Source of the DNA: a bacterium
GTDB lineage: Bacteria > Omnitrophota > Gorgyraeia > Zapsychrales > Zapsychraceae
DNA length: 64,000 nucleotides
Assembly: GCA_030429765.1 (NCBI GenBank)
Contig: JAUIER010000003.1
Coordinates: forward strand, 80,402-144,401
Direction of reading: 5' to 3'
The notes beneath the pieces are model-generated. The model had not been told where the DNA came from. It worked only from the letters and a program-made list of their open reading frames with translations, and made no database searches. Numbering within the stretch: the stretch's first letter is position 1; every line of letters begins with the position of its first letter. Positions 1 to 64,000 of the stretch are shown one piece after another. The position numbers and the translations under genes are program-made.

Positions 1-474
1 CTGATCCGTCAGGTATCCGAAGCGGCCCAGGGACTGAATGCCGAAGTTTTTGTCACCACGTCGAGACGGACGCCACCGGCCATTGATCAATATCTCTTCC
101 GAAAGGTCAAGAAGGATCCAAGGTTTCCGTTGCTGATTCTGCCGAACCGTGAAGATGTACCCGAGGCCGTCGGCGGCATATTAGGACTGTGTGATATCCT
201 TATCGTGTCGGGCGACAGCATTTCGATGGTCTCGGAAGCGGCGAGTTCGGGAAAGAAGACTATCGTGTTTTTACCTAAGTTCCGTGATCCGTCCAGCCGA
301 AAATCATCCAAGCATTTCAAATTTGTAGAAGGACTGAACAAGCAAGGTTTTATCTTGTCCTCACGGACCAAGGACATCGGACAGGCCATCTTTGATATTG
401 CCAAGCAAAAGATCCACACACGTCCGCTCGATGAAAGTCCGCCCATTCTTGAATCCTTAAGAAAACTGATTTAA
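1..474 (+). CDS. 3' part of a gene entering from upstream of the window; GT-B-fold C-terminal region, resembling ELM1/DUF1022-type (alternatively LpxB/WaaA-like) glycosyltransferase-fold proteins
   Basis: Frame 1 is open from nt 1 to the stop at 472-474. Translation is ...LIRQVSEAAQGLNAEVFVTT...ILIVSGDSISMVSEAASSGKKTIVFLPKF... The ORF track shows only the internal-Met version (130..474). Confidence 0.35.
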   Translation: MIRQVSEAAQGLNAEVFVTTSRRTPPAIDQYLFRKVKKDPRFPLLILPNREDVPEAVGGILGLCDILIVSGDSISMVSEAASSGKKTIVFLPKFRDPSSRKSSKHFKFVEGLNKQGFILSSRTKDIGQAIFDIAKQKIHTRPLDESPPILESLRKLI

Positions 475-489
475 TCAGGAGAGAAGTGC

Positions 490-2583
490 ATGCGCGTTCT
501 ACAGATTTTACCCGAGCTCAATGTCGGGGGTGTAGAAACCGGAACCGTGGATTTTGCCGCCTACCTGGTTAACCACGGACACAAATCAGTGGTGATCTCT
601 AACGGCGGATCGATGGTTGAACGCCTGGAGGCGGAAGGATCCCGGCACTATCAGCTGCCAGTTCATCGCAAATCTTTTTTTACGGTCAGAAAAATGATCC
701 GGGCGGTCCGTGAGATTATCCGTCAGGAAAAGATTCAGATCGTACATGCCCGTTCGCGTATTCCGGCCTGGATCGCGTATTTTGCCTGCCGCAGCACGCG
801 AGCTTCCTTTATCACGACATGTCATGGATTTTATAGCAAGCCGATCTACAGTCAGGTGATGGGATGGCCCAAGCTGATCATTGTCCCGAGTGAGGTGATT
901 GCCCGGCATATGATCGAGACGTATAAAGTGTCGGCGGATCGTATTCGATGCATTCCGCGCAGTGTTGATCTCGAACGTTTCAAGGCGCCGCGTCGCCCGG
1001 AACGAAAGGACGGCAGCTGCACGATTGCGATTGTGGGGAGGATCACGGCCTTAAAAGGCCACACGTATTTTCTGCAGGCCATGGCCAAGGTTGTGCGGCA
1101 TATTCCTTATGCAAAGATATGGATTATCGGGGATGCGCCGAAAAAGAAATTGGCGTATCGAGAAGAATTGGAAACGCTGGTGAAACGATTGGGGTTGAGC
1201 CAGAATGTCGAGTTTTTGGGAAATCAACAGGATGTGCCGGGTTGTTTGAAGAAGGTTGATGTCCTGTGTTTCTCATCAACAGAGCCGGAATCATTCGGAC
1301 GCGCGATTGTCGAGGCGCAGGCGATGCGTGTTCCCGTTGTGGCCACGAGTGTGGGAGGCGTGGTGGATATTATTGAAGACGGACGAACCGGTTTTTTGGT
1401 GTTGCCCAAGGACCCGGACGCCATGGCGGACCGTGTGCTGAAGCTGGTGAACGATAAGGCGTTGGTCAAAAAGATGACCTCGGCGGCGCTCAAGAAGGTT
1501 CGGGAAAAGTATACCGTTGAACAGATGTCGGAGAGCACCCTGGCCGTCTACAAGGAGCTGCGGCGTTCATTTAATATACTCGTCATCAAGATCAGTTCGA
1601 TAGGTGATGTTGTCCTGGTGACGGCCTCCTTGAAGGCGCTCCGTGCAAAATTTCCTAAGTCGCCCATCAGTGTGTTTGTCGGACGGGAGTCCCGACGGAT
1701 ACTGGCCCAATGCCCGTATGTCGATGAAATAATTCCGTTCGATCACAAAGGCAAGCAAAAAGGATATCTGGAGCTGTGGCGGATGGGAAAGAAACTGCGC
1801 CGCATGCATTTCGACAAGGTTGTCGATTTTCAGAACAATCGAAAAAGTCATTTGCTGAGTTTTCTGACCATGGCCCCAGAAGCCTATGGATTTGACAATA
1901 AGAAATGGTCCCGGCTGCTGACCAATCCATTGAAGGATTATCGCAACGATATCCCGGCCGTGGAACATCAGTTTCAAATACTCAAGCGGTTGGGAATTGA
2001 ATATGATGACGATGTCCGGCTTGAACTGTGGCCGACAAAGACAGACGATGAGCATGTGCAGAAATTATTGGACCAGGAGTGGCTGGGCAACGCCAAGCAA
2101 ATCGTGGGGATAAATGTGTCGGCTTCCGAAAAATGGCCGAGTAAAAACTGGCCGGTTGAACACATTGTTGAGCTGTGTGACCGATTGGGGGCAGAGAATA
2201 TCAGAGTGGTGCTAACAGGTATGAAAAAGGATCGCGAAGTGGCCAAGGCGGTAAACACCAAGGCCAAGTCACGCCCGGCGAATCTCGCCGGACAGACGGA
2301 TATGATGCAGCTCGCGGCCCTGGTCCGTCGCTGTAATGTCTTTGTCACGCCGGATTCCGCGCCGCTGCATGTCTCGGCGGCCGTGGAGACACCTGTTGTG
2401 GCCTTATTCGGTCCGACTGATTCTGCACGTCATGTGCCGCCGGCCGATCAAATCAAGGTGTTGGAGACGCGTCCGGAATGCGCGCCATGCTACAGCGGGC
2501 AATGCCGTGTGAAAACGCATGTCTGCATGAAAGAAATCACCGTCGACGATGTCTATCGTGAGATTAAAAAATTAATGGCCTGA
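490..2583 (+). CDS. Bidomain glycosyltransferase: N-terminal GT4 (RfaG-like) domain fused to a C-terminal GT9 (ADP-heptose:LPS heptosyltransferase-like) domain
   Basis: 697-aa ORF. GT4 hallmark ...ESFGRAIVEAQAMRVPVVATSVGGVVDIIEDGRTGFLV (EX7E) lies in the first half. The GT9 N-terminal signature NILVIKISSIGDVVLVTASLKAL begins directly after the GT4 C-terminus. An SD-like AAGGAG (1552-1557) sits at the domain junction. Confidence 0.8.
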   Translation: MRVLQILPELNVGGVETGTVDFAAYLVNHGHKSVVISNGGSMVERLEAEGSRHYQLPVHRKSFFTVRKMIRAVREIIRQEKIQIVHARSRIPAWIAYFACRSTRASFITTCHGFYSKPIYSQVMGWPKLIIVPSEVIARHMIETYKVSADRIRCIPRSVDLERFKAPRRPERKDGSCTIAIVGRITALKGHTYFLQAMAKVVRHIPYAKIWIIGDAPKKKLAYREELETLVKRLGLSQNVEFLGNQQDVPGCLKKVDVLCFSSTEPESFGRAIVEAQAMRVPVVATSVGGVVDIIEDGRTGFLVLPKDPDAMADRVLKLVNDKALVKKMTSAALKKVREKYTVEQMSESTLAVYKELRRSFNILVIKISSIGDVVLVTASLKALRAKFPKSPISVFVGRESRRILAQCPYVDEIIPFDHKGKQKGYLELWRMGKKLRRMHFDKVVDFQNNRKSHLLSFLTMAPEAYGFDNKKWSRLLTNPLKDYRNDIPAVEHQFQILKRLGIEYDDDVRLELWPTKTDDEHVQKLLDQEWLGNAKQIVGINVSASEKWPSKNWPVEHIVELCDRLGAENIRVVLTGMKKDREVAKAVNTKAKSRPANLAGQTDMMQLAALVRRCNVFVTPDSAPLHVSAAVETPVVALFGPTDSARHVPPADQIKVLETRPECAPCYSGQCRVKTHVCMKEITVDDVYREIKKLMA

Positions 2584-2584
2584 T

Positions 2585-3679
2585 ATGAAGATATTGATAC
2601 TATCCACACACGTCAATACCGGCGGTATCACCAGTTATTTACTGACATTGTGCCAGGGCCTAATCAGGCAAGGGCATCAAATCTGGCTTGTGTCGAGCGG
2701 CGGCGATTGCGAGTCACGGTTTACGTCGATGGGGGTGACGATGATCCAGATGGATATTCGGACCAAGTCGGACTTGAGTCCAAAGATTTACGCGGCGGCT
2801 CCTAGGATTCGTCAATTGGTTGTCGATAACGGTATCGACATTCTCCACGCGCAGACGCGTGTCACCCAGGTGCTGGCGCGGCTGGTTCAGCGCTCAACGC
2901 AATGTGTGTATGTAGCCACCTGTCATGGATATTTCAAACGCCGCCTGAATCGACGCATCGCACCGTGCTGGGGTGATATGACCATCGCGATCAGCACCGC
3001 CGTGTATGAACATTTACTGGATGATTTTGAACTGGTCAGCGAACGTGTGTGCCTGATCGAGAATGGTATTGACACCGAGTATTATGCGCCGCTCTGTGAT
3101 GAACGCAAATCTCAGCAACGTCAGGCACTGGGACTTGATAACAGGAGGGTCGTCGGGACAATCGCGCGCCTCTCGGATGTCAAAGGGATCGATATTTTGA
3201 TCGAAGCCATGCCGCAGATTATGGATGCCGTTCCGGATGTGCATTGTGCCATCTTTGGACAAGGCAAAGAAGACGCCCCGCTTAAGGCGCTATGCCGTTC
3301 CCGGGGATTAGAGGACCGGATCACATTTTTTGACACGGTCAATGATACGGTGCAGTCTATGGGCGCGATCGATGTGTTTGTCATGCCCTCCCGACAGGAA
3401 GGATTAGGGTTGTCGGTGATGGAGGCACAATCCTGCGGTTGTCCGGTGGTGGCGACCAATGTCGGAGGTCTGCCGAGCCTTGTGATCGACGGACAAACAG
3501 GATTGCTTATTGAACCCGAGAGTCCGGAGGCGGTGGCGAATGCCGTGATCAAGCTGTTTAAAGATGACGATCTGTCCCAACGTCTCAGCGATAACGGACG
3601 GGATTTTATCCAAGCCAAATTTTCGGCCCGAGGGATGGTCGATAAAACGGCCGACTTGTATGCGAGGCTTTGCGCGTAA
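2585..3679 (+). CDS. GT4 family glycosyltransferase (RfaG/WaaG-like)
   Basis: MKILILSTHVNTGGITSYLL... and ...EGLGLSVMEAQSCGCPVVATNVGGLPSLVIDGQTGLL (EX7E motif); 1-nt spacing from the upstream gene. Confidence 0.85.
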   Translation: MKILILSTHVNTGGITSYLLTLCQGLIRQGHQIWLVSSGGDCESRFTSMGVTMIQMDIRTKSDLSPKIYAAAPRIRQLVVDNGIDILHAQTRVTQVLARLVQRSTQCVYVATCHGYFKRRLNRRIAPCWGDMTIAISTAVYEHLLDDFELVSERVCLIENGIDTEYYAPLCDERKSQQRQALGLDNRRVVGTIARLSDVKGIDILIEAMPQIMDAVPDVHCAIFGQGKEDAPLKALCRSRGLEDRITFFDTVNDTVQSMGAIDVFVMPSRQEGLGLSVMEAQSCGCPVVATNVGGLPSLVIDGQTGLLIEPESPEAVANAVIKLFKDDDLSQRLSDNGRDFIQAKFSARGMVDKTADLYARLCA

Positions 3680-3680
3680 C

Positions 3681-4703
3681 ATGAAAAATCTACTGGTGGT
3701 GAATGTTAACTGGTTAGGGGATGTGATTTTTTCCTCGCCTGTCTTTCGAGCGTTAAGAAAGTCATACCCTGACGCGCGAATCAGTTGTCTGGCCGTGCCG
3801 CGTGTGCGTGAGATCCTCGAATCCATTCAGGAGATTGATGACATCATCATCTATGACGAGGATGGACGTGACCGCAATCTGCTGTCCAAGTTTAGAATGG
3901 TGGGACGGCTGCGTCGGGAAAATTTTGATGCTGTCTTTTTACTATCGAAATCACGTTCACGCGCGTCGATGATGAAGTTGGCCGGCATTCCGGTCCGCGT
4001 GGGGTATGAAAATAAGAATCGAGGTCGCCTGTTGTCACATATTGCCGCGGGAGATGTGAACAGCATGCATCGAAGTGATTATTATCTAGGCGTTATTGAA
4101 GCGTTTGGTGTGGCTGTGGAAGATCGGAGCACCATCCTTGAAGCACGGGAGGAAGATTGTCACACAGTTCAACAAATGCTTAGCGATCAAGGACGTGATC
4201 CGTCGAAAAAATTGATTGCTCTCAACCCGGGGGGGAATTGGGATCTGAAGCGATGGCCGGCCGAAAATTTTGCGCGGCTCGCGGAACGTTTGAGTACCGA
4301 CAAGGAATTACAATTGGTCTTTACCGGCGCGGATAAAGATCGACCGCTGGTGGAGGATATTTTTCGGACAGCTAGTTTCGAAAGTAAGCCGATCAAACTA
4401 ACCGGACAGATGACTTTAAAGCAGCTGACGGCCTTGATGACATGTCTGGATGTCTTTGTCACCGCAGACTCAGGGCCGCTTCACATGGCCACAAGCGTTG
4501 GGTGCCCGACCGTGAGCGTCTTTGGGCCGACACGTCCGGAAATCACTGGTCCTCGCGGCACGGGACAAAATGTCACACTTCAGAAGGATGTCGGGTGCAA
4601 TCGCCGGGCCTGTTATCACTTGGAATGCCGAAACAATATCTGCATGCAGGCCGTAACCGTTGAGAACGTATATGAAGCCATTAAATCCATCCAGGATTCG
4701 TAG
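3681..4703 (+). CDS. GT9 family glycosyltransferase (heptosyltransferase-like)
   Basis: MKNLLVVNVNWLGDVIFSSPVFRALRKSYPDARISCLAVP... is the typical GT9 N-terminus. The ORF-track version (3564..) starts inside the previous gene. ATG at 3681 is the first start after the upstream stop (3677-3679). Confidence 0.8.
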   Translation: MKNLLVVNVNWLGDVIFSSPVFRALRKSYPDARISCLAVPRVREILESIQEIDDIIIYDEDGRDRNLLSKFRMVGRLRRENFDAVFLLSKSRSRASMMKLAGIPVRVGYENKNRGRLLSHIAAGDVNSMHRSDYYLGVIEAFGVAVEDRSTILEAREEDCHTVQQMLSDQGRDPSKKLIALNPGGNWDLKRWPAENFARLAERLSTDKELQLVFTGADKDRPLVEDIFRTASFESKPIKLTGQMTLKQLTALMTCLDVFVTADSGPLHMATSVGCPTVSVFGPTRPEITGPRGTGQNVTLQKDVGCNRRACYHLECRNNICMQAVTVENVYEAIKSIQDS

Positions 4704-5664
4704 AATTCTGATTATTTCATTGTCGAATATCGGTGATGTGATCTTGACGCTGCCGGTTGCTGATATATTACGCCGTGATTTCCCGGACGCGAAAATCTCG
4801 ATTGTCGTCGGGCCCAAGGTGAAGTCGTTGTTTAAGAATACGCAGGCCTTTGAACATGTGATCCCCTACAATAAACATCAATCTGTCGGCGAGAAGTTTA
4901 AGTGGATCATGAAACTGCGCAAATACCGATTTGATCTGGTGGTGGACTTGAGAAACTCGGCGATTCCATTTTTACTGTCACCCAAATATCGAACGCCTGT
5001 GGATATTTCATCCAAAAAATCCATACATATGCGGCTCAAGCATCTGAAGCGATTACGAACAGTTCATCCATTTACCGATGATCGTGCGCAGCCCCAAAGT
5101 CTTTACGTCTCAGACGACGACCGGCAGTTTGTGGATGAGACGTTGGAAAAATATGTGGGAGCGTCCAAACCTTTCGTGGTGATGTCGCCTGGATCAGCCG
5201 ATCAGGCCAAGCGCTGGTCCAAGAAGGGATTCGCCGAGGTTGCTGAATTCCTGACGCAGGAACACGGATTAAAAACCGTCTTCGTCGGTGATCGGGAGGA
5301 TCGGCAGGTTGTGCAGGCGATACGCAAACTTATGGACAGCGAACCGGTGGATTTATGCGGCCGCACGACGCTGATTCAAACAGCCGAGATTGTCCGTCGC
5401 AGCCGGATGGCTTTGGTCAACGATAGCGCTGTGCAACATTTGGCCAGTTATCTGGATGTGCCGGTGTTGGCCATTTTTGGCTATACCGATCCGCTCAAGT
5501 ATGGACCGTGGGGAACCCGCGGCGGATATCTGCAACCCCATGGCGTGGCCGGCAAAACTGAAGGGACGACCGAGGAGCGCGTGGCCTTAATCGAGAGTGT
5601 TCGGCCGGCGGATGTGATCCGCTGCATACAAATGCGCGAATCGGGTGTCAGGTTTTTGTTATGA
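4672..5664 (+). CDS. GT9 family glycosyltransferase (heptosyltransferase-like)
   Basis: MKPLNPSRIRRILIISLSNIGDVILTLPVADILRRDFPDAKISIVVGP... An alternative start at 4660 is possible. The gene overlaps the upstream GT9 gene end. Confidence 0.75.
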   Translation: MKPLNPSRIRRILIISLSNIGDVILTLPVADILRRDFPDAKISIVVGPKVKSLFKNTQAFEHVIPYNKHQSVGEKFKWIMKLRKYRFDLVVDLRNSAIPFLLSPKYRTPVDISSKKSIHMRLKHLKRLRTVHPFTDDRAQPQSLYVSDDDRQFVDETLEKYVGASKPFVVMSPGSADQAKRWSKKGFAEVAEFLTQEHGLKTVFVGDREDRQVVQAIRKLMDSEPVDLCGRTTLIQTAEIVRRSRMALVNDSAVQHLASYLDVPVLAIFGYTDPLKYGPWGTRGGYLQPHGVAGKTEGTTEERVALIESVRPADVIRCIQMRESGVRFLL

Positions 5665-6707
5665 CGCAGACGTTCAAGAATATTTTAATCATCCGGACGG
5701 ATCGTATCGGAGATGTGGTCCTGACAACACCATCGATCAAGGCGGTGCGAAAGGCCTATCCCGACGCTCGACTGTGTGTTCTGCTGGCACCTTTAACCTA
5801 TGATCTGCTAAACGGGATTGGTTTTGTCGACCGGCTATTCGTCGATGATCGACGGGGAGAGCACGCGGGAAATCTAGGTTTTTTCAAATTGGTCCGAAAA
5901 ATTCGACGGGAACGATTTGACCTGGTGATTAATTATCACACCAAGAAGCGTACAAATTTGATGGCGTTTCTGGCGGGCGTTCCGTACCGGTTGGGTTATC
6001 GCAACAACAAATGGGGCTTTTTATTGAATCATCCCGTCGAAGATTATCGTCATGAAGGTTTAAAGCACGAGGCCGCCTACTGTTTAGACCTGCTTAATGA
6101 GATCGGCATCAGCGATGCTGAATTAACTCCCGAAATCGCCTTGCTCGACGAATCCGTGGCCTGGGTCGATGATTTTCTGGGGCTTAACCAGATTGACGCG
6201 GGGGACAAGCTGATCGTGATTCATCCGTCGGCCAGCGATCCGGCCAAACAGTGGCCCGCCGAAAATTTTGTTGAACTGATCAACACCCTGGGAACGCGCA
6301 ACGCCGAACTCAAATTTGCCGTGATTGGAACGGCGGCCAATAGATCGCTGGCTGCTTCGATCGTCAAAGGCACCCGGCCGAAGGTGCTCGACACCACGGG
6401 TCTGCTGTCACTTAGCCAGATGGTCGCGCTCCTCAAGCGGGCCGATCTGCTGATATCCAATGATTCAGGGCCGGTTCATGTGGCCGCCGCCCTTCAAACA
6501 CCGGTGATATCCATCTTTACCCGGAATCAACCCGGGATCAATCCCACACGTTGGCAACCGCTTGGAGAGAGGTCGGCGTACGTAAGTGTTGATGCCGATC
6601 ACTCCAAATCCTTCAAAAAAGCCCAGAATTACGACCCAAAATCCATGCAACCGATTGCCGTTCAGACGGTTTTGCAAGCAGTTGACGCCCTTTGTAAACT
6701 ATGCTAG
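5661..6707 (+). CDS. GT9 family glycosyltransferase (heptosyltransferase-like)
   Basis: MTQTFKNILIIRTDRIGDVVLTTPSIKAVRKAYPDARLCVLLAP...; 4-nt overlap with the upstream gene. Confidence 0.8.
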   Translation: MTQTFKNILIIRTDRIGDVVLTTPSIKAVRKAYPDARLCVLLAPLTYDLLNGIGFVDRLFVDDRRGEHAGNLGFFKLVRKIRRERFDLVINYHTKKRTNLMAFLAGVPYRLGYRNNKWGFLLNHPVEDYRHEGLKHEAAYCLDLLNEIGISDAELTPEIALLDESVAWVDDFLGLNQIDAGDKLIVIHPSASDPAKQWPAENFVELINTLGTRNAELKFAVIGTAANRSLAASIVKGTRPKVLDTTGLLSLSQMVALLKRADLLISNDSGPVHVAAALQTPVISIFTRNQPGINPTRWQPLGERSAYVSVDADHSKSFKKAQNYDPKSMQPIAVQTVLQAVDALCKLC

Positions 6708-6769
6708 AATCGTTAGTTTCTTCATATCTAAATACCTAATTTTATTATAAATACTAGTAGCGCAAGCAG

Positions 6770-7798
6770 ATGAGCACCTTCAGGACAATTCTATCCAAGT
6801 TTAATCAGCAATCAATTCTCGTCGTTGGAGATTTAATCCTCGATCAGTACCTCCAGGGGTCGGTCAGCCGGATTTCGCCTGAGGCGCCGGTGCCGGTGGT
6901 TCTGCAGAAGAAGGCCTTCAACACTCCCGGCGGGGCGGCCAATGTGGCCAATAACCTGGCCGGACTCAAGGCCAAGGTCTCTATGCTCGGGATCGTGGGG
7001 GACGATGCCGAGGGGAAGTTGCTGGTCCAGTCCCTGAAGAAGAAAAAAATCCGTGTCCAGGCGATCTATACTGATTCCAATCGTCCAACCATCACCAAGA
7101 CGCGCGTGTTGGCTCAGAATCAGCAAATCGTGCGAATCGACAAAGAAGATATCGACAAGCCGATCCACAAAAACATCACCAAGAAATTGTTTGATTATCT
7201 GACTCGAAACATCGAGAAATTTGATGCGGTGATCCTGTCTGACTACGGCAAGGGACTGCTAACACCGGAATTGTCGCAGCATGCGGTCTCACTCGCGCTT
7301 AAGCATAAAAAAATTGTGACGGTTGATCCCAAGGTTGAGCATTTTGGTTACTATCGTCATGCGACGGCAATTACGCCGAACCTGGCCGAGACAGAGAATG
7401 CCATTCGCAGCATTAAAGTCACATCACCTCAACTATCCGCCAAGCTGGGCGTCGATTCGGATAAACTCAAAACTGATGAACAGATTGACCTGGCCGGCAA
7501 AGAGCTATTGAAATGTCTGGATCTTGATTCACTATTGGTTACATTGAGCGAACGCGGGATGCGGTTATTTGAACGCGGTAAAAAGCCGGTCTCCATCAAG
7601 ACCAAGGCCAAGGCCGTCTATGACGTGACCGGGGCGGGCGATGCGGTTATTTCAGTTTTTACATTGGCCATGGCCGCCGGGGCCACAAAACATCAGGCCG
7701 CCGATTTGTCGAATTTCGGCGCGGGTATCGTTGTTGGCAAGTTAGGGGCCGTCGCCCTCGAGAAGAAAGAACTGGCAGAGGCCGTTAAGGGACATTAG
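6770..7798 (+). CDS. hldA: D-glycero-beta-D-manno-heptose-7-phosphate kinase (RfaE domain I, pfkB-family sugar kinase; kinase domain only)
   Basis: ...ILVVGDLILDQYLQGSVSRISPEAPVPVVL...NTPGGAANVANNLAGL... plus the C-terminal GAGDAV motif. The 342-aa length matches the kinase half of HldE only. Confidence 0.8.
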   Translation: MSTFRTILSKFNQQSILVVGDLILDQYLQGSVSRISPEAPVPVVLQKKAFNTPGGAANVANNLAGLKAKVSMLGIVGDDAEGKLLVQSLKKKKIRVQAIYTDSNRPTITKTRVLAQNQQIVRIDKEDIDKPIHKNITKKLFDYLTRNIEKFDAVILSDYGKGLLTPELSQHAVSLALKHKKIVTVDPKVEHFGYYRHATAITPNLAETENAIRSIKVTSPQLSAKLGVDSDKLKTDEQIDLAGKELLKCLDLDSLLVTLSERGMRLFERGKKPVSIKTKAKAVYDVTGAGDAVISVFTLAMAAGATKHQAADLSNFGAGIVVGKLGAVALEKKELAEAVKGH

Positions 7799-8530
7799 AT
7801 GCGCACGATTGCGGTAATACCGGCACGGTATCATTCCACCCGTTTTGAAGCCAAGGTTTTGGCGATCATCGACGGGAAACCGATGATTCAGCATGTGTAC
7901 GAACGGACGCGGCAATCCCAGCGCGTCGATGATGTGATCATTGCGTGTGATCATCCGGACGTTCAGCAAGCGGCCGAAGCGTTCGGCGCGCGAGCGGTGA
8001 TGACCGATCCCAACCATGCGTCGGGATCCGATCGAATTGCTGAAGCCGTGAAAAACATTTCGTGTGACGTGGTCGTCAATGTTCAGGGAGACGAACCGCT
8101 GATCCAGCCGCAAGTGATCGATGCATTGGTCGACGCGATGTCCGGCAAGGACAATCACGTGATGGCCACGGTGGTGACCGCGATCCGTGACGATGCCGAG
8201 ATTGATGATCCGAATGTGGTCAAAGCTGTTATCAATGCAAAAGGCGAGGCGCTCTATTTTTCGCGATCCCGTATTCCGTATCAACGGAATGCCGTGGGCC
8301 AGATATACTACAAACATTTAGGCATTTATGCCTACACCAGGGAATTTCTTTTAACGTACACACAAATGCCCAAGTCTAAACTGGAGCTCACCGAATCGCT
8401 CGAGCAGCTGCGGGTCTTGGATGCCGGATACCGAATCAAAACCATCGAGACGGACCAATCATCAATCGGCGTTGATTGTCCCGAAGATTTAGTCAAAGTT
8501 GAAGCCGCCATCAGGAAGCAGGAGTCATGA
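7799..8530 (+). CDS. kdsB: 3-deoxy-manno-octulosonate cytidylyltransferase (CMP-Kdo synthetase)
   Basis: MRTIAVIPARYHSTRFEAKVLAIIDGKPMIQHVYERT...; start adjoins the hldA stop. Confidence 0.9.
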   Translation: MRTIAVIPARYHSTRFEAKVLAIIDGKPMIQHVYERTRQSQRVDDVIIACDHPDVQQAAEAFGARAVMTDPNHASGSDRIAEAVKNISCDVVVNVQGDEPLIQPQVIDALVDAMSGKDNHVMATVVTAIRDDAEIDDPNVVKAVINAKGEALYFSRSRIPYQRNAVGQIYYKHLGIYAYTREFLLTYTQMPKSKLELTESLEQLRVLDAGYRIKTIETDQSSIGVDCPEDLVKVEAAIRKQES

Positions 8531-9348
8531 CCAAACAGATCCAAATCCATAACGTCAAAATCGGACGTCGCAATCCATTTGTTTTAATCGCCGGACCATG
8601 TGTTATCGAGGGCCGGCAAATCACCATGAAGATCGCCGGTCGTCTGAAGAAGATCACCAGCAAACTGGGAATTCCGCTGGTCTTCAAGGCCAGTTATGAC
8701 AAAGCCAATCGTACATCGATCAATTCGCATCGCGGTCCCGGGATCAGTGAGGGGTTGGACATCCTAGCCGAGATCAAGGCTAAGTATGATGTCCCGATCG
8801 TGAGTGATGTGCATAACATCGGGGAGATCGATCAGGCCGCGAAGGTGCTGGATATCCTGCAGATTCCGGCCTTTCTGTGCCGGCAGACCGATCTGCTTGT
8901 ATGCGCGGGCAGCACCGGACGTGTCGTGAATATCAAAAAAGGACAGTTTGTGGCCCCGGAAAATATGAACCAGGCCGTGTCCAAAGTCGAGAGCACCGGC
9001 AACAAAAAGATAATGCTCACCGAACGCGGTGTGAGTTTCGGGTACAATGCGCTGGTCACCGATTTTCGGTCGATACCGATCATGCAGGAATTCGGCTATC
9101 CGGTGATCCTGGACGCGTCCCACAGTGTTCAGCAGCCCGGCGGATTGGGCAATGCGTCCGGCGGACGAAGTGAGTTCATTCCGATGTTTGCCCGATGCGG
9201 GGTCGCCGCGGGATGTGACGGGATATTTATGGAAGTGCACTCAGATCCATCCCAAGCCTTGTCGGATGGTCCCAATATGCTTCCACTTAACAAACTCGAA
9301 AAATTACTGGTCCAGCTCAAGGCGCTGGATCAAATCGTGAAAAAGTAA
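8527..9348 (+). CDS. kdsA: 2-dehydro-3-deoxyphosphooctonate aldolase (Kdo8P synthase)
   Basis: ...NPFVLIAGPCVIEGRQ...LVFKASYDKANRTS...; 4-nt overlap with kdsB. Confidence 0.9.
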   Translation: MTKQIQIHNVKIGRRNPFVLIAGPCVIEGRQITMKIAGRLKKITSKLGIPLVFKASYDKANRTSINSHRGPGISEGLDILAEIKAKYDVPIVSDVHNIGEIDQAAKVLDILQIPAFLCRQTDLLVCAGSTGRVVNIKKGQFVAPENMNQAVSKVESTGNKKIMLTERGVSFGYNALVTDFRSIPIMQEFGYPVILDASHSVQQPGGLGNASGGRSEFIPMFARCGVAAGCDGIFMEVHSDPSQALSDGPNMLPLNKLEKLLVQLKALDQIVKK

Positions 9349-9352
9349 ACAG

Positions 9353-10309
9353 ATGCTGGATAAAGCCAAAGAAGTGATCAAGATCGAAGCGCAGGCCCTC
9401 ACGCAATTCGCCAGGCGTCTGGATGATAACTTCATTCAGGCGGTGGACCTGATTGCCCGGTGCCGCGGGCGTGTGATCATTTCTGGAATGGGCAAAGCCG
9501 GTCTGGTGGGGAATAAAATTGCGGCCACGTTATCCTCAACGGGAACGCCGAGTATCTCGATGCATAGCGCCGACGCGGTGCATGGTGATTTGGGGCAGGT
9601 CACCCGGAAAGACATTCTGATACTGATCTCCAATAGCGGTGAAACGGACGAGACCAAGCGTTTGATCCCGCTCATCAAAAAGATTGGGTCCAAGATCATC
9701 GCCATGACGGGAAATCCCCAATCCAACCTGGCCAAGCACAGCGACATGGTCCTCAATGTCTCGGTCAAGAAAGAGGGATGTCCGCTTGGATTGGCGCCGA
9801 TGGCCTCGACCACGACGATGCTGGCCTGCGGTGATGCACTGGCCGCCTGCTTAATCGAACGCAAAGGCTTTCAGCAAAAAGATTTCGCCTTTTATCATCC
9901 GGCCGGTTCGCTGGGACGCAAGCTTCATATGCGGGTGGAGGATATTATGCGAAAGGACGATGATTTTCCCCGGGTGACAGCCGACACAACCGTCAAGAAT
10001 GTCCTGTTGGCGATTACCCGCAGCCGATGCGGATCGGCCTGTGTGCTTGATAGCCGCGGACGGTTTATCGGGATTTTTACCGATGGAGATCTGCGCCGTC
10101 ACATCGAAAGCGATCCGGATTTGTTGAATCGCGAGGTCAAGAAAGTCATGACCCGCAAGCCGATTACGATCAATAAAGATAAACTGGCCGTTGAGGCTCT
10201 CGAATTGCTCAACAGGCGTCAGATCGATGAAATTCCGGTGGTCAACGGCCAAAATCAGCTGGTCGGATTGCTGGACATTCAGGATCTGCTTAAGGTGGGT
10301 TTACTATGA
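9353..10309 (+). CDS. kdsD: Arabinose-5-phosphate isomerase (SIS domain plus tandem CBS domains)
   Basis: ...RVIISGMGKAGLVGNKIAATLSSTGTPS...ILISNSGETDE... followed by a CBS pair. Confidence 0.88.
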   Translation: MLDKAKEVIKIEAQALTQFARRLDDNFIQAVDLIARCRGRVIISGMGKAGLVGNKIAATLSSTGTPSISMHSADAVHGDLGQVTRKDILILISNSGETDETKRLIPLIKKIGSKIIAMTGNPQSNLAKHSDMVLNVSVKKEGCPLGLAPMASTTTMLACGDALAACLIERKGFQQKDFAFYHPAGSLGRKLHMRVEDIMRKDDDFPRVTADTTVKNVLLAITRSRCGSACVLDSRGRFIGIFTDGDLRRHIESDPDLLNREVKKVMTRKPITINKDKLAVEALELLNRRQIDEIPVVNGQNQLVGLLDIQDLLKVGLL

Positions 10310-10833
10310 ATAAATCGTTGAAAGATAAGGCCAAAAAGGTTAAACTGCTAGTTCTCGATGTGGATGGTATCCTTTCGGACGGGAAAATTATCGTCTCCGA
10401 CCAGGGGCATGAGATCAAGCATTTCAATGTCTACGACGGTTTCGGAATTGTCCTGTTCCAGCGACAGGGATTTAAAGTGGCCATCATTTCCGCAAGAGAA
10501 TCGGAAGCGGTGAAAGCTCGCGCCAAGGATCTGAAAATCAGCAGGGTCTATCTCAACGCACGTAACAAACTCAAGGTCTACCAGCGACTTGTCAAAAGCC
10601 TAAAGCTCAGCGACGAGGAAGTATGTTTTATGGGGGACGATTTGCCGGATCTCTCTGTCTTTCAGACAGTGGGCCTGGCGGTGACCGTCCCAAATGCCCG
10701 AGAGGAAATCCGGACGATTGCTCATCATGTTACCAAGACGGCCGGTGGCCAGGGAGCGGTTCGCGAGGTGGTAGAGATGATCCTCAAACACAAAGGGATG
10801 TGGGATTCCGTGGTGAAGGAGTATTCCGTATGA
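10306..10833 (+). CDS. kdsC: Kdo-8-phosphate phosphatase (HAD superfamily)
   Basis: ...VKLLVLDVDGILSDGKI...VYDGFGIVLFQRQGFKVAIISARESEAV...FMGDDLPDL... Confidence 0.88.
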   Translation: MNKSLKDKAKKVKLLVLDVDGILSDGKIIVSDQGHEIKHFNVYDGFGIVLFQRQGFKVAIISARESEAVKARAKDLKISRVYLNARNKLKVYQRLVKSLKLSDEEVCFMGDDLPDLSVFQTVGLAVTVPNAREEIRTIAHHVTKTAGGQGAVREVVEMILKHKGMWDSVVKEYSV

Positions 10834-11657
10834 ATGCACATAGATTTCTGATCGGTTTGATCGCGGTTTTGTTGTCGGCCGGACCAGTTCTGGCGGAGGA
10901 CAATGTGGAACAGCAGTTCCAGGGATTCAATCTTCAGGGGTATACCGACGAGGGCGACAAGGCCTGGGATGTCGAGGGTGATACGGCGGACATCAACGGT
11001 ACAGAAATTACCCTGACCAATGTTGTGGCCAACAGCTATGGCGACCGTCAGATGAACGTGACGGCCGAGATGGGCAAGGTTGATCAGGTCAATGGCCACA
11101 TGCAGCTCGAGAAAGATGTTGTGATCACCAGCGACGACGGGTCCAAACTGATGTCGGACTTTATTGAATGGGACAAAGAGAGCGATACCGTAAGTTCCAG
11201 CGAGGAAGTCTACATCAGGAGCGACGCGTTCAGCGCCACGGGAACAGGCATGAAGGCCCGGCCCGGACTCAAAAGCGCGCAGATCGATAAAGATGTGACC
11301 GTGCGAGTGGAAACCGAAGAGGATACGGAACGGACCAAACAACTGACGGTGAGTAGTGACGGACCGATGATCCTGGACCAGTTGCTGCTCAAGGCCCGGT
11401 TCGAGGTCAACGTTATCGCCGAACAGGACGGTCAAATCCTCAAAGCGGATGTGATCGAGATCTACTTCAAAGAAGGCATGAAGGAAGTTGAGGAAATGAT
11501 CTGTGTGGGCAATGTCGAGATCATTCAGGGCGAGAACAAGACGTATGCCGACAAGGCGACCTATGATGCCGAGGAGCAAAAGCTGGTATTGTCAGGCCGC
11601 CCCAAACTGATTCTGGAAACCGGAGGAGATAGTGGCATTACATCTCTTGGAAACTAA
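10830..11657 (+). CDS. lptA: Periplasmic LPS-transport OstA-like beta-jellyroll protein (LptA-like; unusually long, possibly covering the LptC role)
   Basis: Signal peptide MNAHRFLIGLIAVLLSAGPVLA. C-terminal ...NKTYADKATYDAEEQKLVLSGRPKL is LptA-like. ATG at 10830 overlaps the kdsC stop (ATGA). It lies in the canonical kdsD-kdsC-lptC-lptA-lptB position, but only one gene is present. Confidence 0.65.
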   Translation: MNAHRFLIGLIAVLLSAGPVLAEDNVEQQFQGFNLQGYTDEGDKAWDVEGDTADINGTEITLTNVVANSYGDRQMNVTAEMGKVDQVNGHMQLEKDVVITSDDGSKLMSDFIEWDKESDTVSSSEEVYIRSDAFSATGTGMKARPGLKSAQIDKDVTVRVETEEDTERTKQLTVSSDGPMILDQLLLKARFEVNVIAEQDGQILKADVIEIYFKEGMKEVEEMICVGNVEIIQGENKTYADKATYDAEEQKLVLSGRPKLILETGGDSGITSLGN

Positions 11658-12360
11658 GGGATTAGTCAAGTCCTATGGCGGTCGACGGGTCGTCGACGGC
11701 TTGAGTATATCGGTGGGGCGATCTGAGATCGTGGGTCTACTTGGACCCAACGGGGCCGGTAAAACAACCACCTTTTACATGGCGGTGGGCATTGTTCAGC
11801 CCAGTGAAGGTCAGATTCTATTTGATAACGAAGATATCACCAAGAAATCGATTCATCAGCGTTGCCGCCTGGGAATGGGATATCTAGCCCAGGAAGCGTC
11901 GATCTTCAGAAAAATGACCGTTGCGGAAAATATCATGGCGATTCTGGAAACGCTGAATATCAGCCCGCGCGAACGCAAAAAACGGCTGGAATCGTTATTG
12001 GAAGAATTGAACATCGCGCATCTGGCTAAAAGCAAGGCGTATACGTTGTCCGGTGGAGAACGGCGTCGCTTGGAGATCACACGGGCGTTGGTGACGAATC
12101 CATCCTTTTTGTTGTTGGACGAGCCGTTTTCCGGTATTGATCCGATTGTTGTGTCGGAAGCCCAAGAAATTATCAAGGAACTGCGAAATCGGGGGCTTGG
12201 TATTTTGCTAACGGATCACAATGTTCGCGAAACTTTATCGATTACGGACCGTGCGTATCTCGTCGCCGACGGCAACATTCTCAAAGCCGGAACGGCCGAT
12301 GATCTGATCAACGATCCTGAAGCCCGGAAGATCTATCTAGGTGAAAAATTTAAAATGTAA
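11632..12360 (+). CDS. lptB: LPS export ABC transporter ATP-binding protein
   Basis: ...LLGPNGAGKTTTFYM... (Walker A), LSGGERRRLEITRAL (ABC signature), LLLDEPFSGIDP (Walker B). Confidence 0.88.
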   Translation: MALHLLETKGLVKSYGGRRVVDGLSISVGRSEIVGLLGPNGAGKTTTFYMAVGIVQPSEGQILFDNEDITKKSIHQRCRLGMGYLAQEASIFRKMTVAENIMAILETLNISPRERKKRLESLLEELNIAHLAKSKAYTLSGGERRRLEITRALVTNPSFLLLDEPFSGIDPIVVSEAQEIIKELRNRGLGILLTDHNVRETLSITDRAYLVADGNILKAGTADDLINDPEARKIYLGEKFKM

Positions 12361-12403
12361 ATGAAACAGTAGTGTGCATCGTTAAGAGAGGAACTAAACC
12401 AAA

Positions 12404-13291
12404 ATGAAACTTGATGTAAAGAAAGTCAGCAGTGTCGCACGGGAATTAAAATTCGAAATCCCCAAAGAAACCGTTACACCGAAATTTGATGAAGTCTACA
12501 AGGATATGTCCAAGACCGTGAAGGTCAAGGGATTCCGTCCGGGAAAGGTCCCACGCAATGTTTTGGAAAACCATCACCGCAAAGAAGCCGAGCAGGAAGT
12601 GATTCGCAAGGTTATTTCGGAAGCCTATGACGAAGCGTTGAAAAAGGAAAATCTCACGCCGATTGACATGCCGGAAATCCATGATGTTGAACTCAAAGAT
12701 GGAATCGTCAAATTCACGGCCAAGCTTGAGATCAAGCCGGAGTTTGAAGTCAAGAAATACAAGGGAATCAAGGTCAAGCGAAAAGCATCTGAAGTTACTG
12801 ACGCCGAGATCAAAAAGACCATGGAGATGTTCAAGCAGGGTCAAGGTAAAGACGACAAGACCAAGATCGACGACGCGTTCGCCAAAGGATTGGGATATCC
12901 GTCACTGGATGAGTTTAAAAAATCTTTAGCTCGTCAGATGGAAATCGAAAAGGACCGTCAGAATAAAACGGATGTTGAGAATCAGATTGTGGAAGATTTG
13001 CTCAAAAAGACAAAATTTGATGTACCTGAATCATTGGTGGAGAAACAATTGCACCGTCGACTTCACGATTACGGTCAACAGCTGGAAAAACAGGGGTTGG
13101 CCAAAGAAGAAGTCAACAAGAAGATCGAGGAGTCCCGGGATGAGCTCAAAGAAGCCGTCCGCAAAGACATTCAGGTTTATCTGATCTTAGACAAGATTGC
13201 GGAAGTCGAAAAGATTGAGATCGGACAAGGGGAAAACCTTCCGGCAAAGGTTATCGAATTTTTGCTGAAGGAAGCCGATTGGCAATCTTAA
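12404..13291 (+). CDS. tig: Trigger factor lacking the central PPIase (FKBP) domain
   Basis: N-terminal ...VKGFRPGKVPRNVLE... is the ribosome-binding-domain signature. The protein is 295 aa versus about 430 for canonical trigger factor. The C-terminal domain follows the N-domain directly. It lies upstream of clpP as in the canonical tig-clpP arrangement. Confidence 0.75.
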   Translation: MKLDVKKVSSVARELKFEIPKETVTPKFDEVYKDMSKTVKVKGFRPGKVPRNVLENHHRKEAEQEVIRKVISEAYDEALKKENLTPIDMPEIHDVELKDGIVKFTAKLEIKPEFEVKKYKGIKVKRKASEVTDAEIKKTMEMFKQGQGKDDKTKIDDAFAKGLGYPSLDEFKKSLARQMEIEKDRQNKTDVENQIVEDLLKKTKFDVPESLVEKQLHRRLHDYGQQLEKQGLAKEEVNKKIEESRDELKEAVRKDIQVYLILDKIAEVEKIEIGQGENLPAKVIEFLLKEADWQS

Positions 13292-13328
13292 ATCAGTTTA
13301 ATCCCAAATCAGAAAGGGGATCAGTTCC

Positions 13329-13934
13329 ATGGACGCACAAAATTCCATCTTAGTACCAATGGTTATTGAAAAAACCGGACAAGGTGAACGCTCATACGAT
13401 ATCTACTCCCGTCTGCTCAAAGAACGAATCATCTTTATCGGTACCGCGATTGATGATAACGTCGCCAATCTGATCATTGCTCAGCTGCTGTTTTTGCAGA
13501 GTGAAGATCCGAAAAAAGATATCCATGTGTACGTGAACTCGCCGGGTGGATCAGTAACCGCCGGTCTTGGAATTTACGACACAATGCAGTTTGTCAAACC
13601 CGATGTCTGCACCTATTGTATGGGGCAGGCCGCCAGTATGGGATCTTTGCTGCTGACCGCCGGGGCAAAAGGCAAACGGTACGCGTTGCCGTATTCACGG
13701 ATTATGATCCATCAACCGTGGGGAGGCGCCCAGGGAACGGCCAGTGATATTCATATCCAGGCCAAAGAAATCTTGAGGATGAAGGAGGAGCTGACCAAAT
13801 TGTTGGCGGACCATTCCGGTCAGTCGTTTGAAAAGGTCGAACAGGATTGTGACCGCGACTATTTCATGAGCGCCCAGGAAGCCAAGGATTACGGGTTGGT
13901 TGACGAGGTGCTGACGGCAGCTCCAAAAACTTAA
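13329..13934 (+). CDS. clpP: ATP-dependent Clp protease proteolytic subunit
   Basis: ...[41 protein letters not shown]...IMIHQP... Confidence 0.93.
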
Positions 13935-13950
13935 TCTCAATTTATATACG

Positions 13951-13977
13951 GAAGTTTAAACTTCTGGAAAGGTTTTT
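13951..13977 (+). terminator. Weak candidate intrinsic terminator downstream of clpP
   Basis: Perfect palindrome GAAGTTTAAACTTC followed after a few nt by GGTTTTT. The stem is AT-rich, hence low confidence. Confidence 0.25.
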
Positions 13978-13990
13978 AAAGGTAAGAAAG

Positions 13991-15127
13991 ATGGACACCA
14001 TTTTGTTAACTCCGGGACCCACCATGATTCTTGATGAAGCCAGAGAGGCGCTGGGACGGCCGATCATTCATCACCGTACACCGCAGTTTCAGGCCAATAT
14101 CAAGGAAGTCATTGAAGGGTTACAGTACGTCTACCAAACCAAAAATGATATCTACCTGATGACATGCTCGGGAACAGGCGCGATGGAAGCGACGGTCTGT
14201 AATTTGCTGTCGCCGGGTGATGAGGCTATCACGGTGAATGGAGGTAAGTTCGGTGAGCGTTGGGCGGAACTCTGTGAAGCGTATGACGCCAAACCAACCG
14301 TCATTGACGTGGAATGGGGACAGGCTGTCGATCCGGAAAAAATCCGCGAGCATCTTAAGGCGAATCCAAAGATCAAGGCTGTATTTGTCACGTTAAACGA
14401 AACATCTACCGGCGTAGTGTCTGACATTGAGGCGATTGGTAAGGTGGTTGCCGAGACAGACGCGGTGATGATCGTGGACGCCGTCAGTGGCTTGGGTGTG
14501 GTTGATTGTCAAACCGATAAATGGAAGGCCGATATGGTTGTCTCGGGTTCGCATAAAGGATTTATGCTGCCGCCGGGACTGGCCTTTATTTCGGCGTCCG
14601 AAAAAGCCATCAAGTTGATTAACAGTTCGACCAATCGTCGATTTTATTTTGATCTTCGTAAGTCTAAAAAGGCCTTTGAAGCGACGGATACTCCGTTCAC
14701 ACCGGCGATTGGAATCGTTATCGGAATGGTGGAGAGTCTCCGCTGGATGCGTGAGAAAGGAATTGAAAATCTTTTCGCCCACTATGAGCGGCTGGCGAAG
14801 GGATGTCGCGCGGCGGCCAAGGCCTTGGACCTTAAATTGTTGGCCGATGAGTCATGCATTTCGAATGTCCTGACAGCGATCCATATTCCCGAAGGCGTCG
14901 ACGGCGGAAAATTGGTCAAGACCATGCGAGACACGCATGGTGTCACCTGCGCCGGCGGTCAAGGGCACCTAAAGGGTAAGATTATCCGTATCGCCCATAT
15001 GGGGATCGTAAATGAAGATCACATCATTCGATGTCTGGAAACGTTCGAGCTGGTATTGAAAGAAATGGGATATTCGTTTACAGACCAGGCCGGTGTCAAT
15101 GCGGCCAAAGCTGTCTTTAATTCATAA
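13991..15127 (+). CDS. Class V aminotransferase, probably phosphoserine aminotransferase of the SerC/AGXT type (adjacent to serA)
   Basis: ...LLTPGPT...MTCSGTGAMEA...DAVSGLG...SGSHKGFMLPPGLAF... (PLP-lysine SxHK region); serA is the next gene. Confidence 0.75.
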   Translation: MDTILLTPGPTMILDEAREALGRPIIHHRTPQFQANIKEVIEGLQYVYQTKNDIYLMTCSGTGAMEATVCNLLSPGDEAITVNGGKFGERWAELCEAYDAKPTVIDVEWGQAVDPEKIREHLKANPKIKAVFVTLNETSTGVVSDIEAIGKVVAETDAVMIVDAVSGLGVVDCQTDKWKADMVVSGSHKGFMLPPGLAFISASEKAIKLINSSTNRRFYFDLRKSKKAFEATDTPFTPAIGIVIGMVESLRWMREKGIENLFAHYERLAKGCRAAAKALDLKLLADESCISNVLTAIHIPEGVDGGKLVKTMRDTHGVTCAGGQGHLKGKIIRIAHMGIVNEDHIIRCLETFELVLKEMGYSFTDQAGVNAAKAVFNS

Positions 15128-15147
15128 ACAACGATGAGGATGGACCG

Positions 15148-16731
15148 ATGAAAATTCTAATTAGTGATAAACTCGCCGAAGAAGGCGTTAATATACTGAA
15201 GGCCGAGAAGGATTTCGAAGTTGATGTCAAGACAGGGATGAGTCCTGACGAATTGAAATCTGTGATTGGAGACTACCACGCGATTATCATCCGCTCGGCA
15301 ACCACATTGACAGGTGATGTCATCGAGGCGGCGGACAATCTCAAGGTGATCGGAAGGGCAGGGGTCGGGCTGGACAACGTGGATCTCAAAGCAGCCACCA
15401 AAAAAGGGGTGGTGGCCATGAACACGCCGGCCGGTAATACGACGTCGACGGCCGAACACACGATGAGTATGATCCTGGCTGTTTCAAGAAATATTCCCCA
15501 GGCGTATTCAGCGATGAAGGCCGGACGCTGGGATCGATCCAAGTTCGGCGGCGTTGAACTTTACGGCAAGACACTTGGTGTTATCGGACTAGGCCGGATT
15601 GGCGCTACCGTGGCCAAGTTCGCCAAGGCCTTCGGAATGGACATCATCGCGTATGATCCATACCTGTCCAACGAGGCCATGGCTCAGAAAAATATCGAGT
15701 CGGTCACACTCGAGGATCTGTACAAACGATCCGACTACATCACGATTCATATTCCCAAGACAAACGAAACCAAGAATTTAATCTCCACCAAGGAGATCGA
15801 GATGATGAAGCCGTCCGTGCTGCTGATCAATTGCGCGCGCGGCGGTATTATCGATGAAGCGGCATTGGCCGAAGCCCTAGAAAACAAGAAGATCAAGGGA
15901 TGCGCGCTGGATGTGTACGATTCTGAACCGCTTGATCCATCATCACCGTTACTCAAATACGATAATTGTGTGGTCACGCCGCATTTGGGCGCTTCGACAT
16001 CGGAAGCGCAGATCAATGTGGCCATCGAGATTGCCGAGACAGTTCGGGATGCCTTGTTGGGACGAGGTATCGTGAATGCCGCCAACTTCCCATCGGTCGA
16101 CGCGGAAAGTTACAAGACGCTTGAGCCGTATGTCAATCTTGGACAAAGCATGGGGCAATTTGCCGGCCAACTGATTCATGGTCGTATCAGTGAGGTCAAG
16201 ATCACTTACAGCGGAATCCTGACGCAGCATAAAACAGCGCCGGTGACATTGTCGATCATCAACGGTCTGCTGACGCCGATTCTGGGTGAAGGTGTGAACT
16301 ACATCAATGCGCTGGATATCGCCAAGGATCGGGCGATCGATGTTCAAGATGTCAAGTCAACCAAGGTGGATGAATTTGTCAACTGCATCAAACTGGATGT
16401 TAAGACCGACAAAGATCCGTTTTCAATGTTGGGAACACTTTCAAGCAATTTGCAGCCGCGTATTGTCAAGATCGGCAGCATTTATATGGAAGCCGTTCCC
16501 AAAGGTCACATGTTGTTTATTCAGAACAACGACAAGCCCGGATTGGTTGGCGCGGTGGGTACGATCCTGGCGCAGGACAATATCAACATCGCCGGTATTA
16601 CGTTGGGCCGGGAAGCTGAACGCAAGACGGCGATCAGTGTGGTCAACGTAGATAATGAGGTGACTGATAAGACGATTCAGAAGCTCAAGGATACGGCGGA
16701 CGTTTTGTATGTCAAATCACTAAAGGTGTAA
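15148..16731 (+). CDS. serA: D-3-phosphoglycerate dehydrogenase (with C-terminal ACT domain)
   Basis: ...LKVIGRAGVGLDNVDL...LGVIGLGRIGATVA... The 527-aa length fits the long form with ASB/ACT domains. Confidence 0.88.
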   Translation: MKILISDKLAEEGVNILKAEKDFEVDVKTGMSPDELKSVIGDYHAIIIRSATTLTGDVIEAADNLKVIGRAGVGLDNVDLKAATKKGVVAMNTPAGNTTSTAEHTMSMILAVSRNIPQAYSAMKAGRWDRSKFGGVELYGKTLGVIGLGRIGATVAKFAKAFGMDIIAYDPYLSNEAMAQKNIESVTLEDLYKRSDYITIHIPKTNETKNLISTKEIEMMKPSVLLINCARGGIIDEAALAEALENKKIKGCALDVYDSEPLDPSSPLLKYDNCVVTPHLGASTSEAQINVAIEIAETVRDALLGRGIVNAANFPSVDAESYKTLEPYVNLGQSMGQFAGQLIHGRISEVKITYSGILTQHKTAPVTLSIINGLLTPILGEGVNYINALDIAKDRAIDVQDVKSTKVDEFVNCIKLDVKTDKDPFSMLGTLSSNLQPRIVKIGSIYMEAVPKGHMLFIQNNDKPGLVGAVGTILAQDNINIAGITLGREAERKTAISVVNVDNEVTDKTIQKLKDTADVLYVKSLKV

Positions 16732-16736
16732 AACAC

Positions 16737-18814
<2,078 letters not shown>

Positions 18815-18855
18815 TGTTGTATCTTGTTGTGCCATAGGGGTTTGTTATAATTTTC

Positions 18856-18884
18856 TTGACTTTAAATTACACTCATGATAATGT
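18856..18884 (+). promoter_or_regulatory. Candidate sigma70-type promoter for the OmpA-like gene
   Basis: TTGACT (18856-18861), then a 15-17-nt spacer, then GATAAT/TAATGT. A TATAAT-like box also lies further upstream (18846-18851). Confidence 0.35.
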
Positions 18885-18908
18885 GGGTTACAGTCAAAGG
18901 AGGAAGGT

Positions 18909-19544
18909 ATGTGGAAGCCGTTAAAACGAAGTTTTTTGATCATAACTCTGTTAACGAGTGTCGTTTCCTTAAGCGGTTGCACACTTATTTTCCAAAAAGG
19001 ACGTCGCGTTGATGTCGATAAAATTTCTACGCTGAAGAATGATCTTGCCGCGCTCGAGCGTGAAAAGTCAAACCTCGAAAAGGCCCAGGAACAGCTGCAG
19101 GGCCGTCTGAAAAACGAAATCAAAGATAGTGAAGTCAAGGTTGAAATGCTGGAACGTGGTCTGGTGATCACATTCGTGGCTGAAGTTCTATTTGACTCGG
19201 GTAAAGCCGAACTCAGACAGGGCACTCGGGAAAAACTCGATAAAGTCGCCCGTGTTTTGAACACCACCGTTAAAGATTTGAATGTCGGGATCGAAGGTCA
19301 CACCGACAATGTGCCCATCAAGCATTCCGGATGGAAATCCAACTGGGAACTTTCTACCGCGCGGGCGTTAAGTGTACTGCATAAAATGGTTAATGAACAT
19401 GGGGTGGATCCAACCCGGCTGTCGGCCACAGGATTTGGTGAATACAAACCGGTTGCCGGCAACGATACAGATGCCGGTCGGCAAAAGAACCGTCGGGTTG
19501 AAATTGTGATTCTGCCGGAAACCACCAAAGAAGGTCGGAAGTAA
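18909..19544 (+). CDS. OmpA/MotB C-terminal-domain lipoprotein (peptidoglycan-associated)
   Basis: Lipobox ...VSLSGC; ...GHTDNVP...NWELSTARALSV...NRRVEIVIL is the OmpA_C-like signature. Strong GGAGGAAGG RBS. Confidence 0.8.
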   Translation: MWKPLKRSFLIITLLTSVVSLSGCTLIFQKGRRVDVDKISTLKNDLAALEREKSNLEKAQEQLQGRLKNEIKDSEVKVEMLERGLVITFVAEVLFDSGKAELRQGTREKLDKVARVLNTTVKDLNVGIEGHTDNVPIKHSGWKSNWELSTARALSVLHKMVNEHGVDPTRLSATGFGEYKPVAGNDTDAGRQKNRRVEIVILPETTKEGRK

Positions 19545-19550
19545 GCAGCA

Positions 19551-19895
19551 ATGCGAATTTTCATTATGGTATTGGCCATCGTCCTCGCCGCGGCGGGCGG
19601 CGGATTGGCGTACCGTTACTACCAACAAGCTGCCGTGTCGGTGGGTGAGTTAGAAGAAGAGCGTTACAAACGCATGGTCGCTGAGGAAGACTACGAAAAA
19701 CAGCGCCAGAAGGCCAAAAGCCTGGAAAGCAAGCTCAAGAAATCAGAACAGCGCGTCACAAATCTGGAAAACAAAGTCGAAAAGATTTCAGCCATCAATG
19801 ATGACATGAAATTACGTCTTGAGAAGTCAGCCCAGATTCAGAAGCAGCTTGAGCAAAAAATCATTGAGTTCGAGGCATCATCTCCACAAATCTAG
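19551..19895 (+). CDS. Small membrane-anchored coiled-coil protein (hypothetical)
   Basis: N-terminal TM MRIFIMVLAIVLAAAGGGLAY followed by a charged, heptad-like K/E-rich region. Confidence 0.5.
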   Translation: MRIFIMVLAIVLAAAGGGLAYRYYQQAAVSVGELEEERYKRMVAEEDYEKQRQKAKSLESKLKKSEQRVTNLENKVEKISAINDDMKLRLEKSAQIQKQLEQKIIEFEASSPQI

Positions 19896-19925
19896 GGGAT
19901 GATCAATAGGGACAACAGTCGAACT

Positions 19926-19952
19926 TTTATATGATGGGGGATGAAAATCCCC
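19926..19952 (+). terminator. Rho-independent terminator
   Basis: GGGGGA-tgaaaa-TCCCCC stem-loop followed by ATTTTATTT. It lies between the coiled-coil gene and the real uppS start. Confidence 0.6.
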
Positions 19953-19972
19953 CATTTTATTTGTCAGATACC

Positions 19973-20713
19973 ATGAACAAAGATATTGATAAAGGTAAAA
20001 TTCCACAGCATGTCGCCATCATCATGGACGGCAACGGCCGCTGGGCGCAGCAACAGAATCTCTCGCGGACACAGGGGCATATCGCCGGGGTCAAGCGGGT
20101 CGAAGACATTATTGACTATGCGCAGGAGATCGGTATCAAAGTTTTGACACTCTATACGTTCTCATCGGAAAATTGGAACCGCCCGACCAATGAAGTGTCA
20201 ACGATCATGAATATCGTCACGGCCGTGCTTAACAGAAAGACCAAAAAGCTCAAAGGCGATAATATGCGCTTTGGTATGATCGGACGCGAAGACGGGCTGC
20301 CTGAATCGGCCTTGAACGCCATCAAGATGGTCATCAATGAGACCAGCAAGAATACCGGGTTGCTGATCAATCTGGCCTTTAACTACGGGGCCCGGCAGGA
20401 GATCCTCGACGCCATAAAGTCAATTTCCCAATCAGTTAAGGATGGTAAGCTCACGACGGATGATATTACCGAAGAGTTGTTCAGCCGGTCGCTATACACC
20501 AAGGACTTACCGGATCCTGATTTGCTGATTCGGACGTCCGGTGAAAAGCGGATCAGTAATTTTCTTTTGTGGCAATTATCGTATGCGGAGTTCTATTTTA
20601 CAGAGAAATTTTGGCCGGACTTTGATATTGCTGAATTCGAGAACGCACTGATGGATTATCAAAACCGGCAGCGAAGATTTGGTAACTTAATCTCTCAATC
20701 CCTGAATGAATAA
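19973..20713 (+). CDS. uppS: Undecaprenyl-diphosphate synthase (cis-prenyltransferase)
   Basis: ...HVAIIMDGNGRWA... and the ...ERISNFLLWQ...YAEFYF... motifs. Start moved to the ATG at 19973 because the ORF-track start (19931) would place the upstream terminator hairpin inside the gene. Confidence 0.88.
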   Translation: MNKDIDKGKIPQHVAIIMDGNGRWAQQQNLSRTQGHIAGVKRVEDIIDYAQEIGIKVLTLYTFSSENWNRPTNEVSTIMNIVTAVLNRKTKKLKGDNMRFGMIGREDGLPESALNAIKMVINETSKNTGLLINLAFNYGARQEILDAIKSISQSVKDGKLTTDDITEELFSRSLYTKDLPDPDLLIRTSGEKRISNFLLWQLSYAEFYFTEKFWPDFDIAEFENALMDYQNRQRRFGNLISQSLNE

Positions 20714-21524
20714 AGATCGTTGGTTTAGTTCAACCGTAATGATATCGCTGTCCATTGGCGCGCTCCTGTTTGACTGGGTGTTCCTGCTGGTATTGCTGGC
20801 GTTGACGATCGGCGGGTTGTATGAATTTTTTTATCTGATCAAGAAAAAAGGCATTCCAATTTATAGTTACACCGGAATTGCCATCGGCACGGTGATACCG
20901 TTGCTGGCCTTTTTTCAGATCGAGCCCACGAAAAAGTGGGATCTGTTCTTTATAGCCATGGCCCTGCTGACCATTTTCGGGCTGCAGTTGATGCGTAACG
21001 ACAATCGTAACGCGATCGTCGGTATTTCAACCACATTATTCGGTATTTTATATGTTTCATGGTTTTTCAGCTTTTTAGTTGAGATCAAGAATTTGCTGCC
21101 GGAGACACCATGGGCGGGTGAGAAGCTAGTCGGCTTTTTGCTGTTGGTTACCAAGTGTGGGGATATGGGGGCGCTGCTCATTGGGAAAAAATATGGCAAG
21201 AAGTTACTCGTTCCCAAGATCAGTCCCAAGAAGACGGTTGCCGGCGCATTTGGCAGTACCGCTTTCAGTGTGATTGCGGCTTTGCTGGCCTACAAACTGA
21301 TCCCGGCCCAATTGAATCTGCCGCTGTGGCATGTGGCTTTGATGGGTGCGATCTTCGGTGGTTTAGGGCAGCTAGGGGATATGTCAGAATCCATGATCAA
21401 ACGGGATTGCGGTGTGAAGGACTCCGGCAAGATGCTACCGGCCTTGGGCGGCGCATTGGATGCCATTGACAGCTTGCTGTTCTCGGCGCCGGTTTTCTAC
21501 TTTTATATTATTTCGTTATTGTAA
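20706..21524 (+). CDS. cdsA: Phosphatidate cytidylyltransferase
   Basis: Polytopic; ...SPKKTVAGAFGSTAFSVIAA... and C-terminal ...GGALDAIDSLLF are CdsA signatures. Confidence 0.85.
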   Translation: MNKDRWFSSTVMISLSIGALLFDWVFLLVLLALTIGGLYEFFYLIKKKGIPIYSYTGIAIGTVIPLLAFFQIEPTKKWDLFFIAMALLTIFGLQLMRNDNRNAIVGISTTLFGILYVSWFFSFLVEIKNLLPETPWAGEKLVGFLLLVTKCGDMGALLIGKKYGKKLLVPKISPKKTVAGAFGSTAFSVIAALLAYKLIPAQLNLPLWHVALMGAIFGGLGQLGDMSESMIKRDCGVKDSGKMLPALGGALDAIDSLLFSAPVFYFYIISLL

Positions 21525-21534
21525 CAGGATAGTT

Positions 21535-22689
21535 ATGGCGAGAAAGAATGTAGTCGTTTTGGGGTCGACCGGTTCGATCGGTATCAACACCCTGAAGGTC
21601 GTAGAGCGGTATCCTAAAGAATTTAATGTCGTCGGATTAAGCGCGTACAATAACGTCAAGCTCCTTGAGAAACAGATACAGCAGTTCCGTCCCAAATTTG
21701 TAGCGGTCAATTCAAAGGGGCGGGAGTATTTTCGAGATCGATTGAAGGCGCCGACAAAAATGTTGTCCGTTGATCAAGACCTCGAAGAGTTGGTCGCGCG
21801 GACAGACGTTCATGCCGTTGTCATCGGTATGCGGGGGGCGGCCGCCTTAAAGCCTTTTATCAGCGCGGTTCGAAATGGAAAGATCGTGGCGCCGGCGAAT
21901 AAGGAAGCGCTGGTGATTGCCGGAGAGATCATTATGAATTCGGCCCGGAGAAACAAGGCCACGGTGATCCCGGTTGACAGTGAACAAAGCGCTATCTTTC
22001 AATGTTTGCAAGGACAGAACCGACGGGAGCTCAAACGTGTGTTGCTGACTGCATCAGGCGGGACCCTGTTGAACGTTCCGGTCAGCCAATTTAATGAGTT
22101 GACGGTAGAGGAAATCCTCAAGCATCCGCGCTGGAAGATGGGACAAAAGATTACGGTCGATTCCGCCACGCTGATGAATAAGGGGTTTGAGTTTATCGAA
22201 GCGCTGCGTTTGTTTGACCTAGACATCGATCAGATTGAGGTTGTTATTCATCCGGAGGCGATCATTCATTCGATGGTGGAATACATGGATGGATCGATCA
22301 TCGCGCAGCTAGGTGTCACCGACATGCGCATTCCGATTCAATATGCACTGACCTATCCCAAGCGGTTGGATGTCGGCTTAAAGCCGATGGATTTTGCCAA
22401 GTTGGGATCATTGAATTTTCAGCGGCCGGATTACAAAAAGTTTCCGTCGTTGTCGTTATGTATTGACGTGGCCCGACAGGGAGGCACTTCTCCCAGTGTG
22501 TTGAATGCCGCGGATGAAGAGGCCGTGGAGGCCTTCTTAAAGCATGACATCCGGTTTTCGGATATTTATCCCGCCGTCGAAAAGATTGTTCGCCGGCATA
22601 AGGTTCAGCCGAAGCCAAACCTTAACCAAATTCTCGCGGCCGATCAGTGGGCCCGTGAGGAGACAAGAAAGGTAATATATAAGTTATGA
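21535..22689 (+). CDS. dxr: 1-deoxy-D-xylulose 5-phosphate reductoisomerase
   Basis: MARKNVVVLGSTGSIGINTLKVV... The ORF-track 5' extension overlaps cdsA; the ATG at 21535 follows the cdsA stop. Confidence 0.9.
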   Translation: MARKNVVVLGSTGSIGINTLKVVERYPKEFNVVGLSAYNNVKLLEKQIQQFRPKFVAVNSKGREYFRDRLKAPTKMLSVDQDLEELVARTDVHAVVIGMRGAAALKPFISAVRNGKIVAPANKEALVIAGEIIMNSARRNKATVIPVDSEQSAIFQCLQGQNRRELKRVLLTASGGTLLNVPVSQFNELTVEEILKHPRWKMGQKITVDSATLMNKGFEFIEALRLFDLDIDQIEVVIHPEAIIHSMVEYMDGSIIAQLGVTDMRIPIQYALTYPKRLDVGLKPMDFAKLGSLNFQRPDYKKFPSLSLCIDVARQGGTSPSVLNAADEEAVEAFLKHDIRFSDIYPAVEKIVRRHKVQPKPNLNQILAADQWAREETRKVIYKL

Positions 22690-24077
22690 TCGCTTTAGAC
22701 AGTATCCTGGGTGGATTTCAGAGCACGGCCGTGTTTATCGCCGTCCTGAGTATCCTGATCGTCGTGCATGAGTGGGGACATTTTATCACCGCCAAGTTGC
22801 AGGGCATCAAAGTCCATGAGTTTGCATTGGGATTTGGTCCGACGCTGTGGGCCAAGGAATACAATGAAACCAACTACATGCTGAAGCTTTTTCCGTTAGG
22901 CGGGTATGTTCGTATGGCGGGAGATGAGCGTGACAAATGCACCGGTGCTCCCTACGAGTTTTACAGTAAGTCGCCGGGGCAGCGGGCCGCGGTTGTTTTT
23001 AACGGACCATTGGTGAATTTTGTCCTGGCCTACTTTAGTTTTGTCCTGGTGTTTATGCTGGGCTATCCGGGAATGTCGACACAGATCACCGAGATCGTCA
23101 GTGATGGACCGGCAGTCGCGACATCCCTGCAGGCCAAGGATGAGGTGGTCGCGATCAACGGCAAGAAAATCTATGGATGGATGCATCTCGAACGCCTGTT
23201 GGAAGGGGAAAGCGTGGAGCCGATTGAGGTCACGGTGAACCGCGATGGTCAACAAATTTCCGCAACGGTCAATCCGACGATTGAGGAAAGGCCTAACCTG
23301 TTAGGTGTACCGACGATGTACCGGAATATCGGGATCGGATTCCTGCCGAACAAAGTCGGCGGTGTGGTCGAGGGGTATCCTGCCGATAAGGCCGGATTGA
23401 AGATGGAGGACGTCATCACCGAGATCGATGGTCAGAAGATTACCAATTGGATCTCGCTGCAGGAGGCCATCAGCAATTCCAAGGGCGCGACGATCAATAT
23501 CAAAGGCATCAGTGATGGTCAGCCATTTGAAAAAAATATTGAGCCGGTTATCGATATCAAGGAAGACGCGGACGGCAACAAGGTCGAAACGCGCAAGATC
23601 GGGCTGGGTCCCATGCAGGACTTTGGCAGCTTTAAATTTTCATTTGTGGAATCGCTTTACTACAGCTGGGATGAGCTGGCCTACATTACCCGTCTTACCT
23701 ACAAGTCGCTTTATCTGATGGTGCGTGGGACGGTCAAAGCCAAGGATTCAGTCACCGGACCGGTCGGAATCTTTTACATTGTGAAGGGCGCGGCCGAGGC
23801 CGGAATGGCGCATTTGTTATTCATTCTAGGTGTCATTAGTGCTAGTTTGGCGATCTTCAATCTGCTGCCGATGCTGCCGCTGGACGGCGGACATCTGACG
23901 CTGTTGGCCATTGAGAAGATACGGGGTAAACCGCTGCCGGCGAAGGTTGATGATTTTGTGGCGCGCATCGGTTTTTCATTTATTATTCTGCTCGCGCTTT
24001 TCGTGTTTTACAACGATTTTGCCAATTTCGGCATCTTTGATGGAATCAAGAATCTTTTTTCTAAAATAACGGGATAA
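22686..24077 (+). CDS. rseP: Site-2 zinc metalloprotease (regulator of sigma-E protease), PDZ-containing
   Basis: ...VVHEWGHFITAKLQGIKV (HExxH), a central PDZ region and C-terminal ...LNLLPMLPLDGGH... Confidence 0.88.
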   Translation: MIALDSILGGFQSTAVFIAVLSILIVVHEWGHFITAKLQGIKVHEFALGFGPTLWAKEYNETNYMLKLFPLGGYVRMAGDERDKCTGAPYEFYSKSPGQRAAVVFNGPLVNFVLAYFSFVLVFMLGYPGMSTQITEIVSDGPAVATSLQAKDEVVAINGKKIYGWMHLERLLEGESVEPIEVTVNRDGQQISATVNPTIEERPNLLGVPTMYRNIGIGFLPNKVGGVVEGYPADKAGLKMEDVITEIDGQKITNWISLQEAISNSKGATINIKGISDGQPFEKNIEPVIDIKEDADGNKVETRKIGLGPMQDFGSFKFSFVESLYYSWDELAYITRLTYKSLYLMVRGTVKAKDSVTGPVGIFYIVKGAAEAGMAHLLFILGVISASLAIFNLLPMLPLDGGHLTLLAIEKIRGKPLPAKVDDFVARIGFSFIILLALFVFYNDFANFGIFDGIKNLFSKITG

Positions 24078-24101
24078 CTTCTTTAAACAAGAGGGACAAA
24101 C

Positions 24102-25370
24102 ATGGCATCCGAAGATTTAAGAGAAAAAGTAAACAGGTATATGATCAACAACACGGAGTTCTTGAAGGTCAAGGACACCATGAACGAGGATCAACTGAGG
24201 ATGTTCGTCAATCGGGCCATCGAGGATATGATGGACGAGAAAAATATCGAAATCCCCTTTGAACAGCGGGCGGAGCTGATCAAGTCGCTGGTCAGCGCGG
24301 TGATGAGCTTAGGGCCATTGCGTCCACTGATGGAAGACGAGACGATCACCGAGGTCATGATCAATGGATGCGATACCATTTACATCCAGCGTTACGGAAA
24401 GATTGAGAAGGTTGATATCAAGTTTGACAGCAACCAGCACTTAGCCCACACGGTGCAGAAAATTCTTGCCGGTTCGCAGAGTAATAAGCGTGTTGATGAG
24501 TCATCGCCGTATGTTGATTTCTCTTTGCCTGACGGATCACGGGTCAACGTTATTCTTCCGCCATGTTCGACGATGGGGCCGGTCGTTACGATCCGAAAAT
24601 TTAAGGATGATATCGGAACTGTTGAGCATTTGCTGGATGTTAAGGAGCTCAACGAGGAGATGGCCACGTTGCTAATTGCCGCGATGAAGGCCAAATTCAA
24701 TGTTATATTTTGCGGGGCGACGGGTTCGGGTAAGACAACCTGTATGAATGTGTTTTCGACACATATTCCAGAAGAAGAACGGATTATCACGATTGAGGAT
24801 ACCCCGGAGTTAAATCTCCGTCAGGATCATGTTGTGTCGCTGCAAACCAAGCCGGCTAACATCGAAGGCAAGGGTGAGATTACCATGGCTGAGTTGTTTA
24901 CCAATTCGCTTCGTATGCGTCCGGACCGGATCATCATTGGTGAGATTCGTGGCGAGGAAATGCTGGATTTAATCCAGTCGATCAGTTCCGGTCACAGTGG
25001 GTCGCTCGCTATCGTTCACGCGGAGTCACCGCTGGATTGTTTTGACCGGATGGTGACCATGATGCTGCTCACGGGAATTCGATTGAGCACCCAGGAGATC
25101 CGCCGTCAGGTGGCCCGAGCGGTGGATATTATTGTGCACATCGAGCTTTTCAATGACGGGGTTCGCCGCATCCAGAACATCACTGATATTGTCTGGAATG
25201 ACGAGAAGAAGGAAGTGGAGTTGGTCGATATATTCCGGTTTGATCAAACTGGACGGATTGTCGACGGGATCGTTGAGGGTGACTGGACCAAGAATCGAAA
25301 GCCGCCGTCATTTATGTCTAAATTTGCCAAGCACAGGGTGGAACTCCCGGAAGGATATTTCGATAAGTAA
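24102..25370 (+). CDS. CpaF/TadA/VirB11-family secretion ATPase (orphan in this window)
   Basis: ...VDESSPYVDFSLPDGSRVNVILPP...IRKF...; Walker A GATGSGKTT; Walker B ...ITIEDTPEL; His box GHSGSLAIVHA. Confidence 0.8.
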   Translation: MASEDLREKVNRYMINNTEFLKVKDTMNEDQLRMFVNRAIEDMMDEKNIEIPFEQRAELIKSLVSAVMSLGPLRPLMEDETITEVMINGCDTIYIQRYGKIEKVDIKFDSNQHLAHTVQKILAGSQSNKRVDESSPYVDFSLPDGSRVNVILPPCSTMGPVVTIRKFKDDIGTVEHLLDVKELNEEMATLLIAAMKAKFNVIFCGATGSGKTTCMNVFSTHIPEEERIITIEDTPELNLRQDHVVSLQTKPANIEGKGEITMAELFTNSLRMRPDRIIIGEIRGEEMLDLIQSISSGHSGSLAIVHAESPLDCFDRMVTMMLLTGIRLSTQEIRRQVARAVDIIVHIELFNDGVRRIQNITDIVWNDEKKEVELVDIFRFDQTGRIVDGIVEGDWTKNRKPPSFMSKFAKHRVELPEGYFDK

Positions 25371-25372
25371 TC

Positions 25373-26566
25373 ATGTATTGGTCTAAATATTTTATACCCA
25401 CACTCAAGGAAACGCCCGGCGGAACCGAGGCCATCAGTCATCAACTGCTGTTGCGGGCCGGTCTGGTGCAGATGCTCACGTCCGGGGTCTATTCGTATCT
25501 TCCGCTCGGATTACGCGTACTGTCGAATATCGAAAATATCATTCGTGAGGAGATGAACGCAGCGGGCGCAAATGAATTGTTATTGCCCAGTCTGCATCCG
25601 CTGGATATATGGAAGCAGACGGGACGGGATGAAACGCTCAAGGACGTGATGATTTCGTTTAAAGACGGCAAGGGACGCGATATGTGTCTGGGGCCTACGC
25701 ATGAAGAAATTATTACGGATGTTGTTCGGAATCACGTGCAGTCTTATCGACAGCTGCCGGTGACGCTGTATCAGATTCAGACCAAGTTCCGCGATGAACT
25801 GCGGCCGCGGTTCGGCATTGTGCGGGCGTGTGAGTTTATCATGAAGGACGCTTACAGCTTTGATCGTGATGTCGAAAGCATGCAAAAAAATTATCAGATC
25901 ATGTACGAGGCGTATCAGAAAATTTTCAAGCGGCTCGAGCTGGATGTGGTGATTGTTGAGGCCGATTCCGGCGCGATGGGCGGAGATATTTCCCACGAGT
26001 TTATGGTCCCCGCGGCGATTGGTGAGGATGAGGTCGAGGTCAACGGTCAAAAGCAGGTGGCGATGGAGCTGGGTCATATTTTTCAATTAGGGACCAAATA
26101 CAGCCAATCGCTCGGCGCTAATTTTCTGGATGAAAACGGCAAGAGTCAGCCGATTATTATGGGATGTTATGGTATCGGCGTCAGCCGGGTAATCGCCGCG
26201 ATTATCGAGGTGATGCACGACGAGAACGGTATTATTTGGCCGTCACAGGTCGCGCCGTTTCAGGTCGAACTCCTGCCGATTTATAAATCGGAATCCGATG
26301 AGGCCATGCAGCTGGCGCGGCAGTGTTATGACGAGTTAACGGCTGCCGGAGTTGATGTTTTATGCGACGATCGCGATGAGACCGCTGGTAAAAAGTTTAA
26401 AGACGCTGATTTGATCGGTATTCCGTTGAGGGCAACGTTCGGCAAGCGAAATTTGGCGGAGGGTAATGTCGAGCTGAAGTTTCGTAAGTCAGGTGAGACG
26501 GTGATGATTGACAAATCATCGGCAGCTGCGAAGATCCTGGATGTTCTCAAGCAAGGCCATGCATAA
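25373..26566 (+). CDS. proS: Prolyl-tRNA synthetase, short form lacking the INS editing domain
   Basis: Class II motifs ...FRDELRPRFGIVRACEFIMKDAYSF... and ...GCYGIGVSRVIAAIIE... The 397-aa length is about 170 aa shorter than INS-containing bacterial ProS. Confidence 0.85.
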   Translation: MYWSKYFIPTLKETPGGTEAISHQLLLRAGLVQMLTSGVYSYLPLGLRVLSNIENIIREEMNAAGANELLLPSLHPLDIWKQTGRDETLKDVMISFKDGKGRDMCLGPTHEEIITDVVRNHVQSYRQLPVTLYQIQTKFRDELRPRFGIVRACEFIMKDAYSFDRDVESMQKNYQIMYEAYQKIFKRLELDVVIVEADSGAMGGDISHEFMVPAAIGEDEVEVNGQKQVAMELGHIFQLGTKYSQSLGANFLDENGKSQPIIMGCYGIGVSRVIAAIIEVMHDENGIIWPSQVAPFQVELLPIYKSESDEAMQLARQCYDELTAAGVDVLCDDRDETAGKKFKDADLIGIPLRATFGKRNLAEGNVELKFRKSGETVMIDKSSAAAKILDVLKQGHA

Positions 26567-27014
26567 AGAGCTTCTCGTTCATATTCGGCCGCTGGTGGAA
26601 CACGCGTTAACCGAACATCTGGTGGATCTAGTGGACATGACGATTAAATCGGATGGCCGGGGATACAACATTGAGATCCTGGCGGATAAACCTGAAGGCG
26701 GCATTACGATTGACGTGTGCGCGGAGTTAAACCGGGTCATCGGAGATCAGCTTGAACAGGATGTGCTCCTGGACCGGGCGTTTACGGTGAATGTCAGTTC
26801 CCCCGGTGTGGATCGTCCTTTGCGAATCGCCAAGGATTTTCGACGGGTAATCGGACGGGCGGTGCGCGTTCATTTGAATGACAAAATTGAGGACAAGATT
26901 GAACATATGGGTACTGTAAAGACAGTAACGGACGATATGGTAACGTTGGAAGCCAAGGCTGGATTGATTGACATACCCTTTATAAAAATTAACAAGGCCA
27001 TTCAGGTCATCTAG
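26559..27014 (+). CDS. rimP: Ribosome maturation factor RimP
   Basis: MHKELLVHIRPLVEHALTEHLVDLVDMTIKSDGRGYNIEILADKP...VSSPGVDRPL... Immediately upstream of nusA-infB. The start overlaps the proS end. Confidence 0.8.
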   Translation: MHKELLVHIRPLVEHALTEHLVDLVDMTIKSDGRGYNIEILADKPEGGITIDVCAELNRVIGDQLEQDVLLDRAFTVNVSSPGVDRPLRIAKDFRRVIGRAVRVHLNDKIEDKIEHMGTVKTVTDDMVTLEAKAGLIDIPFIKINKAIQVI

Positions 27015-27038
27015 ACAGAACAAGAGAGAGGTAAGAAG

Positions 27039-28271
27039 ATGGAAAGTAGTGAATTGCTAACTATTTTGGAACAACTGGAGCGCGACAAGGGAATCGACAA
27101 GGATGTTCTGATTGAAGCGGTAGAAGCCGCCGTGGCTTCGGCCGCCAAAAAATTGTGGACCGTCGACAAGGAGCAGGATGTCACGGTCAAGCTTGATAAA
27201 ATGACCGGTAAACTCACCGCCTACGCCGGTGACGAAGAGATCCGCTCCGGTGAGTTCGGCCGTATCGCCGCGCAAACGGCCAAGCAAGTGGTCATCCAAA
27301 AGATTCGTGAGGCGGAAAAAGACGTTGTTTACGAAGAGTATCAAAAGCGGATTGGTGAGATCATCAGCGGAAGCGTTTATCGTTTTGAACGCGGTAACAT
27401 CATTATTGATTTAATCAAGTCAGAAGCGATTGTTCCTCGACGTGAACAGTCATCCAAGGAAGAGTTTAAACAAGGTGACCGGATCCGGGCCTATGTGTTG
27501 GACGTAAAGCGTGAAAACCGCGGTCCGCAAATTATTCTTTCCCGCGCGCATCCGCAGTTTGTGAAACGCCTGTTTGAGCTGGAAGTTCCCGAAATTCTGG
27601 AAGGGATCGTTGAGATCAAGTCGATTACGCGGGACGTAAGTGAGCGGACCAAGATCGCTGTACATTCCAAAGACGAGAAGGTGGATTCGGTTGGCGCGTG
27701 CGTTGGTATGCGTGGAAGCCGGGTGAAAAATATCGTCAATGAGCTGCAGGGCGAGAAGATCGACATCGTACGGTATTCACCGGATATCAAGGAATACATC
27801 CAGGCGGCGTTATCTCCCGCGGAAATTTCTCAGATTCAGCTGAACTTCGATGAGAAGAAGGCCAATATCATTGTGGCCGATGATCAGTTGTCGTTGGCCA
27901 TCGGTAAGCATGGTCAAAATGTCCGTTTGGCCAGTCAGCTGGTGGGTTGGGAGCTGGATTTGTTCTCGTTTGATCAGTGGAAGGAATATCAGGACAAACT
28001 CGACGGTGAAGAAGCACCCGCCGAGACTGACGCCGAGGCAACGGAGGAGTACGAAGAAGAGGAAGTCATTGAAGAGGTCACCATCGCGGACCTTTCCGGT
28101 GTGGGTGAAAAGATGATCGCCGAGCTTGAGGAGAAAGGGCTTGGAACGCTGGATGTGATTGCCGAAGCAAGTGTTGATGATTTGACACAGATCAAAGGAT
28201 TAGGTAAAATCAAGGCCCAAAAAATGATTGACGAGGCGAAACAAATACTCGAGGAATGTGAAGAAGAATAG
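27039..28271 (+). CDS. nusA: Transcription termination/antitermination factor NusA
   Basis: S1 and KH regions (...GMRGSRVKNIVNEL.GEKIDIV...) plus a C-terminal acidic repeat. Confidence 0.92.
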   Translation: MESSELLTILEQLERDKGIDKDVLIEAVEAAVASAAKKLWTVDKEQDVTVKLDKMTGKLTAYAGDEEIRSGEFGRIAAQTAKQVVIQKIREAEKDVVYEEYQKRIGEIISGSVYRFERGNIIIDLIKSEAIVPRREQSSKEEFKQGDRIRAYVLDVKRENRGPQIILSRAHPQFVKRLFELEVPEILEGIVEIKSITRDVSERTKIAVHSKDEKVDSVGACVGMRGSRVKNIVNELQGEKIDIVRYSPDIKEYIQAALSPAEISQIQLNFDEKKANIIVADDQLSLAIGKHGQNVRLASQLVGWELDLFSFDQWKEYQDKLDGEEAPAETDAEATEEYEEEEVIEEVTIADLSGVGEKMIAELEEKGLGTLDVIAEASVDDLTQIKGLGKIKAQKMIDEAKQILEECEEE

Positions 28272-28298
28272 CGAGTAGTTAATAGAGAAAAGAGATAT

Positions 28299-30725
28299 AT
28301 GAAAGTATCCGAACTGGCCAAAGAGCTAAAAACAAATGATGAAACCATCCTGGCTACGCTCAAGAATTTGAAGCTGAAGGCGAAGGATAGTGATCAAGAT
28401 CTGAATGTCGCGGTTGTATCCGTTCTGAAAAGCGCGTTCAAAAAGGGGAATATCGTCAAGGTTGAAACCCCTAAGGCGCCGAAGAAGCGGGCGACCAAGA
28501 AAGCCGTCGCGGACAAAGAACCCGAGTCAACGACCAAAAAGAAGGCCGTGAAGAAGAAAGCGGCCGTTAAGAAAAAAGTGGTCAAGAAGAAGGCGGCATC
28601 CACGACCAAGTCAGAGGACACGGAAAAGGAAGCTGACAAGCCTCGCAAGCGCGTTGTCAAACGCAAGGTCAAGAAGGTGGTCCGAAAGGCCGTCAAAAAG
28701 GCGGATGACACGGACAAGGCCGCAACAACCAAGAAGACGGCGGCCAAGAAAACTGACGCCAAACCAGCGAAGGTCGAGGTCCCGGCCAAGCCCAAGAAGA
28801 AGGCTCAGGAGCCGGTTATCACGCTCAAACCACTTTCCCGCAAGCGTCGAAAGTCCTATAAAGACGACCGCAGGGATCAGCCGAGCGGCAATGACATGCT
28901 AAATGTCGAACCGGCCGCGGCGGATGCGTCGACGGCAACAGCGGCCGAACCGGTTTTTAATGAGAATCTCCCCGAGATCGAAGTCAAGGTGCCGATCACG
29001 GTCAAGGAATTTGCCACGACGATTCAGCAGAAGCCGAGCGTTGTTTTAACGCGCCTCATGAAGATGGGGATGCTGGCTCACATCAATCAGAGCCTCGGTG
29101 AGGAATTAGTCCGTAAATTGACGTTGGAGTTTGGATATAATCTGGCCAAGATTCGGACACAGGAAGAAGTTGTCATTGACGATCACAAGGTTGAGGAGGA
29201 CGACGCGGCTGAACTAAAATCACGAGCGCCGGTGATTACATTTATGGGACACGTTGATCACGGAAAAACGTCCTTGCTTGACCGAATCCGTTCATCGAAG
29301 ATCACCGACCGTGAGCACGGCGGGATCACACAGCACATCGGGGCCTATTCCGTGTCGATGCCCAAAGGGCGGATCACATTGCTCGACACGCCTGGTCACG
29401 AGGCGTTTACGGCGATGCGCGCGCGTGGCGCGCACATTACAGATATTGTTGTTCTGGTTGTAGCCGCGGACGAAGGGATTATGCCGCAGACCGAAGAAGC
29501 AATCGATCACGCCCGGGCCGCGGGTGTCCCGATTGTCGTTGCCTTAAATAAGATGGACCGTCCCGGTGCCAATCCGGACAAAGTCAAGCAGCAGCTGGCC
29601 GAGCATGATCTGGCCTCTGAAGACTGGGGTGGCAAGACAGTTGTGGTCGGTGTGTCGGCGATGACCGGAGAAGGAATTGATGAGCTTTTAGAATTGATCC
29701 TGCTGGAATCCGAATTGCTTGAACTCAGGGCTAATCCGAACAAACGGGCGACAGGGCTAGTTGTCGAAGCGCATCTCAGTCAAGGCAAAGGAACAGTTAC
29801 GACATTGATCGTGCAGAGTGGAACATTAAAGGAAGGCGACTTCCTGATCATGGGACCGTATTACGGCAAGGTCAAGGCCATGTTTGATGATCACGGACGT
29901 GCGATCAAGGAAGCCGGTCCGTCCATGCCCGTCGAGATCCTGGGGATTTCCAATGTCCCTGGAGCCGGTGAGATCTTTTATGTCGTCGAAGATGAACGAC
30001 AGGCCAAAGAGATATCCACTGCGCGTCTGGAGAAGATCAAGAACAAAAAGATGCAGGCATCGTCGGCCATCTCGCTTGATGATTTGTATTCGCAAATTCA
30101 AGAGGGTGCGATTAAGGAGCTGAATGTCGTGTTAAAAGCGGATGTGCAGGGATCGCTCGAGGCGCTGAAGGATTCCTTGGAGAAAATCCCAAGCGACAAG
30201 GTTAAGATCAAGTTCATTCACAGCGGCGTCGGTGAGGTCAACACATCGGATGTGCTTTTGGCTGTGGCGTCGAAGGCGATTATCATCGCGTTTCATGTGG
30301 GGATCAATCCCAAGGCCAAGAAGGCGCTGGAGCAGGATCCCGTCGAGGTTCGCGAGTATCGGATTATCTACGACGCTGTCAACGACATGCGTCAGGCGCT
30401 GGAAGGTCTACTGGAAGCCAAGAAGAAAAAGAACTACTTTGCCAAGGTGGAGATCCGTCAGGTCTTCAAATTATCCAAACAGGGGATTGTCGCCGGGTGT
30501 TATGTGACCAAAGGCCGGGTCAAGCGAAAGGCCGAAGTGGATTTGGTCCGTGACGGCGAGGTGATTCATTCCGGCAAGATTGGTTCTTTAAAACGTTTCA
30601 AGGAAGACGTGAAGGAAGTCACCGAAGGTATGGAATGCGGGGTCGTCCTGGAAGGTTTTGACAAATATGAAGTCGGCGACATGCTGGAAGTCTATGACGT
30701 TGAAATCATTTCGCAGAAACTCTAA
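28299..30725 (+). CDS. infB: Translation initiation factor IF-2
   Basis: K/A-rich N-terminal region; GTPase motifs [24 protein letters not shown]. Confidence 0.93.
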
Positions 30726-30770
30726 GGGCGAAAACGTAAAAGTCTAAAGTAATCTTTTCCAAACATTCTC

Positions 30771-31751
30771 ATGAAAAAAACCGTTTTTAGCGCAATGCGT
30801 CCGACCGGTAAACTGCACTTGGGCCACCTGGTTGGTGCGTTGCATAACTGGACGGAACTTCAAAAATCTCACCAATGTATTTTTTCGATTGTGGACTGGC
30901 ACGCCTTGATGGGCGAGTACGAACAAAGCGCGGCCATTCGCGGTAATGTACTGGACATGGCGCTTGATTGGCTGGCCTGCGGCATCGATCCCAAGCAGTC
31001 GGTTATTTTTGTTCAGTCGGACGTACCCGAACATCTTGAACTTCAGATGATCTTTTCCTGCATCACCCCGCTGGGCTGGCTTGAGCGTAATCCCACATAT
31101 AAAGAGCAATTACGCGAGATTGAAAAGCGTGATCTTCAAACCTACGGCTTTCTGGGATATCCGGTGCTGCAGGCGGCGGACATTCTATTGTATAAAGCCA
31201 ATGCCGTGCCGATCGGCGAGGATCAATTGCCGCATCTGGAGCTGACCAGGGAGATCTCCCGCCGTTTTAATCACATTTTTAAGACCGAATTCTTCGAGGA
31301 TTGTGAGGCGATCCTGACACAGACACCGCGATTGCTAGGACTGGACGGCCGAAAAATGAGCAAAAGCTACAACAATGCCATCAACCTTAGTGATACGCCC
31401 GAGGAGATCCAGAAAAAGGTCAAGACCATGTTTACGGATCCCAAGCGTCTGCGGCTCAAGGACCCCGGTCATCCCGAGGACTGTAACGTATACAGTTATT
31501 ATAAAGTTTTTGCCCCGCAGCAGTGTGAGGCGGTATATAATTGGTGTACGGCCGCCGAGAAGGGATGCACGGACTGTAAGAAGATATTTGCTGATCATCT
31601 GATCGACCATCTCAGTGAAATAAGTGCAAAACGTGAAAGTCTCAGTAAGGATCGTGATACAATAAAGGATATTCTTCAGGAAGGCCGAAAAAAGGCGCAG
31701 GCGATTGCCCGCCAAACCATCGAAGAGGTCAAAGAGGTTATATTTGCATGA
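30771..31751 (+). CDS. trpS: Tryptophanyl-tRNA synthetase
   Basis: ...TGKLHLGHLVGAL... (HIGH) and ...KMSKSYNN... (KMSKS). Confidence 0.9.
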   Translation: MKKTVFSAMRPTGKLHLGHLVGALHNWTELQKSHQCIFSIVDWHALMGEYEQSAAIRGNVLDMALDWLACGIDPKQSVIFVQSDVPEHLELQMIFSCITPLGWLERNPTYKEQLREIEKRDLQTYGFLGYPVLQAADILLYKANAVPIGEDQLPHLELTREISRRFNHIFKTEFFEDCEAILTQTPRLLGLDGRKMSKSYNNAINLSDTPEEIQKKVKTMFTDPKRLRLKDPGHPEDCNVYSYYKVFAPQQCEAVYNWCTAAEKGCTDCKKIFADHLIDHLSEISAKRESLSKDRDTIKDILQEGRKKAQAIARQTIEEVKEVIFA

Positions 31752-32557
31752 GCTATAAACTAAGACTTGAGGTATTCGAAGGTCCGCTTGATCTTTTGCT
31801 TTATTTGATCAAGAAGAATGATATCGATATCAAGGACATCCCGATTGTGGAGGTCACCGAACAGTATATGGAGTATATCGATATGATGAAGATGCTGGAC
31901 CTGGATATCGTCGGCGATTTTCTGGTCATGGCAGCGACCTTGATCCAGATCAAGTCAAAGATGCTGTTACCGCCTGAGGTCTCCGAAGAGGATGAGGAAG
32001 AAATCGATCCGCGCGATGAGCTGGCCCGTCGACTACTGGAGTACAAAAGATTCAAGGAGATCGCCAATACGCTTGAAGAGCACGAGATTCATCGAAAAGA
32101 TTACTTTCCGCGCATTCTCGACGAGGAATCCCTGGATCAGATCAAGAAAGACTCGAAGGAGGTTATCTTTGAGGCCAATTTGTTTGATTTGATCAATGCC
32201 TTTTCCGAGGCTCTCAAACGTACGCCTGAAGAGATTATTCATGAGATTGTCCAGGAAGAGTTTACTGTCGAGGACAAGATACATTATATCCTGCACGAGC
32301 TGATCAATACGGAAGAGCTTTGCGTGAATCGTTTATTTGAGAAGTGCCGTTCCAAGCCGGAAATAATTGTTTCCTTTATCGCCGTACTTGAATTGATCCG
32401 GCTTAAGGAAATCAAGGTTTCCCAGAAGGATATTTTCGGTGACATCAATATCACCCGCAACAAAGAACCAATTGATCGGGATGCCGTGGCTCCCGAGCCT
32501 GAGCCCCAACCTGAAGCGTCAGTTGAGGGCGATCTCGAAGTCGAAGAGCAACTTTAA
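31748..32557 (+). CDS. scpA: Segregation and condensation protein A
   Basis: ...FEGPLDLLLYLIKKNDIDIKDIPIVEVTEQY...; C-terminal acidic tail. Confidence 0.85.
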   Translation: MSYKLRLEVFEGPLDLLLYLIKKNDIDIKDIPIVEVTEQYMEYIDMMKMLDLDIVGDFLVMAATLIQIKSKMLLPPEVSEEDEEEIDPRDELARRLLEYKRFKEIANTLEEHEIHRKDYFPRILDEESLDQIKKDSKEVIFEANLFDLINAFSEALKRTPEEIIHEIVQEEFTVEDKIHYILHELINTEELCVNRLFEKCRSKPEIIVSFIAVLELIRLKEIKVSQKDIFGDINITRNKEPIDRDAVAPEPEPQPEASVEGDLEVEEQL

Positions 32558-32565
32558 AATATGTT

Positions 32566-33597
32566 ATGGACGAACATCGTAAAATCATTTTCAGCCAGGA
32601 AACCGAAGACGATGAAGTCTACAGTTTGTCACTGCGTCCCGCCTTACTTGATGACTTTGTAGGTCAGCAAGATCTCGTCGAGAATCTTAAAATATCTATA
32701 CAGGCCGCTAAACTGCGCGGCGAACCGCTGGAGCATTTATTGTTTTCCGGACCGCCGGGGCTGGGGAAGACCAGTCTGGCGAATATCGTCGCGAATGAAA
32801 TGGGATCGCGTATCACCGTTACATCGGGACCGGCGATTGACCGGGCGGGAGATTTGATCGGGATTCTGACGGGTTTGGAAAAGGGGGATATCTTATTTAT
32901 TGACGAGATCCATCGATTATCCAAGGTGGTGGAGGAATTTTTATACCCGGCGATGGAAAATTTCAAGATCGATTTTATTGTCGATAAAGGTCCGTACGCC
33001 AAGACCATAAATTTTAACCTCAAGCCGTTCACATTGATCGGGGCGACGACCCGTAGCGGATTGTTGGCCTCACCGCTAAGAGACCGCTTCGGGATCTTTC
33101 ATCACCTGGAGTTCTATAACACTGAAGAGTTGGGACGCATCGTGTCGCGTTCCGCCGAGAAACTGGGGATGGAGTTGACCGACGATGCATCGATTGAATT
33201 GGCGCAGCGCTCGCGCGGGACACCACGAATCGCTAATCGATTGCTGCGGCGGGTGCGGGATTATGCGCAGGTCAAAAGCAACAGCAGCTGTGCGACGCGT
33301 GAAACGGTTCATGAGTCCATGCGCACCCTGGGGATTGATCCCCGAGGACTGGATGACGCCGACCGCCGGCTGCTCAAGGTCATCAAAGAACATTACAAGG
33401 GCGGCCCCGTCGGTATTGAAACGTTGGCCGCGACCTTAAACGAAGAGGTGGATACGCTTGTCGATGTCATCGAGCCGTATCTGCTGAAGATTGGTTTTCT
33501 AAACCGAACTCCGCGTGGGCGAGAGCTCACCAGTTCTTCCCGCCAGCATATCGAGCAATCGAACCGTCCGGAACAATCTTTCAACGACATAGATTAG
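32566..33597 (+). CDS. ruvB: Holliday junction branch-migration ATPase RuvB
   Basis: ...LLFSGPPGLGKTSLANIVANEMG...FIDEIHRL... Confidence 0.92.
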   Translation: MDEHRKIIFSQETEDDEVYSLSLRPALLDDFVGQQDLVENLKISIQAAKLRGEPLEHLLFSGPPGLGKTSLANIVANEMGSRITVTSGPAIDRAGDLIGILTGLEKGDILFIDEIHRLSKVVEEFLYPAMENFKIDFIVDKGPYAKTINFNLKPFTLIGATTRSGLLASPLRDRFGIFHHLEFYNTEELGRIVSRSAEKLGMELTDDASIELAQRSRGTPRIANRLLRRVRDYAQVKSNSSCATRETVHESMRTLGIDPRGLDDADRRLLKVIKEHYKGGPVGIETLAATLNEEVDTLVDVIEPYLLKIGFLNRTPRGRELTSSSRQHIEQSNRPEQSFNDID

Positions 33598-33609
33598 GAG
33601 AACGGGCTG

Positions 33610-33816
33610 ATGGCGCGAACATTGATCATCATCGGAATCGTGTTTATTGCTTTGGGGATTGTTGTGTCGATGCTGGGCCGTTTACCGGGACTCCCCAGGC
33701 TGCCGGGTGATATTTACATCAAGAAAGAGAACACGACCATTTATGTGCCGATCGTCAGCTGTCTGGTTTTGAGCTTAATCATTAATTTTATTCTGTATCT
33801 GATAAATTCAAAATGA
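33610..33816 (+). CDS. Small two-TM membrane protein (DUF2905-like)
   Basis: MARTLIIIGIVFIALGIVVSMLGRLPGLPRLPGDIYIKKENTTIYVPIVSCLVLSLIINFILYL. Confidence 0.6.
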   Translation: MARTLIIIGIVFIALGIVVSMLGRLPGLPRLPGDIYIKKENTTIYVPIVSCLVLSLIINFILYLINSK

Positions 33817-34952
33817 AAAAAATATTGCTGATCATCCTAAGTTTATTATTGATTCCCTCGACGGGCATGGCGCGGGATGCGTTGATCCGGGTGGCCGTGC
33901 TTAAGGACGCGGAAACATTCGTTATATCAGTCCGAGGGGCGTATGAAATTATCGATTTAAATGACGGAGAGATTATTCAGACGGGACGACGGCTCAAACG
34001 TTCACAAGTTAAAAGGCATACCTCCGGATTGACGATTGGTAAGCAATTATTCATGACCGGGAAGTTGCGCATCATCACTCAGAAGGATATCACGATCTAT
34101 TCTAAACGAAAGCGCAAACAGTATCGCGGCGCGTTGGACATCCGGGTCCAGCCCGACGGTAAGCTGCTGGCGATCAATCGGCTGGATGTGGAATCATACG
34201 TCCGCGGTGTTTTGTATCATGAAATTTCGGATCGTTGGCCGATGGAGGCCACCAAGGCGCAGGCGGTGGCTACCCGAACATATGCCTTATACAAGATGGA
34301 AGAGAGCCGTGGTAAATTATTTGATGTCACGAGCGATATCTATTCTCAGGTGTATGGCGGAAAAAGTGCTGAACGTTTTCGCACGGACATCGCCGCCAAT
34401 TACACGGAAGGTGAGGTGATGATCTATCAAGGCAAGATCATTCCGGCGTTTTTTCATTCGAACAGCGGAGGTCATACCGAGGACGCGAATCAGGTGTGGG
34501 GGATCAATTCGCCGCCGCTGCGGGGGGTGGAGTCTCCCTTCAGCCGAGGGATGCCGCATTATACCTGGACGCGCAACTATCAATCTCGCGAGATCCAACA
34601 AAAGCTCAATGATGGCGGGATCAGCGTCGGGATGATTAAAGACATTAAAGTCGCCGAACGCACAGCCAGCGGTCGGGTCCGCGACCTGATCATCGAAGCC
34701 CGTGACGGTAAAAAAACGCGTATATCCGGTAAAAAGTTCAGAGATGTCGTCGGTCCGAACCTGATTAAGAGTAATATGTATGAAGTGCGGATGAAGGGGT
34801 ATTATTTTGACCTGGTCGGCCGCGGATGGGGCCACGGTGTCGGAATGTGTCAGTGGGGCGCACACAGCATGGCCCGCAAAAGGTACAATTATGAAGAGAT
34901 TCTCAATTATTATTATCCCGGCATGGAGATTGTCCGGGCGGATACTCGATAG
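33813..34952 (+). CDS. SpoIID/LytB-domain protein (amidase-enhancer-like)
   Basis: Signal peptide; ...RGWGHGVGMCQWGA... Confidence 0.75.
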   Translation: MKKILLIILSLLLIPSTGMARDALIRVAVLKDAETFVISVRGAYEIIDLNDGEIIQTGRRLKRSQVKRHTSGLTIGKQLFMTGKLRIITQKDITIYSKRKRKQYRGALDIRVQPDGKLLAINRLDVESYVRGVLYHEISDRWPMEATKAQAVATRTYALYKMEESRGKLFDVTSDIYSQVYGGKSAERFRTDIAANYTEGEVMIYQGKIIPAFFHSNSGGHTEDANQVWGINSPPLRGVESPFSRGMPHYTWTRNYQSREIQQKLNDGGISVGMIKDIKVAERTASGRVRDLIIEARDGKKTRISGKKFRDVVGPNLIKSNMYEVRMKGYYFDLVGRGWGHGVGMCQWGAHSMARKRYNYEEILNYYYPGMEIVRADTR

Positions 34953-34957
34953 GTGAT

Positions 34958-35971
34958 ATGCGATTAAGTGATTTTCAATATGATTTGCCGGACGATTTGA
35001 TCGCGCAGTATCCACTGGAGCGACGGGAAGACGCGCGGCTGATGGTGTTGGACCGTGAACGTCAGACGATCACGCATGATGTCTTCCAGAATTTTGCGCA
35101 GCACATTCCCAAAGACGCTATGCTGGTCATGAATAACAGCCGGGTTGTCCACGCACGACTGAAAGGGCAACGGGCCGGCAGCGGCGGACAGATTGAAGTT
35201 TTTTTACTCAAGCGTGTGATTGACGATTATCATTACGAAGTATTGATGAAACCGATGAAGCGTTTAAAGAACGGTGACCGTATCGAATTTGCCGGCGATG
35301 CCAAGATTTTCGCTGAGATCATCGACCGTGAAGAGCGAATTGTGCGGTTTAACCGGAAGAACCTGGACCGATTTCTCAAGGATCACGGTCATATTCCGCT
35401 GCCGCCGTATATCAAACGTGCGGACGAAGCGATTGACCGCACCCATTATCAAACCGTTTACGCCAAACAGGCTGGTTCTGTCGCGGCGCCGACGGCGGGA
35501 TTGCATTTTAGTAAAGCGGGATTGGAGCTTTTAAAAAAGAAGGGGCACGAGCTTAAGGAAGTGACGCTGCACATTAATTACGGAACATTCAAACCCGTTG
35601 AGGTCAATGACATCCGCCAGCATCAGATGCACACGGAAAGTTATTGCATTGAGCCGAATGTGTATGAAGATATTGTCGAGCAGCGTCAGGGAAACGGGCG
35701 GATCCTCGCCGTGGGGACGACAAGCGCCCGGGTCCTGGAGTCCGTGGCGCGCAGTGAAACGCTGCAAGGCGACACGGATATCTTTATGTATCCCGGATTT
35801 GACTTCAAGCTGGTCGACACATTACTCACAAATTTTCATCTACCCGGCAGTACATTGCTGATGCTGGTCAGCGCGTTCGGCGGGATGGACCTGATCCGTG
35901 ACGCCTATCGAGAGGCGGTGAAGGAACGGTATCGATTTTTCAGTTACGGCGACGCTATGTTAATCAAATAG
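34958..35971 (+). CDS. queA: S-adenosylmethionine:tRNA ribosyltransferase-isomerase
   Basis: MRLSDFQYDLPDDLIAQYPLERREDARLMVLDRE... Confidence 0.9.
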   Translation: MRLSDFQYDLPDDLIAQYPLERREDARLMVLDRERQTITHDVFQNFAQHIPKDAMLVMNNSRVVHARLKGQRAGSGGQIEVFLLKRVIDDYHYEVLMKPMKRLKNGDRIEFAGDAKIFAEIIDREERIVRFNRKNLDRFLKDHGHIPLPPYIKRADEAIDRTHYQTVYAKQAGSVAAPTAGLHFSKAGLELLKKKGHELKEVTLHINYGTFKPVEVNDIRQHQMHTESYCIEPNVYEDIVEQRQGNGRILAVGTTSARVLESVARSETLQGDTDIFMYPGFDFKLVDTLLTNFHLPGSTLLMLVSAFGGMDLIRDAYREAVKERYRFFSYGDAMLIK

Positions 35972-35983
35972 GATTCAAAATTT

Positions 35984-37114
35984 ATGTACAAATTGATCAA
36001 GACCGACAAACACAGTAAAGCGCGTTTGGGAACGATTCAGACGGCGCACGGAGAGATTCAGACACCGTTCTTTATGCCCGTCGGGACCAACGGGACGGTC
36101 AAGTCATTGACATTCAGTGATCTGAATTCGATAGGGGCTCAGTTGATGTTGTCTAACACCTATCATCTTAATCTTCGCCCGGGAATGAAGATTCTCGAGA
36201 AGGCCGGAGGGCTGCACAATTTTTCAGGTTGGCACAAACCGATCCTCACCGATAGCGGCGGATATCAGGTGTTCAGCCTGGCCAAGCTGCGCAAGATGAG
36301 TGACGACGGCGTGGAGTTCCGTTCGCATCTCGACGGATCCAAACATTATCTGACACCCGAAAGTGTGATGGAAATCGAAAAGACGATTGGTTCAGACATG
36401 GTGATGCCGCTCGATGAATGCGCGCCGTATCCGTGTTCGTATGAGGATGCCGAAAAGTCGGTGGAGCGGACCACGGCCTGGGCCCGTCGAAGTAAAGATC
36501 ATTTTTATGACACTAAAATGACTGAGAATCAAAAGCTCTTCGGGATTATTCAAGGGTCAATTTACGAAGATCTGCGCGAACGATCCGCGAAGGAGTTATT
36601 GGAGATCGGTTTTGACGGATATGCGATAGGCGGGGTCAGCGTGGGGGAGACGGTGAAGGAAATGTTTGATGCGTTACGATGGGTGGAACCATTGCTGCCG
36701 TCGGACAAACCGCGTTATTTTATGGGTATCGGTTATCCCGATCAGATTGTGAAAGCCGTGGGTGAAGGTATCGATATGTTTGATTGCGTGTTGCCGACGC
36801 GTTTCGGCCGGCATGCCACGGCGTTCACTCGGCGGGGACGAGTTGTCGTCAAGAATGCTCAATACGCGGAAGATTTTTCACCTTTGGATCCCGATCGGGA
36901 TATCCCGTTTTGTCAGGAATATTCCAAGGCGTATCTCCGGCATTTGGCGATGCAGGGCGAGATTACGGCGCTGCACGTGATATCGTATGCGAATGTTCAT
37001 TTTTATGTTAATCTAATGCATCAGATGCGCGAGGCGATTAAAGAGGATCGTTTTGTGGAGTTTGAACGGGAGTTCCTGGAAGAATTTAATTCGGAGTTAA
37101 GGCATGCGATTTGA
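35984..37114 (+). CDS. tgt: Queuine tRNA-ribosyltransferase
   Basis: ...FFMPVGTNGTVK...TDSGGYQVFSL...; adjacent to queA. Confidence 0.9.
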   Translation: MYKLIKTDKHSKARLGTIQTAHGEIQTPFFMPVGTNGTVKSLTFSDLNSIGAQLMLSNTYHLNLRPGMKILEKAGGLHNFSGWHKPILTDSGGYQVFSLAKLRKMSDDGVEFRSHLDGSKHYLTPESVMEIEKTIGSDMVMPLDECAPYPCSYEDAEKSVERTTAWARRSKDHFYDTKMTENQKLFGIIQGSIYEDLRERSAKELLEIGFDGYAIGGVSVGETVKEMFDALRWVEPLLPSDKPRYFMGIGYPDQIVKAVGEGIDMFDCVLPTRFGRHATAFTRRGRVVVKNAQYAEDFSPLDPDRDIPFCQEYSKAYLRHLAMQGEITALHVISYANVHFYVNLMHQMREAIKEDRFVEFEREFLEEFNSELRHAI

Positions 37115-37784
37115 TGTGATAACGATTTTTCCCAATGTGATTGAACCGATGGTCAACGAGTCTATTCTCAAACGGGCCCAGGACAAAAAGTTGGTCAAGA
37201 TTCAGGCGCACGACCTGCGGGATTACACGGAGGACAAGCATCGCAAGGTGGATGACCGTCCGTTCGGGGGAGGGCCGGGCATGGTGATGTGCTGTCAGCC
37301 GATTTTCGACGCGGTCAAGAAGATCCGGGGGCGTCGCAAGGCCCATGTGGTCATGACCTGTCCGCGCGGCAAGACTTTGACGCAAAAGCGGGCAAAGCGG
37401 TTGACAAAGCATAAAAATATTATTATTATATGCGGTCATTACGAGGGAATCGATGAGCGGATCTATGACGAGCTGGTCGATGAGAGCGTTTCCATTGGTG
37501 ACTATGTCCTGACCGGAGGCGAGATTCCGGCTTTGGTCATTATGGATGCCGTAACTCGTTTAATACCAGGCGTTTTGGGGAAGGAAGAGTCCCTGGATTC
37601 AGAGTCGTTTGACCAGAATCGGCTCGATTTTCCACAATATACCCGCCCGGCAGATTTTCGTGGTAAAAAAGTACCGGATGTGCTATTATCTGGGCATCAT
37701 AAAGAGGTTGAACAGTGGCGAAAAGCTCAGGCATTGGCCCTAACGAAGAAGCATCGTCCTGATTTATTGAAAGATTCAAAATAG
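37104..37784 (+). CDS. trmD: tRNA (guanine37-N1)-methyltransferase
   Basis: MRFDVITIFPNVIEPMVNESILKRA...GGGPGMVM... Confidence 0.9.
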   Translation: MRFDVITIFPNVIEPMVNESILKRAQDKKLVKIQAHDLRDYTEDKHRKVDDRPFGGGPGMVMCCQPIFDAVKKIRGRRKAHVVMTCPRGKTLTQKRAKRLTKHKNIIIICGHYEGIDERIYDELVDESVSIGDYVLTGGEIPALVIMDAVTRLIPGVLGKEESLDSESFDQNRLDFPQYTRPADFRGKKVPDVLLSGHHKEVEQWRKAQALALTKKHRPDLLKDSK

Positions 37785-37805
37785 AATGGTATTGGAGGAA
37801 GGCAA

Positions 37806-38168
37806 ATGGCCACTAACATTGGAGCAACATTAAGCAATATCGAAGCAAAATATCTCAAGCAGGATATGCCTGACTTTGATGTTGGTGATACGGTAAAAAT
37901 GCGTATCAAAGTACAAGAGGCGGACAAGGTTCGCGTCCACCCGTTTGAAGGAACGATTATCCGGAAAACCGGTCGCGGATTGAACGGAACATTTACGGTC
38001 CGTAAAATTTCTTATGGTGAAGGCGTTGAAAAGATGTTTCCACTGCATTCACCGGTGATTGAAAATCTTTCGGTCACGAGTAAAGGGATCGTCAAGCGGG
38101 CGAAACTTTACTATCTTCGAGATCGCGTTGGTAAAAAAGCGCGTGTTAAGCGGCAACAAACTCAGTAA
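37806..38168 (+). CDS. rplS: 50S ribosomal protein L19
   Basis: ...PDFDVGDTVKMRIKVQEADKVRVHPFEGTIIRK... Confidence 0.92.
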   Translation: MATNIGATLSNIEAKYLKQDMPDFDVGDTVKMRIKVQEADKVRVHPFEGTIIRKTGRGLNGTFTVRKISYGEGVEKMFPLHSPVIENLSVTSKGIVKRAKLYYLRDRVGKKARVKRQQTQ

Positions 38169-38201
38169 GTCGCTGATTTTCTCACACTGATCATATTTCA
38201 G

Positions 38202-38235
38202 CATCAAGGGTTTCCCGTCCGGGAGATCCTTGATG
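38202..38235 (+). promoter_or_regulatory. Long imperfect stem-loop between rplS and rnhB (terminator/attenuator-like, no U-tract)
   Basis: CATCAAGGGTTTCCCG-tc-CGGGAGATCCTTGATG has an 8-bp perfect outer stem and a 5-bp inner stem. TTGACA (38261-38266) lies downstream. Confidence 0.35.
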
Positions 38236-38278
38236 CGACCATCCAAATCAGCATTTCAATTGACAATTTAATGTCTTC

Positions 38279-38902
38279 ATGATCAATTTCGAACAATCTA
38301 TTTTGAACGAAGGATACCGGTTTATCGTCGGCGTGGACGAAGCCGGCCGAGGTCCTTTAGCCGGGCCCGTCGTGGCGGCGGCTGTTGCGGTCAAAGACTA
38401 TGACTTTTCGTCGAGGATTGCTGATTCAAAAAAGATGACACCCCGTCAGCGTCAGCTGGCCTTCGTTGAGATTTATGACAAGGCGTACGTCGGTGTCGGG
38501 ATCATCAATGAAGTGGTGATCGATCGGGACAATATCCTCGAGGCGACATACATGGCGATGACCAATGCCATTCATCAGGTCGTGGCGTCGTTGCCGGAAG
38601 CCATGAATTCGCAGGCGGTCTTGCAGTCGCAGATGTGTTTGCTGATCGACGGCAACCGTTTCAAGAGCGATCTGCCATACCCGTATCGGACGGTGATCAA
38701 AGGCGACAGCAAAGCCTTCAGTATCGCCTGCGCCTCGATTGTGGCCAAGGTGATTCGCGACCGCATCTTATTGACATATGACAAGATTTTTCCCGAATAC
38801 GGGTTTAAACAGCATAAAGGATATCCGACGGCCAAACACAAAGAGGCGATCCGGAACCATGGTCCTTCGCTGATCCATCGACAAACTTTCATTCATTTAT
38901 GA
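38279..38902 (+). CDS. rnhB: Ribonuclease HII
   Basis: ...IVGVDEAGRGPLAGPVVAAAV... and ...SIACASIVAK... Confidence 0.9.
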   Translation: MINFEQSILNEGYRFIVGVDEAGRGPLAGPVVAAAVAVKDYDFSSRIADSKKMTPRQRQLAFVEIYDKAYVGVGIINEVVIDRDNILEATYMAMTNAIHQVVASLPEAMNSQAVLQSQMCLLIDGNRFKSDLPYPYRTVIKGDSKAFSIACASIVAKVIRDRILLTYDKIFPEYGFKQHKGYPTAKHKEAIRNHGPSLIHRQTFIHL

Positions 38903-39273
38903 CACAGGACATTGATCAATCTAATCTAGGCGCGGTGGGCGAGCAGCTGGCGGTTGAGCATCTCGAGCGCGAAGGATATCAGATTATCAAGCGCAATTAC
39001 CGACATCCGATCGGTGAGATCGATATCATCGCTTTGCAGGACGGGGTGATCTGTTTTGTCGAGGTAAAGATGCGGGCCAATACCGATCAGGGCCACCCGA
39101 TTGAATCAATCACACCTTTAAAGCAACGGAAGATCAGCCGGACGGCGCTGGCCTATCTGCAGGAGCAAGAGGCGACGGAGCGGCCATGCCGTTTCGACGT
39201 GGTTTCTATCCTGTATGAATGGGGTGATTACCAGATCGAACTATGCACGAATGCCTTTGAAAGCGTCTATTAG
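38899..39273 (+). CDS. yraN: YraN-family endonuclease (UPF0102)
   Basis: ...GEQLAVEHLEREGYQIIKRNYR...GEIDIIA...VCFVEVK... (PD-(D/E)xK fold). Confidence 0.8.
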   Translation: MTQDIDQSNLGAVGEQLAVEHLEREGYQIIKRNYRHPIGEIDIIALQDGVICFVEVKMRANTDQGHPIESITPLKQRKISRTALAYLQEQEATERPCRFDVVSILYEWGDYQIELCTNAFESVY

Positions 39274-39406
39274 CGTGGATCCAAATATTGGATGAAAGGA
39301 TTGAAAACAAAATTTCTTTGGGGTATCATAAACTATACTTTCGGGCGGAAAATCATTTCATAAAACATCATTTCCCAGCTTCATTGTCGAATCATTTTCA
39401 ACAGTC

Positions 39407-39892
39407 ATGGCGAAGCGTTTAAAAAATCACACGTTAGACCAGTATCTTGATGTCTTATCGCAGAAACGGCCAACGCCCGGAGGCGGTTCCGCGGCGGCAT
39501 TGACCGGGGCCTGCGGCGCGGCTCTGCTCTCGATGGTGGCAAATTATTCGTTGGGTAAGTCTGATTCCCAGGCCGTTGAACGGCGGCTGCAGTCGAACCT
39601 GAAAAAATCAGAGGAGATCCGGCAGCGTTTAACTGAATTGGTTGATCTGGACGCCGATGCGTATATGAAGGTGGTCAAGGCTCGTAAGGGCACCAAGGCC
39701 GAACAGCGCGCCGCTCAGCGGGCGGCCGAAAAAGTGCCGCTTGAGGTCGGGCGACTGTGCTACAAAGCGGTGCAGTTAGCACCTTATCTTGTTGAAAAAG
39801 GTAACAAATATCTCATCGCTGACGTTGAAATCGCGGTCGAAATGCTGGCCAGTGCGTACAAGTCAGCCTTAATCCTACAGGACCAATCATAA
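39407..39892 (+). CDS. Cyclodeaminase/cyclohydrolase-family protein (FtcD C-terminal-domain-like; methenyl-THF cyclohydrolase-like)
   Basis: ...PTPGGGSAAALTGACGAALLSMVANYS... is typical of this family. It sits immediately upstream of folD. Confidence 0.7.
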   Translation: MAKRLKNHTLDQYLDVLSQKRPTPGGGSAAALTGACGAALLSMVANYSLGKSDSQAVERRLQSNLKKSEEIRQRLTELVDLDADAYMKVVKARKGTKAEQRAAQRAAEKVPLEVGRLCYKAVQLAPYLVEKGNKYLIADVEIAVEMLASAYKSALILQDQS

Positions 39893-39894
39893 AG

Positions 39895-40761
39895 ATGAAA
39901 ACTATGGCAAAACTTCTGGATGGAAAACAACTGGCGCAGGCGATCAAAGATGATCTAACGCAGCAAGTGGCCGAGATGAAATCCCGGCTCAACAAGGTGC
40001 CGCGGCTGGTCAATGTGATGATCGGTCATGACAGCGGCTCATGCGCGTATGCCAACTCTCAAAAACGCGTCGCCGAGCAGATCGGCATTGAGTACGAACT
40101 AAAGAATTTTCCTGAGACCATTTCGCAGCAGGATTTCCGCCAGGCAATTATTGATCTCAACAAAGATCCCGACGTCAACGGCATTATGTTACACAAGCCG
40201 GTGCCAAAGCATATTGACTATCATACAGTCGCAAATTTGGTGGGCATCGAAAAGGATCTGGAAGGGATTAATGTCGCCAACATTGGAAAGATGCTGCTAG
40301 GTGAGACCAATATTATTCCATGCACGCCGCAGGCCGTCATGGAACACATCCGTTCGACAGGAGTGTCGATCCGCGGGAAAGAGGCCGTGATTGTCGGCGC
40401 CAGCGGTATCGTCGGCAAGCCGTTGAGTATTCTGCTTGTGGAACAGCTGGCCACCGTGACTGTATGTCATATTGCCACCAGCGAGGCCGGCCGTTTGCAG
40501 GAACATGTCGGACGTGCGGATATTTTGATTGTGGCGGTAGGCAAGGCGCGATTGATTCCGGGCAGCTGGATCAAACCCGGCGCGATTGTCATCGATGTCG
40601 GTATCAACCGGGTGGACGGAAAGATCGTTGGGGATGTGGATTTTGACAGTGCCCAGGAACAGGCGTCGTTTATCACACCGGTTCCCGGTGGAGTCGGGCC
40701 GGTGACCGTTGTCATGCTGATGAAAAATGGGGTTGAGGCGTTCAAGTTACAAAACTCATAG
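39895..40761 (+). CDS. folD: Bifunctional methylene-THF dehydrogenase / methenyl-THF cyclohydrolase
   Basis: ...AKLLDGKQLAQAIKDDL...GIMLHKPVPKHID...VIVGASGIVGKPL...PVPGGVGPVT... Confidence 0.92.
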   Translation: MKTMAKLLDGKQLAQAIKDDLTQQVAEMKSRLNKVPRLVNVMIGHDSGSCAYANSQKRVAEQIGIEYELKNFPETISQQDFRQAIIDLNKDPDVNGIMLHKPVPKHIDYHTVANLVGIEKDLEGINVANIGKMLLGETNIIPCTPQAVMEHIRSTGVSIRGKEAVIVGASGIVGKPLSILLVEQLATVTVCHIATSEAGRLQEHVGRADILIVAVGKARLIPGSWIKPGAIVIDVGINRVDGKIVGDVDFDSAQEQASFITPVPGGVGPVTVVMLMKNGVEAFKLQNS

Positions 40762-40783
40762 ATGATCAGGGGATATAAGCTTC

Positions 40784-42061
40784 ATGAAGAAATTATTTGT
40801 GTTGGGTAACTCTATTGCAGCCGTCAAGGCGGTGGAATTGATACAATCAAACAGCAATGACTACGCGGTCACGTTGTTGCCGGTCGACGATCATCTGCCT
40901 TTAGACCGCCAATTATTTCCGGACCAGATTGCCAATCAGACGCGCGTGACAGATTTGCTCTATCGTCCTGCCGCGTACTATAAAGAAAAAAATATCAAGA
41001 TCCTCGCCGACAAGAAAGTCACACGGGTGAACGTCACCCGTAATCGTGTCCACTTTGAAGACCGCTCGCAAACAGATTTTGACGCGCTGATCATTGCCGA
41101 TACACCTGAACATCGGTCGAGTGACATAAAGGGCGCGCAGAAGACCGGGGTCTTCGGGTTTAAAAAGATTAAGGACATCGAACAGATCTCGACCCTGGCG
41201 GCAATCAGTGAGACTGTGATTATCCAGTCCGATCAGTGGTGGGGGCTGGGTCTGGCGTTGCGCTTGGCGCGTAAAGGCAAAGAGATTATTCTATGCATGT
41301 CGTCGAGAACAGCCTTGCTTCACGGCTGGGATGAGGACGCCTCCGGTGCCGTGGTGAAGTTGCTGGAAGAGCAAGGAGTCAAACTGTTGATCGATAATCC
41401 CGTCACCGAGTTTCTGGGTGACGCTGAGCTCAAGGCTGTCCGCGTGTCGACGGGAAAAGTTTACGCCACCGGCATGGCGATTGTGGATGATACACGGCTT
41501 GATACGCGGGTCTTTAATGACGCGCTGGAGATCCTGGAAGATCAGTGTATCGTGAATGAGTTTTTTCAAAGCAACATCGAGCATGTGTTTGTCGTGGATC
41601 ATGCCGCGCAGCGCAGTTACGAAAATTGGGAGAGTTACGGGCCGTCGGCGGCGACGCTGGAGCGGCAAGGTGAAATCGTTGCGTCCCGGATCCTGGGTCA
41701 GGACATTGAGCCGACTCATGTCACGCCGCGTTATACGATCGAACAAGATCAGTTTAAGTTTATGAGTGCCGGTCAAACCCGGGAGAGCCGGGGGGTCGAG
41801 GTTATCAAGAAATTCGATGTACCGACCGGTATGATGGTTAAGTTGTATGAAAAGCAGGGGCGTGTCATTGGTCTGAGCGTGTTGAATTTTGATGTCGCGC
41901 TGTCCGAGGCCATTGGATGGATCGAGCAATCAGCCGAAATAGGCGCCGTGGCCGGGCAAGTGCTGGCCGCCTTTGATGAGCAGCGCGACCATCGTTTGCG
42001 GATGATCGAGACGGCCGAAACCGAAGCCGCCGAAACCGCTGTCAGCGACGCACAGACTTAG
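40784..42061 (+). CDS. Pyridine-nucleotide-disulfide-oxidoreductase-like protein with degenerate dinucleotide-binding motifs
   Basis: Two-Rossmann topology like the FAD/NAD(P) oxidoreductase family, but the glycine-rich loops are replaced (VLGNSIAAV... and ...SDQWWGLGLA...). Confidence 0.45.
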   Translation: MKKLFVLGNSIAAVKAVELIQSNSNDYAVTLLPVDDHLPLDRQLFPDQIANQTRVTDLLYRPAAYYKEKNIKILADKKVTRVNVTRNRVHFEDRSQTDFDALIIADTPEHRSSDIKGAQKTGVFGFKKIKDIEQISTLAAISETVIIQSDQWWGLGLALRLARKGKEIILCMSSRTALLHGWDEDASGAVVKLLEEQGVKLLIDNPVTEFLGDAELKAVRVSTGKVYATGMAIVDDTRLDTRVFNDALEILEDQCIVNEFFQSNIEHVFVVDHAAQRSYENWESYGPSAATLERQGEIVASRILGQDIEPTHVTPRYTIEQDQFKFMSAGQTRESRGVEVIKKFDVPTGMMVKLYEKQGRVIGLSVLNFDVALSEAIGWIEQSAEIGAVAGQVLAAFDEQRDHRLRMIETAETEAAETAVSDAQT

Positions 42062-42118
42062 GATGTCCGACGACTTGAGAAACCCTATTTTTACTTGTCA
42101 AACCGGATTTTATAAGTT

Positions 42119-42964
42119 ATGCTTAAGACTAAGAACAACGTAAATAACGCCGCAATTAAATTATTTACTCTTCTGTTTGTCATTTCCATTATTACCTTTC
42201 ATTCGGATTCATTAGCCGGTTCCAAAAAGAAATTGTACCAGGAGTACCGTAATGCCGGCTATGCAGAGCAGAAAAAAGGTAATTACATAGATGCTTTAAC
42301 GTATTTTTCCAAAGCTGTTTCGCTGTATGAGGATGACCCGAAAGTGCTCAATGACATGGGCGTCATTTATGAGCAGATCGGGATGCTGAGCAAGGCCGAA
42401 CTTCACTATTCCAAGGCCATCAACAAGGATCCCAATTATCTGCCGTCTTACAGCAACCTGGCTTTGATGTATCTGAACAATGGATATCCGGACAAGGCAT
42501 TTCCATACTTTAAAAAACGATTTCTTCTAGCCAAGCCCGGCGACGCATGGGGTGAAAAGGCCAAAGAAGAATTGCTGAAAATCAGGCCCGAGTTTCATTC
42601 CTGGGTTGTACAGCTTGAAGCGGAACGTTTGAACGAACTGATAGTTAAGCGAAATCGGGACAAATTTATTGAGACGGTAAAGCGCGCGAATGAACATTAC
42701 GAAAAGGGAGTCAAGCACGCCCGGCGTCAGAAGCTCCGCATTGCTTTGAATGAATTCGATCAGGCATTGAAGTTAACTCCGGACAATCCGAAGATAGTCA
42801 ATGCCCGTAAGGAAATCATCAAGCAAATGACTAATGAACAGATCAAACAGCGGACAGACACGGCCATCAGACAGCTCAACGCGGGGGATACGCGGGCGGC
42901 CAGGCGTGAACTTCAAAAAATGCTTTCCAATTTTCCTGACGATTCGTTACTGAATTCAAAGTAA
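42119..42964 (+). CDS. Secreted tetratricopeptide-repeat protein
   Basis: Signal peptide; TPR units (...AEQKKGNYIDALTYFSKAV..., ...AELHYSKAINKDPNY...). Confidence 0.7.
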   Translation: MLKTKNNVNNAAIKLFTLLFVISIITFHSDSLAGSKKKLYQEYRNAGYAEQKKGNYIDALTYFSKAVSLYEDDPKVLNDMGVIYEQIGMLSKAELHYSKAINKDPNYLPSYSNLALMYLNNGYPDKAFPYFKKRFLLAKPGDAWGEKAKEELLKIRPEFHSWVVQLEAERLNELIVKRNRDKFIETVKRANEHYEKGVKHARRQKLRIALNEFDQALKLTPDNPKIVNARKEIIKQMTNEQIKQRTDTAIRQLNAGDTRAARRELQKMLSNFPDDSLLNSK

Positions 42965-43036
42965 AAAAGTCTTATGAGATTTCCGTCATAGCGGCGCAGG
43001 AATTCATCAATTCAAAAAATTTATCAAAGCAGATTA

Positions 43037-45592
43037 ATGGACAAATTGTTTCTCATCGACGGGCATGCATTGTGTTATCGGTCCTTCTACGCGATCCGTG
43101 AGCTCATTGCCAGTAACGGACAGGCCACAAACGCCGTATTCGGATTTGTGAACACCATGCGAAAGATATTTCGCGAATTTGATCCCAAATATATGGCCGT
43201 CTGTTTTGATTCCAAGGAAAAGACATTCCGCGCCGAGAAGTTTGCTGATTACAAGATCCAGCGTCCGAAAATGCCCGAACAGTTGATCAGTCAGATCCCG
43301 ATCATCAAAGAAGTTATTCAGGCGTACAACATACCGATTTTTGAAGTGCCCGGATATGAGGCTGACGATATTATCGCGACGCTCAATCGAAAGGCCAATG
43401 ATCAGAAGATTGATGTCACGATCGTGACCGAAGACAAGGATATGTTTCAATTAAGCGGCGCCAAGACGAGCTTTTTCAGCGCGCGTAAAGACGCCGTGCT
43501 GGAATATAAGGATGTCGAAACGAAATTGGGATTTGAACCGATACGGATTATTGATTTTATCGCGTTGGCCGGAGACAAGGCTGACAACATTCCCGGTGTC
43601 GCCGGTGTCGGCGAAGTGACGGCCAGAAAACTGATCGACGCCTATGGCGATCTCGAGGGAATTTATGCGAATGTCGAACAGATTGACAAGGTTAAGGTAA
43701 AGGAAAAATTAATGGCGCAAAAGGATATCGCGTTTTTGAGCAAGGAACTGGCTATTCTGGATATGGATGTTCCGGTGGAGCTTGACCTGGAGTCGCTGAA
43801 GGTCAGCGATCCCGACGGAGATAAGCTTTATGATCTGTTCAAGGAACTCGAGTTTAAACGCTTTGCTGAAGAGTATGCCGATGGTCAGGCCGAGGAGCAT
43901 GTCATCACGCTCAAAACGGTTACTGACCGCAAAGGACTGAAAGATGTGACCCAGGCGATCCGAAAAGCCGGACGATTGGCCTATCTCGTGAGCCGGTCGG
44001 AGGACACCTTGTTCGAGGAATTCTATGTGGCCACGGGCGAGGCAACGGTATGGACGATGCCGGTGGACATGATCGATGGTCTCAAAGAACTCTTCGCCGA
44101 CCCGTCATTGGTCAAGATCACCCACAACTGTAAAGAGATGTTCAAATTTCTCGACCGTCACGCGATCACGACGGAGGGAGAGACATTTGATGTGTTGCTT
44201 GCCGGTTATCTGCTCACGCCTAACACCAACTCATACGATCCCAAGGAACTGGCCTGGAATTTTTTCAAGATCTCGTTAAACGATGAGAATTTACGCGCCA
44301 AAGAAACGGATATCGTTTTCAAACTATACGACAAACTTCAACGACAGCTCGAAGAAAAAAAGCTCAAGGATTTGTATGAAAAGATCGAACGTCCGCTGTC
44401 GTACGTGCTTTACAAAATGGAAACACAGGGCGTATGTTTGGATGAGGCCTTCCTGAAACAGATGAGCCGCGATTGTCAGGCCAAAATCGAAGAAATATCC
44501 AAACGTCTGTACGAGATGGCCGGTGAGGAGTTTAATCTGAATTCACCCAAACAATTAGGCAAGATCTTATTTGAGCGGCTGGAATTACCGGTGCAGAAGA
44601 AGACCAAGACCGGTTACTCAACGGATGAAGGCGTGCTGACCAAGTTGAGCGAAATGCATGAATTTCCGTCGATGATTCTCGAATACCGTCAGCTGGCCAA
44701 GCTTAAGTCAACATACATTGACGCGCTGCCCAAACTTGTCGATCCCAAAACGCACCGGATTCACGCGGAGTTCAATCAAATCGGCGCGGAGACCGGCCGG
44801 TTGAGCTCCCGTCATCCCAATCTTCAGAATATCCCGATTCGTACCGAGTTGGGGCGTCAGGTACGTAAGGCCATCATTCCATCAGCCAATATGACTATGC
44901 TCGCCGCTGACTATTCACAGATTGAGCTGCGTATTCTCGCGCATCTATCCAAAGATAAAGCCTTAACCGAGGCATTTAACAATGACGAGGACATTCACAA
45001 TTATACCGCGTCGCTGATATTTGATGTCGAACAGAAAGACGTGGATTATCACATGCGGGATACCGCGAAACGTGTGAATTTCGGGATTGTCTACGGCATG
45101 AGCGGATTTGGCCTGGCCAAAGATCTGGGGATTTCCCAGAAAGAGGCACAGGCCTTCATCGATCGTTATTTCGAGCGCTATCCGGGAGTGAAGACTTTTA
45201 TGGATGAGCAGATTGATTTTTGTCAGACCAATGGCTACGTCCTGACGCTGTTTGACCGACGACGTTACATTCCGGAGATCAACAGTAAGAACAACGGCAT
45301 CCGTCAGTTTGCCCAGCGCCAGGCGATCAACACGCCGGTGCAGGGTTCAGCGGCCGATCTGATGAAGATGGCCATGATCGATGTACAGTCGGAACTGGAA
45401 GCCAAGAAATACAAGTCACGTATGCTCATCACGGTTCACGATGAGCTGGTTTTTGAAGTCGATGCCAAGGAGAAATCAAAACTGCCGACGAGAGTCAAAC
45501 AGATTATGGAACAGACGGTTGATCTGAGTATTCCGATCAAAGTCGATGTCAAGGTGGGCAATAATTGGCTTGAAATGGAGCGCCTTAAATGA
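43037..45592 (+). CDS. polA: DNA polymerase I (5'-3' exonuclease + polymerase; 3'-5' exonuclease motifs degenerate)
   Basis: N-terminal ...LIDGHALCYRSFYA...; polymerase motifs ...RRYIPEINS..., ...QGSAADLMK..., ...VHDELVFE... Exo I region reads ...YLVSRSEDT... rather than DxE. Confidence 0.9.
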   Translation: MDKLFLIDGHALCYRSFYAIRELIASNGQATNAVFGFVNTMRKIFREFDPKYMAVCFDSKEKTFRAEKFADYKIQRPKMPEQLISQIPIIKEVIQAYNIPIFEVPGYEADDIIATLNRKANDQKIDVTIVTEDKDMFQLSGAKTSFFSARKDAVLEYKDVETKLGFEPIRIIDFIALAGDKADNIPGVAGVGEVTARKLIDAYGDLEGIYANVEQIDKVKVKEKLMAQKDIAFLSKELAILDMDVPVELDLESLKVSDPDGDKLYDLFKELEFKRFAEEYADGQAEEHVITLKTVTDRKGLKDVTQAIRKAGRLAYLVSRSEDTLFEEFYVATGEATVWTMPVDMIDGLKELFADPSLVKITHNCKEMFKFLDRHAITTEGETFDVLLAGYLLTPNTNSYDPKELAWNFFKISLNDENLRAKETDIVFKLYDKLQRQLEEKKLKDLYEKIERPLSYVLYKMETQGVCLDEAFLKQMSRDCQAKIEEISKRLYEMAGEEFNLNSPKQLGKILFERLELPVQKKTKTGYSTDEGVLTKLSEMHEFPSMILEYRQLAKLKSTYIDALPKLVDPKTHRIHAEFNQIGAETGRLSSRHPNLQNIPIRTELGRQVRKAIIPSANMTMLAADYSQIELRILAHLSKDKALTEAFNNDEDIHNYTASLIFDVEQKDVDYHMRDTAKRVNFGIVYGMSGFGLAKDLGISQKEAQAFIDRYFERYPGVKTFMDEQIDFCQTNGYVLTLFDRRRYIPEINSKNNGIRQFAQRQAINTPVQGSAADLMKMAMIDVQSELEAKKYKSRMLITVHDELVFEVDAKEKSKLPTRVKQIMEQTVDLSIPIKVDVKVGNNWLEMERLK

Positions 45593-46998
45593 TGAAGGTG
45601 TTGTTTTGTGCGTCAGAGGTTTTTCCATTTGCCAAGACGGGCGGACTGGCCGACGTTAGCGGATCCTTGCCGCCTGAGCTGGCCAAGCAGGATGTACAGA
45701 TCAAGGTGGTGATGCCGCGATATCGCACGGTTAGCGACGAGGAGTTTGAGATCGAGGAAATCAACAATCAGTTCTCCCGTGCGAAGTTGTCGGATAACGT
45801 CACGATCTACTTTGTTGAGCAGCCGGAGTATTTTGACCGGGACGGATTGTACGGCGACGAACAGGGCGATTACACGGATAATCTCGCCCGTTATCGATTT
45901 TTTTGTCAGCGCGTCTTCAAGTTGATGAAGACATTGGATTGGCAGGCCGATATCATCCATTGCCATGACTGGCATACGGCGCTGATCCCGGTCCTGCTGA
46001 AAAACAAGTATCATGACGATCCGTTTTTTCAGGGTGTGCGGACGGTATTGACCGTCCATAACCTGGCGTTTCAGGGATTGTTTGCGCTGGAAGAATATCC
46101 GCAGCTGGATCTGCCGGATACGTTGTTGTCGGACGAGGGATTTTTGTTTTATGAAAAGGTCAACCTGTTGAAGGCGGGGATTTTGTCGGCGGATGCCATC
46201 ACAACGGTATCACCGCAGTATGCCCGAGAGATTCAAACCCCGCAACACGGATGCGGTCTGGAGAAAGAGCTGGAGCGACGAGGTGTGACAGGCATTCTCA
46301 ACGGATTAGATTACACTTACTGGAATCCCGAGGCGGATCCGTATCTGATCAAGTCATACAACACTCAAACGCGGTTGGAAGGAAAGCTTGAAAACAAGAT
46401 CGGATTGATGAAGAGTGTCGGGCTGAAGATGGATATCGATCGGCCGCTATACGGTTTCGTCGGTCGTATCTCGCATCAGAAAGGGATGGAGTTGATTATC
46501 GAGGCGATCAAAACGTTGAAGAGCGATGATCTGGCTATGGTGATACAAGGGCAGGGAGATCCGGACTACCAGGAACAGCTTCAGATTTTGTCGGACGATG
46601 CCAATCAGAATCTGTCGGTGATCTTCGACTACGATGAGCGGCTGGCCCATATGATTTACGCGGGAAGTGATTGGTTTATGATGCCGTCGCAATTTGAACC
46701 ATGCGGGCTGACGCAGATGATCAGCATGCGTTACGGCACGCCGCCGATTGTGTTTCGAACCGGCGGGCTCGCCGATACCGTGGAGCCGTTTAGTGCAGAC
46801 ACCCATCGCGGCAACGGGTTGATGTACGCGGAGAATTCGGCTGAGGCATTGGTGGAAGAGATCCGCCGGGCGGCCAAGATTTTCGGGAACAAAAAAGATT
46901 ATTATCAAGTCGCGGCCAACGCGATGGAAACACGGTTTCCATGGACCGAGTCGGCCGCGCAGTACAAACAGCTTTACGAATGCTTATTATCGGATTAA
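45589..46998 (+). CDS. glgA: Glycogen synthase (ADP-glucose type, GT5)
   Basis: MMKVLFCASEVFPFAKTGGLADVSGSLP... and ...VGRISHQKG... Overlaps the polA stop. Confidence 0.88.
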   Translation: MMKVLFCASEVFPFAKTGGLADVSGSLPPELAKQDVQIKVVMPRYRTVSDEEFEIEEINNQFSRAKLSDNVTIYFVEQPEYFDRDGLYGDEQGDYTDNLARYRFFCQRVFKLMKTLDWQADIIHCHDWHTALIPVLLKNKYHDDPFFQGVRTVLTVHNLAFQGLFALEEYPQLDLPDTLLSDEGFLFYEKVNLLKAGILSADAITTVSPQYAREIQTPQHGCGLEKELERRGVTGILNGLDYTYWNPEADPYLIKSYNTQTRLEGKLENKIGLMKSVGLKMDIDRPLYGFVGRISHQKGMELIIEAIKTLKSDDLAMVIQGQGDPDYQEQLQILSDDANQNLSVIFDYDERLAHMIYAGSDWFMMPSQFEPCGLTQMISMRYGTPPIVFRTGGLADTVEPFSADTHRGNGLMYAENSAEALVEEIRRAAKIFGNKKDYYQVAANAMETRFPWTESAAQYKQLYECLLSD

Positions 46999-47588
46999 CC
47001 GGCGGCCTCAAGACGGGTAAGACCACCGTGGCCAAAATGTTTCGTCGGCTCGGCGCTCATGTGATTGACGCCGACGCGATCGTGCATGAAAGTTTATCCG
47101 TGAACGGGGCATGCGTCAAAGCCGTCAAAGCTCAATTCGGGGAACGGGTCTTAACGAGGGGAGGCTCAGTTAACCGCAAGGCCCTGGCCGAGATCGTCTT
47201 TCAGGATGACTCACGCCTGCGCGACCTTGAAAAAATTATCCATCCTCATGTGCGTCGCGTGATGCGCGCGCAAATATCCGAATACAAACGGACGGATCCC
47301 GACGGGGTGATTGTTTTAGATGTTCCGCTCTTGTTTGAGTCGGGGCTCGACAAACTGGCTGACATCACCGTCACCGTTAAGGCCACAAGGGCCCTGCAGG
47401 TCGAACGGGCCATGCGGGACTTGGGGATCAGTCAGGCACAAGCATTAAAACGAATCCGGCAGCAGATGCCGATGACAGAAAAAGTCAGACGATCTGACGT
47501 CGTGATTGACAATAGATCTAGTAAATCAGAAACTCAAAAAAAGGTAAAACAAATATGGCAAAAACACCTACCAAATCCAAAGCAGTAA
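46980..47588 (+). CDS. coaE: Dephospho-CoA kinase
   Basis: [34 protein letters not shown]... The ATG at 46980 is chosen over the ORF-track start at 46941. It overlaps the glgA end. Confidence 0.82.
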
Positions 47589-48949
47589 AATCCAAGTCAA
47601 AAGAGACATCGAAAACCACCGCGGCCAAAAGCAAAAGCTCGGCGGAGAAAAAGGCGGATAAGCCCAAAGAGGCCAACGGCGCCAACGGGACGGATTCGAT
47701 TGATATCACCAGTTTGAAAGAAATGAAGATGACCGAGCTGAACAATTACGCCAAAGATCTGGGGATCACCGGAGTCAGCGGTCTTAAGAAGCAGGACTTG
47801 ATCTTCAAGGTCCTGCAGGCGCAGGCGGAACGTGAAGGTCAGATGTTCGGCGGCGGCACGCTTGAAATTCTATCAGAAGGATTTGGTTTTCTACGCAGTT
47901 CCAATTACAACTACTTACCGTGTCCGGATGACATTTATATCTCTCCGTCGCAGATCCGTCGTTTTGATCTGAAAACCGGCGACAGTGTCAGCGGACACAT
48001 CCGGCCGCCCAAAGAGGGTGAGAAGTATTTCGCGTTGCTTAAAGTGGAAGCCGTGAACTTTGAAAACCCGGAAAAATGCAAAGACAAAATATTTTTTGAC
48101 AACTTAACGCCGCTATATCCGAAAGATCGCATCCTGCTTGAAACCGAGCAGAAAGAATTGTCGACGAGGATTATGGACATGCTGACACCGTTGGGTAAAG
48201 GTCAGCGGGCGCTGATCGTGGCTCCGCCTTTCAGTGGTAAGACGGTTCTCCTGCAGAAAGTGGCCAACTCCATCATGCAGAATCAGCCGGATGTCATCCT
48301 GATGGTGCTGTTAATCGATGAGCGTCCCGAAGAGGTGACGGATATGCAGCGTAACGTCAAGGGCGAGGTCATCGCTTCAACATTTGATGAGCCGGCCGAA
48401 CGTCACGTACAGGTGGCGGAGATGGTCCTGGAAAAAGCCAAGCGTTTGGTGGAGCATCAACGTGATGTCATTATTCTCTTGGACAGTATCACCCGATTAG
48501 CGCGCGCCTATAATACGGTTGTGCCACATAGTGGAAAGATTCTCTCCGGTGGGGTTGACTCCAACGCGCTTCACAAGCCAAAGCGATTCTTTGGGGCCGC
48601 CCGGGCGGTTGAAGAAGGCGGCAGTCTGACCGTTATCGCGACGGCCCTGGTTGAAACAGGCAGCCGTATGGATGAAGTCATCTTCGAGGAATTCAAGGGG
48701 ACGGGTAACATGGAGCTGCAGCTTGACCGGAATCTGTTCCAGCGCCGTATCTATCCGGCGATCGATATCAAGCGTTCCAACACGCGTCATGAAGAGTATC
48801 TGATCCCGGATGACGATCTGCAGCGCATCTGGCTGCTGCGCAAGGCCATCAATGATCTCAATTCAGCCGAGGCGATGGAGCTGTTGATCGACCGTATCGG
48901 AAAGTACAAATCAAACAGGGAATTTCTGGATAATCTGAATAATATGTAG
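47555..48949 (+). CDS. rho: Transcription termination factor Rho with a Lys-rich N-terminal extension
   Basis: ...[18 protein letters not shown]... (N-terminal domain); ...[15 protein letters not shown]... Walker A; about 50 aa K/A/S-rich leader. Confidence 0.92.
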
Positions 48950-49010
48950 TCGAGATTCATAAGGCATTCGATACCAGTCATTTACGCTTTAAATTGCTGT
49001 TTGTAATAAA

Positions 49011-49038
49011 TTGTACTATTTGAGATTTGTGCTATAAT
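49011..49038 (+). promoter_or_regulatory. Candidate sigma70 promoter for rpmE
   Basis: TTGTAC, then 16 nt, then TGcTATAAT (extended -10), about 55 nt upstream of the rpmE ATG in the AT-rich rho-rpmE spacer. Confidence 0.45.
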
Positions 49039-49093
49039 TGACAGTCTTAACGACAGGAGTTTAACTAAGGTGTATTCATAACCGAGGAGTAAT

Positions 49094-49297
49094 TTGATGA
49101 AAGCTGACATTCATCCTGAATATGTTGAAACGACGATTAATTGTGTTTGCGGGGCCTCGATTAAAACACGTTCCACGGTACAAAATATCCGTGTAGAGAT
49201 TTGTTCGAAGTGTCATCCATTTTTCACTGGTGAGAAGAAATTCGTTGATACCACCGGTCGAATCGAACGCTTTAAGAATCGTTACAAGAAAAATTAA
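49094..49297 (+). CDS. rpmE: 50S ribosomal protein L31
   Basis: [28 protein letters not shown]...[10 protein letters not shown]... Confidence 0.92.
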
Positions 49298-49309
49298 GAA
49301 TTTCCTTAT

Positions 49310-49329
49310 GGGCCGCATTATTGCGGCCC
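49310..49329 (+). terminator. GC-rich hairpin downstream of rpmE (possible partial terminator/attenuator; no U-tract)
   Basis: GGGCCGCA-ttat-TGCGGCCC, a perfect 8-bp stem. Confidence 0.3.
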
Positions 49330-49345
49330 AAAGTGTGTATAGACC

Positions 49346-50410
49346 ATGAAGCTAGAGAAATACGAGAAACTACAGGAGCGTTTTAAAGAGCTTGAGGGTC
49401 TGCTTGCCGATCAGAATATCATCTCCGATCAAAGTCAATATCAAAAGCTAGCCAAAGAATATTCCGACATCACGCCGGTGGTCAACCTGTTCGGCGAGTA
49501 TCAGGATGTCGTGCATCAAATTGATGATTTGAAGAAGCTGCTGTCTGAAAAGCCCGACAAGGAATTTGTCGAGTTGGCCGAGGCCGAGCTGTCTGAGCTT
49601 AACGAGAAGGTCGGTCAGCTGGAAGAGGAGCTGGACGATCTCACCAATCCCAAAAAGCAGGGGCAGAATCGCAATCTGATCTTCGAGATCCGGGCGGGGA
49701 CCGGCGGTGAGGAGGCAAGCCTGTTTGCCTCGGATCTGTTCCGGATGTACTCCAAATATTGCGACAAGAAAGGCTGGGTCCTCGAACCGATCAACTCCAA
49801 TCCGTCTGAAACCGGCGGGTTCAAGGAAATTATTTTCAGTATCAGTGGCGACGGCGCGGAAAAACATTTAAAATGGGAAAGTGGCGCGCACCGGGTTCAG
49901 CGTGTTCCCGCCACCGAGGCGTCCGGGCGGATCCACACTTCTGCCGCGACGGTCGCGGTGCTGTTTGAGGCCGAAGACGTTGAGCTTGAGATCGATCCCA
50001 ATGATTTGAAAATAGATATCTTTCGTTCGTCGGGCCCGGGCGGTCAGAGTGTGAATACCACTGATTCGGCGGTTCGCATCACTCATTTACCGACGAATAC
50101 GGTTGTCATCTGTCAGGACGAACGCTCACAGCTAAAAAACAAATATAAGGCGATGCGGGTTTTGAAGGCGCGGATCCTCGACAAGATGAAACGGGACAGC
50201 ATGGAGCAGGAATCGGCCGACCGCAAGCTCAAGGTCGGCAGCGGCGACCGCAGCGAGAAGATCCGCACATATAATTTTCCGGACCGGCGCGTCACCGATC
50301 ATCGCATCGGGTTTACGTCCCACAAACTGCAGTATATCCTGGACGGTGATATGGACGAATTAACCGAGGCCCTGATTCAGGCCGAGCATGAGGACAATCT
50401 CAATGAATGA
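49346..50410 (+). CDS. prfA: Peptide chain release factor 1
   Basis: ...RVPATEASGRIHTS... (PxT = PAT, RF1-type) and ...SSGPGGQSVNTTDSAVRITHLPT... (GGQ). Confidence 0.92.
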   Translation: MKLEKYEKLQERFKELEGLLADQNIISDQSQYQKLAKEYSDITPVVNLFGEYQDVVHQIDDLKKLLSEKPDKEFVELAEAELSELNEKVGQLEEELDDLTNPKKQGQNRNLIFEIRAGTGGEEASLFASDLFRMYSKYCDKKGWVLEPINSNPSETGGFKEIIFSISGDGAEKHLKWESGAHRVQRVPATEASGRIHTSAATVAVLFEAEDVELEIDPNDLKIDIFRSSGPGGQSVNTTDSAVRITHLPTNTVVICQDERSQLKNKYKAMRVLKARILDKMKRDSMEQESADRKLKVGSGDRSEKIRTYNFPDRRVTDHRIGFTSHKLQYILDGDMDELTEALIQAEHEDNLNE

Positions 50411-51221
50411 ACGTGAACAAATGCTGACCTCCGTACTGAATTGCCGGCGCGTTGATCTGTATGTGGATCGCAAGGAATTGAACCCGGTCCAGCAGAAACA
50501 ATATCGTCAGATGCTCGACCGCCGCGCTCAAGGCGAACCGCTGCAGTACATCATCGGTCATTGTGAATTTCTGAACACCAAATTATTTGTCAACAAACAT
50601 GTGTTGATCCCGCGGCCGGAAACAGAATTACTCGTCGAGATGGCGGTTGAAAAGGCGCGGATGATGCCGAACCGACCGGTACGGATCCTGGATCTGGGGA
50701 CCGGGTCCGGTAATATCGCGATCGCGTTGGCCAAACGGGTGCATGATTGTCATGTTGTCTCAGTCGATATTTCCCGCGAGGCGATCATGGTGGCCACGGA
50801 GAATGCCCGCAAAAATTTTGTGGCGGACAAGACCACCTTTGTATGGTGCGATATGTTCCGCTTTTTATCTATCGACGAGGAATTGGGCCGCAAATTTGAT
50901 ATGATTATTTCCAACCCGCCGTACATCAAGGCGGGGGATATTGACAATCTGCCGAATGACGTTCAGCGTGAACCGCACATCGCGCTCAACGGCGGACAGG
51001 ACGGATTGATGTTTTACCGCGAGATTCTAAAACGCGCGCATCATTTTTTACGCGAGGAAGGGTGTATTTTATTTGAGATTGGTGAGGATCAGGCGCAGGA
51101 TATTACGCAAATATTTGAGCAGTACCCGTATTTCCGGAACACCTTTGTGTTCAGGGATTACGCGGACCGCGACCGCTTTATGTGTTCCCAGCTCTCGGCA
51201 TTGAGCGCTGTCGTCAACTAA
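50388..51221 (+). CDS. prmC: Release-factor glutamine N5-methyltransferase
   Basis: ...ILDLGTGSGNIAIALA... (motif I) and ...IISNPPYI... (NPPY). Start may be the ATG at 50406 (MNEREQML). Overlaps the prfA end. Confidence 0.85.
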   Translation: MRTISMNEREQMLTSVLNCRRVDLYVDRKELNPVQQKQYRQMLDRRAQGEPLQYIIGHCEFLNTKLFVNKHVLIPRPETELLVEMAVEKARMMPNRPVRILDLGTGSGNIAIALAKRVHDCHVVSVDISREAIMVATENARKNFVADKTTFVWCDMFRFLSIDEELGRKFDMIISNPPYIKAGDIDNLPNDVQREPHIALNGGQDGLMFYREILKRAHHFLREEGCILFEIGEDQAQDITQIFEQYPYFRNTFVFRDYADRDRFMCSQLSALSAVVN

Positions 51222-51243
51222 CCGTTACGATCACACATCATTC

Positions 51244-52506
51244 ATGGAAAAACTCGTTATTGAAGGCGGACTCCCGCTTTCCGGTGAAGTCAAAATCAGT
51301 GGATCAAAGAACGCCGCGCTGCCGATTCTCGCAGCCAGTCTTTTGACCGACGAACCCGTCATCCTCCGTAATGTCCCGATTCTGCGCGATACGACGACGA
51401 TGATCAAGCTGCTCAAGTCATTGGGTAAGATCGTTGAGATCGACGGAGACCGCGTCAAGATCACCAGCAACGGCAAGACACGTCACGTGGCGGAATACAA
51501 ACTGGTTTCGACGATGCGCGGTTCGTTTTGTGTACTCGGACCGTTGTTGGCCAAGCTCGGCAAGGCCAAGGTGTCATTGCCCGGCGGGTGTGTGATTGGA
51601 ATCCGTCCGGTCGATCTTCACCTTAAAGGAATAAAGGCGTTGGGCGCCAAGATTCAGATCGACGGCGGATATGTGATTTCCCGCGCCAAGAAGCTCAAGG
51701 GAACGCATATCTATCTCGGCGGAGTGTTTGGATCGTCCGTACTCGCGACGGCGAATGTGCTGATGGCGGCGGTGCTGGCGGAAGGCGAGACCGTGATCGA
51801 GTCGGCGGCGTGTGAACCCGAGATTGAAGATTTGAGCAATATGCTCAGGGCCATGGGCGCGCGTATTCGCGGCGTGGGCTCGCCGCGCTTGACGATTACC
51901 GGCGTAAAACGTTTACGCGGTGTTTCTTATCGCGTCATTCCTGATCGTATTGAAGCGGGAACTTATATTTTGATTGGAGCCGCAACGCGCAGCGATATCA
52001 AACTGCGCGGCGCAGATATCACCCATTTAATGGCGCTGACGGACAAGCTCAAGGAAGTCGGGGTCAAGGTCACGGCCAAGCGCGATGTCGTGAAGGTCAA
52101 ATGTAAAAAGAATTACAACCCGGTGAGTATCACGACGTATCCGTATCCGGGATTTCCGACGGATCTGCAGGCGCAGTTTATGGCGTTGATGACGATTGTC
52201 GAAGGCGTGAGCGTGATCACGGATAAAGTTTATCCGGACCGCTTTATTCACATCGCGGAATTGAATCGCATGGGCGCTAACATCCGCCGCGAAGGGATCA
52301 ACGCGATTGTGCAGGGAGTCAAAAAACTCAAAGGCGCGCAGGTGATGGCGTCGGATCTGCGGGCCTCGGCGGCGCTGGTAATCGCGGGCTTAGCGGCCAA
52401 AGGCCGGACCGAGATTCATCGGATTTACCATTTGGAACGGGGTTACGAATTATTGGATAAGAAATTGACGGCGTTGGGCGCGAAGGTTTGGCGGGAACGG
52501 GAATAG
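51244..52506 (+). CDS. murA: UDP-N-acetylglucosamine 1-carboxyvinyltransferase
   Basis: MEKLVIEGGLPLSGEVKISGSKNAALPILAASLL...LPGGCVIGIRPVDLH... Confidence 0.92.
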   Translation: MEKLVIEGGLPLSGEVKISGSKNAALPILAASLLTDEPVILRNVPILRDTTTMIKLLKSLGKIVEIDGDRVKITSNGKTRHVAEYKLVSTMRGSFCVLGPLLAKLGKAKVSLPGGCVIGIRPVDLHLKGIKALGAKIQIDGGYVISRAKKLKGTHIYLGGVFGSSVLATANVLMAAVLAEGETVIESAACEPEIEDLSNMLRAMGARIRGVGSPRLTITGVKRLRGVSYRVIPDRIEAGTYILIGAATRSDIKLRGADITHLMALTDKLKEVGVKVTAKRDVVKVKCKKNYNPVSITTYPYPGFPTDLQAQFMALMTIVEGVSVITDKVYPDRFIHIAELNRMGANIRREGINAIVQGVKKLKGAQVMASDLRASAALVIAGLAAKGRTEIHRIYHLERGYELLDKKLTALGAKVWRERE

Positions 52507-52527
52507 CGACGAGATAGTGGAGCGCAT

Positions 52528-53091
52528 ATGATCTTAATGATAGACAACTACGATTCATTCACCTACAACCTGGTGCAGTATTTCGGTGAGCTGGGCGCGA
52601 ATCTCAAGGTGTACCGTAATGATATGATTTCGATTGAGGACATCCGCCGGATGCGGCCCAAAAAGATTGTGGTGTCGCCCGGGCCGAGTAATCCGGACCA
52701 TGCCGGGATTTCATTGGACGTCATCGACACGTTTAAAGGCAAGATTCCGATCCTCGGGGTATGTCTCGGACATCAATGTATGGGGCAGGCCTTCGGCGGC
52801 AAGATCATCCGGGCCAAAAAATTGATGCACGGTAAAACTTCAAAAATTAAACACGACGGCCAAGATTTATTCAAAGGCCTGGACAATCCGTTTGAAGCCA
52901 CGCGGTACCATTCGCTGGTGATCGAGCGCAAAAGCTGTCCCAAGTGTTTTGAGATTACGGCCTCGAGTGAAGACGGTGAGATTATGGGGATCCGTCATAA
53001 AGACTATCCGATGTGGGGCGTACAGTTTCATCCCGAGTCGATTTTGACCAAGGCGGGCAAACCGCTCTTGGGTAATTTTCTCAAACTATAG
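52528..53091 (+). CDS. trpG: Anthranilate/aminodeoxychorismate synthase glutamine-amidotransferase component
   Basis: MILMIDNYDSFTYNLVQYFGELG...ILGVCLGHQCMGQAFGG... Confidence 0.85.
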   Translation: MILMIDNYDSFTYNLVQYFGELGANLKVYRNDMISIEDIRRMRPKKIVVSPGPSNPDHAGISLDVIDTFKGKIPILGVCLGHQCMGQAFGGKIIRAKKLMHGKTSKIKHDGQDLFKGLDNPFEATRYHSLVIERKSCPKCFEITASSEDGEIMGIRHKDYPMWGVQFHPESILTKAGKPLLGNFLKL

Positions 53092-53103
53092 GATGGGATC
53101 CAA

Positions 53104-54129
53104 ATGAGCCATACGATTCGTTCATACGTGGACAAGATCCACAATCATGAGAATTTGACGCAGGACGAGATCGAAGTTGTCATGCAGGACATCATGTCCG
53201 GCGAGTCCAACCGCGAAGATATTGCCAGTTTTTTGTTGGCGCTGCGCGAGAAAGGCCCGACGATCGATGAGATTACCGGGGCGGCCCGGATTATGCGCCG
53301 GCATCTGGTCGGCGTGAATACCGTACACAAAGATATTCTTGATACGTGCGGGACCGGCGGTGACAAGACCAATACGTTCAATATCTCGACGGTGACGGCC
53401 CTGGTGGTGGCCGGAGCGGGGGCGGTCGTGGCCAAGCACGGAAATCGGTCGGTGTCGAGTAAGTGCGGTTCGGCCGATATTCTCGAAGCGCTCGATGTCA
53501 ATCTGGATATGGATACCTCCCGTCTGAACGCGTGTCTGGACGAAGTCGGCATCGCTTTTCTGTTTGCGCAAAAACTGCATCCGGCGATGAAGAATGTCGC
53601 GCCTGTGCGTAAGGAATTGGGTGTCGAGACGATCTTTAATCTGCTTGGGCCGTTGACGAATCCGGCCAATGCCACGCATCAGATGATCGGTGTGTACGCG
53701 CGTAAATATGTCAAGCCGATGGTGCAGGTGTTGAAGAACCTGGGATCCAAACGGGCATTGGTTGTGCATGGCGCGGACGGACTGGATGAGATCACAACGA
53801 CCGACAAGACATTTATCTGTGAGTACAACGGCGAGGAGATTTTTTCGTACGATATCGATCCCGACGAATTAGGCATACCGTTCGCCAAGCCTGAAGATCT
53901 CAAAGGCGGTCATCTGGAAGACAATGTCAGAATTGTCCGCGAGATCCTCGACGGAGCGCCCGGACCGAAAAGGGATATCGTTCTGTTGAATTCGGCGTAC
54001 GCGTTGTATATCAGCGAGAAGGCGGCGAATATTGAAGATGGTTTACAGATGGCGCGTGATTCGATCGACAGTGGAAAGGCCAAGGCCAAGCTGGCACAAC
54101 TAAGGGATTTTACCCATGAGCGGACATGA
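53104..54129 (+). CDS. trpD: Anthranilate phosphoribosyltransferase
   Basis: ...[52 protein letters not shown]... Confidence 0.9.
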   Translation: [341 protein letters not shown]

Positions 54130-54907
54130 TTTTCTGCAGGAGATCGTCGAGTACAAAAAAGAATGCAACCGCTTAAAGGCGGAGTACTACACGGCGATTC
54201 GCAACAAGATTGATCTCTCCGAATACTGCCGTTACGGGGTCTTTGCCAAGTCGGTGGGACGCGAAGGGCAGGTTAATCTGATCGCTGAGATCAAGAAGGC
54301 CTCGCCGTCCAAAGGGGTGATCCGTGAGCCGTTTGATGTGCTCGAGATCGCCAAGACATACACCGAACACAAGGCGGCGGCCATCTCTGTTCTCACCGAA
54401 GACAAATATTTTTTAGGACGACCGGATTACGTCAAGAAGGTCAGCGAACAGTTTACGGTGCCGGTCCTGATGAAGGACTTTTTCATTCATGAAAACCAGA
54501 TCTACGAGGCGCTGGTCAAGGGGGCCAGTGCGATCCTGCTGATTTGCGCGATACTCTCCGATGAGCAGTTAAAGCAATTATTGTCGGTGGCGAACGCTTT
54601 GGACCTGGACTGTCTGGTCGAGACGCATGATGAGACCGAGGTCAAGCGGGCGATTGACGTCGGCGCCGAGATCATCGGGGTGAACAATCGCGATCTACAT
54701 ACATTTGAGGTGTCGATGCAGACGAGTCTGGATTTGATCCCCAAGATTCCCCGGGATCGAATCGCGGTCGCCGAGAGCGGGATCCGGACCAACGCGGACA
54801 TTCGGCAGCTCAAAGAGGTGGGGGCCAAGGCGGTTTTAATTGGAGAAACATTTATGCGCGCAGAGGACATCGGCGCCAAGGTTGACGAGATTATGTCAGG
54901 CGGCTAA
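54116..54907 (+). CDS. trpC: Indole-3-glycerol-phosphate synthase
   Basis: ...LIAEIKKASPSKGVI... and ...IIGVNNRDL... Confidence 0.9.
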   Translation: MSGHDFLQEIVEYKKECNRLKAEYYTAIRNKIDLSEYCRYGVFAKSVGREGQVNLIAEIKKASPSKGVIREPFDVLEIAKTYTEHKAAAISVLTEDKYFLGRPDYVKKVSEQFTVPVLMKDFFIHENQIYEALVKGASAILLICAILSDEQLKQLLSVANALDLDCLVETHDETEVKRAIDVGAEIIGVNNRDLHTFEVSMQTSLDLIPKIPRDRIAVAESGIRTNADIRQLKEVGAKAVLIGETFMRAEDIGAKVDEIMSGG

Positions 54908-54922
54908 CACGGAGGAAGAGGA

Positions 54923-55537
54923 ATGACGATGAAAGTTAAGATGTGTGGGATTACCAATCATGAAGACGCGCAGAAGGCGGTTTATTACGGGGCCTATGCC
55001 GTCGGATTTATTTTTCATAAAAAAAGTCCGCGCTACGTATCACCGAGTAAAGCGCGAAAATTAATCGAAGGATTGCCGCCGTTTATCGTGCCGGTCGGTG
55101 TCTTCGTTGATCTCAAGGAAAAGGCGGTGCGGGATATCTGCAAGTTCACCCGGATCAAGACGGTCCAGTTTCACGGTGATGAAAAGCCGATCTACTGCAA
55201 GCGCTTTTCCGATTACAAGATCATCAAGGCCTTTCGGGTCAATGACATGTTTGATTTTGTCGGCGTCAAGAAGTACAAGGTCGACGCCTATCTGTTTGAT
55301 ACCTACCAGGAAAATGTCCTTGGGGGGACGGGAAAGACGTTCAACTGGGACCTGCTCAAAGGGCATAAGTTTGATAAACCCGTCATTCTCTCCGGCGGAT
55401 TGACCTCATCCAATGTGGCCGAAGGGATCGCCGCGGTGGATCCGTACGCCGTGGATGTCTCCAGCGGCATCGAGAAGTCGCCGGGGATCAAGGATCCCCG
55501 CAAAATCCGGGCGTTCATGAAGGCCCTGGACGTCTAA
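54923..55537 (+). CDS. trpF: Phosphoribosylanthranilate isomerase
   Basis: MTMKVKMCGITNHEDAQKAVYYGAYAVGFIFHKKSPRYV... Confidence 0.88.
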   Translation: MTMKVKMCGITNHEDAQKAVYYGAYAVGFIFHKKSPRYVSPSKARKLIEGLPPFIVPVGVFVDLKEKAVRDICKFTRIKTVQFHGDEKPIYCKRFSDYKIIKAFRVNDMFDFVGVKKYKVDAYLFDTYQENVLGGTGKTFNWDLLKGHKFDKPVILSGGLTSSNVAEGIAAVDPYAVDVSSGIEKSPGIKDPRKIRAFMKALDV

Positions 55538-55659
55538 ATCCCCGCACACTATCTGTTTTGTATTGATCCGATGGATCGGTCCGTCGAGGTATCCCGGACT
55601 GTCCCGGACACATTTTTGAAGCATAGTTGAAAGCTACTCATTTGTAATGACTTACAGGC

Positions 55660-55687
55660 TTGTCCCCTGTGGATAACTATGTTATAT
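55660..55687 (+). promoter_or_regulatory. Candidate promoter positioned to start the ncRNA candidate
   Basis: TTGTCC (55660-55665), 16-nt spacer, TTATAT (55682-55687). The predicted +1 is about 55694-55696, exactly where the 12-nt closing-stem arm begins. Confidence 0.4.
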
Positions 55688-55694
55688 TTGAATT

Positions 55695-55927
55695 AAGCCG
55701 ATAAAGGTAAACCCGGGGAAACCCGGGGACTTTCGAGTCTTACCGACTTGGAACTGCGCGGTTATGAGGCGCGCGGACAAAACCAACAGACCTAAATTGT
55801 TAACGACTACGAGGCCCGTTCGGGCGTTCAGCGCCGGGGCACACAATCCAAGCAGAAGAGTCTAGGACAAGATGGTGGCTGGGTTGCCGAAGTGCGGTGA
55901 GGGAGACATCCTCATCTTTATCGGCTT
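55695..55927 (+). ncRNA. Structured non-coding RNA candidate of unknown class (about 233-nt core closed by a 12-bp helix)
   Basis: 5' AAGCCGATAAAG (55695-55706) is perfectly complementary to CTTTATCGGCTT (55916-55927). The interior is rich in local hairpins (CGCGG-ttatgagg-CGCGCG, GCCCG-ttc-GGGC, GGCG-ttcag-CGCC, TGAGG-gagacat-CCTCA) and carries a duplicated ACCCGGGGA. No ORF of meaningful length covers it. It is bracketed by a candidate promoter and an intrinsic terminator. Confidence 0.5.
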
Positions 55928-55946
55928 ATTTTTCTCTCTTACCCAT

Positions 55947-55978
55947 ACCGTAAAAACACCCGTTTTTGCGGTTTTTTT
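55947..55978 (+). terminator. Rho-independent terminator downstream of the ncRNA candidate
   Basis: CCGTAAAAAC-accc-GTTTTTGCGG stem followed by TTTTTTTGTG. Confidence 0.65.
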
Positions 55979-56105
55979 GTGTCTACGGTGTTGGTTCTGG
56001 TAGAATAGTAGGAATTAACTGCGCGGGGCTTCACGAACTTCCAATCCTGCAGCAGTTTTTCCAGTGTGATTAAGCAAGCAAAATTAAGAAATATTTCGAT
56101 TGTAA

Positions 56106-56492
56106 ATGACTAACAATTCAATATTTTCATTTCCTCCTGATTTTGAAGTGGAGTATAAATTTTTGACAGTGGACGAGGCCGGTAGAAAAACTGGAACTCC
56201 CTTTCAGGGTTACCGGAGCAATTGGCTATATGAAGGGGATGACCCAATTGCCGACGGCATTTATATGATTCATCCTGAATTTCTGGATGAAGACGGAAAA
56301 AGTTTTCAAAAGAATAGGAAGGTTCCTGCAAAAGGCCTGGCCAGAATGGTAGTAGTCAATCCAGCTAAGAGACCTTATCATCAAAAGAAAATAAAAGTTG
56401 GAACAAGAGGTTTTTTTGTCGAGGGAAATCGGAAAGTGGCAATGGCAACCGTAACGAAGGTGCTTGGTTTGCATACCAATAAAACAACTTAG
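56106..56492 (+). CDS. Hypothetical protein (128 aa) in AT-rich islet
   Basis: ORF MTNNSIFSFPPDFEVEYKFLTVDEAGRKTG... with no recognisable motif. Local AT-richness differs from the flanks. Confidence 0.4.
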   Translation: MTNNSIFSFPPDFEVEYKFLTVDEAGRKTGTPFQGYRSNWLYEGDDPIADGIYMIHPEFLDEDGKSFQKNRKVPAKGLARMVVVNPAKRPYHQKKIKVGTRGFFVEGNRKVAMATVTKVLGLHTNKTT

Positions 56493-56542
56493 TAGAAAAT
56501 TCTCATTCCATAACAGGGATAGGATTTTTCAAAGATAATTGA

Positions 56543-57247
56543 ATGACGTATATTAGAATTTTTGCCTTGGTGCTTAGCGTTATTTTAACGGCCGGGTGTG
56601 CTACCGTTGTTCGGGATCAATTACCGGCAGTCCAAAAATTTTCGACATCTGAGGAAGCTTTCAGCGTATACGTGCTGAATCATGGATGGCATACAGGACT
56701 GGTGATCAGGCGTTCTGATATCCCTGACCATCTTTGTCCCGAAAGTGAAGATTTTGCTAAGTATGAGTATCTCGAAATTGGATGGGGCGATCAAGGTTTT
56801 TACCAGGCTCAGAAAATCACTTTGGGTATTACTATCCGGGCGATCTTTTGGCCGTCCAAAAGCGTACTACATGTGGTGGGATTTAATGGGTCAGTTGAGG
56901 CATATTTTGAAACCAGTGATATTGTACGAGTTGATCTTTCGGAACAGGGATTTAACAAAATATGCATGTTTATTCATGAAACGTTCAAGAGGGAGCAGGT
57001 TGATCTACGAGCTTCGTCTATCGGACCGGGTTTGTACGGGGATAGTAAATTCTACAGAGCTCGCGGGAGATACTACTTTCCTAAAACGTGTAATGTTTGG
57101 ACCGCAAGGGCCCTACGTAAAGGTGGTTGTCCGATAACACCTATTTACGCTGTGACATCCGGCAATACGCTGAATCAGACCAAGAAGTTTGGAGTAATTG
57201 TTAGGGAGTTCCTAGAGTCGTATAAAGCTTCAGGTAGAAAAAAATAA
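56543..57247 (+). CDS. Lipoprotein of unknown function (DUF2459-like)
   Basis: Lipobox ...LTAGC; ...NHGWHTGLVI... motif; 234 aa; AT-rich codon usage like the neighbouring ORF. Confidence 0.5.
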   Translation: MTYIRIFALVLSVILTAGCATVVRDQLPAVQKFSTSEEAFSVYVLNHGWHTGLVIRRSDIPDHLCPESEDFAKYEYLEIGWGDQGFYQAQKITLGITIRAIFWPSKSVLHVVGFNGSVEAYFETSDIVRVDLSEQGFNKICMFIHETFKREQVDLRASSIGPGLYGDSKFYRARGRYYFPKTCNVWTARALRKGGCPITPIYAVTSGNTLNQTKKFGVIVREFLESYKASGRKK

Positions 57248-57398
57248 GTGGATGGTCGAAGTCTCTCCAATCTTGAAAGAATTGGTATCAGAAATCCCTA
57301 AAGTAAAGCAGGGCATAAGTTTAGGTCGTAATTCATTATATTAGCGAAGAGGCCTGTCCCTTTTCGGGGACTGTCCCCTTTGGGGGAGCCGTTCGGGC

Positions 57399-57427
57399 TT
57401 GCCTATAATACTAATATATCGTATAAT
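57399..57427 (+). promoter_or_regulatory. Candidate sigma70 promoter for the giant ORF
   Basis: TTGCCT (57399-57404), 17 nt, TATAAT (57422-57427), about 50 nt upstream of the ATG at 57478. Preceded by overlapping alternative hairpins (57354-57386). Confidence 0.45.
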
Positions 57428-57477
57428 TAGTGTATTACTGGTTCCCCACCGTAAGCTTTAGTTTCCACCCATAGTCT

Positions 57478-60400
57478 ATGTTGATTTCAATCAAACGGCA
57501 TTTCCGTCATCCGTTGTTTTGCGCGTTGGTGTCGATGCTGACATGTCAGTTATCATTTGCTGTCCCTGGCGTTGCGTCTACGCAAGCCTCGCAGGGAGTG
57601 GCTCTGCCTGAACCCGGCACGCTGGTGATGCCGAGCGCCGATTTTTATGCCCCGGTCCTCAAAGGGGTTCAAATCCATCCCGACCAGCCGTTTCATTTTG
57701 AATTTATTGTCGATCAGGGCGATCAGTCGATTTCCTTAAGCCAACTGGAGGCCGAGTCGTATCGCTTGATCAAATATTTTATGGCCGCCCTGGCCGTGCC
57801 TGAGCAGGACATGTGGGTGAACTTATCGCCCAATGATCATGATCGGGCGATCCCCGACAAATTCGCCCTGACCGCTATGGGACGTGATCTGCTCGCGCAG
57901 GATTATCTGCTCAAACAATTATCGGCGTCGATGATGTATCCCGAACATCGGCTTGGTGAAGATTTCTGGCAACGCGTGCGGCACTTGGCCCATCAACGCT
58001 TGGGCGTGACCGACATTCCCGTCAACACATTCAATAAAGTCTGGATCGTACCCGAACGGGCCGTGGTGTATCAAGACGGATATACCGCGTATGTGTCCGA
58101 AGGCCGGCTCAAGGTCATGCTGCAGTCGGACTATCAAGCCAGCGCATCCAGCCCGATGGGCGCGGGCAATCCCGACGATTCCACCGACCGGTTAGCCCAG
58201 GACATTTATCGTGAAGTGATTATTCCGGAACTGGAGCGAGAGGTGAATACCGGTCGACAGTTTGCCCGTTTGCGCCAGATCTATCATTCGTTGATTCTCG
58301 CGACGTGGTATCGCGAAGTCCTTGAGGACAGTTTGATCAATCAAGTGTATGCCGGACAGAATAAGATCCATGGCATTGAGATCGACGATCCCCGGGCCAA
58401 AGACGCGATCTATCAGCAATACATGGACGCGTTTCGCAAGGGCGTCTACAACTACATCCGCGAAGACTATGATCAATTGAAGGATCAGGTGATCCCGCGG
58501 CAGTACATGTCGGGCGGGATGCAGATCGTGCCGCGGATAGAGATTACCGACGACGCGCGCTCCGTCCGCACGCGCGGAGATCTGGCGATGGTCTCCACGC
58601 AACTGAATCTGCGCGGTGCCAACCGCACGATTGAGATCGCGGCGGATCTCGACGACAGTATCTTTGCCGGGATGCGAAAGAACGGCCGGCCCAAGGTTCA
58701 GTTAACGCATGCGGATCACGCCGAGCTCAAGGGATACCGTCCGGATGGAGAGACGGTCACACTTTTTACCTCACTACGTCAGCGGGTATACGGCCTGGAA
58801 ATTTCCGATGAGGGCGAACTCACGCACGTTTATCCTAACAATAAAAAAGACAAACCGGTGGCTTGGGCCTGGATTCGTGACGACGCCGGCCGGCGGACCG
58901 GAATTGTCGTCGGAGACAAGCGGACGCACGCGTCGCTGGGATACGGAACAAGTGCGGTCAAGATTAACGGGTGGATCGACACGCCGATTATAGCAAGTCA
59001 GCAGCGGCAGGACGCGGCCTTGATCCGCATCGGTCCACAGGCCCTGGGTAAACGACAACTCTTTGCGGTGTTGCCGCCGGATGCGGCCGGCGAAACATTG
59101 GCGGTGCGCTATGAAGACGGTTTTCCGACGGCAGTTCGTCTGAGAGACGGGACCGTTGTTCCTGTTGGTCTGATCCGGAATCAGTATAATCAGGTGATCA
59201 AAGCCACGAACGGTTCGGCCGGTTTTGTTAAGCCGGATCGTGAGACAGCCACCAGCTACGAAAATATCCGAACGGATGCAGAGGGCATAGCGCGTTTGGG
59301 ATTCCGTCTCGAGCGAGTGGCCGACGGGGCCGGCTGGGCCAGTCTCCTGGTTGACCAATCAGTGGTGATCGCTCATGATATTTTTGATCAGCCGCGTCAC
59401 CAAACCTACGGACACGTGATCCGCAATCACCATGATGTCATCATTGCCGCCGCGTGGCGGGAACCCGACCAAGACCAACGGGAGGTAAACCCCAAGCCGT
59501 TGATGATCGTTCGCGATCTCCAAACACACCGGCCGAAGTACTCGGCGGCACCAACCAAATTCAAAGACACCGGCGACGCGATCGTGACCGGACGTCGTTT
59601 ATCGAAACACGGCAAGATTTATATCGGCGGACATTCGCTGAGTTTGGGGGCGACGTATGCCGATGCGCCGGTGGAATTGCTATGGCTGCCCAGCCAGGGT
59701 TATCTGCTGGTCGATGTCTTAAGTGAACGTGATCGTGAGGCGTTTGTGTTTGACTTGAATCGTGACGAAACCGTCACCGCCGAACAGCTAACTCTCGTCG
59801 ACAAATACCTGTCTGAGCTTGGGCTGGAATGGTATCTGGATCCGGCAGAGAAGGCGTATCGTTATGATCTCATCAATGAGTTGATGTCGGATCCGTTGTT
59901 CGCACAGCTGAATTTAAGATTATTTTCAACGCATCCGGCGGATTTACAGACCATTCAGTCTCAGTTGACTGTGCGCCGTCACATGCCGGTCAGGATTTGG
60001 GATCAGGCCCTGGATATCGCCGCCCGACGGATCGATCAATATAAACGCGATTATCCCGATCAGGTCGTCAACGGCAAGATTCCGATGCGGATCAAGCAGT
60101 CGATCATTCGCGATGTGTCGGACGAGGCCTGGTTGATGATCAATGCCGAACGTCCGCTGACGGAGAGCCCATCGGCTCAAATCTTTGAATCGTCGTCAAA
60201 CGAAACCGATGCGGCCATGACCAGCGATGGACCCACGCGGGCTGATATCGAACGGCTGTTCAAGGCGATTCTGGAAATTTACCGGTCCTACGCCGACGGT
60301 GAATTGGAGGACTATCCCACGGCGATGCGCCGGCTGGAGGCATTGGCCGAGCAGACCGCGTCGAATCCGGTCCTGCAGAGTTTTGTCCATGACCGGAAGA

Positions 60401-63400
60401 ATCCCATCCACGTGATTGAGTTCGGACTGGATGGTCAGTTGGTGGCGCGCGATAAGCTCGCGCAGTCCCTTCAGGATGACATCCGCGATATGGAGCTGGC
60501 CCTGGCCGGACTTCGATCGCTCGACGACACCGACCCCGCCCCGGTGACGGATGCGTATCCGGCCGAGATCAAATATTTTGAGTTAATCAATAAAGGACGC
60601 GGTTCGACGGATTCAGATGCCGCGATGGCGGGTATCGATACTTTTGTGGCTGAGCGGATCACACAATTGCAGGACGCGGTGACGGAACGTGAACAGGTGA
60701 CACCCAACACGGTTCGGCATGTCGCGGGGCTTTGGCTAAAAGCCCTCATCCAGGAGTGGGATTACGGCCGGAACATCGTTCACACACGGGCCGAGGCCGT
60801 CGAGATAGGGGAACGCCTGAACCGGGCGTGGAAGGCCGCCGGGTTCGACAAGGTTCGTTCATGGCCGGCGCAGGTGATGCTCATGGGCTCTCTGCAGGTT
60901 TCGGAAGACAAGTACTTTCAATTTGAAGATATGCAGGAGGCCTTGATCGAACATGCCACGCGGGAGGAAAAGATCTTGGCTTACTGGACCAAGGCGGTGC
61001 GCTCTGTCAGTCATCTCAGATATTACGGCAATCATCCGGAAGATGAATTTGAGGATCCGCTCGTCGATCAAACCGTCATTCAGGATACGGCGCGCAAATA
61101 CATCACCTTGCTGCTGGAAGACGCGCCCGAGAAGGCCACTCAAGATCAGCTGTGGGGATTGATCGTTTTGCTCGATCCGTTCATCTATCATCCTGACTTT
61201 TTAATTGATCAGTGGGCCAAGCATGCCTATAAGCAACCCAACGATCATGTCATGACCGCCAAGGTCCTCGACATTCTGAAGGATCTCAACGCGGAACAGC
61301 GGCAGCGATTCCAACAACTCGCCCGACGGGCGTTTGCGATATCGGATGACGAATGGGCGGCGGCTGGATTCCGGTCGCCGTACACAGACTTTATCATCCA
61401 TACCTTTAATGAACGACTGGACCACATGATGACTCAGATGTCGATCAAGTCCTCGAGTGAGTTCAGCGGGGATCACGTGCAGCTGATGGCCCGGTCCGAA
61501 GAATTTTTCGACGCCCATGTGGGATGGTATGCCTTAACGCGCGATCCCAGGGCGGTGCGCGAGATGATGTTCTCCAATAAACGGCATGCCCGTTATCCGG
61601 AGGCCGGTTTTCTGGGGCTGCGTCAGGCCATCGTCAAACGGCGATTGTTCAAGGCGATGGAACAAGATCCGCGGCATTACTATCGACGGGTCTTCGCGCA
61701 TCCATTGCTGGCGGATTCACCTAACTGGGGATTTTTAAGTGAGTTGTTGAGCGACGAGGCGATGATGGCCGATCCCGATGATATGACCGAACAGTTCCGT
61801 CGACGAATTGATCTAGCCATTGCTCAGGTGGGTTATCCTGGAATATCTGTATCCGAACAGGCTGCTCAAGATTTGCTTGCTGACTATGAACAGGGTTTTG
61901 ACGTGACGGAACGGATTGCCATTCCACGGATCAGCGTCTGGCTGATGCGTCACCAGATTCCTGTGTTTCAGTCTTATGAAATGCTAGCGGCCATCCACGT
62001 CGCCGCCGACAAGTGGCGAGCCAATTTCAATCAGACAGTGGAGCTTGAGGTTGGTGCCTTGATGAGCTTTACGAATGTGGTGGGGCTACCGATGTTTGGA
62101 TTTGAAGGATCGTGGACAGATGCGGAAGTGCAGACCGTTCGACGGATTATGGGGTGGTTGGATGGGGAAAAAGTCTCTACATTGAAAGGGTTGCAAGCTC
62201 GATTGTTGACATCTTCGGTAACATTTAAAAAGCGCGGCAGGGGATTCAGAGGCATTGCGGAGATCATACAAGGGATCATGCCGGCCGGTCCCCGTATACC
62301 TGGCGATAGACGCACAAACGCGATTCAGCTCGTCGACATTGATACAAGCTGGTTTACAGGGAATATCACATTCCCGATGATTCAGATTCTCAAGGAATTA
62401 TTGCTGGATCGGACGCAGGACAAGGATGTCATTGATGAAGACTACTTTGACTCACGAATTGCGGTGTTGGCCAAGATACAAGAGTTGTTAGAGCGGCTTG
62501 TCCTTCGGGAGCAGTCATTAATTGAAAACTTTGCGACAGCCTATCGCGCGCAATTGCAGGAAGAGCGTAGAACGTTGTTGTATACATGGCTGACCATGAT
62601 GCGCGGTGACGAAGAAATTTTAGATCTGGAACCTGATGATTTGTCGCACAGATTTACACTTTCAACGGATGATGTTTTGAAGGTATTAAGAGATTACTCT
62701 GAAGAGATCGATGACCGAGATCACGCGATGAAAGCCGGTGAGGCGTTTGAGAACAATCCGTATCATGAACCGCATTTTGATCTGATTGACAATCTGGAAC
62801 TGGCCGAGCGGTCGAATATCGTGATGATCGGGGCGGCGGAAAATCCGCAGGCCGGTTTGGCCTTCGCGATGCGCGGACATCATGTCAGGTCCATCACCAA
62901 GGATATCAAGGGGCCGACCGTGGAGGCGGCGCTGCAGGAGTCACTTGAGGCCGATATTTCCGGTCGGGGCGGACGGTATGTCACCAATCGGGAGACCGAC
63001 TATCTGGATGTCGACATCGACGCCGAATCGGTGGATGTGTATGTGGTGCCGGCGGTGCTCGACGATCCGCGCACCGTGCAGCAGGATTTGATGCTGGATA
63101 AAATGCTGCGCGAATTGCGGCCGGGCGGTCATCTGGTGCTGTCGTTTATCATCAATGCGTCGGGATGGGAGCGCTATGTCGAGCGGTTCGCGGCGTCACG
63201 CGGGTTTGAACTGGAGAAGACGTATGATTATACCGTGTCGGACGCGGCGGTGATCTATCGCGTTGTGCCGGATGCGGCCAGACAGCTGGCCGCCATGGCG
63301 TCGGAGATCGGCGCGGCCAATGATGAGGCCATGCTGGCGTTCAGTGAGTTTGACAACAAGATCGGGATCGATCCATTTTCCGGTCGTTTATCGGTGCTGT

Positions 63401-64000
63401 CCGATGAGCCGGTGTTTGTGCCGGCGTTTGAGTTATGGGCGGTGCGTCACGGTGAGACCGCCGGTAATGTTCAGCGCATCTTTCAAGGGGCGACGGACAC
63501 GTCGATCAATCAGTTGAATCAACGCGGACGCGAGCAGGCCGCAGAAGCGGCGCGCCTGATGTTTGAACAGCTCGAGGCCAAACTCAGGGCCGGTGATCAC
63601 GTTGTTATATTGACCAGTGAGTTCGCGCGGGCGAAAGAGACGGCGCAGGCCTTTGTGGATTTTGTTGAGGCTCAATTGGGGGATGCATCGAACTTAACCA
63701 TCGTCGAAGATGCCGGGGTCAATGAGATTGATTTCGGCGAACTCAACAATCTGTCCGAACAGGATGAGTTAACGGATCGTCAGCGCACGTTTATCGATCA
63801 GTATCGGTATCAGAAAAACGCGCGCGCGAAACCGGCCGGCGGCGAAAGCTATCTGGAATTGACCCAGCGGGTCCACCGATGGCTCAAAGAATTGAATCAG
63901 CGCTACGCGGACCAAACCGTGGTGATGTTTGGTCACGGTACATTTTTATCGGCCGTTCGGATGTTGACGGGGGATACGTCGATGAACGACGCCAGCGGTC
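57478..64000 (+). CDS. Giant secreted multidomain protein, 5' partial (at least 2174 codons, continues past the window end). The C-terminal visible part has a degenerate SAM-methyltransferase-like Rossmann region and a histidine-phosphatase (PGM/SixA branch) domain
   Basis: Reading frame 57478+3n contains no stop codon to nt 64000, verified by reading codon by codon. An in-frame TAG at 57472-57474 lies immediately upstream of the ATG. N-terminus MLISIKRHFRHPLFCALVSMLTCQLSFAVPGVASTQA is a signal peptide. Residues ...NIVMIGAAENPQAGLAFAMRGHHVRSI... and ...LRPGGHLVLSFI... (about 62.8-63.15 kb) resemble class-I MTase motifs I and III. ...ELWAVRHGETAGN... (63.44 kb) and ...VVMFGHGTFLSAV... (63.93 kb) are the RHGE and HG catalytic motifs of histidine phosphatases. 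It is absent from the supplied ORF track because no stop occurs in the window. Confidence 0.8.
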   Translation, partial: MLISIKRHFRHPLFCALVSMLTCQLSFAVPGVASTQASQGVALPEPGTLVMPSADFYAPVLKGVQIHPDQPFHFEFIVDQGDQSISLSQLEAESYRLIKYFMAALAVPEQDMWVNLSPNDHDRAIPDKFALTAMGRDLLAQDYLLKQLSASMMYPEHRLGEDFWQRVRHLAHQRLGVTDIPVNTFNKVWIVPERAVVYQDGYTAYVSEGRLKVMLQSDYQASASSPMGAGNPDDSTDRLAQDIYREVIIPELEREVNTGRQFARLRQIYHSLILATWYREVLEDSLINQVYAGQNKIHGIEIDDPRAKDAIYQQYMDAFRKGVYNYIREDYDQLKDQVIPRQYMSGGMQIVPRIEITDDARSVRTRGDLAMVSTQLNLRGANRTIEIAADLDDSIFAGMRKNGRPKVQLTHADHAELKGYRPDGETVTLFTSLRQRVYGLEISDEGELTHVYPNNKKDKPVAWAWIRDDAGRRTGIVVGDKRTHASLGYGTSAVKINGWIDTPIIASQQRQDAALIRIGPQALGKRQLFAVLPPDAAGETLAVRYEDGFPTAVRLRDGTVVPVGLIRNQYNQVIKATNGSAGFVKPDRETATSYENIRTDAEGIARLGFRLERVADGAGWASLLVDQSVVIAHDIFDQPRHQTYGHVIRNHHDVIIAAAWREPDQDQREVNPKPLMIVRDLQTHRPKYSAAPTKFKDTGDAIVTGRRLSKHGKIYIGGHSLSLGATYADAPVELLWLPSQGYLLVDVLSERDREAFVFDLNRDETVTAEQLTLVDKYLSELGLEWYLDPAEKAYRYDLINELMSDPLFAQLNLRLFSTHPADLQTIQSQLTVRRHMPVRIWDQALDIAARRIDQYKRDYPDQVVNGKIPMRIKQSIIRDVSDEAWLMINAERPLTESPSAQIFESSSNETDAAMTSDGPTRADIERLFKAILEIYRSYADGELEDYPTAMRRLEALAEQTASNPVLQSFVHDRKNPIHVIEFGLDGQLVARDKLAQSLQDDIRDMELALAGLRSLDDTDPAPVTDAYPAEIKYFELINKGRGSTDSDAAMAGIDTFVAERITQLQDAVTEREQVTPNTVRHVAGLWLKALIQEWDYGRNIVHTRAEAVEIGERLNRAWKAAGFDKVRSWPAQVMLMGSLQVSEDKYFQFEDMQEALIEHATREEKILAYWTKAVRSVSHLRYYGNHPEDEFEDPLVDQTVIQDTARKYITLLLEDAPEKATQDQLWGLIVLLDPFIYHPDFLIDQWAKHAYKQPNDHVMTAKVLDILKDLNAEQRQRFQQLARRAFAISDDEWAAAGFRSPYTDFIIHTFNERLDHMMTQMSIKSSSEFSGDHVQLMARSEEFFDAHVGWYALTRDPRAVREMMFSNKRHARYPEAGFLGLRQAIVKRRLFKAMEQDPRHYYRRVFAHPLLADSPNWGFLSELLSDEAMMADPDDMTEQFRRRIDLAIAQVGYPGISVSEQAAQDLLADYEQGFDVTERIAIPRISVWLMRHQIPVFQSYEMLAAIHVAADKWRANFNQTVELEVGALMSFTNVVGLPMFGFEGSWTDAEVQTVRRIMGWLDGEKVSTLKGLQARLLTSSVTFKKRGRGFRGIAEIIQGIMPAGPRIPGDRRTNAIQLVDIDTSWFTGNITFPMIQILKELLLDRTQDKDVIDEDYFDSRIAVLAKIQELLERLVLREQSLIENFATAYRAQLQEERRTLLYTWLTMMRGDEEILDLEPDDLSHRFTLSTDDVLKVLRDYSEEIDDRDHAMKAGEAFENNPYHEPHFDLIDNLELAERSNIVMIGAAENPQAGLAFAMRGHHVRSITKDIKGPTVEAALQESLEADISGRGGRYVTNRETDYLDVDIDAESVDVYVVPAVLDDPRTVQQDLMLDKMLRELRPGGHLVLSFIINASGWERYVERFAASRGFELEKTYDYTVSDAAVIYRVVPDAARQLAAMASEIGAANDEAMLAFSEFDNKIGIDPFSGRLSVLSDEPVFVPAFELWAVRHGETAGNVQRIFQGATDTSINQLNQRGREQAAEAARLMFEQLEAKLRAGDHVVILTSEFARAKETAQAFVDFVEAQLGDASNLTIVEDAGVNEIDFGELNNLSEQDELTDRQRTFIDQYRYQKNARAKPAGGESYLELTQRVHRWLKELNQRYADQTVVMFGHGTFLSAVRMLTGDTSMNDASG

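What the first reader, a model, noticed from the sequence alone, without database searches (positions are those of the whole stretch)
57478..64000. Giant uninterrupted ORF (over 6.5 kb, still open at the window edge) missed by the ORF track, encoding a secreted multidomain protein
From the ATG at 57478 there is no stop codon for 2174 codons. A random sequence would have roughly one stop per 21 codons. The ORF caller omitted it because its stop lies outside the window, and it reported only antisense shadow ORFs here instead. The product has a positively charged n-region plus a hydrophobic core (a signal peptide). About 1750 residues then follow with no motif I can place. After that comes a degenerate SAM-MTase-like Rossmann segment followed by an intact histidine-phosphatase domain (RHGET ... 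GHG). The histidine-phosphatase and MTase-like modules suggest a surface or secreted enzyme/effector-like role, though that is speculative. A protein over 2100 aa with this architecture is not a family I can name. It sits directly next to an AT-rich islet, so it is the prime candidate for an undescribed system.
Basis: seen in the sequence. Interest (0 to 1): 0.85.

Follow-up and report, generated by a model that had tools for sequence, protein, structure and literature searches.

The report
Omnitrophota capped modular exported giant protein
The 6.8-kb open frame is a real gene for a 2,263-residue exported protein of a very large, apparently unnamed family found only in Omnitrophota, in which a fixed head and a fixed tail bracket swappable enzyme cassettes that each end in a tiny Asp-x-Ala-Met motif; its function is still untested.

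Summary
Frame +1 from 57478 is open for 2174 codons, has uniform codon periodicity, and matches a 2263-aa protein assembled independently in other datasets. The stop lies 269 nt past the window.

The protein is not an orphan. It belongs to an Omnitrophota-restricted family of about 7,900 clusters at 50% identity. Members share a Sec-type signal peptide, a roughly 320-aa N-terminal module (about 50% identical across the family; no Pfam, NCBIfam, PDB or fold match), a variable string of cassettes, and a roughly 60-aa C-terminal module.

I found that cassettes end in a D-x-A-M motif. It is 14-fold enriched in the family and at chance level in neighbouring genes. Seven sites cut this protein into eight units, including a degenerate Rossmann/MTase-like unit and a catalytically intact histidine phosphatase.

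The gene occupies a conserved slot after trpF in seven genomes, each with different cargo. The AT-rich islet is an unrelated local insertion.

Best reading: an exported cargo carrier or polyprotein with recombining cassettes. Export, junction processing and any effector role are inferred, not shown. I found no description of these caps or this motif in the libraries or papers searched.

The parts
57288..57347 (+). Upstream copy of a direct repeat (60 nt seen, 4 mismatches). The second copy lies about 165 nt after the gene's stop, outside the window.
   Evidence: Alignment of window 57230-57480 with the 3' tails of L001/L002. The exact 28-mer is unique in the window and absent from the other 80 loci. 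The Logan contigs begin and end at this repeat.
57399..57427 (+). Sigma-70-like promoter candidate, TTGCCT-17-TATAAT (10/12), about 50 nt upstream of the ATG.
   Evidence: Consensus scan only. There is no clear Shine-Dalgarno sequence before the ATG.
57478..64000 (+). Coding sequence, aa 1-2174 of 2263. It continues 269 nt past the window, which holds the rest of the phosphatase unit, the 7th DxAM, the C-terminal module and the stop.
57478..57588 (+). Sec-type signal peptide, aa 1-37. It has n-region KRHFRH, a hydrophobic core, and a predicted SPase I site TQA|S.
   Evidence: The sequence itself. Across the family, 193 N-termini have a median net n-region charge of +3, 95% have a hydrophobic core, and an A-x-A-type site (e.g. 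AYAQ, AQAQ) lies 4-8 aa before the N module. No SignalP was available, so the cleavage site is inferred.
57589..58590 (+). N-terminal cap module, aa 38-371 (LPEPG...YMSGG), ending in DxAM site 1 (DLAM, 58579-58590).
58591..60219 (+). Cassette A, aa 372-914, fold unknown, ending in DxAM site 2 (DAAM, 60208-60219).
   Evidence: It recurs at other positions in P0003, P0009, P0010 and P0145. No Pfam, NCBIfam or PDB match.
60220..60627 (+). Short unit, aa 915-1050, ending in DxAM site 3 (DAAM, 60616-60627).
   Evidence: Bounded by two DxAM sites.
60628..61764 (+). Cassette B, aa 1051-1429, with the invariant motif H-x4-G-x-H-x-E (HLRYYGNHPE, 61012-61041), ending in DxAM site 4 (DEAM, 61753-61764).
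   Evidence: Shared with P0002-P0005 (two copies each in P0002, P0004 and P0005), P0032, P0035 and P0083. No PDB relative.
61765..62730 (+). Unit 5, aa 1430-1751, unknown, ending in DxAM site 5 (DHAM, 62719-62730).
   Evidence: Only a sub-threshold Pfam DUF488-N3a hit at aa 1641-1709 (E=1.9e-4, 22.1 bits against a cut-off of 27). No homologue in the held set.
62731..63333 (+). Degenerate Rossmann/MTase-like unit, aa 1752-1952, ending in DxAM site 6 (DEAM, 63322-63333).
   Evidence: Shared with P0002-P0005 at 37-40% identity. Only weak hits: Anamorsin_N E=0.18 and NodS E=0.61. The motif-I position reads IGAAENPQAG rather than GxGxG.
63334..64000 (+). Histidine phosphatase (branch 1) unit, aa 1953 onward, cut by the window end. 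RHGET is at 63445-63459 and FGHG at 63928-63939.
   Evidence: Pfam His_Phos_1, E=1.4e-28. NCBIfam CobC/PhoE-type models hit below their equivalog cut-offs. PDB PhoE 1EBB E=4.7e-8, with R-H-G, N, R, E and H all aligned.

Best explanation
The ORF is a real chromosomal gene of an Omnitrophota bacterium. Its product is one member of a very large, phylum-restricted family of 'capped' modular proteins.

Shown by the analyses:
- Every complete member has a Sec-type signal peptide, a conserved ~320-aa N-terminal module at the mature N-terminus, a variable string of cassettes, and a conserved ~60-aa C-terminal module.
- The cassettes are enzymes of ordinary cytoplasmic types, repeat scaffolds, or unknown folds.
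- Cassettes, and the N module itself, typically end in the short peptide motif D-x-A-M.
- Cassettes recur in different orders and positions in different members. The same chromosomal slot after trpF carries different cargo in different genomes.

Inferred:
- The protein is exported through Sec.
- The two invariant caps are handled by some conserved, still unidentified partner, for further secretion, surface attachment or delivery.
- The cassettes are exchangeable cargo, and the DxAM junction is the functional joint. It is most likely a processing site that releases the units (a polyprotein), and at least the point where cassettes are recombined.

In this gene the cargo would be two unknown-fold cassettes, two short unknown units, a degenerate Rossmann unit and an active histidine phosphatase. 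Given the host-dependent lifestyle proposed for Omnitrophota, the cargo most plausibly acts outside the producer's cytoplasm: in the envelope, at the surface, or in a partner cell.
For: - Real gene: open frame, codon periodicity, independent assemblies.
- Family size and fixed N position.
- Omnitrophota restriction: all 80 best of at least 596 genome loci. Rho is 83-88% identical to Omnitrophota MAGs in the syntenic loci.
- The caps co-occur. In 80 loci, every ORF with the N module that is complete within its locus also ends in the C module, and 'C-only' ORFs are cut by the locus edge or split from an upstream N-bearing ORF. 178 of 215 family proteins carry both caps.
- Signal peptides across the family.
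- The N module is under strong constraint (55% mean column identity, 56 invariant columns) while the cargo is unalignable.
- DxAM counts: 534 observed against 36-37 expected (shuffles 36.3 +/- 5.0). Changing D, A or M abolishes the enrichment. Non-family ORFs of the same loci show 18 against 20.3 expected, and other window genes 2 against 2.2.
- DxAM acts at the peptide level, not the RNA level: D and A codons are used close to background and there is no Shine-Dalgarno enrichment.
- DxAM marks cassette boundaries. The seven sites in P0001 coincide with homology-block limits. Across the family, HSP ends lie within 10 aa of a site in 21.6% of cases against 4.9% at random. 13 of 25 His_Phos cassettes end in ...D.A[MLIVQ].
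- Cassette shuffling and a shared slot.
- The cargo is catalytically plausible.
- The first junction motif of the modelled member P0158 (a DQAIL variant) lies in a low-confidence, apparently disordered linker.
- Published context: long Omnitrophota proteins with signal peptides carry the same kinds of domains, including MTase, HATPase_c, GNAT, radical SAM, NUDIX and HEAT (10.64898/2026.06.07.730766; 10.1101/2023.11.21.568195).
Against: - There is no experimental datum on localisation, processing or activity.
- Much family cargo needs cytoplasmic cofactors or partners (radical SAM, kinases, PGK, pyruvate kinase, response regulators, HTH domains). This is awkward for an exported protein unless it reaches another cell's cytoplasm.
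- No secretion, protease or immunity gene is conserved next to family genes. The best non-family neighbour cluster occurs in 10 of 80 loci and is an HD/GAF protein.
- 40 of 178 complete members have no exact D.AM, although some use D.A[LIVQ] variants (sequences).
- In one subfamily a DPAML lies inside the C module itself, so the motif can also be part of a folded unit.
- A minority of members have a TM-like segment right after the N module, which would put their cargo on the cytoplasmic side.
- The N-module model is of moderate confidence, so 'no known fold' is provisional. The AFDB library could not be searched.
Confidence: 0.55

Rival explanations
1. Envelope-resident multi-enzyme scaffold for the cell's own physiology. 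The protein stays intact in the periplasm or on the surface of the producer. The caps anchor or polymerise it, and DxAM is merely a structural linker or helix-cap motif rather than a cleavage site. It would be a smaller sibling of the 'multi-enzyme' giant proteins of Omnitrophota.
For: The cargo repertoire matches that reported for SP-bearing giant proteins. The gene sits among housekeeping genes with its own promoter-like site. DPAML occurs inside the C module of one subfamily, so the motif can be structural. No protease partner was found.
Against: A purely structural linker motif would not normally need an invariant D, A and M with unconserved flanks, nor coincide with recombination boundaries. 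Enzymes that depend on ATP, SAM or NAD have no obvious substrate supply in the periplasm (general biochemistry).
Confidence: 0.28
2. Classical polymorphic toxin for competition between bacteria, of the CdiA, Rhs or MafB type, with DxAM playing the part of the VENN or DPxGL junction.
For: There is a conserved trafficking-like N-terminal region, variable downstream modules, a short conserved junction motif at module borders, and many paralogues and tandem arrays per genome.
Against: The extreme C-terminus is conserved rather than variable. No small immunity-like gene is conserved downstream; the 100-aa Zn-ribbon ORF is present in only 3 syntenic loci and travels with a housekeeping M20 peptidase. 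There are no RHS, haemagglutinin or filamentous repeats, and the listed cargo is mostly not of toxin type; this protein's cargo is a phosphatase and a degenerate Rossmann unit. PADLOC finds nothing.
Confidence: 0.05
3. Inner-membrane-anchored protein whose cargo faces the producer's own cytoplasm. The N-terminal hydrophobic segment would be an uncleaved anchor, so the enzymes work where their cofactors are.
For: The cargo is of cytoplasmic type. Some members have an extra TM-like segment after the N module. The literature reads TM-only giants as anchored with their domains on the cytoplasmic face.
Against: A positively charged n-region before the hydrophobic core predicts N-in/C-out, and an A-x-A site follows in most members. 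P0001 has no further TM segment; the only other hydrophobic stretch is the proline- and charge-containing end of the C module.
Confidence: 0.1
4. Artefact: a non-coding open frame, a pseudogene string or a chimeric assembly.
For: None found. The only caveat is that the 3' end lies outside the window.
Against: (frame statistics and periodicity). (identical ORF in three independent records). (positional orthologues). (domain hit far above threshold).
Confidence: 0.01

Closest known systems
Giant multi-enzyme ORFs of Omnitrophota ('Archaeovorins' and relatives; West-Roberts et al. 2023 bioRxiv 10.1101/2023.11.21.568195; Nielsen & Lui 2026 bioRxiv 10.64898/2026.06.07.730766; Seymour et al. 2023 PMC10066038)
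   Same: Same phylum. Both have a signal peptide in front of long strings of ordinary enzyme domains (MTase, HATPase_c, GNAT, radical SAM, NUDIX, PGM, HEAT/WD40 scaffolds), high sequence uniqueness of the cargo, and a proposed role at the cell surface or against host cells.
   Different: Those studies treat proteins of at least 10-20 kaa, mostly with many TM helices. They report N-termini without identifiable domains, or with C39/S8 peptidases. The parts I read mention neither the N cap, the C cap nor the DxAM junction. Family members seen here are about 0.6-5.4 kaa and mostly lack TM helices. I could not test whether the giants also carry the caps.
MARTX toxins (own knowledge)
   Same: Conserved N- and C-terminal regions flank a central array of exchangeable effector domains, which are released by cleavage at short inter-domain sites.
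   Different: MARTX toxins use glycine-rich RTX-type repeats, type I secretion with no Sec signal peptide, and an internal cysteine protease domain. None of these is present here. The resemblance is architectural only.
Polymorphic toxin systems: CdiA (VENN), Rhs (DPxGL), MafB (Zhang et al. 2012, PMC3482391; own knowledge)
   Same: A short conserved peptide motif marks the border where modules are swapped by recombination. There are many paralogues.
   Different: There the variable part is the extreme C-terminus and an immunity gene follows. Here the C-terminus is conserved, the junction motif recurs up to 16 times per protein, and no immunity gene is conserved.
Type IX secretion cargo and gingipain polyproteins of Bacteroidota (own knowledge)
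   Same: A Sec signal peptide, functional domains, then a small conserved C-terminal domain read by a dedicated export or attachment machinery. Gingipains are also processed into several units.
   Different: No T9SS CTD model matches the C module. T9SS cargo has no conserved N-terminal module. The phylum is different.
Polyvalent proteins of phages and conjugative elements (Iyer et al. 2017; own knowledge)
   Same: Very long proteins that string together unrelated enzymatic domains. A few family members carry ART-PolyVal (PF18760) or DprA domains.
   Different: Those proteins are delivered with DNA by mobile elements and lack signal peptides and the caps. This gene is chromosomal, sits inside a trp gene string, and has no phage or defence signal.
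Histidine phosphatase superfamily, branch 1 (PhoE / CobC / PspA-like)
   Same: The C-proximal cassette is a bona fide member by sequence, with the catalytic residues kept.
   Different: It scores far below every equivalog cut-off (for example CobC 68.6 bits against 162.9), so no substrate can be assigned. It is embedded in a 2263-aa exported protein rather than being a ~200-aa cytoplasmic enzyme.

Membership tests
Unnamed Omnitrophota N/C-capped modular family (defined here) | N-terminal ~320-aa module (LPxPG...WVNLSP...GRDLLxQDYxLKQ...FNKVW...YFSGG) directly after a signal peptide | tested here: met
   aa 43-350 is 42-61% identical to all 119 listed relatives. phmmer E-values are 1e-106 to 1e-133.
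Unnamed Omnitrophota N/C-capped modular family (defined here) | C-terminal ~60-aa module (GGID[FL]...G..P.I.[NQD]I.P...LP) | tested here: met
   P0001 aa 2206-2261 carries it; this lies outside the window.
Unnamed Omnitrophota N/C-capped modular family (defined here) | D-x-A-M motifs at cassette ends | tested here: met
   7 sites against 0.5 expected in P0001, at positions 368, 911, 1047, 1426, 1748, 1949 and 2194.
Sec/SPase I-exported proteins | Positively charged n-region, hydrophobic h-region, small residues at -1 and -3 of the cleavage site | tested here: met
   Sequence features of P0001 and of 193 relatives. No dedicated predictor and no experiment, so actual export is not shown.
Histidine phosphatase superfamily branch 1 (PF00300) | Pfam gathering score; RHG motif; second catalytic His; Arg and Glu of the phosphate pocket | tested here: met
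   100.3 bits against a cut-off of 21.7. RHGET, N, R (ARAKETA), E (EIDFGE) and H (FGHG) align to PhoE 1EBB. The identity of the PhoE catalytic residues is from memory.
Alpha-ribazole phosphatase CobC / PhoE / PspA equivalogs (NCBIfam) | Score above the equivalog cut-off | tested here: not met
   Best is 68.6 bits against 162.9 for TIGR03162. Substrate unknown.
Class I SAM-dependent methyltransferases | Significant profile match and a glycine-rich motif I (GxGxG) that binds SAM | tested here: not met
   No MTase Pfam hit at E<=1; only Anamorsin_N at E=0.18 and NodS at E=0.61. The motif-I position reads MIGAAENPQAG.
Type IX secretion cargo | C-terminal Por_Secre_tail / TIGR04183-type CTD | tested here: not met
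   No Pfam or NCBIfam hit for the C-terminal 106 aa at E<=10.
MARTX / RTX toxins | RTX or MARTX glycine-rich repeats, cysteine protease domain, no Sec signal | tested here: not met
   No such Pfam or NCBIfam hits. A Sec-type signal is present.
Polymorphic toxins (Rhs, CdiA) | RHS/YD or filamentous haemagglutinin repeats; variable extreme C-terminus; cognate immunity gene downstream | tested here: not met
   No repeat domains, no internal repeats, a conserved C-terminus, and no conserved downstream small gene.
Omnitrophota giant proteins ('Archaeovorin' / Dockerin type) | At least 10 kaa; dockerin/TSP3 or C39/SecA-like domains; many TM helices | tested here: not met
   2263 aa, none of these domains, and no internal TM segment.
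Anti-phage defence systems (PADLOC) | Match to any PADLOC model | tested here: not met
   0 families at E<=0.01.

The most novel reading that the evidence does not exclude
The caps and the DxAM joints may define a phylum-specific protein-delivery system. Omnitrophota would export dozens of polyproteins per genome. A dedicated activity would cut them at D-x-A-M into individual enzymes. That activity could be the invariant N module itself, which has invariant Ser, Lys, Glu and Asp residues but no known fold. The released units, or the whole chain, would then be displayed on or passed into host or prey cells, with the C module acting as the sorting tag. This would be a new secretion and processing route and a new class of modular effectors, and it could explain how these nanobacteria manipulate partners.
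Probability: 0.2. Interest if true: 0.9.

Novelty: new variant of a known kind. Interest (0 to 1): 0.68.

Why it matters
Omnitrophota are uncultivated, mostly ultra-small bacteria thought to depend on or prey upon other cells. How they act on partners, and what their unusually long multi-enzyme proteins do, are open questions (PMC10066038; 10.1101/2023.11.21.568195; 10.64898/2026.06.07.730766).

This gene points to a tractable handle on those questions. The family has about 7,900 clusters at 50% identity and at least 10 copies in one MAG, and it shares three simple, searchable marks: the N cap, the C cap and the DxAM joints.

- The marks allow genome-wide cataloguing of the cargo.
- They predict exact cleavage or neo-terminus positions that existing or new proteomics could check.
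- They give defined constructs for testing export and processing.
- If the caps are trafficking signals, they are new ones. If DxAM is a processing site, this would be an unusually extensive use of polyproteins in a bacterium.

Even under the most conservative reading, two large conserved domains are absent from the copies of Pfam and NCBIfam searched here. The family is currently annotated only by whichever cargo domain happens to be recognised, for example 'histidine phosphatase family protein'.

Tried and rejected
- **Internal translation starts at the Met of DxAM.** Rejected. There is no Shine-Dalgarno enrichment upstream (9% against 11% at control Met codons). D and A codons are used close to background. 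Orthologous sites replace M with V, I or Q.
- **N and C caps packing together.** AF2 on a short full-length member (P0158) gave pLDDT 57.5. Only the first C-module strands were moderately confident, and no coordinates were accessible, so this is inconclusive. P0158 also turned out to be atypical: it has a TM-like helix and an acidic linker.
- **Wider homologues of the middle 1580 aa.** The search returned only the protein itself, because of the word prefilter.
- **Profile searches of cassettes A and B against PDB.** Nothing found.
- **A conserved partner gene near family genes.** None. The best cluster is an HD/GAF protein in 10 of 80 loci; the others are housekeeping synteny.
- **A second copy of the family in the window.** None.
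- **The AT-rich islet as part of the system.** Rejected, because it is absent from syntenic loci. It has no tRNA and no Rfam hit above threshold.
- **Extending the contig downstream.** The NCBI contig was not retrievable, the Logan contigs stop at the repeat, and the metagenome scan for the repeat found nothing.
- **Literature.** Four full-text searches and five papers yielded no description of the caps or the motif. The library is not exhaustive.

Full report
**1. The observation**

Translating 57478-64000 on the + strand gives 2174 sense codons with no stop. The other five frames of the same stretch contain 46-111 stops. GC content by codon position (0.615/0.39/0.635) is steady along the ORF and resembles that of other long genes of the window. 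A stop lies two codons upstream, so the ATG at 57478 is the first available start. The ORF listing omits the ORF only because it runs off the window.

An identical 2263-aa protein (P0001) is on record from an NCBI contig of 254,838 bp and from two independent Logan assemblies. The gene would therefore end at window-equivalent 64269. All three fail, so this is a real gene.

**2. Organism and locus**

The window is core chromosome. It carries IF-2, NusA, PolA, glycogen synthase, Rho, RF1, PrmC, MurA and TrpG/D/C/F.

Six other loci show the same gene order: glgA-coaE-rho-(rpmE)-prfA-prmC-murA-trpGDCF, followed by a homologue of the big gene. Four come from Omnitrophota MAGs (L003, L005, L013, L079). 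Two come from Logan contigs and carry the closest relatives, P0003 and P0002 (L083, L084). Rho in the four MAG loci (L003, L005, L013, L079) is 83-88% identical to the window's. In L084 trpB-trpA follow a few genes later, so the slot lies inside a trp gene string.

None of these loci has the AT-rich islet at window ~55.5-57.5 kb, which holds an orphan 128-aa ORF and a DUF2459/TIGR02117 gene. The islet is a local insertion, not a partner of the big gene. A promoter-like site, TTGCCT-17-TATAAT, lies at 57399-57427.

**3. The family**

A search of 5.8 billion proteins returned more than 2,500 significant hits among the 8,000 candidates scored. Nearly all share only ~15-18% of the query at ~50% identity. 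BLAST mapping shows that this shared part is always aa ~43-350 of the query and always lies at residue 30-60 of the subject. A second shared piece, aa ~2200-2261, lies at the subject's C-terminus.

An exhaustive HMMER scan with the N-terminal piece found 7,914 clusters at 50% identity (6,069 at E<=1e-30). Among the 150 best hits, lengths ran from 420 to 5,358 aa. Scanning one genome per species found at least 596 loci. The 80 best are all Omnitrophota, allowing for bins labelled 'Planctomycetales' or 'Bacteroidales'.

I ran local HMMs for both caps over those loci.
- 101 ORFs carry the N module.
- Every one that is complete within its locus also ends with the C module.
- 'C-only' ORFs are cut by the locus edge or split from an upstream N-bearing ORF.
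- Tandem arrays of two or three family genes are common.
- One MAG contributes at least 10 genes.

Neither cap, nor the unknown cassettes of this protein, matches any Pfam-A (2025) or NCBIfam (2026) model.

**4. The N-terminus**

In 193 family members the stretch before the N module has a median length of 42 aa and a net n-region charge of +3. It has a strong hydrophobic core in 95% of cases, and an A-x-A-type site (AYAQ, AQAQ and similar) 4-8 residues before the invariant LPxPG. This is the textbook Sec/SPase I pattern. P0001 fits it, with KRHFRH, a hydrophobic core, and TQA|S. Export is therefore well supported by sequence but has not been demonstrated. P0001 has no further TM-like segment, apart from the proline- and charge-containing end of the C module.

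**5. The caps**

The N module is strikingly conserved: 55% mean column identity and 56 invariant columns in 38 diverse sequences, rich in aromatic residues, prolines and a GRDLLxQDYxLKQ motif. The rest of the proteins cannot be aligned.

Its AlphaFold2 model (pLDDT 71.6, pTM 0.74) consists of two beta-hairpin pairs and long helices. No match reaches significance:
- Foldseek against PDB: E>=0.42
- Foldseek against BFVD: E>=0.2
- Profile against PDB sequences: E=0.77

A full-length model of a short member was of too low confidence to say whether the caps touch.

**6. A junction motif**

Reading the sequences, I noticed D-x-A-M at every border between homology blocks.
- In the 215 family proteins it occurs 534 times, against 36-37 expected (shuffles 36.3 +/- 5.0).
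- It is the only highly enriched gapped tetrapeptide that does not come from the single-copy N module.
- Replacing D, A or M removes the enrichment. The logo is D-x-A-M-[LVIT]-[AGST] with unconserved flanks.
- Non-family ORFs of the same loci (18 against 20.3 expected) and the other genes of this window (2 against 2.2) are at chance.
- The signal is in the peptide, not the RNA. D and A codons are used close to background, there is no Shine-Dalgarno enrichment, and orthologous sites show M replaced by V, I or Q.

P0001 has seven sites: 368, 911, 1047, 1426, 1748, 1949 and 2194. They divide it into eight units:
1. N module
2. Cassette A
3. A 132-aa unit
4. Cassette B
5. A 318-aa unit
6. The Rossmann/MTase-like unit
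7. The histidine phosphatase
8. C module

These limits coincide with the ends of BLAST blocks shared with P0002-P0006. Across the family, HSP ends fall within 10 aa of a site 4.4 times more often than random positions do. 105 of 178 members have a site a median of 18 aa after the N module, and 65 of 178 have one a median of 11 aa before the C module. 13 of 25 His_Phos cassettes end in ...PN(A/S)xPxxL..D.A[MLIVQ]. The motif therefore marks the C-terminal end of each unit.

Exceptions exist. 40 of 178 members lack an exact match, and one subfamily has DPAML inside the C module.

**7. Cargo and shuffling**

Cassette A recurs at different positions in P0003, P0009, P0010 and P0145. Cassette B recurs in P0002-5 (twice in three of them), P0032, P0035 and P0083. 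The His_Phos unit occurs in 23 held proteins.

The positional orthologues carry different strings:

| Locus / protein | Cargo |
|---|---|
| P0003 (L083) | N-A-x-B-MT-C |
| P0002 (L084) | N-B-x-B-MT-NUDIX-x-C |
| P0006 (L003) | His_Phos plus true MTases |
| L013 | WD40 propellers |
| L005 | Kinase plus MTase |
| L079 | MTase plus HATPase_c |

Across the family the recognised cargo is mostly ordinary intracellular enzyme and signalling domains, plus HEAT, WD40 and ankyrin scaffolds.

In this protein the phosphatase keeps every residue aligned to the PhoE catalytic core, but it scores far below any equivalog cut-off. The MTase-like unit is degenerate. Cassette B has an invariant HxxxxGxHxE that could bind a metal. 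Cassettes A and B have no PDB relatives.

**8. How it most likely works**

Shown: the architecture, the co-occurrence of the caps, the junction motif, the cassette mobility and the conserved slot.

Inferred: Sec export; recognition of the invariant caps by conserved machinery; and DxAM as a functional joint, most likely a processing site, which would make these proteins polyproteins. The disordered context of the first junction in the model is compatible with that. The strict residue requirement resembles protease sites more than passive linkers.

Against the inference:
- No partner gene is conserved nearby.
- Much cargo needs cytoplasmic cofactors.
- Some members have a TM segment after the N module.

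I put 0.55 on the exported cargo-carrier/polyprotein reading as a whole. Within it, I put about 0.3 on actual cleavage at DxAM and about 0.35 on action in or on another cell. The main rival (0.28) is an intact envelope-resident multi-enzyme scaffold.

**9. Comparison with what is known**

The literature on Omnitrophota describes giant ORFs (>=10-20 kaa) with signal peptides or TM helices and the same domain repertoire. It proposes surface or anti-host roles for them. In the parts I read, it does not describe this mid-size capped family, the caps, or the motif.

In architecture the family resembles several known systems:
- MARTX toxins: conserved ends, swappable middle, cleavage between units.
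- Polymorphic toxins: a short junction motif at recombination borders.
- T9SS cargo and gingipain polyproteins: a Sec signal plus a small conserved C-terminal domain, with processing.

Every defining feature of those families that I could test is absent. The family may work like them, but it is not a member of any.

I rate it a new variant of a known kind (modular exported multi-domain proteins). There is a 0.2 chance that it represents a truly new delivery and processing system.

**10. Limits**

- There were no localisation or processing data.
- AFDB and HHpred were not available.
- The N-module model is of moderate confidence.
- The downstream flank of this particular gene is unknown beyond 221 nt.
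- The literature library is incomplete.
- Family statistics rest on 215 proteins and 84 loci that were selected by similarity to this protein.

Noticed in passing
window 55500-57480: AT-rich islet (GC 0.40-0.44 against 0.50-0.59 in the flanks). It holds an orphan 128-aa ORF (56106-56492), which is a singleton cluster seen only on the NCBI contig, and a DUF2459/TIGR02117 gene (56543-57247). The islet is absent from the six syntenic loci of other Omnitrophota, so it is probably a recent insertion. No tRNA was found and no Rfam hit reached threshold.
   Followed up: partly
window 57288-57347 and L001 7076-7135 (about 165 nt after the gene's stop): A 60-nt direct repeat with 4 mismatches brackets the 6.8-kb gene. 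From where the de Bruijn contigs break, it is probably longer. It may be a duplicated leader or promoter region of a following gene, or the ends of a cassette. The sequence after the second copy could not be obtained.
   Followed up: partly
L084 8818-21642; L083; L003: In related genomes the family gene sits between trpF and trpB-trpA. It is followed by a conserved 100-aa Cys-rich (CxxC...CxxC) ORF and an M20/M28 peptidase, so a trp gene string is interrupted by about 10 kb of unrelated genes. The 100-aa ORF is not detectable in the 221 nt after this gene's stop.
   Followed up: partly
window 61012-61041 (aa 1179-1188): Cassette B has an invariant H-x4-G-x-H-x-E (HLRYYGNHPE), plus invariant D, W and P further on, in 9 divergent copies. 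This could be a metal site of an undescribed enzyme domain. The cassette is duplicated in P0002, P0004 and P0005.
   Followed up: no
window 62398-62604 (aa 1641-1709): A sub-threshold Pfam hit to DUF488-N3a (E=1.9e-4, 22.1 bits against a cut-off of 27) lies in the otherwise unique unit 5.
   Followed up: no
family proteins P0038, P0053, P0104, P0133, P0158, P0202 and others: About 5-8% of family members have a strong TM-like segment right after the N module. In those members this would place the cargo and the C module on the cytoplasmic side, which is a topology problem for any single model of the family.
   Followed up: partly
C module of a subfamily (for example P0048, P0078, P0107, P0119): A D-P-A-M-L motif sits at a fixed offset (+26/27) inside the C module. 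The linker before the C module also often reads D.AM-x(6-10)-GGID. The C module may be related to the junction elements.
   Followed up: no
window 24102-26566: A type II/IV secretion ATPase (T2SSE, 24102-25370) is followed by a 397-aa ORF, among housekeeping genes. I did not examine a possible link to export of the family.
   Followed up: no
window 490-2583: A 697-aa fusion of GT4 (group 1) and GT9 (heptosyltransferase) glycosyltransferase domains in one ORF.
   Followed up: no
window 55697-55748 and 55896-55983: Below-threshold Rfam matches just after trpF: c-di-GMP-I-GGC aptamer (25.2 bits against a gathering score of 59) and trpB motif (28.5 against 59). A strong terminator-like hairpin lies at 55947-55972. 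The matches are probably chance.
   Followed up: no
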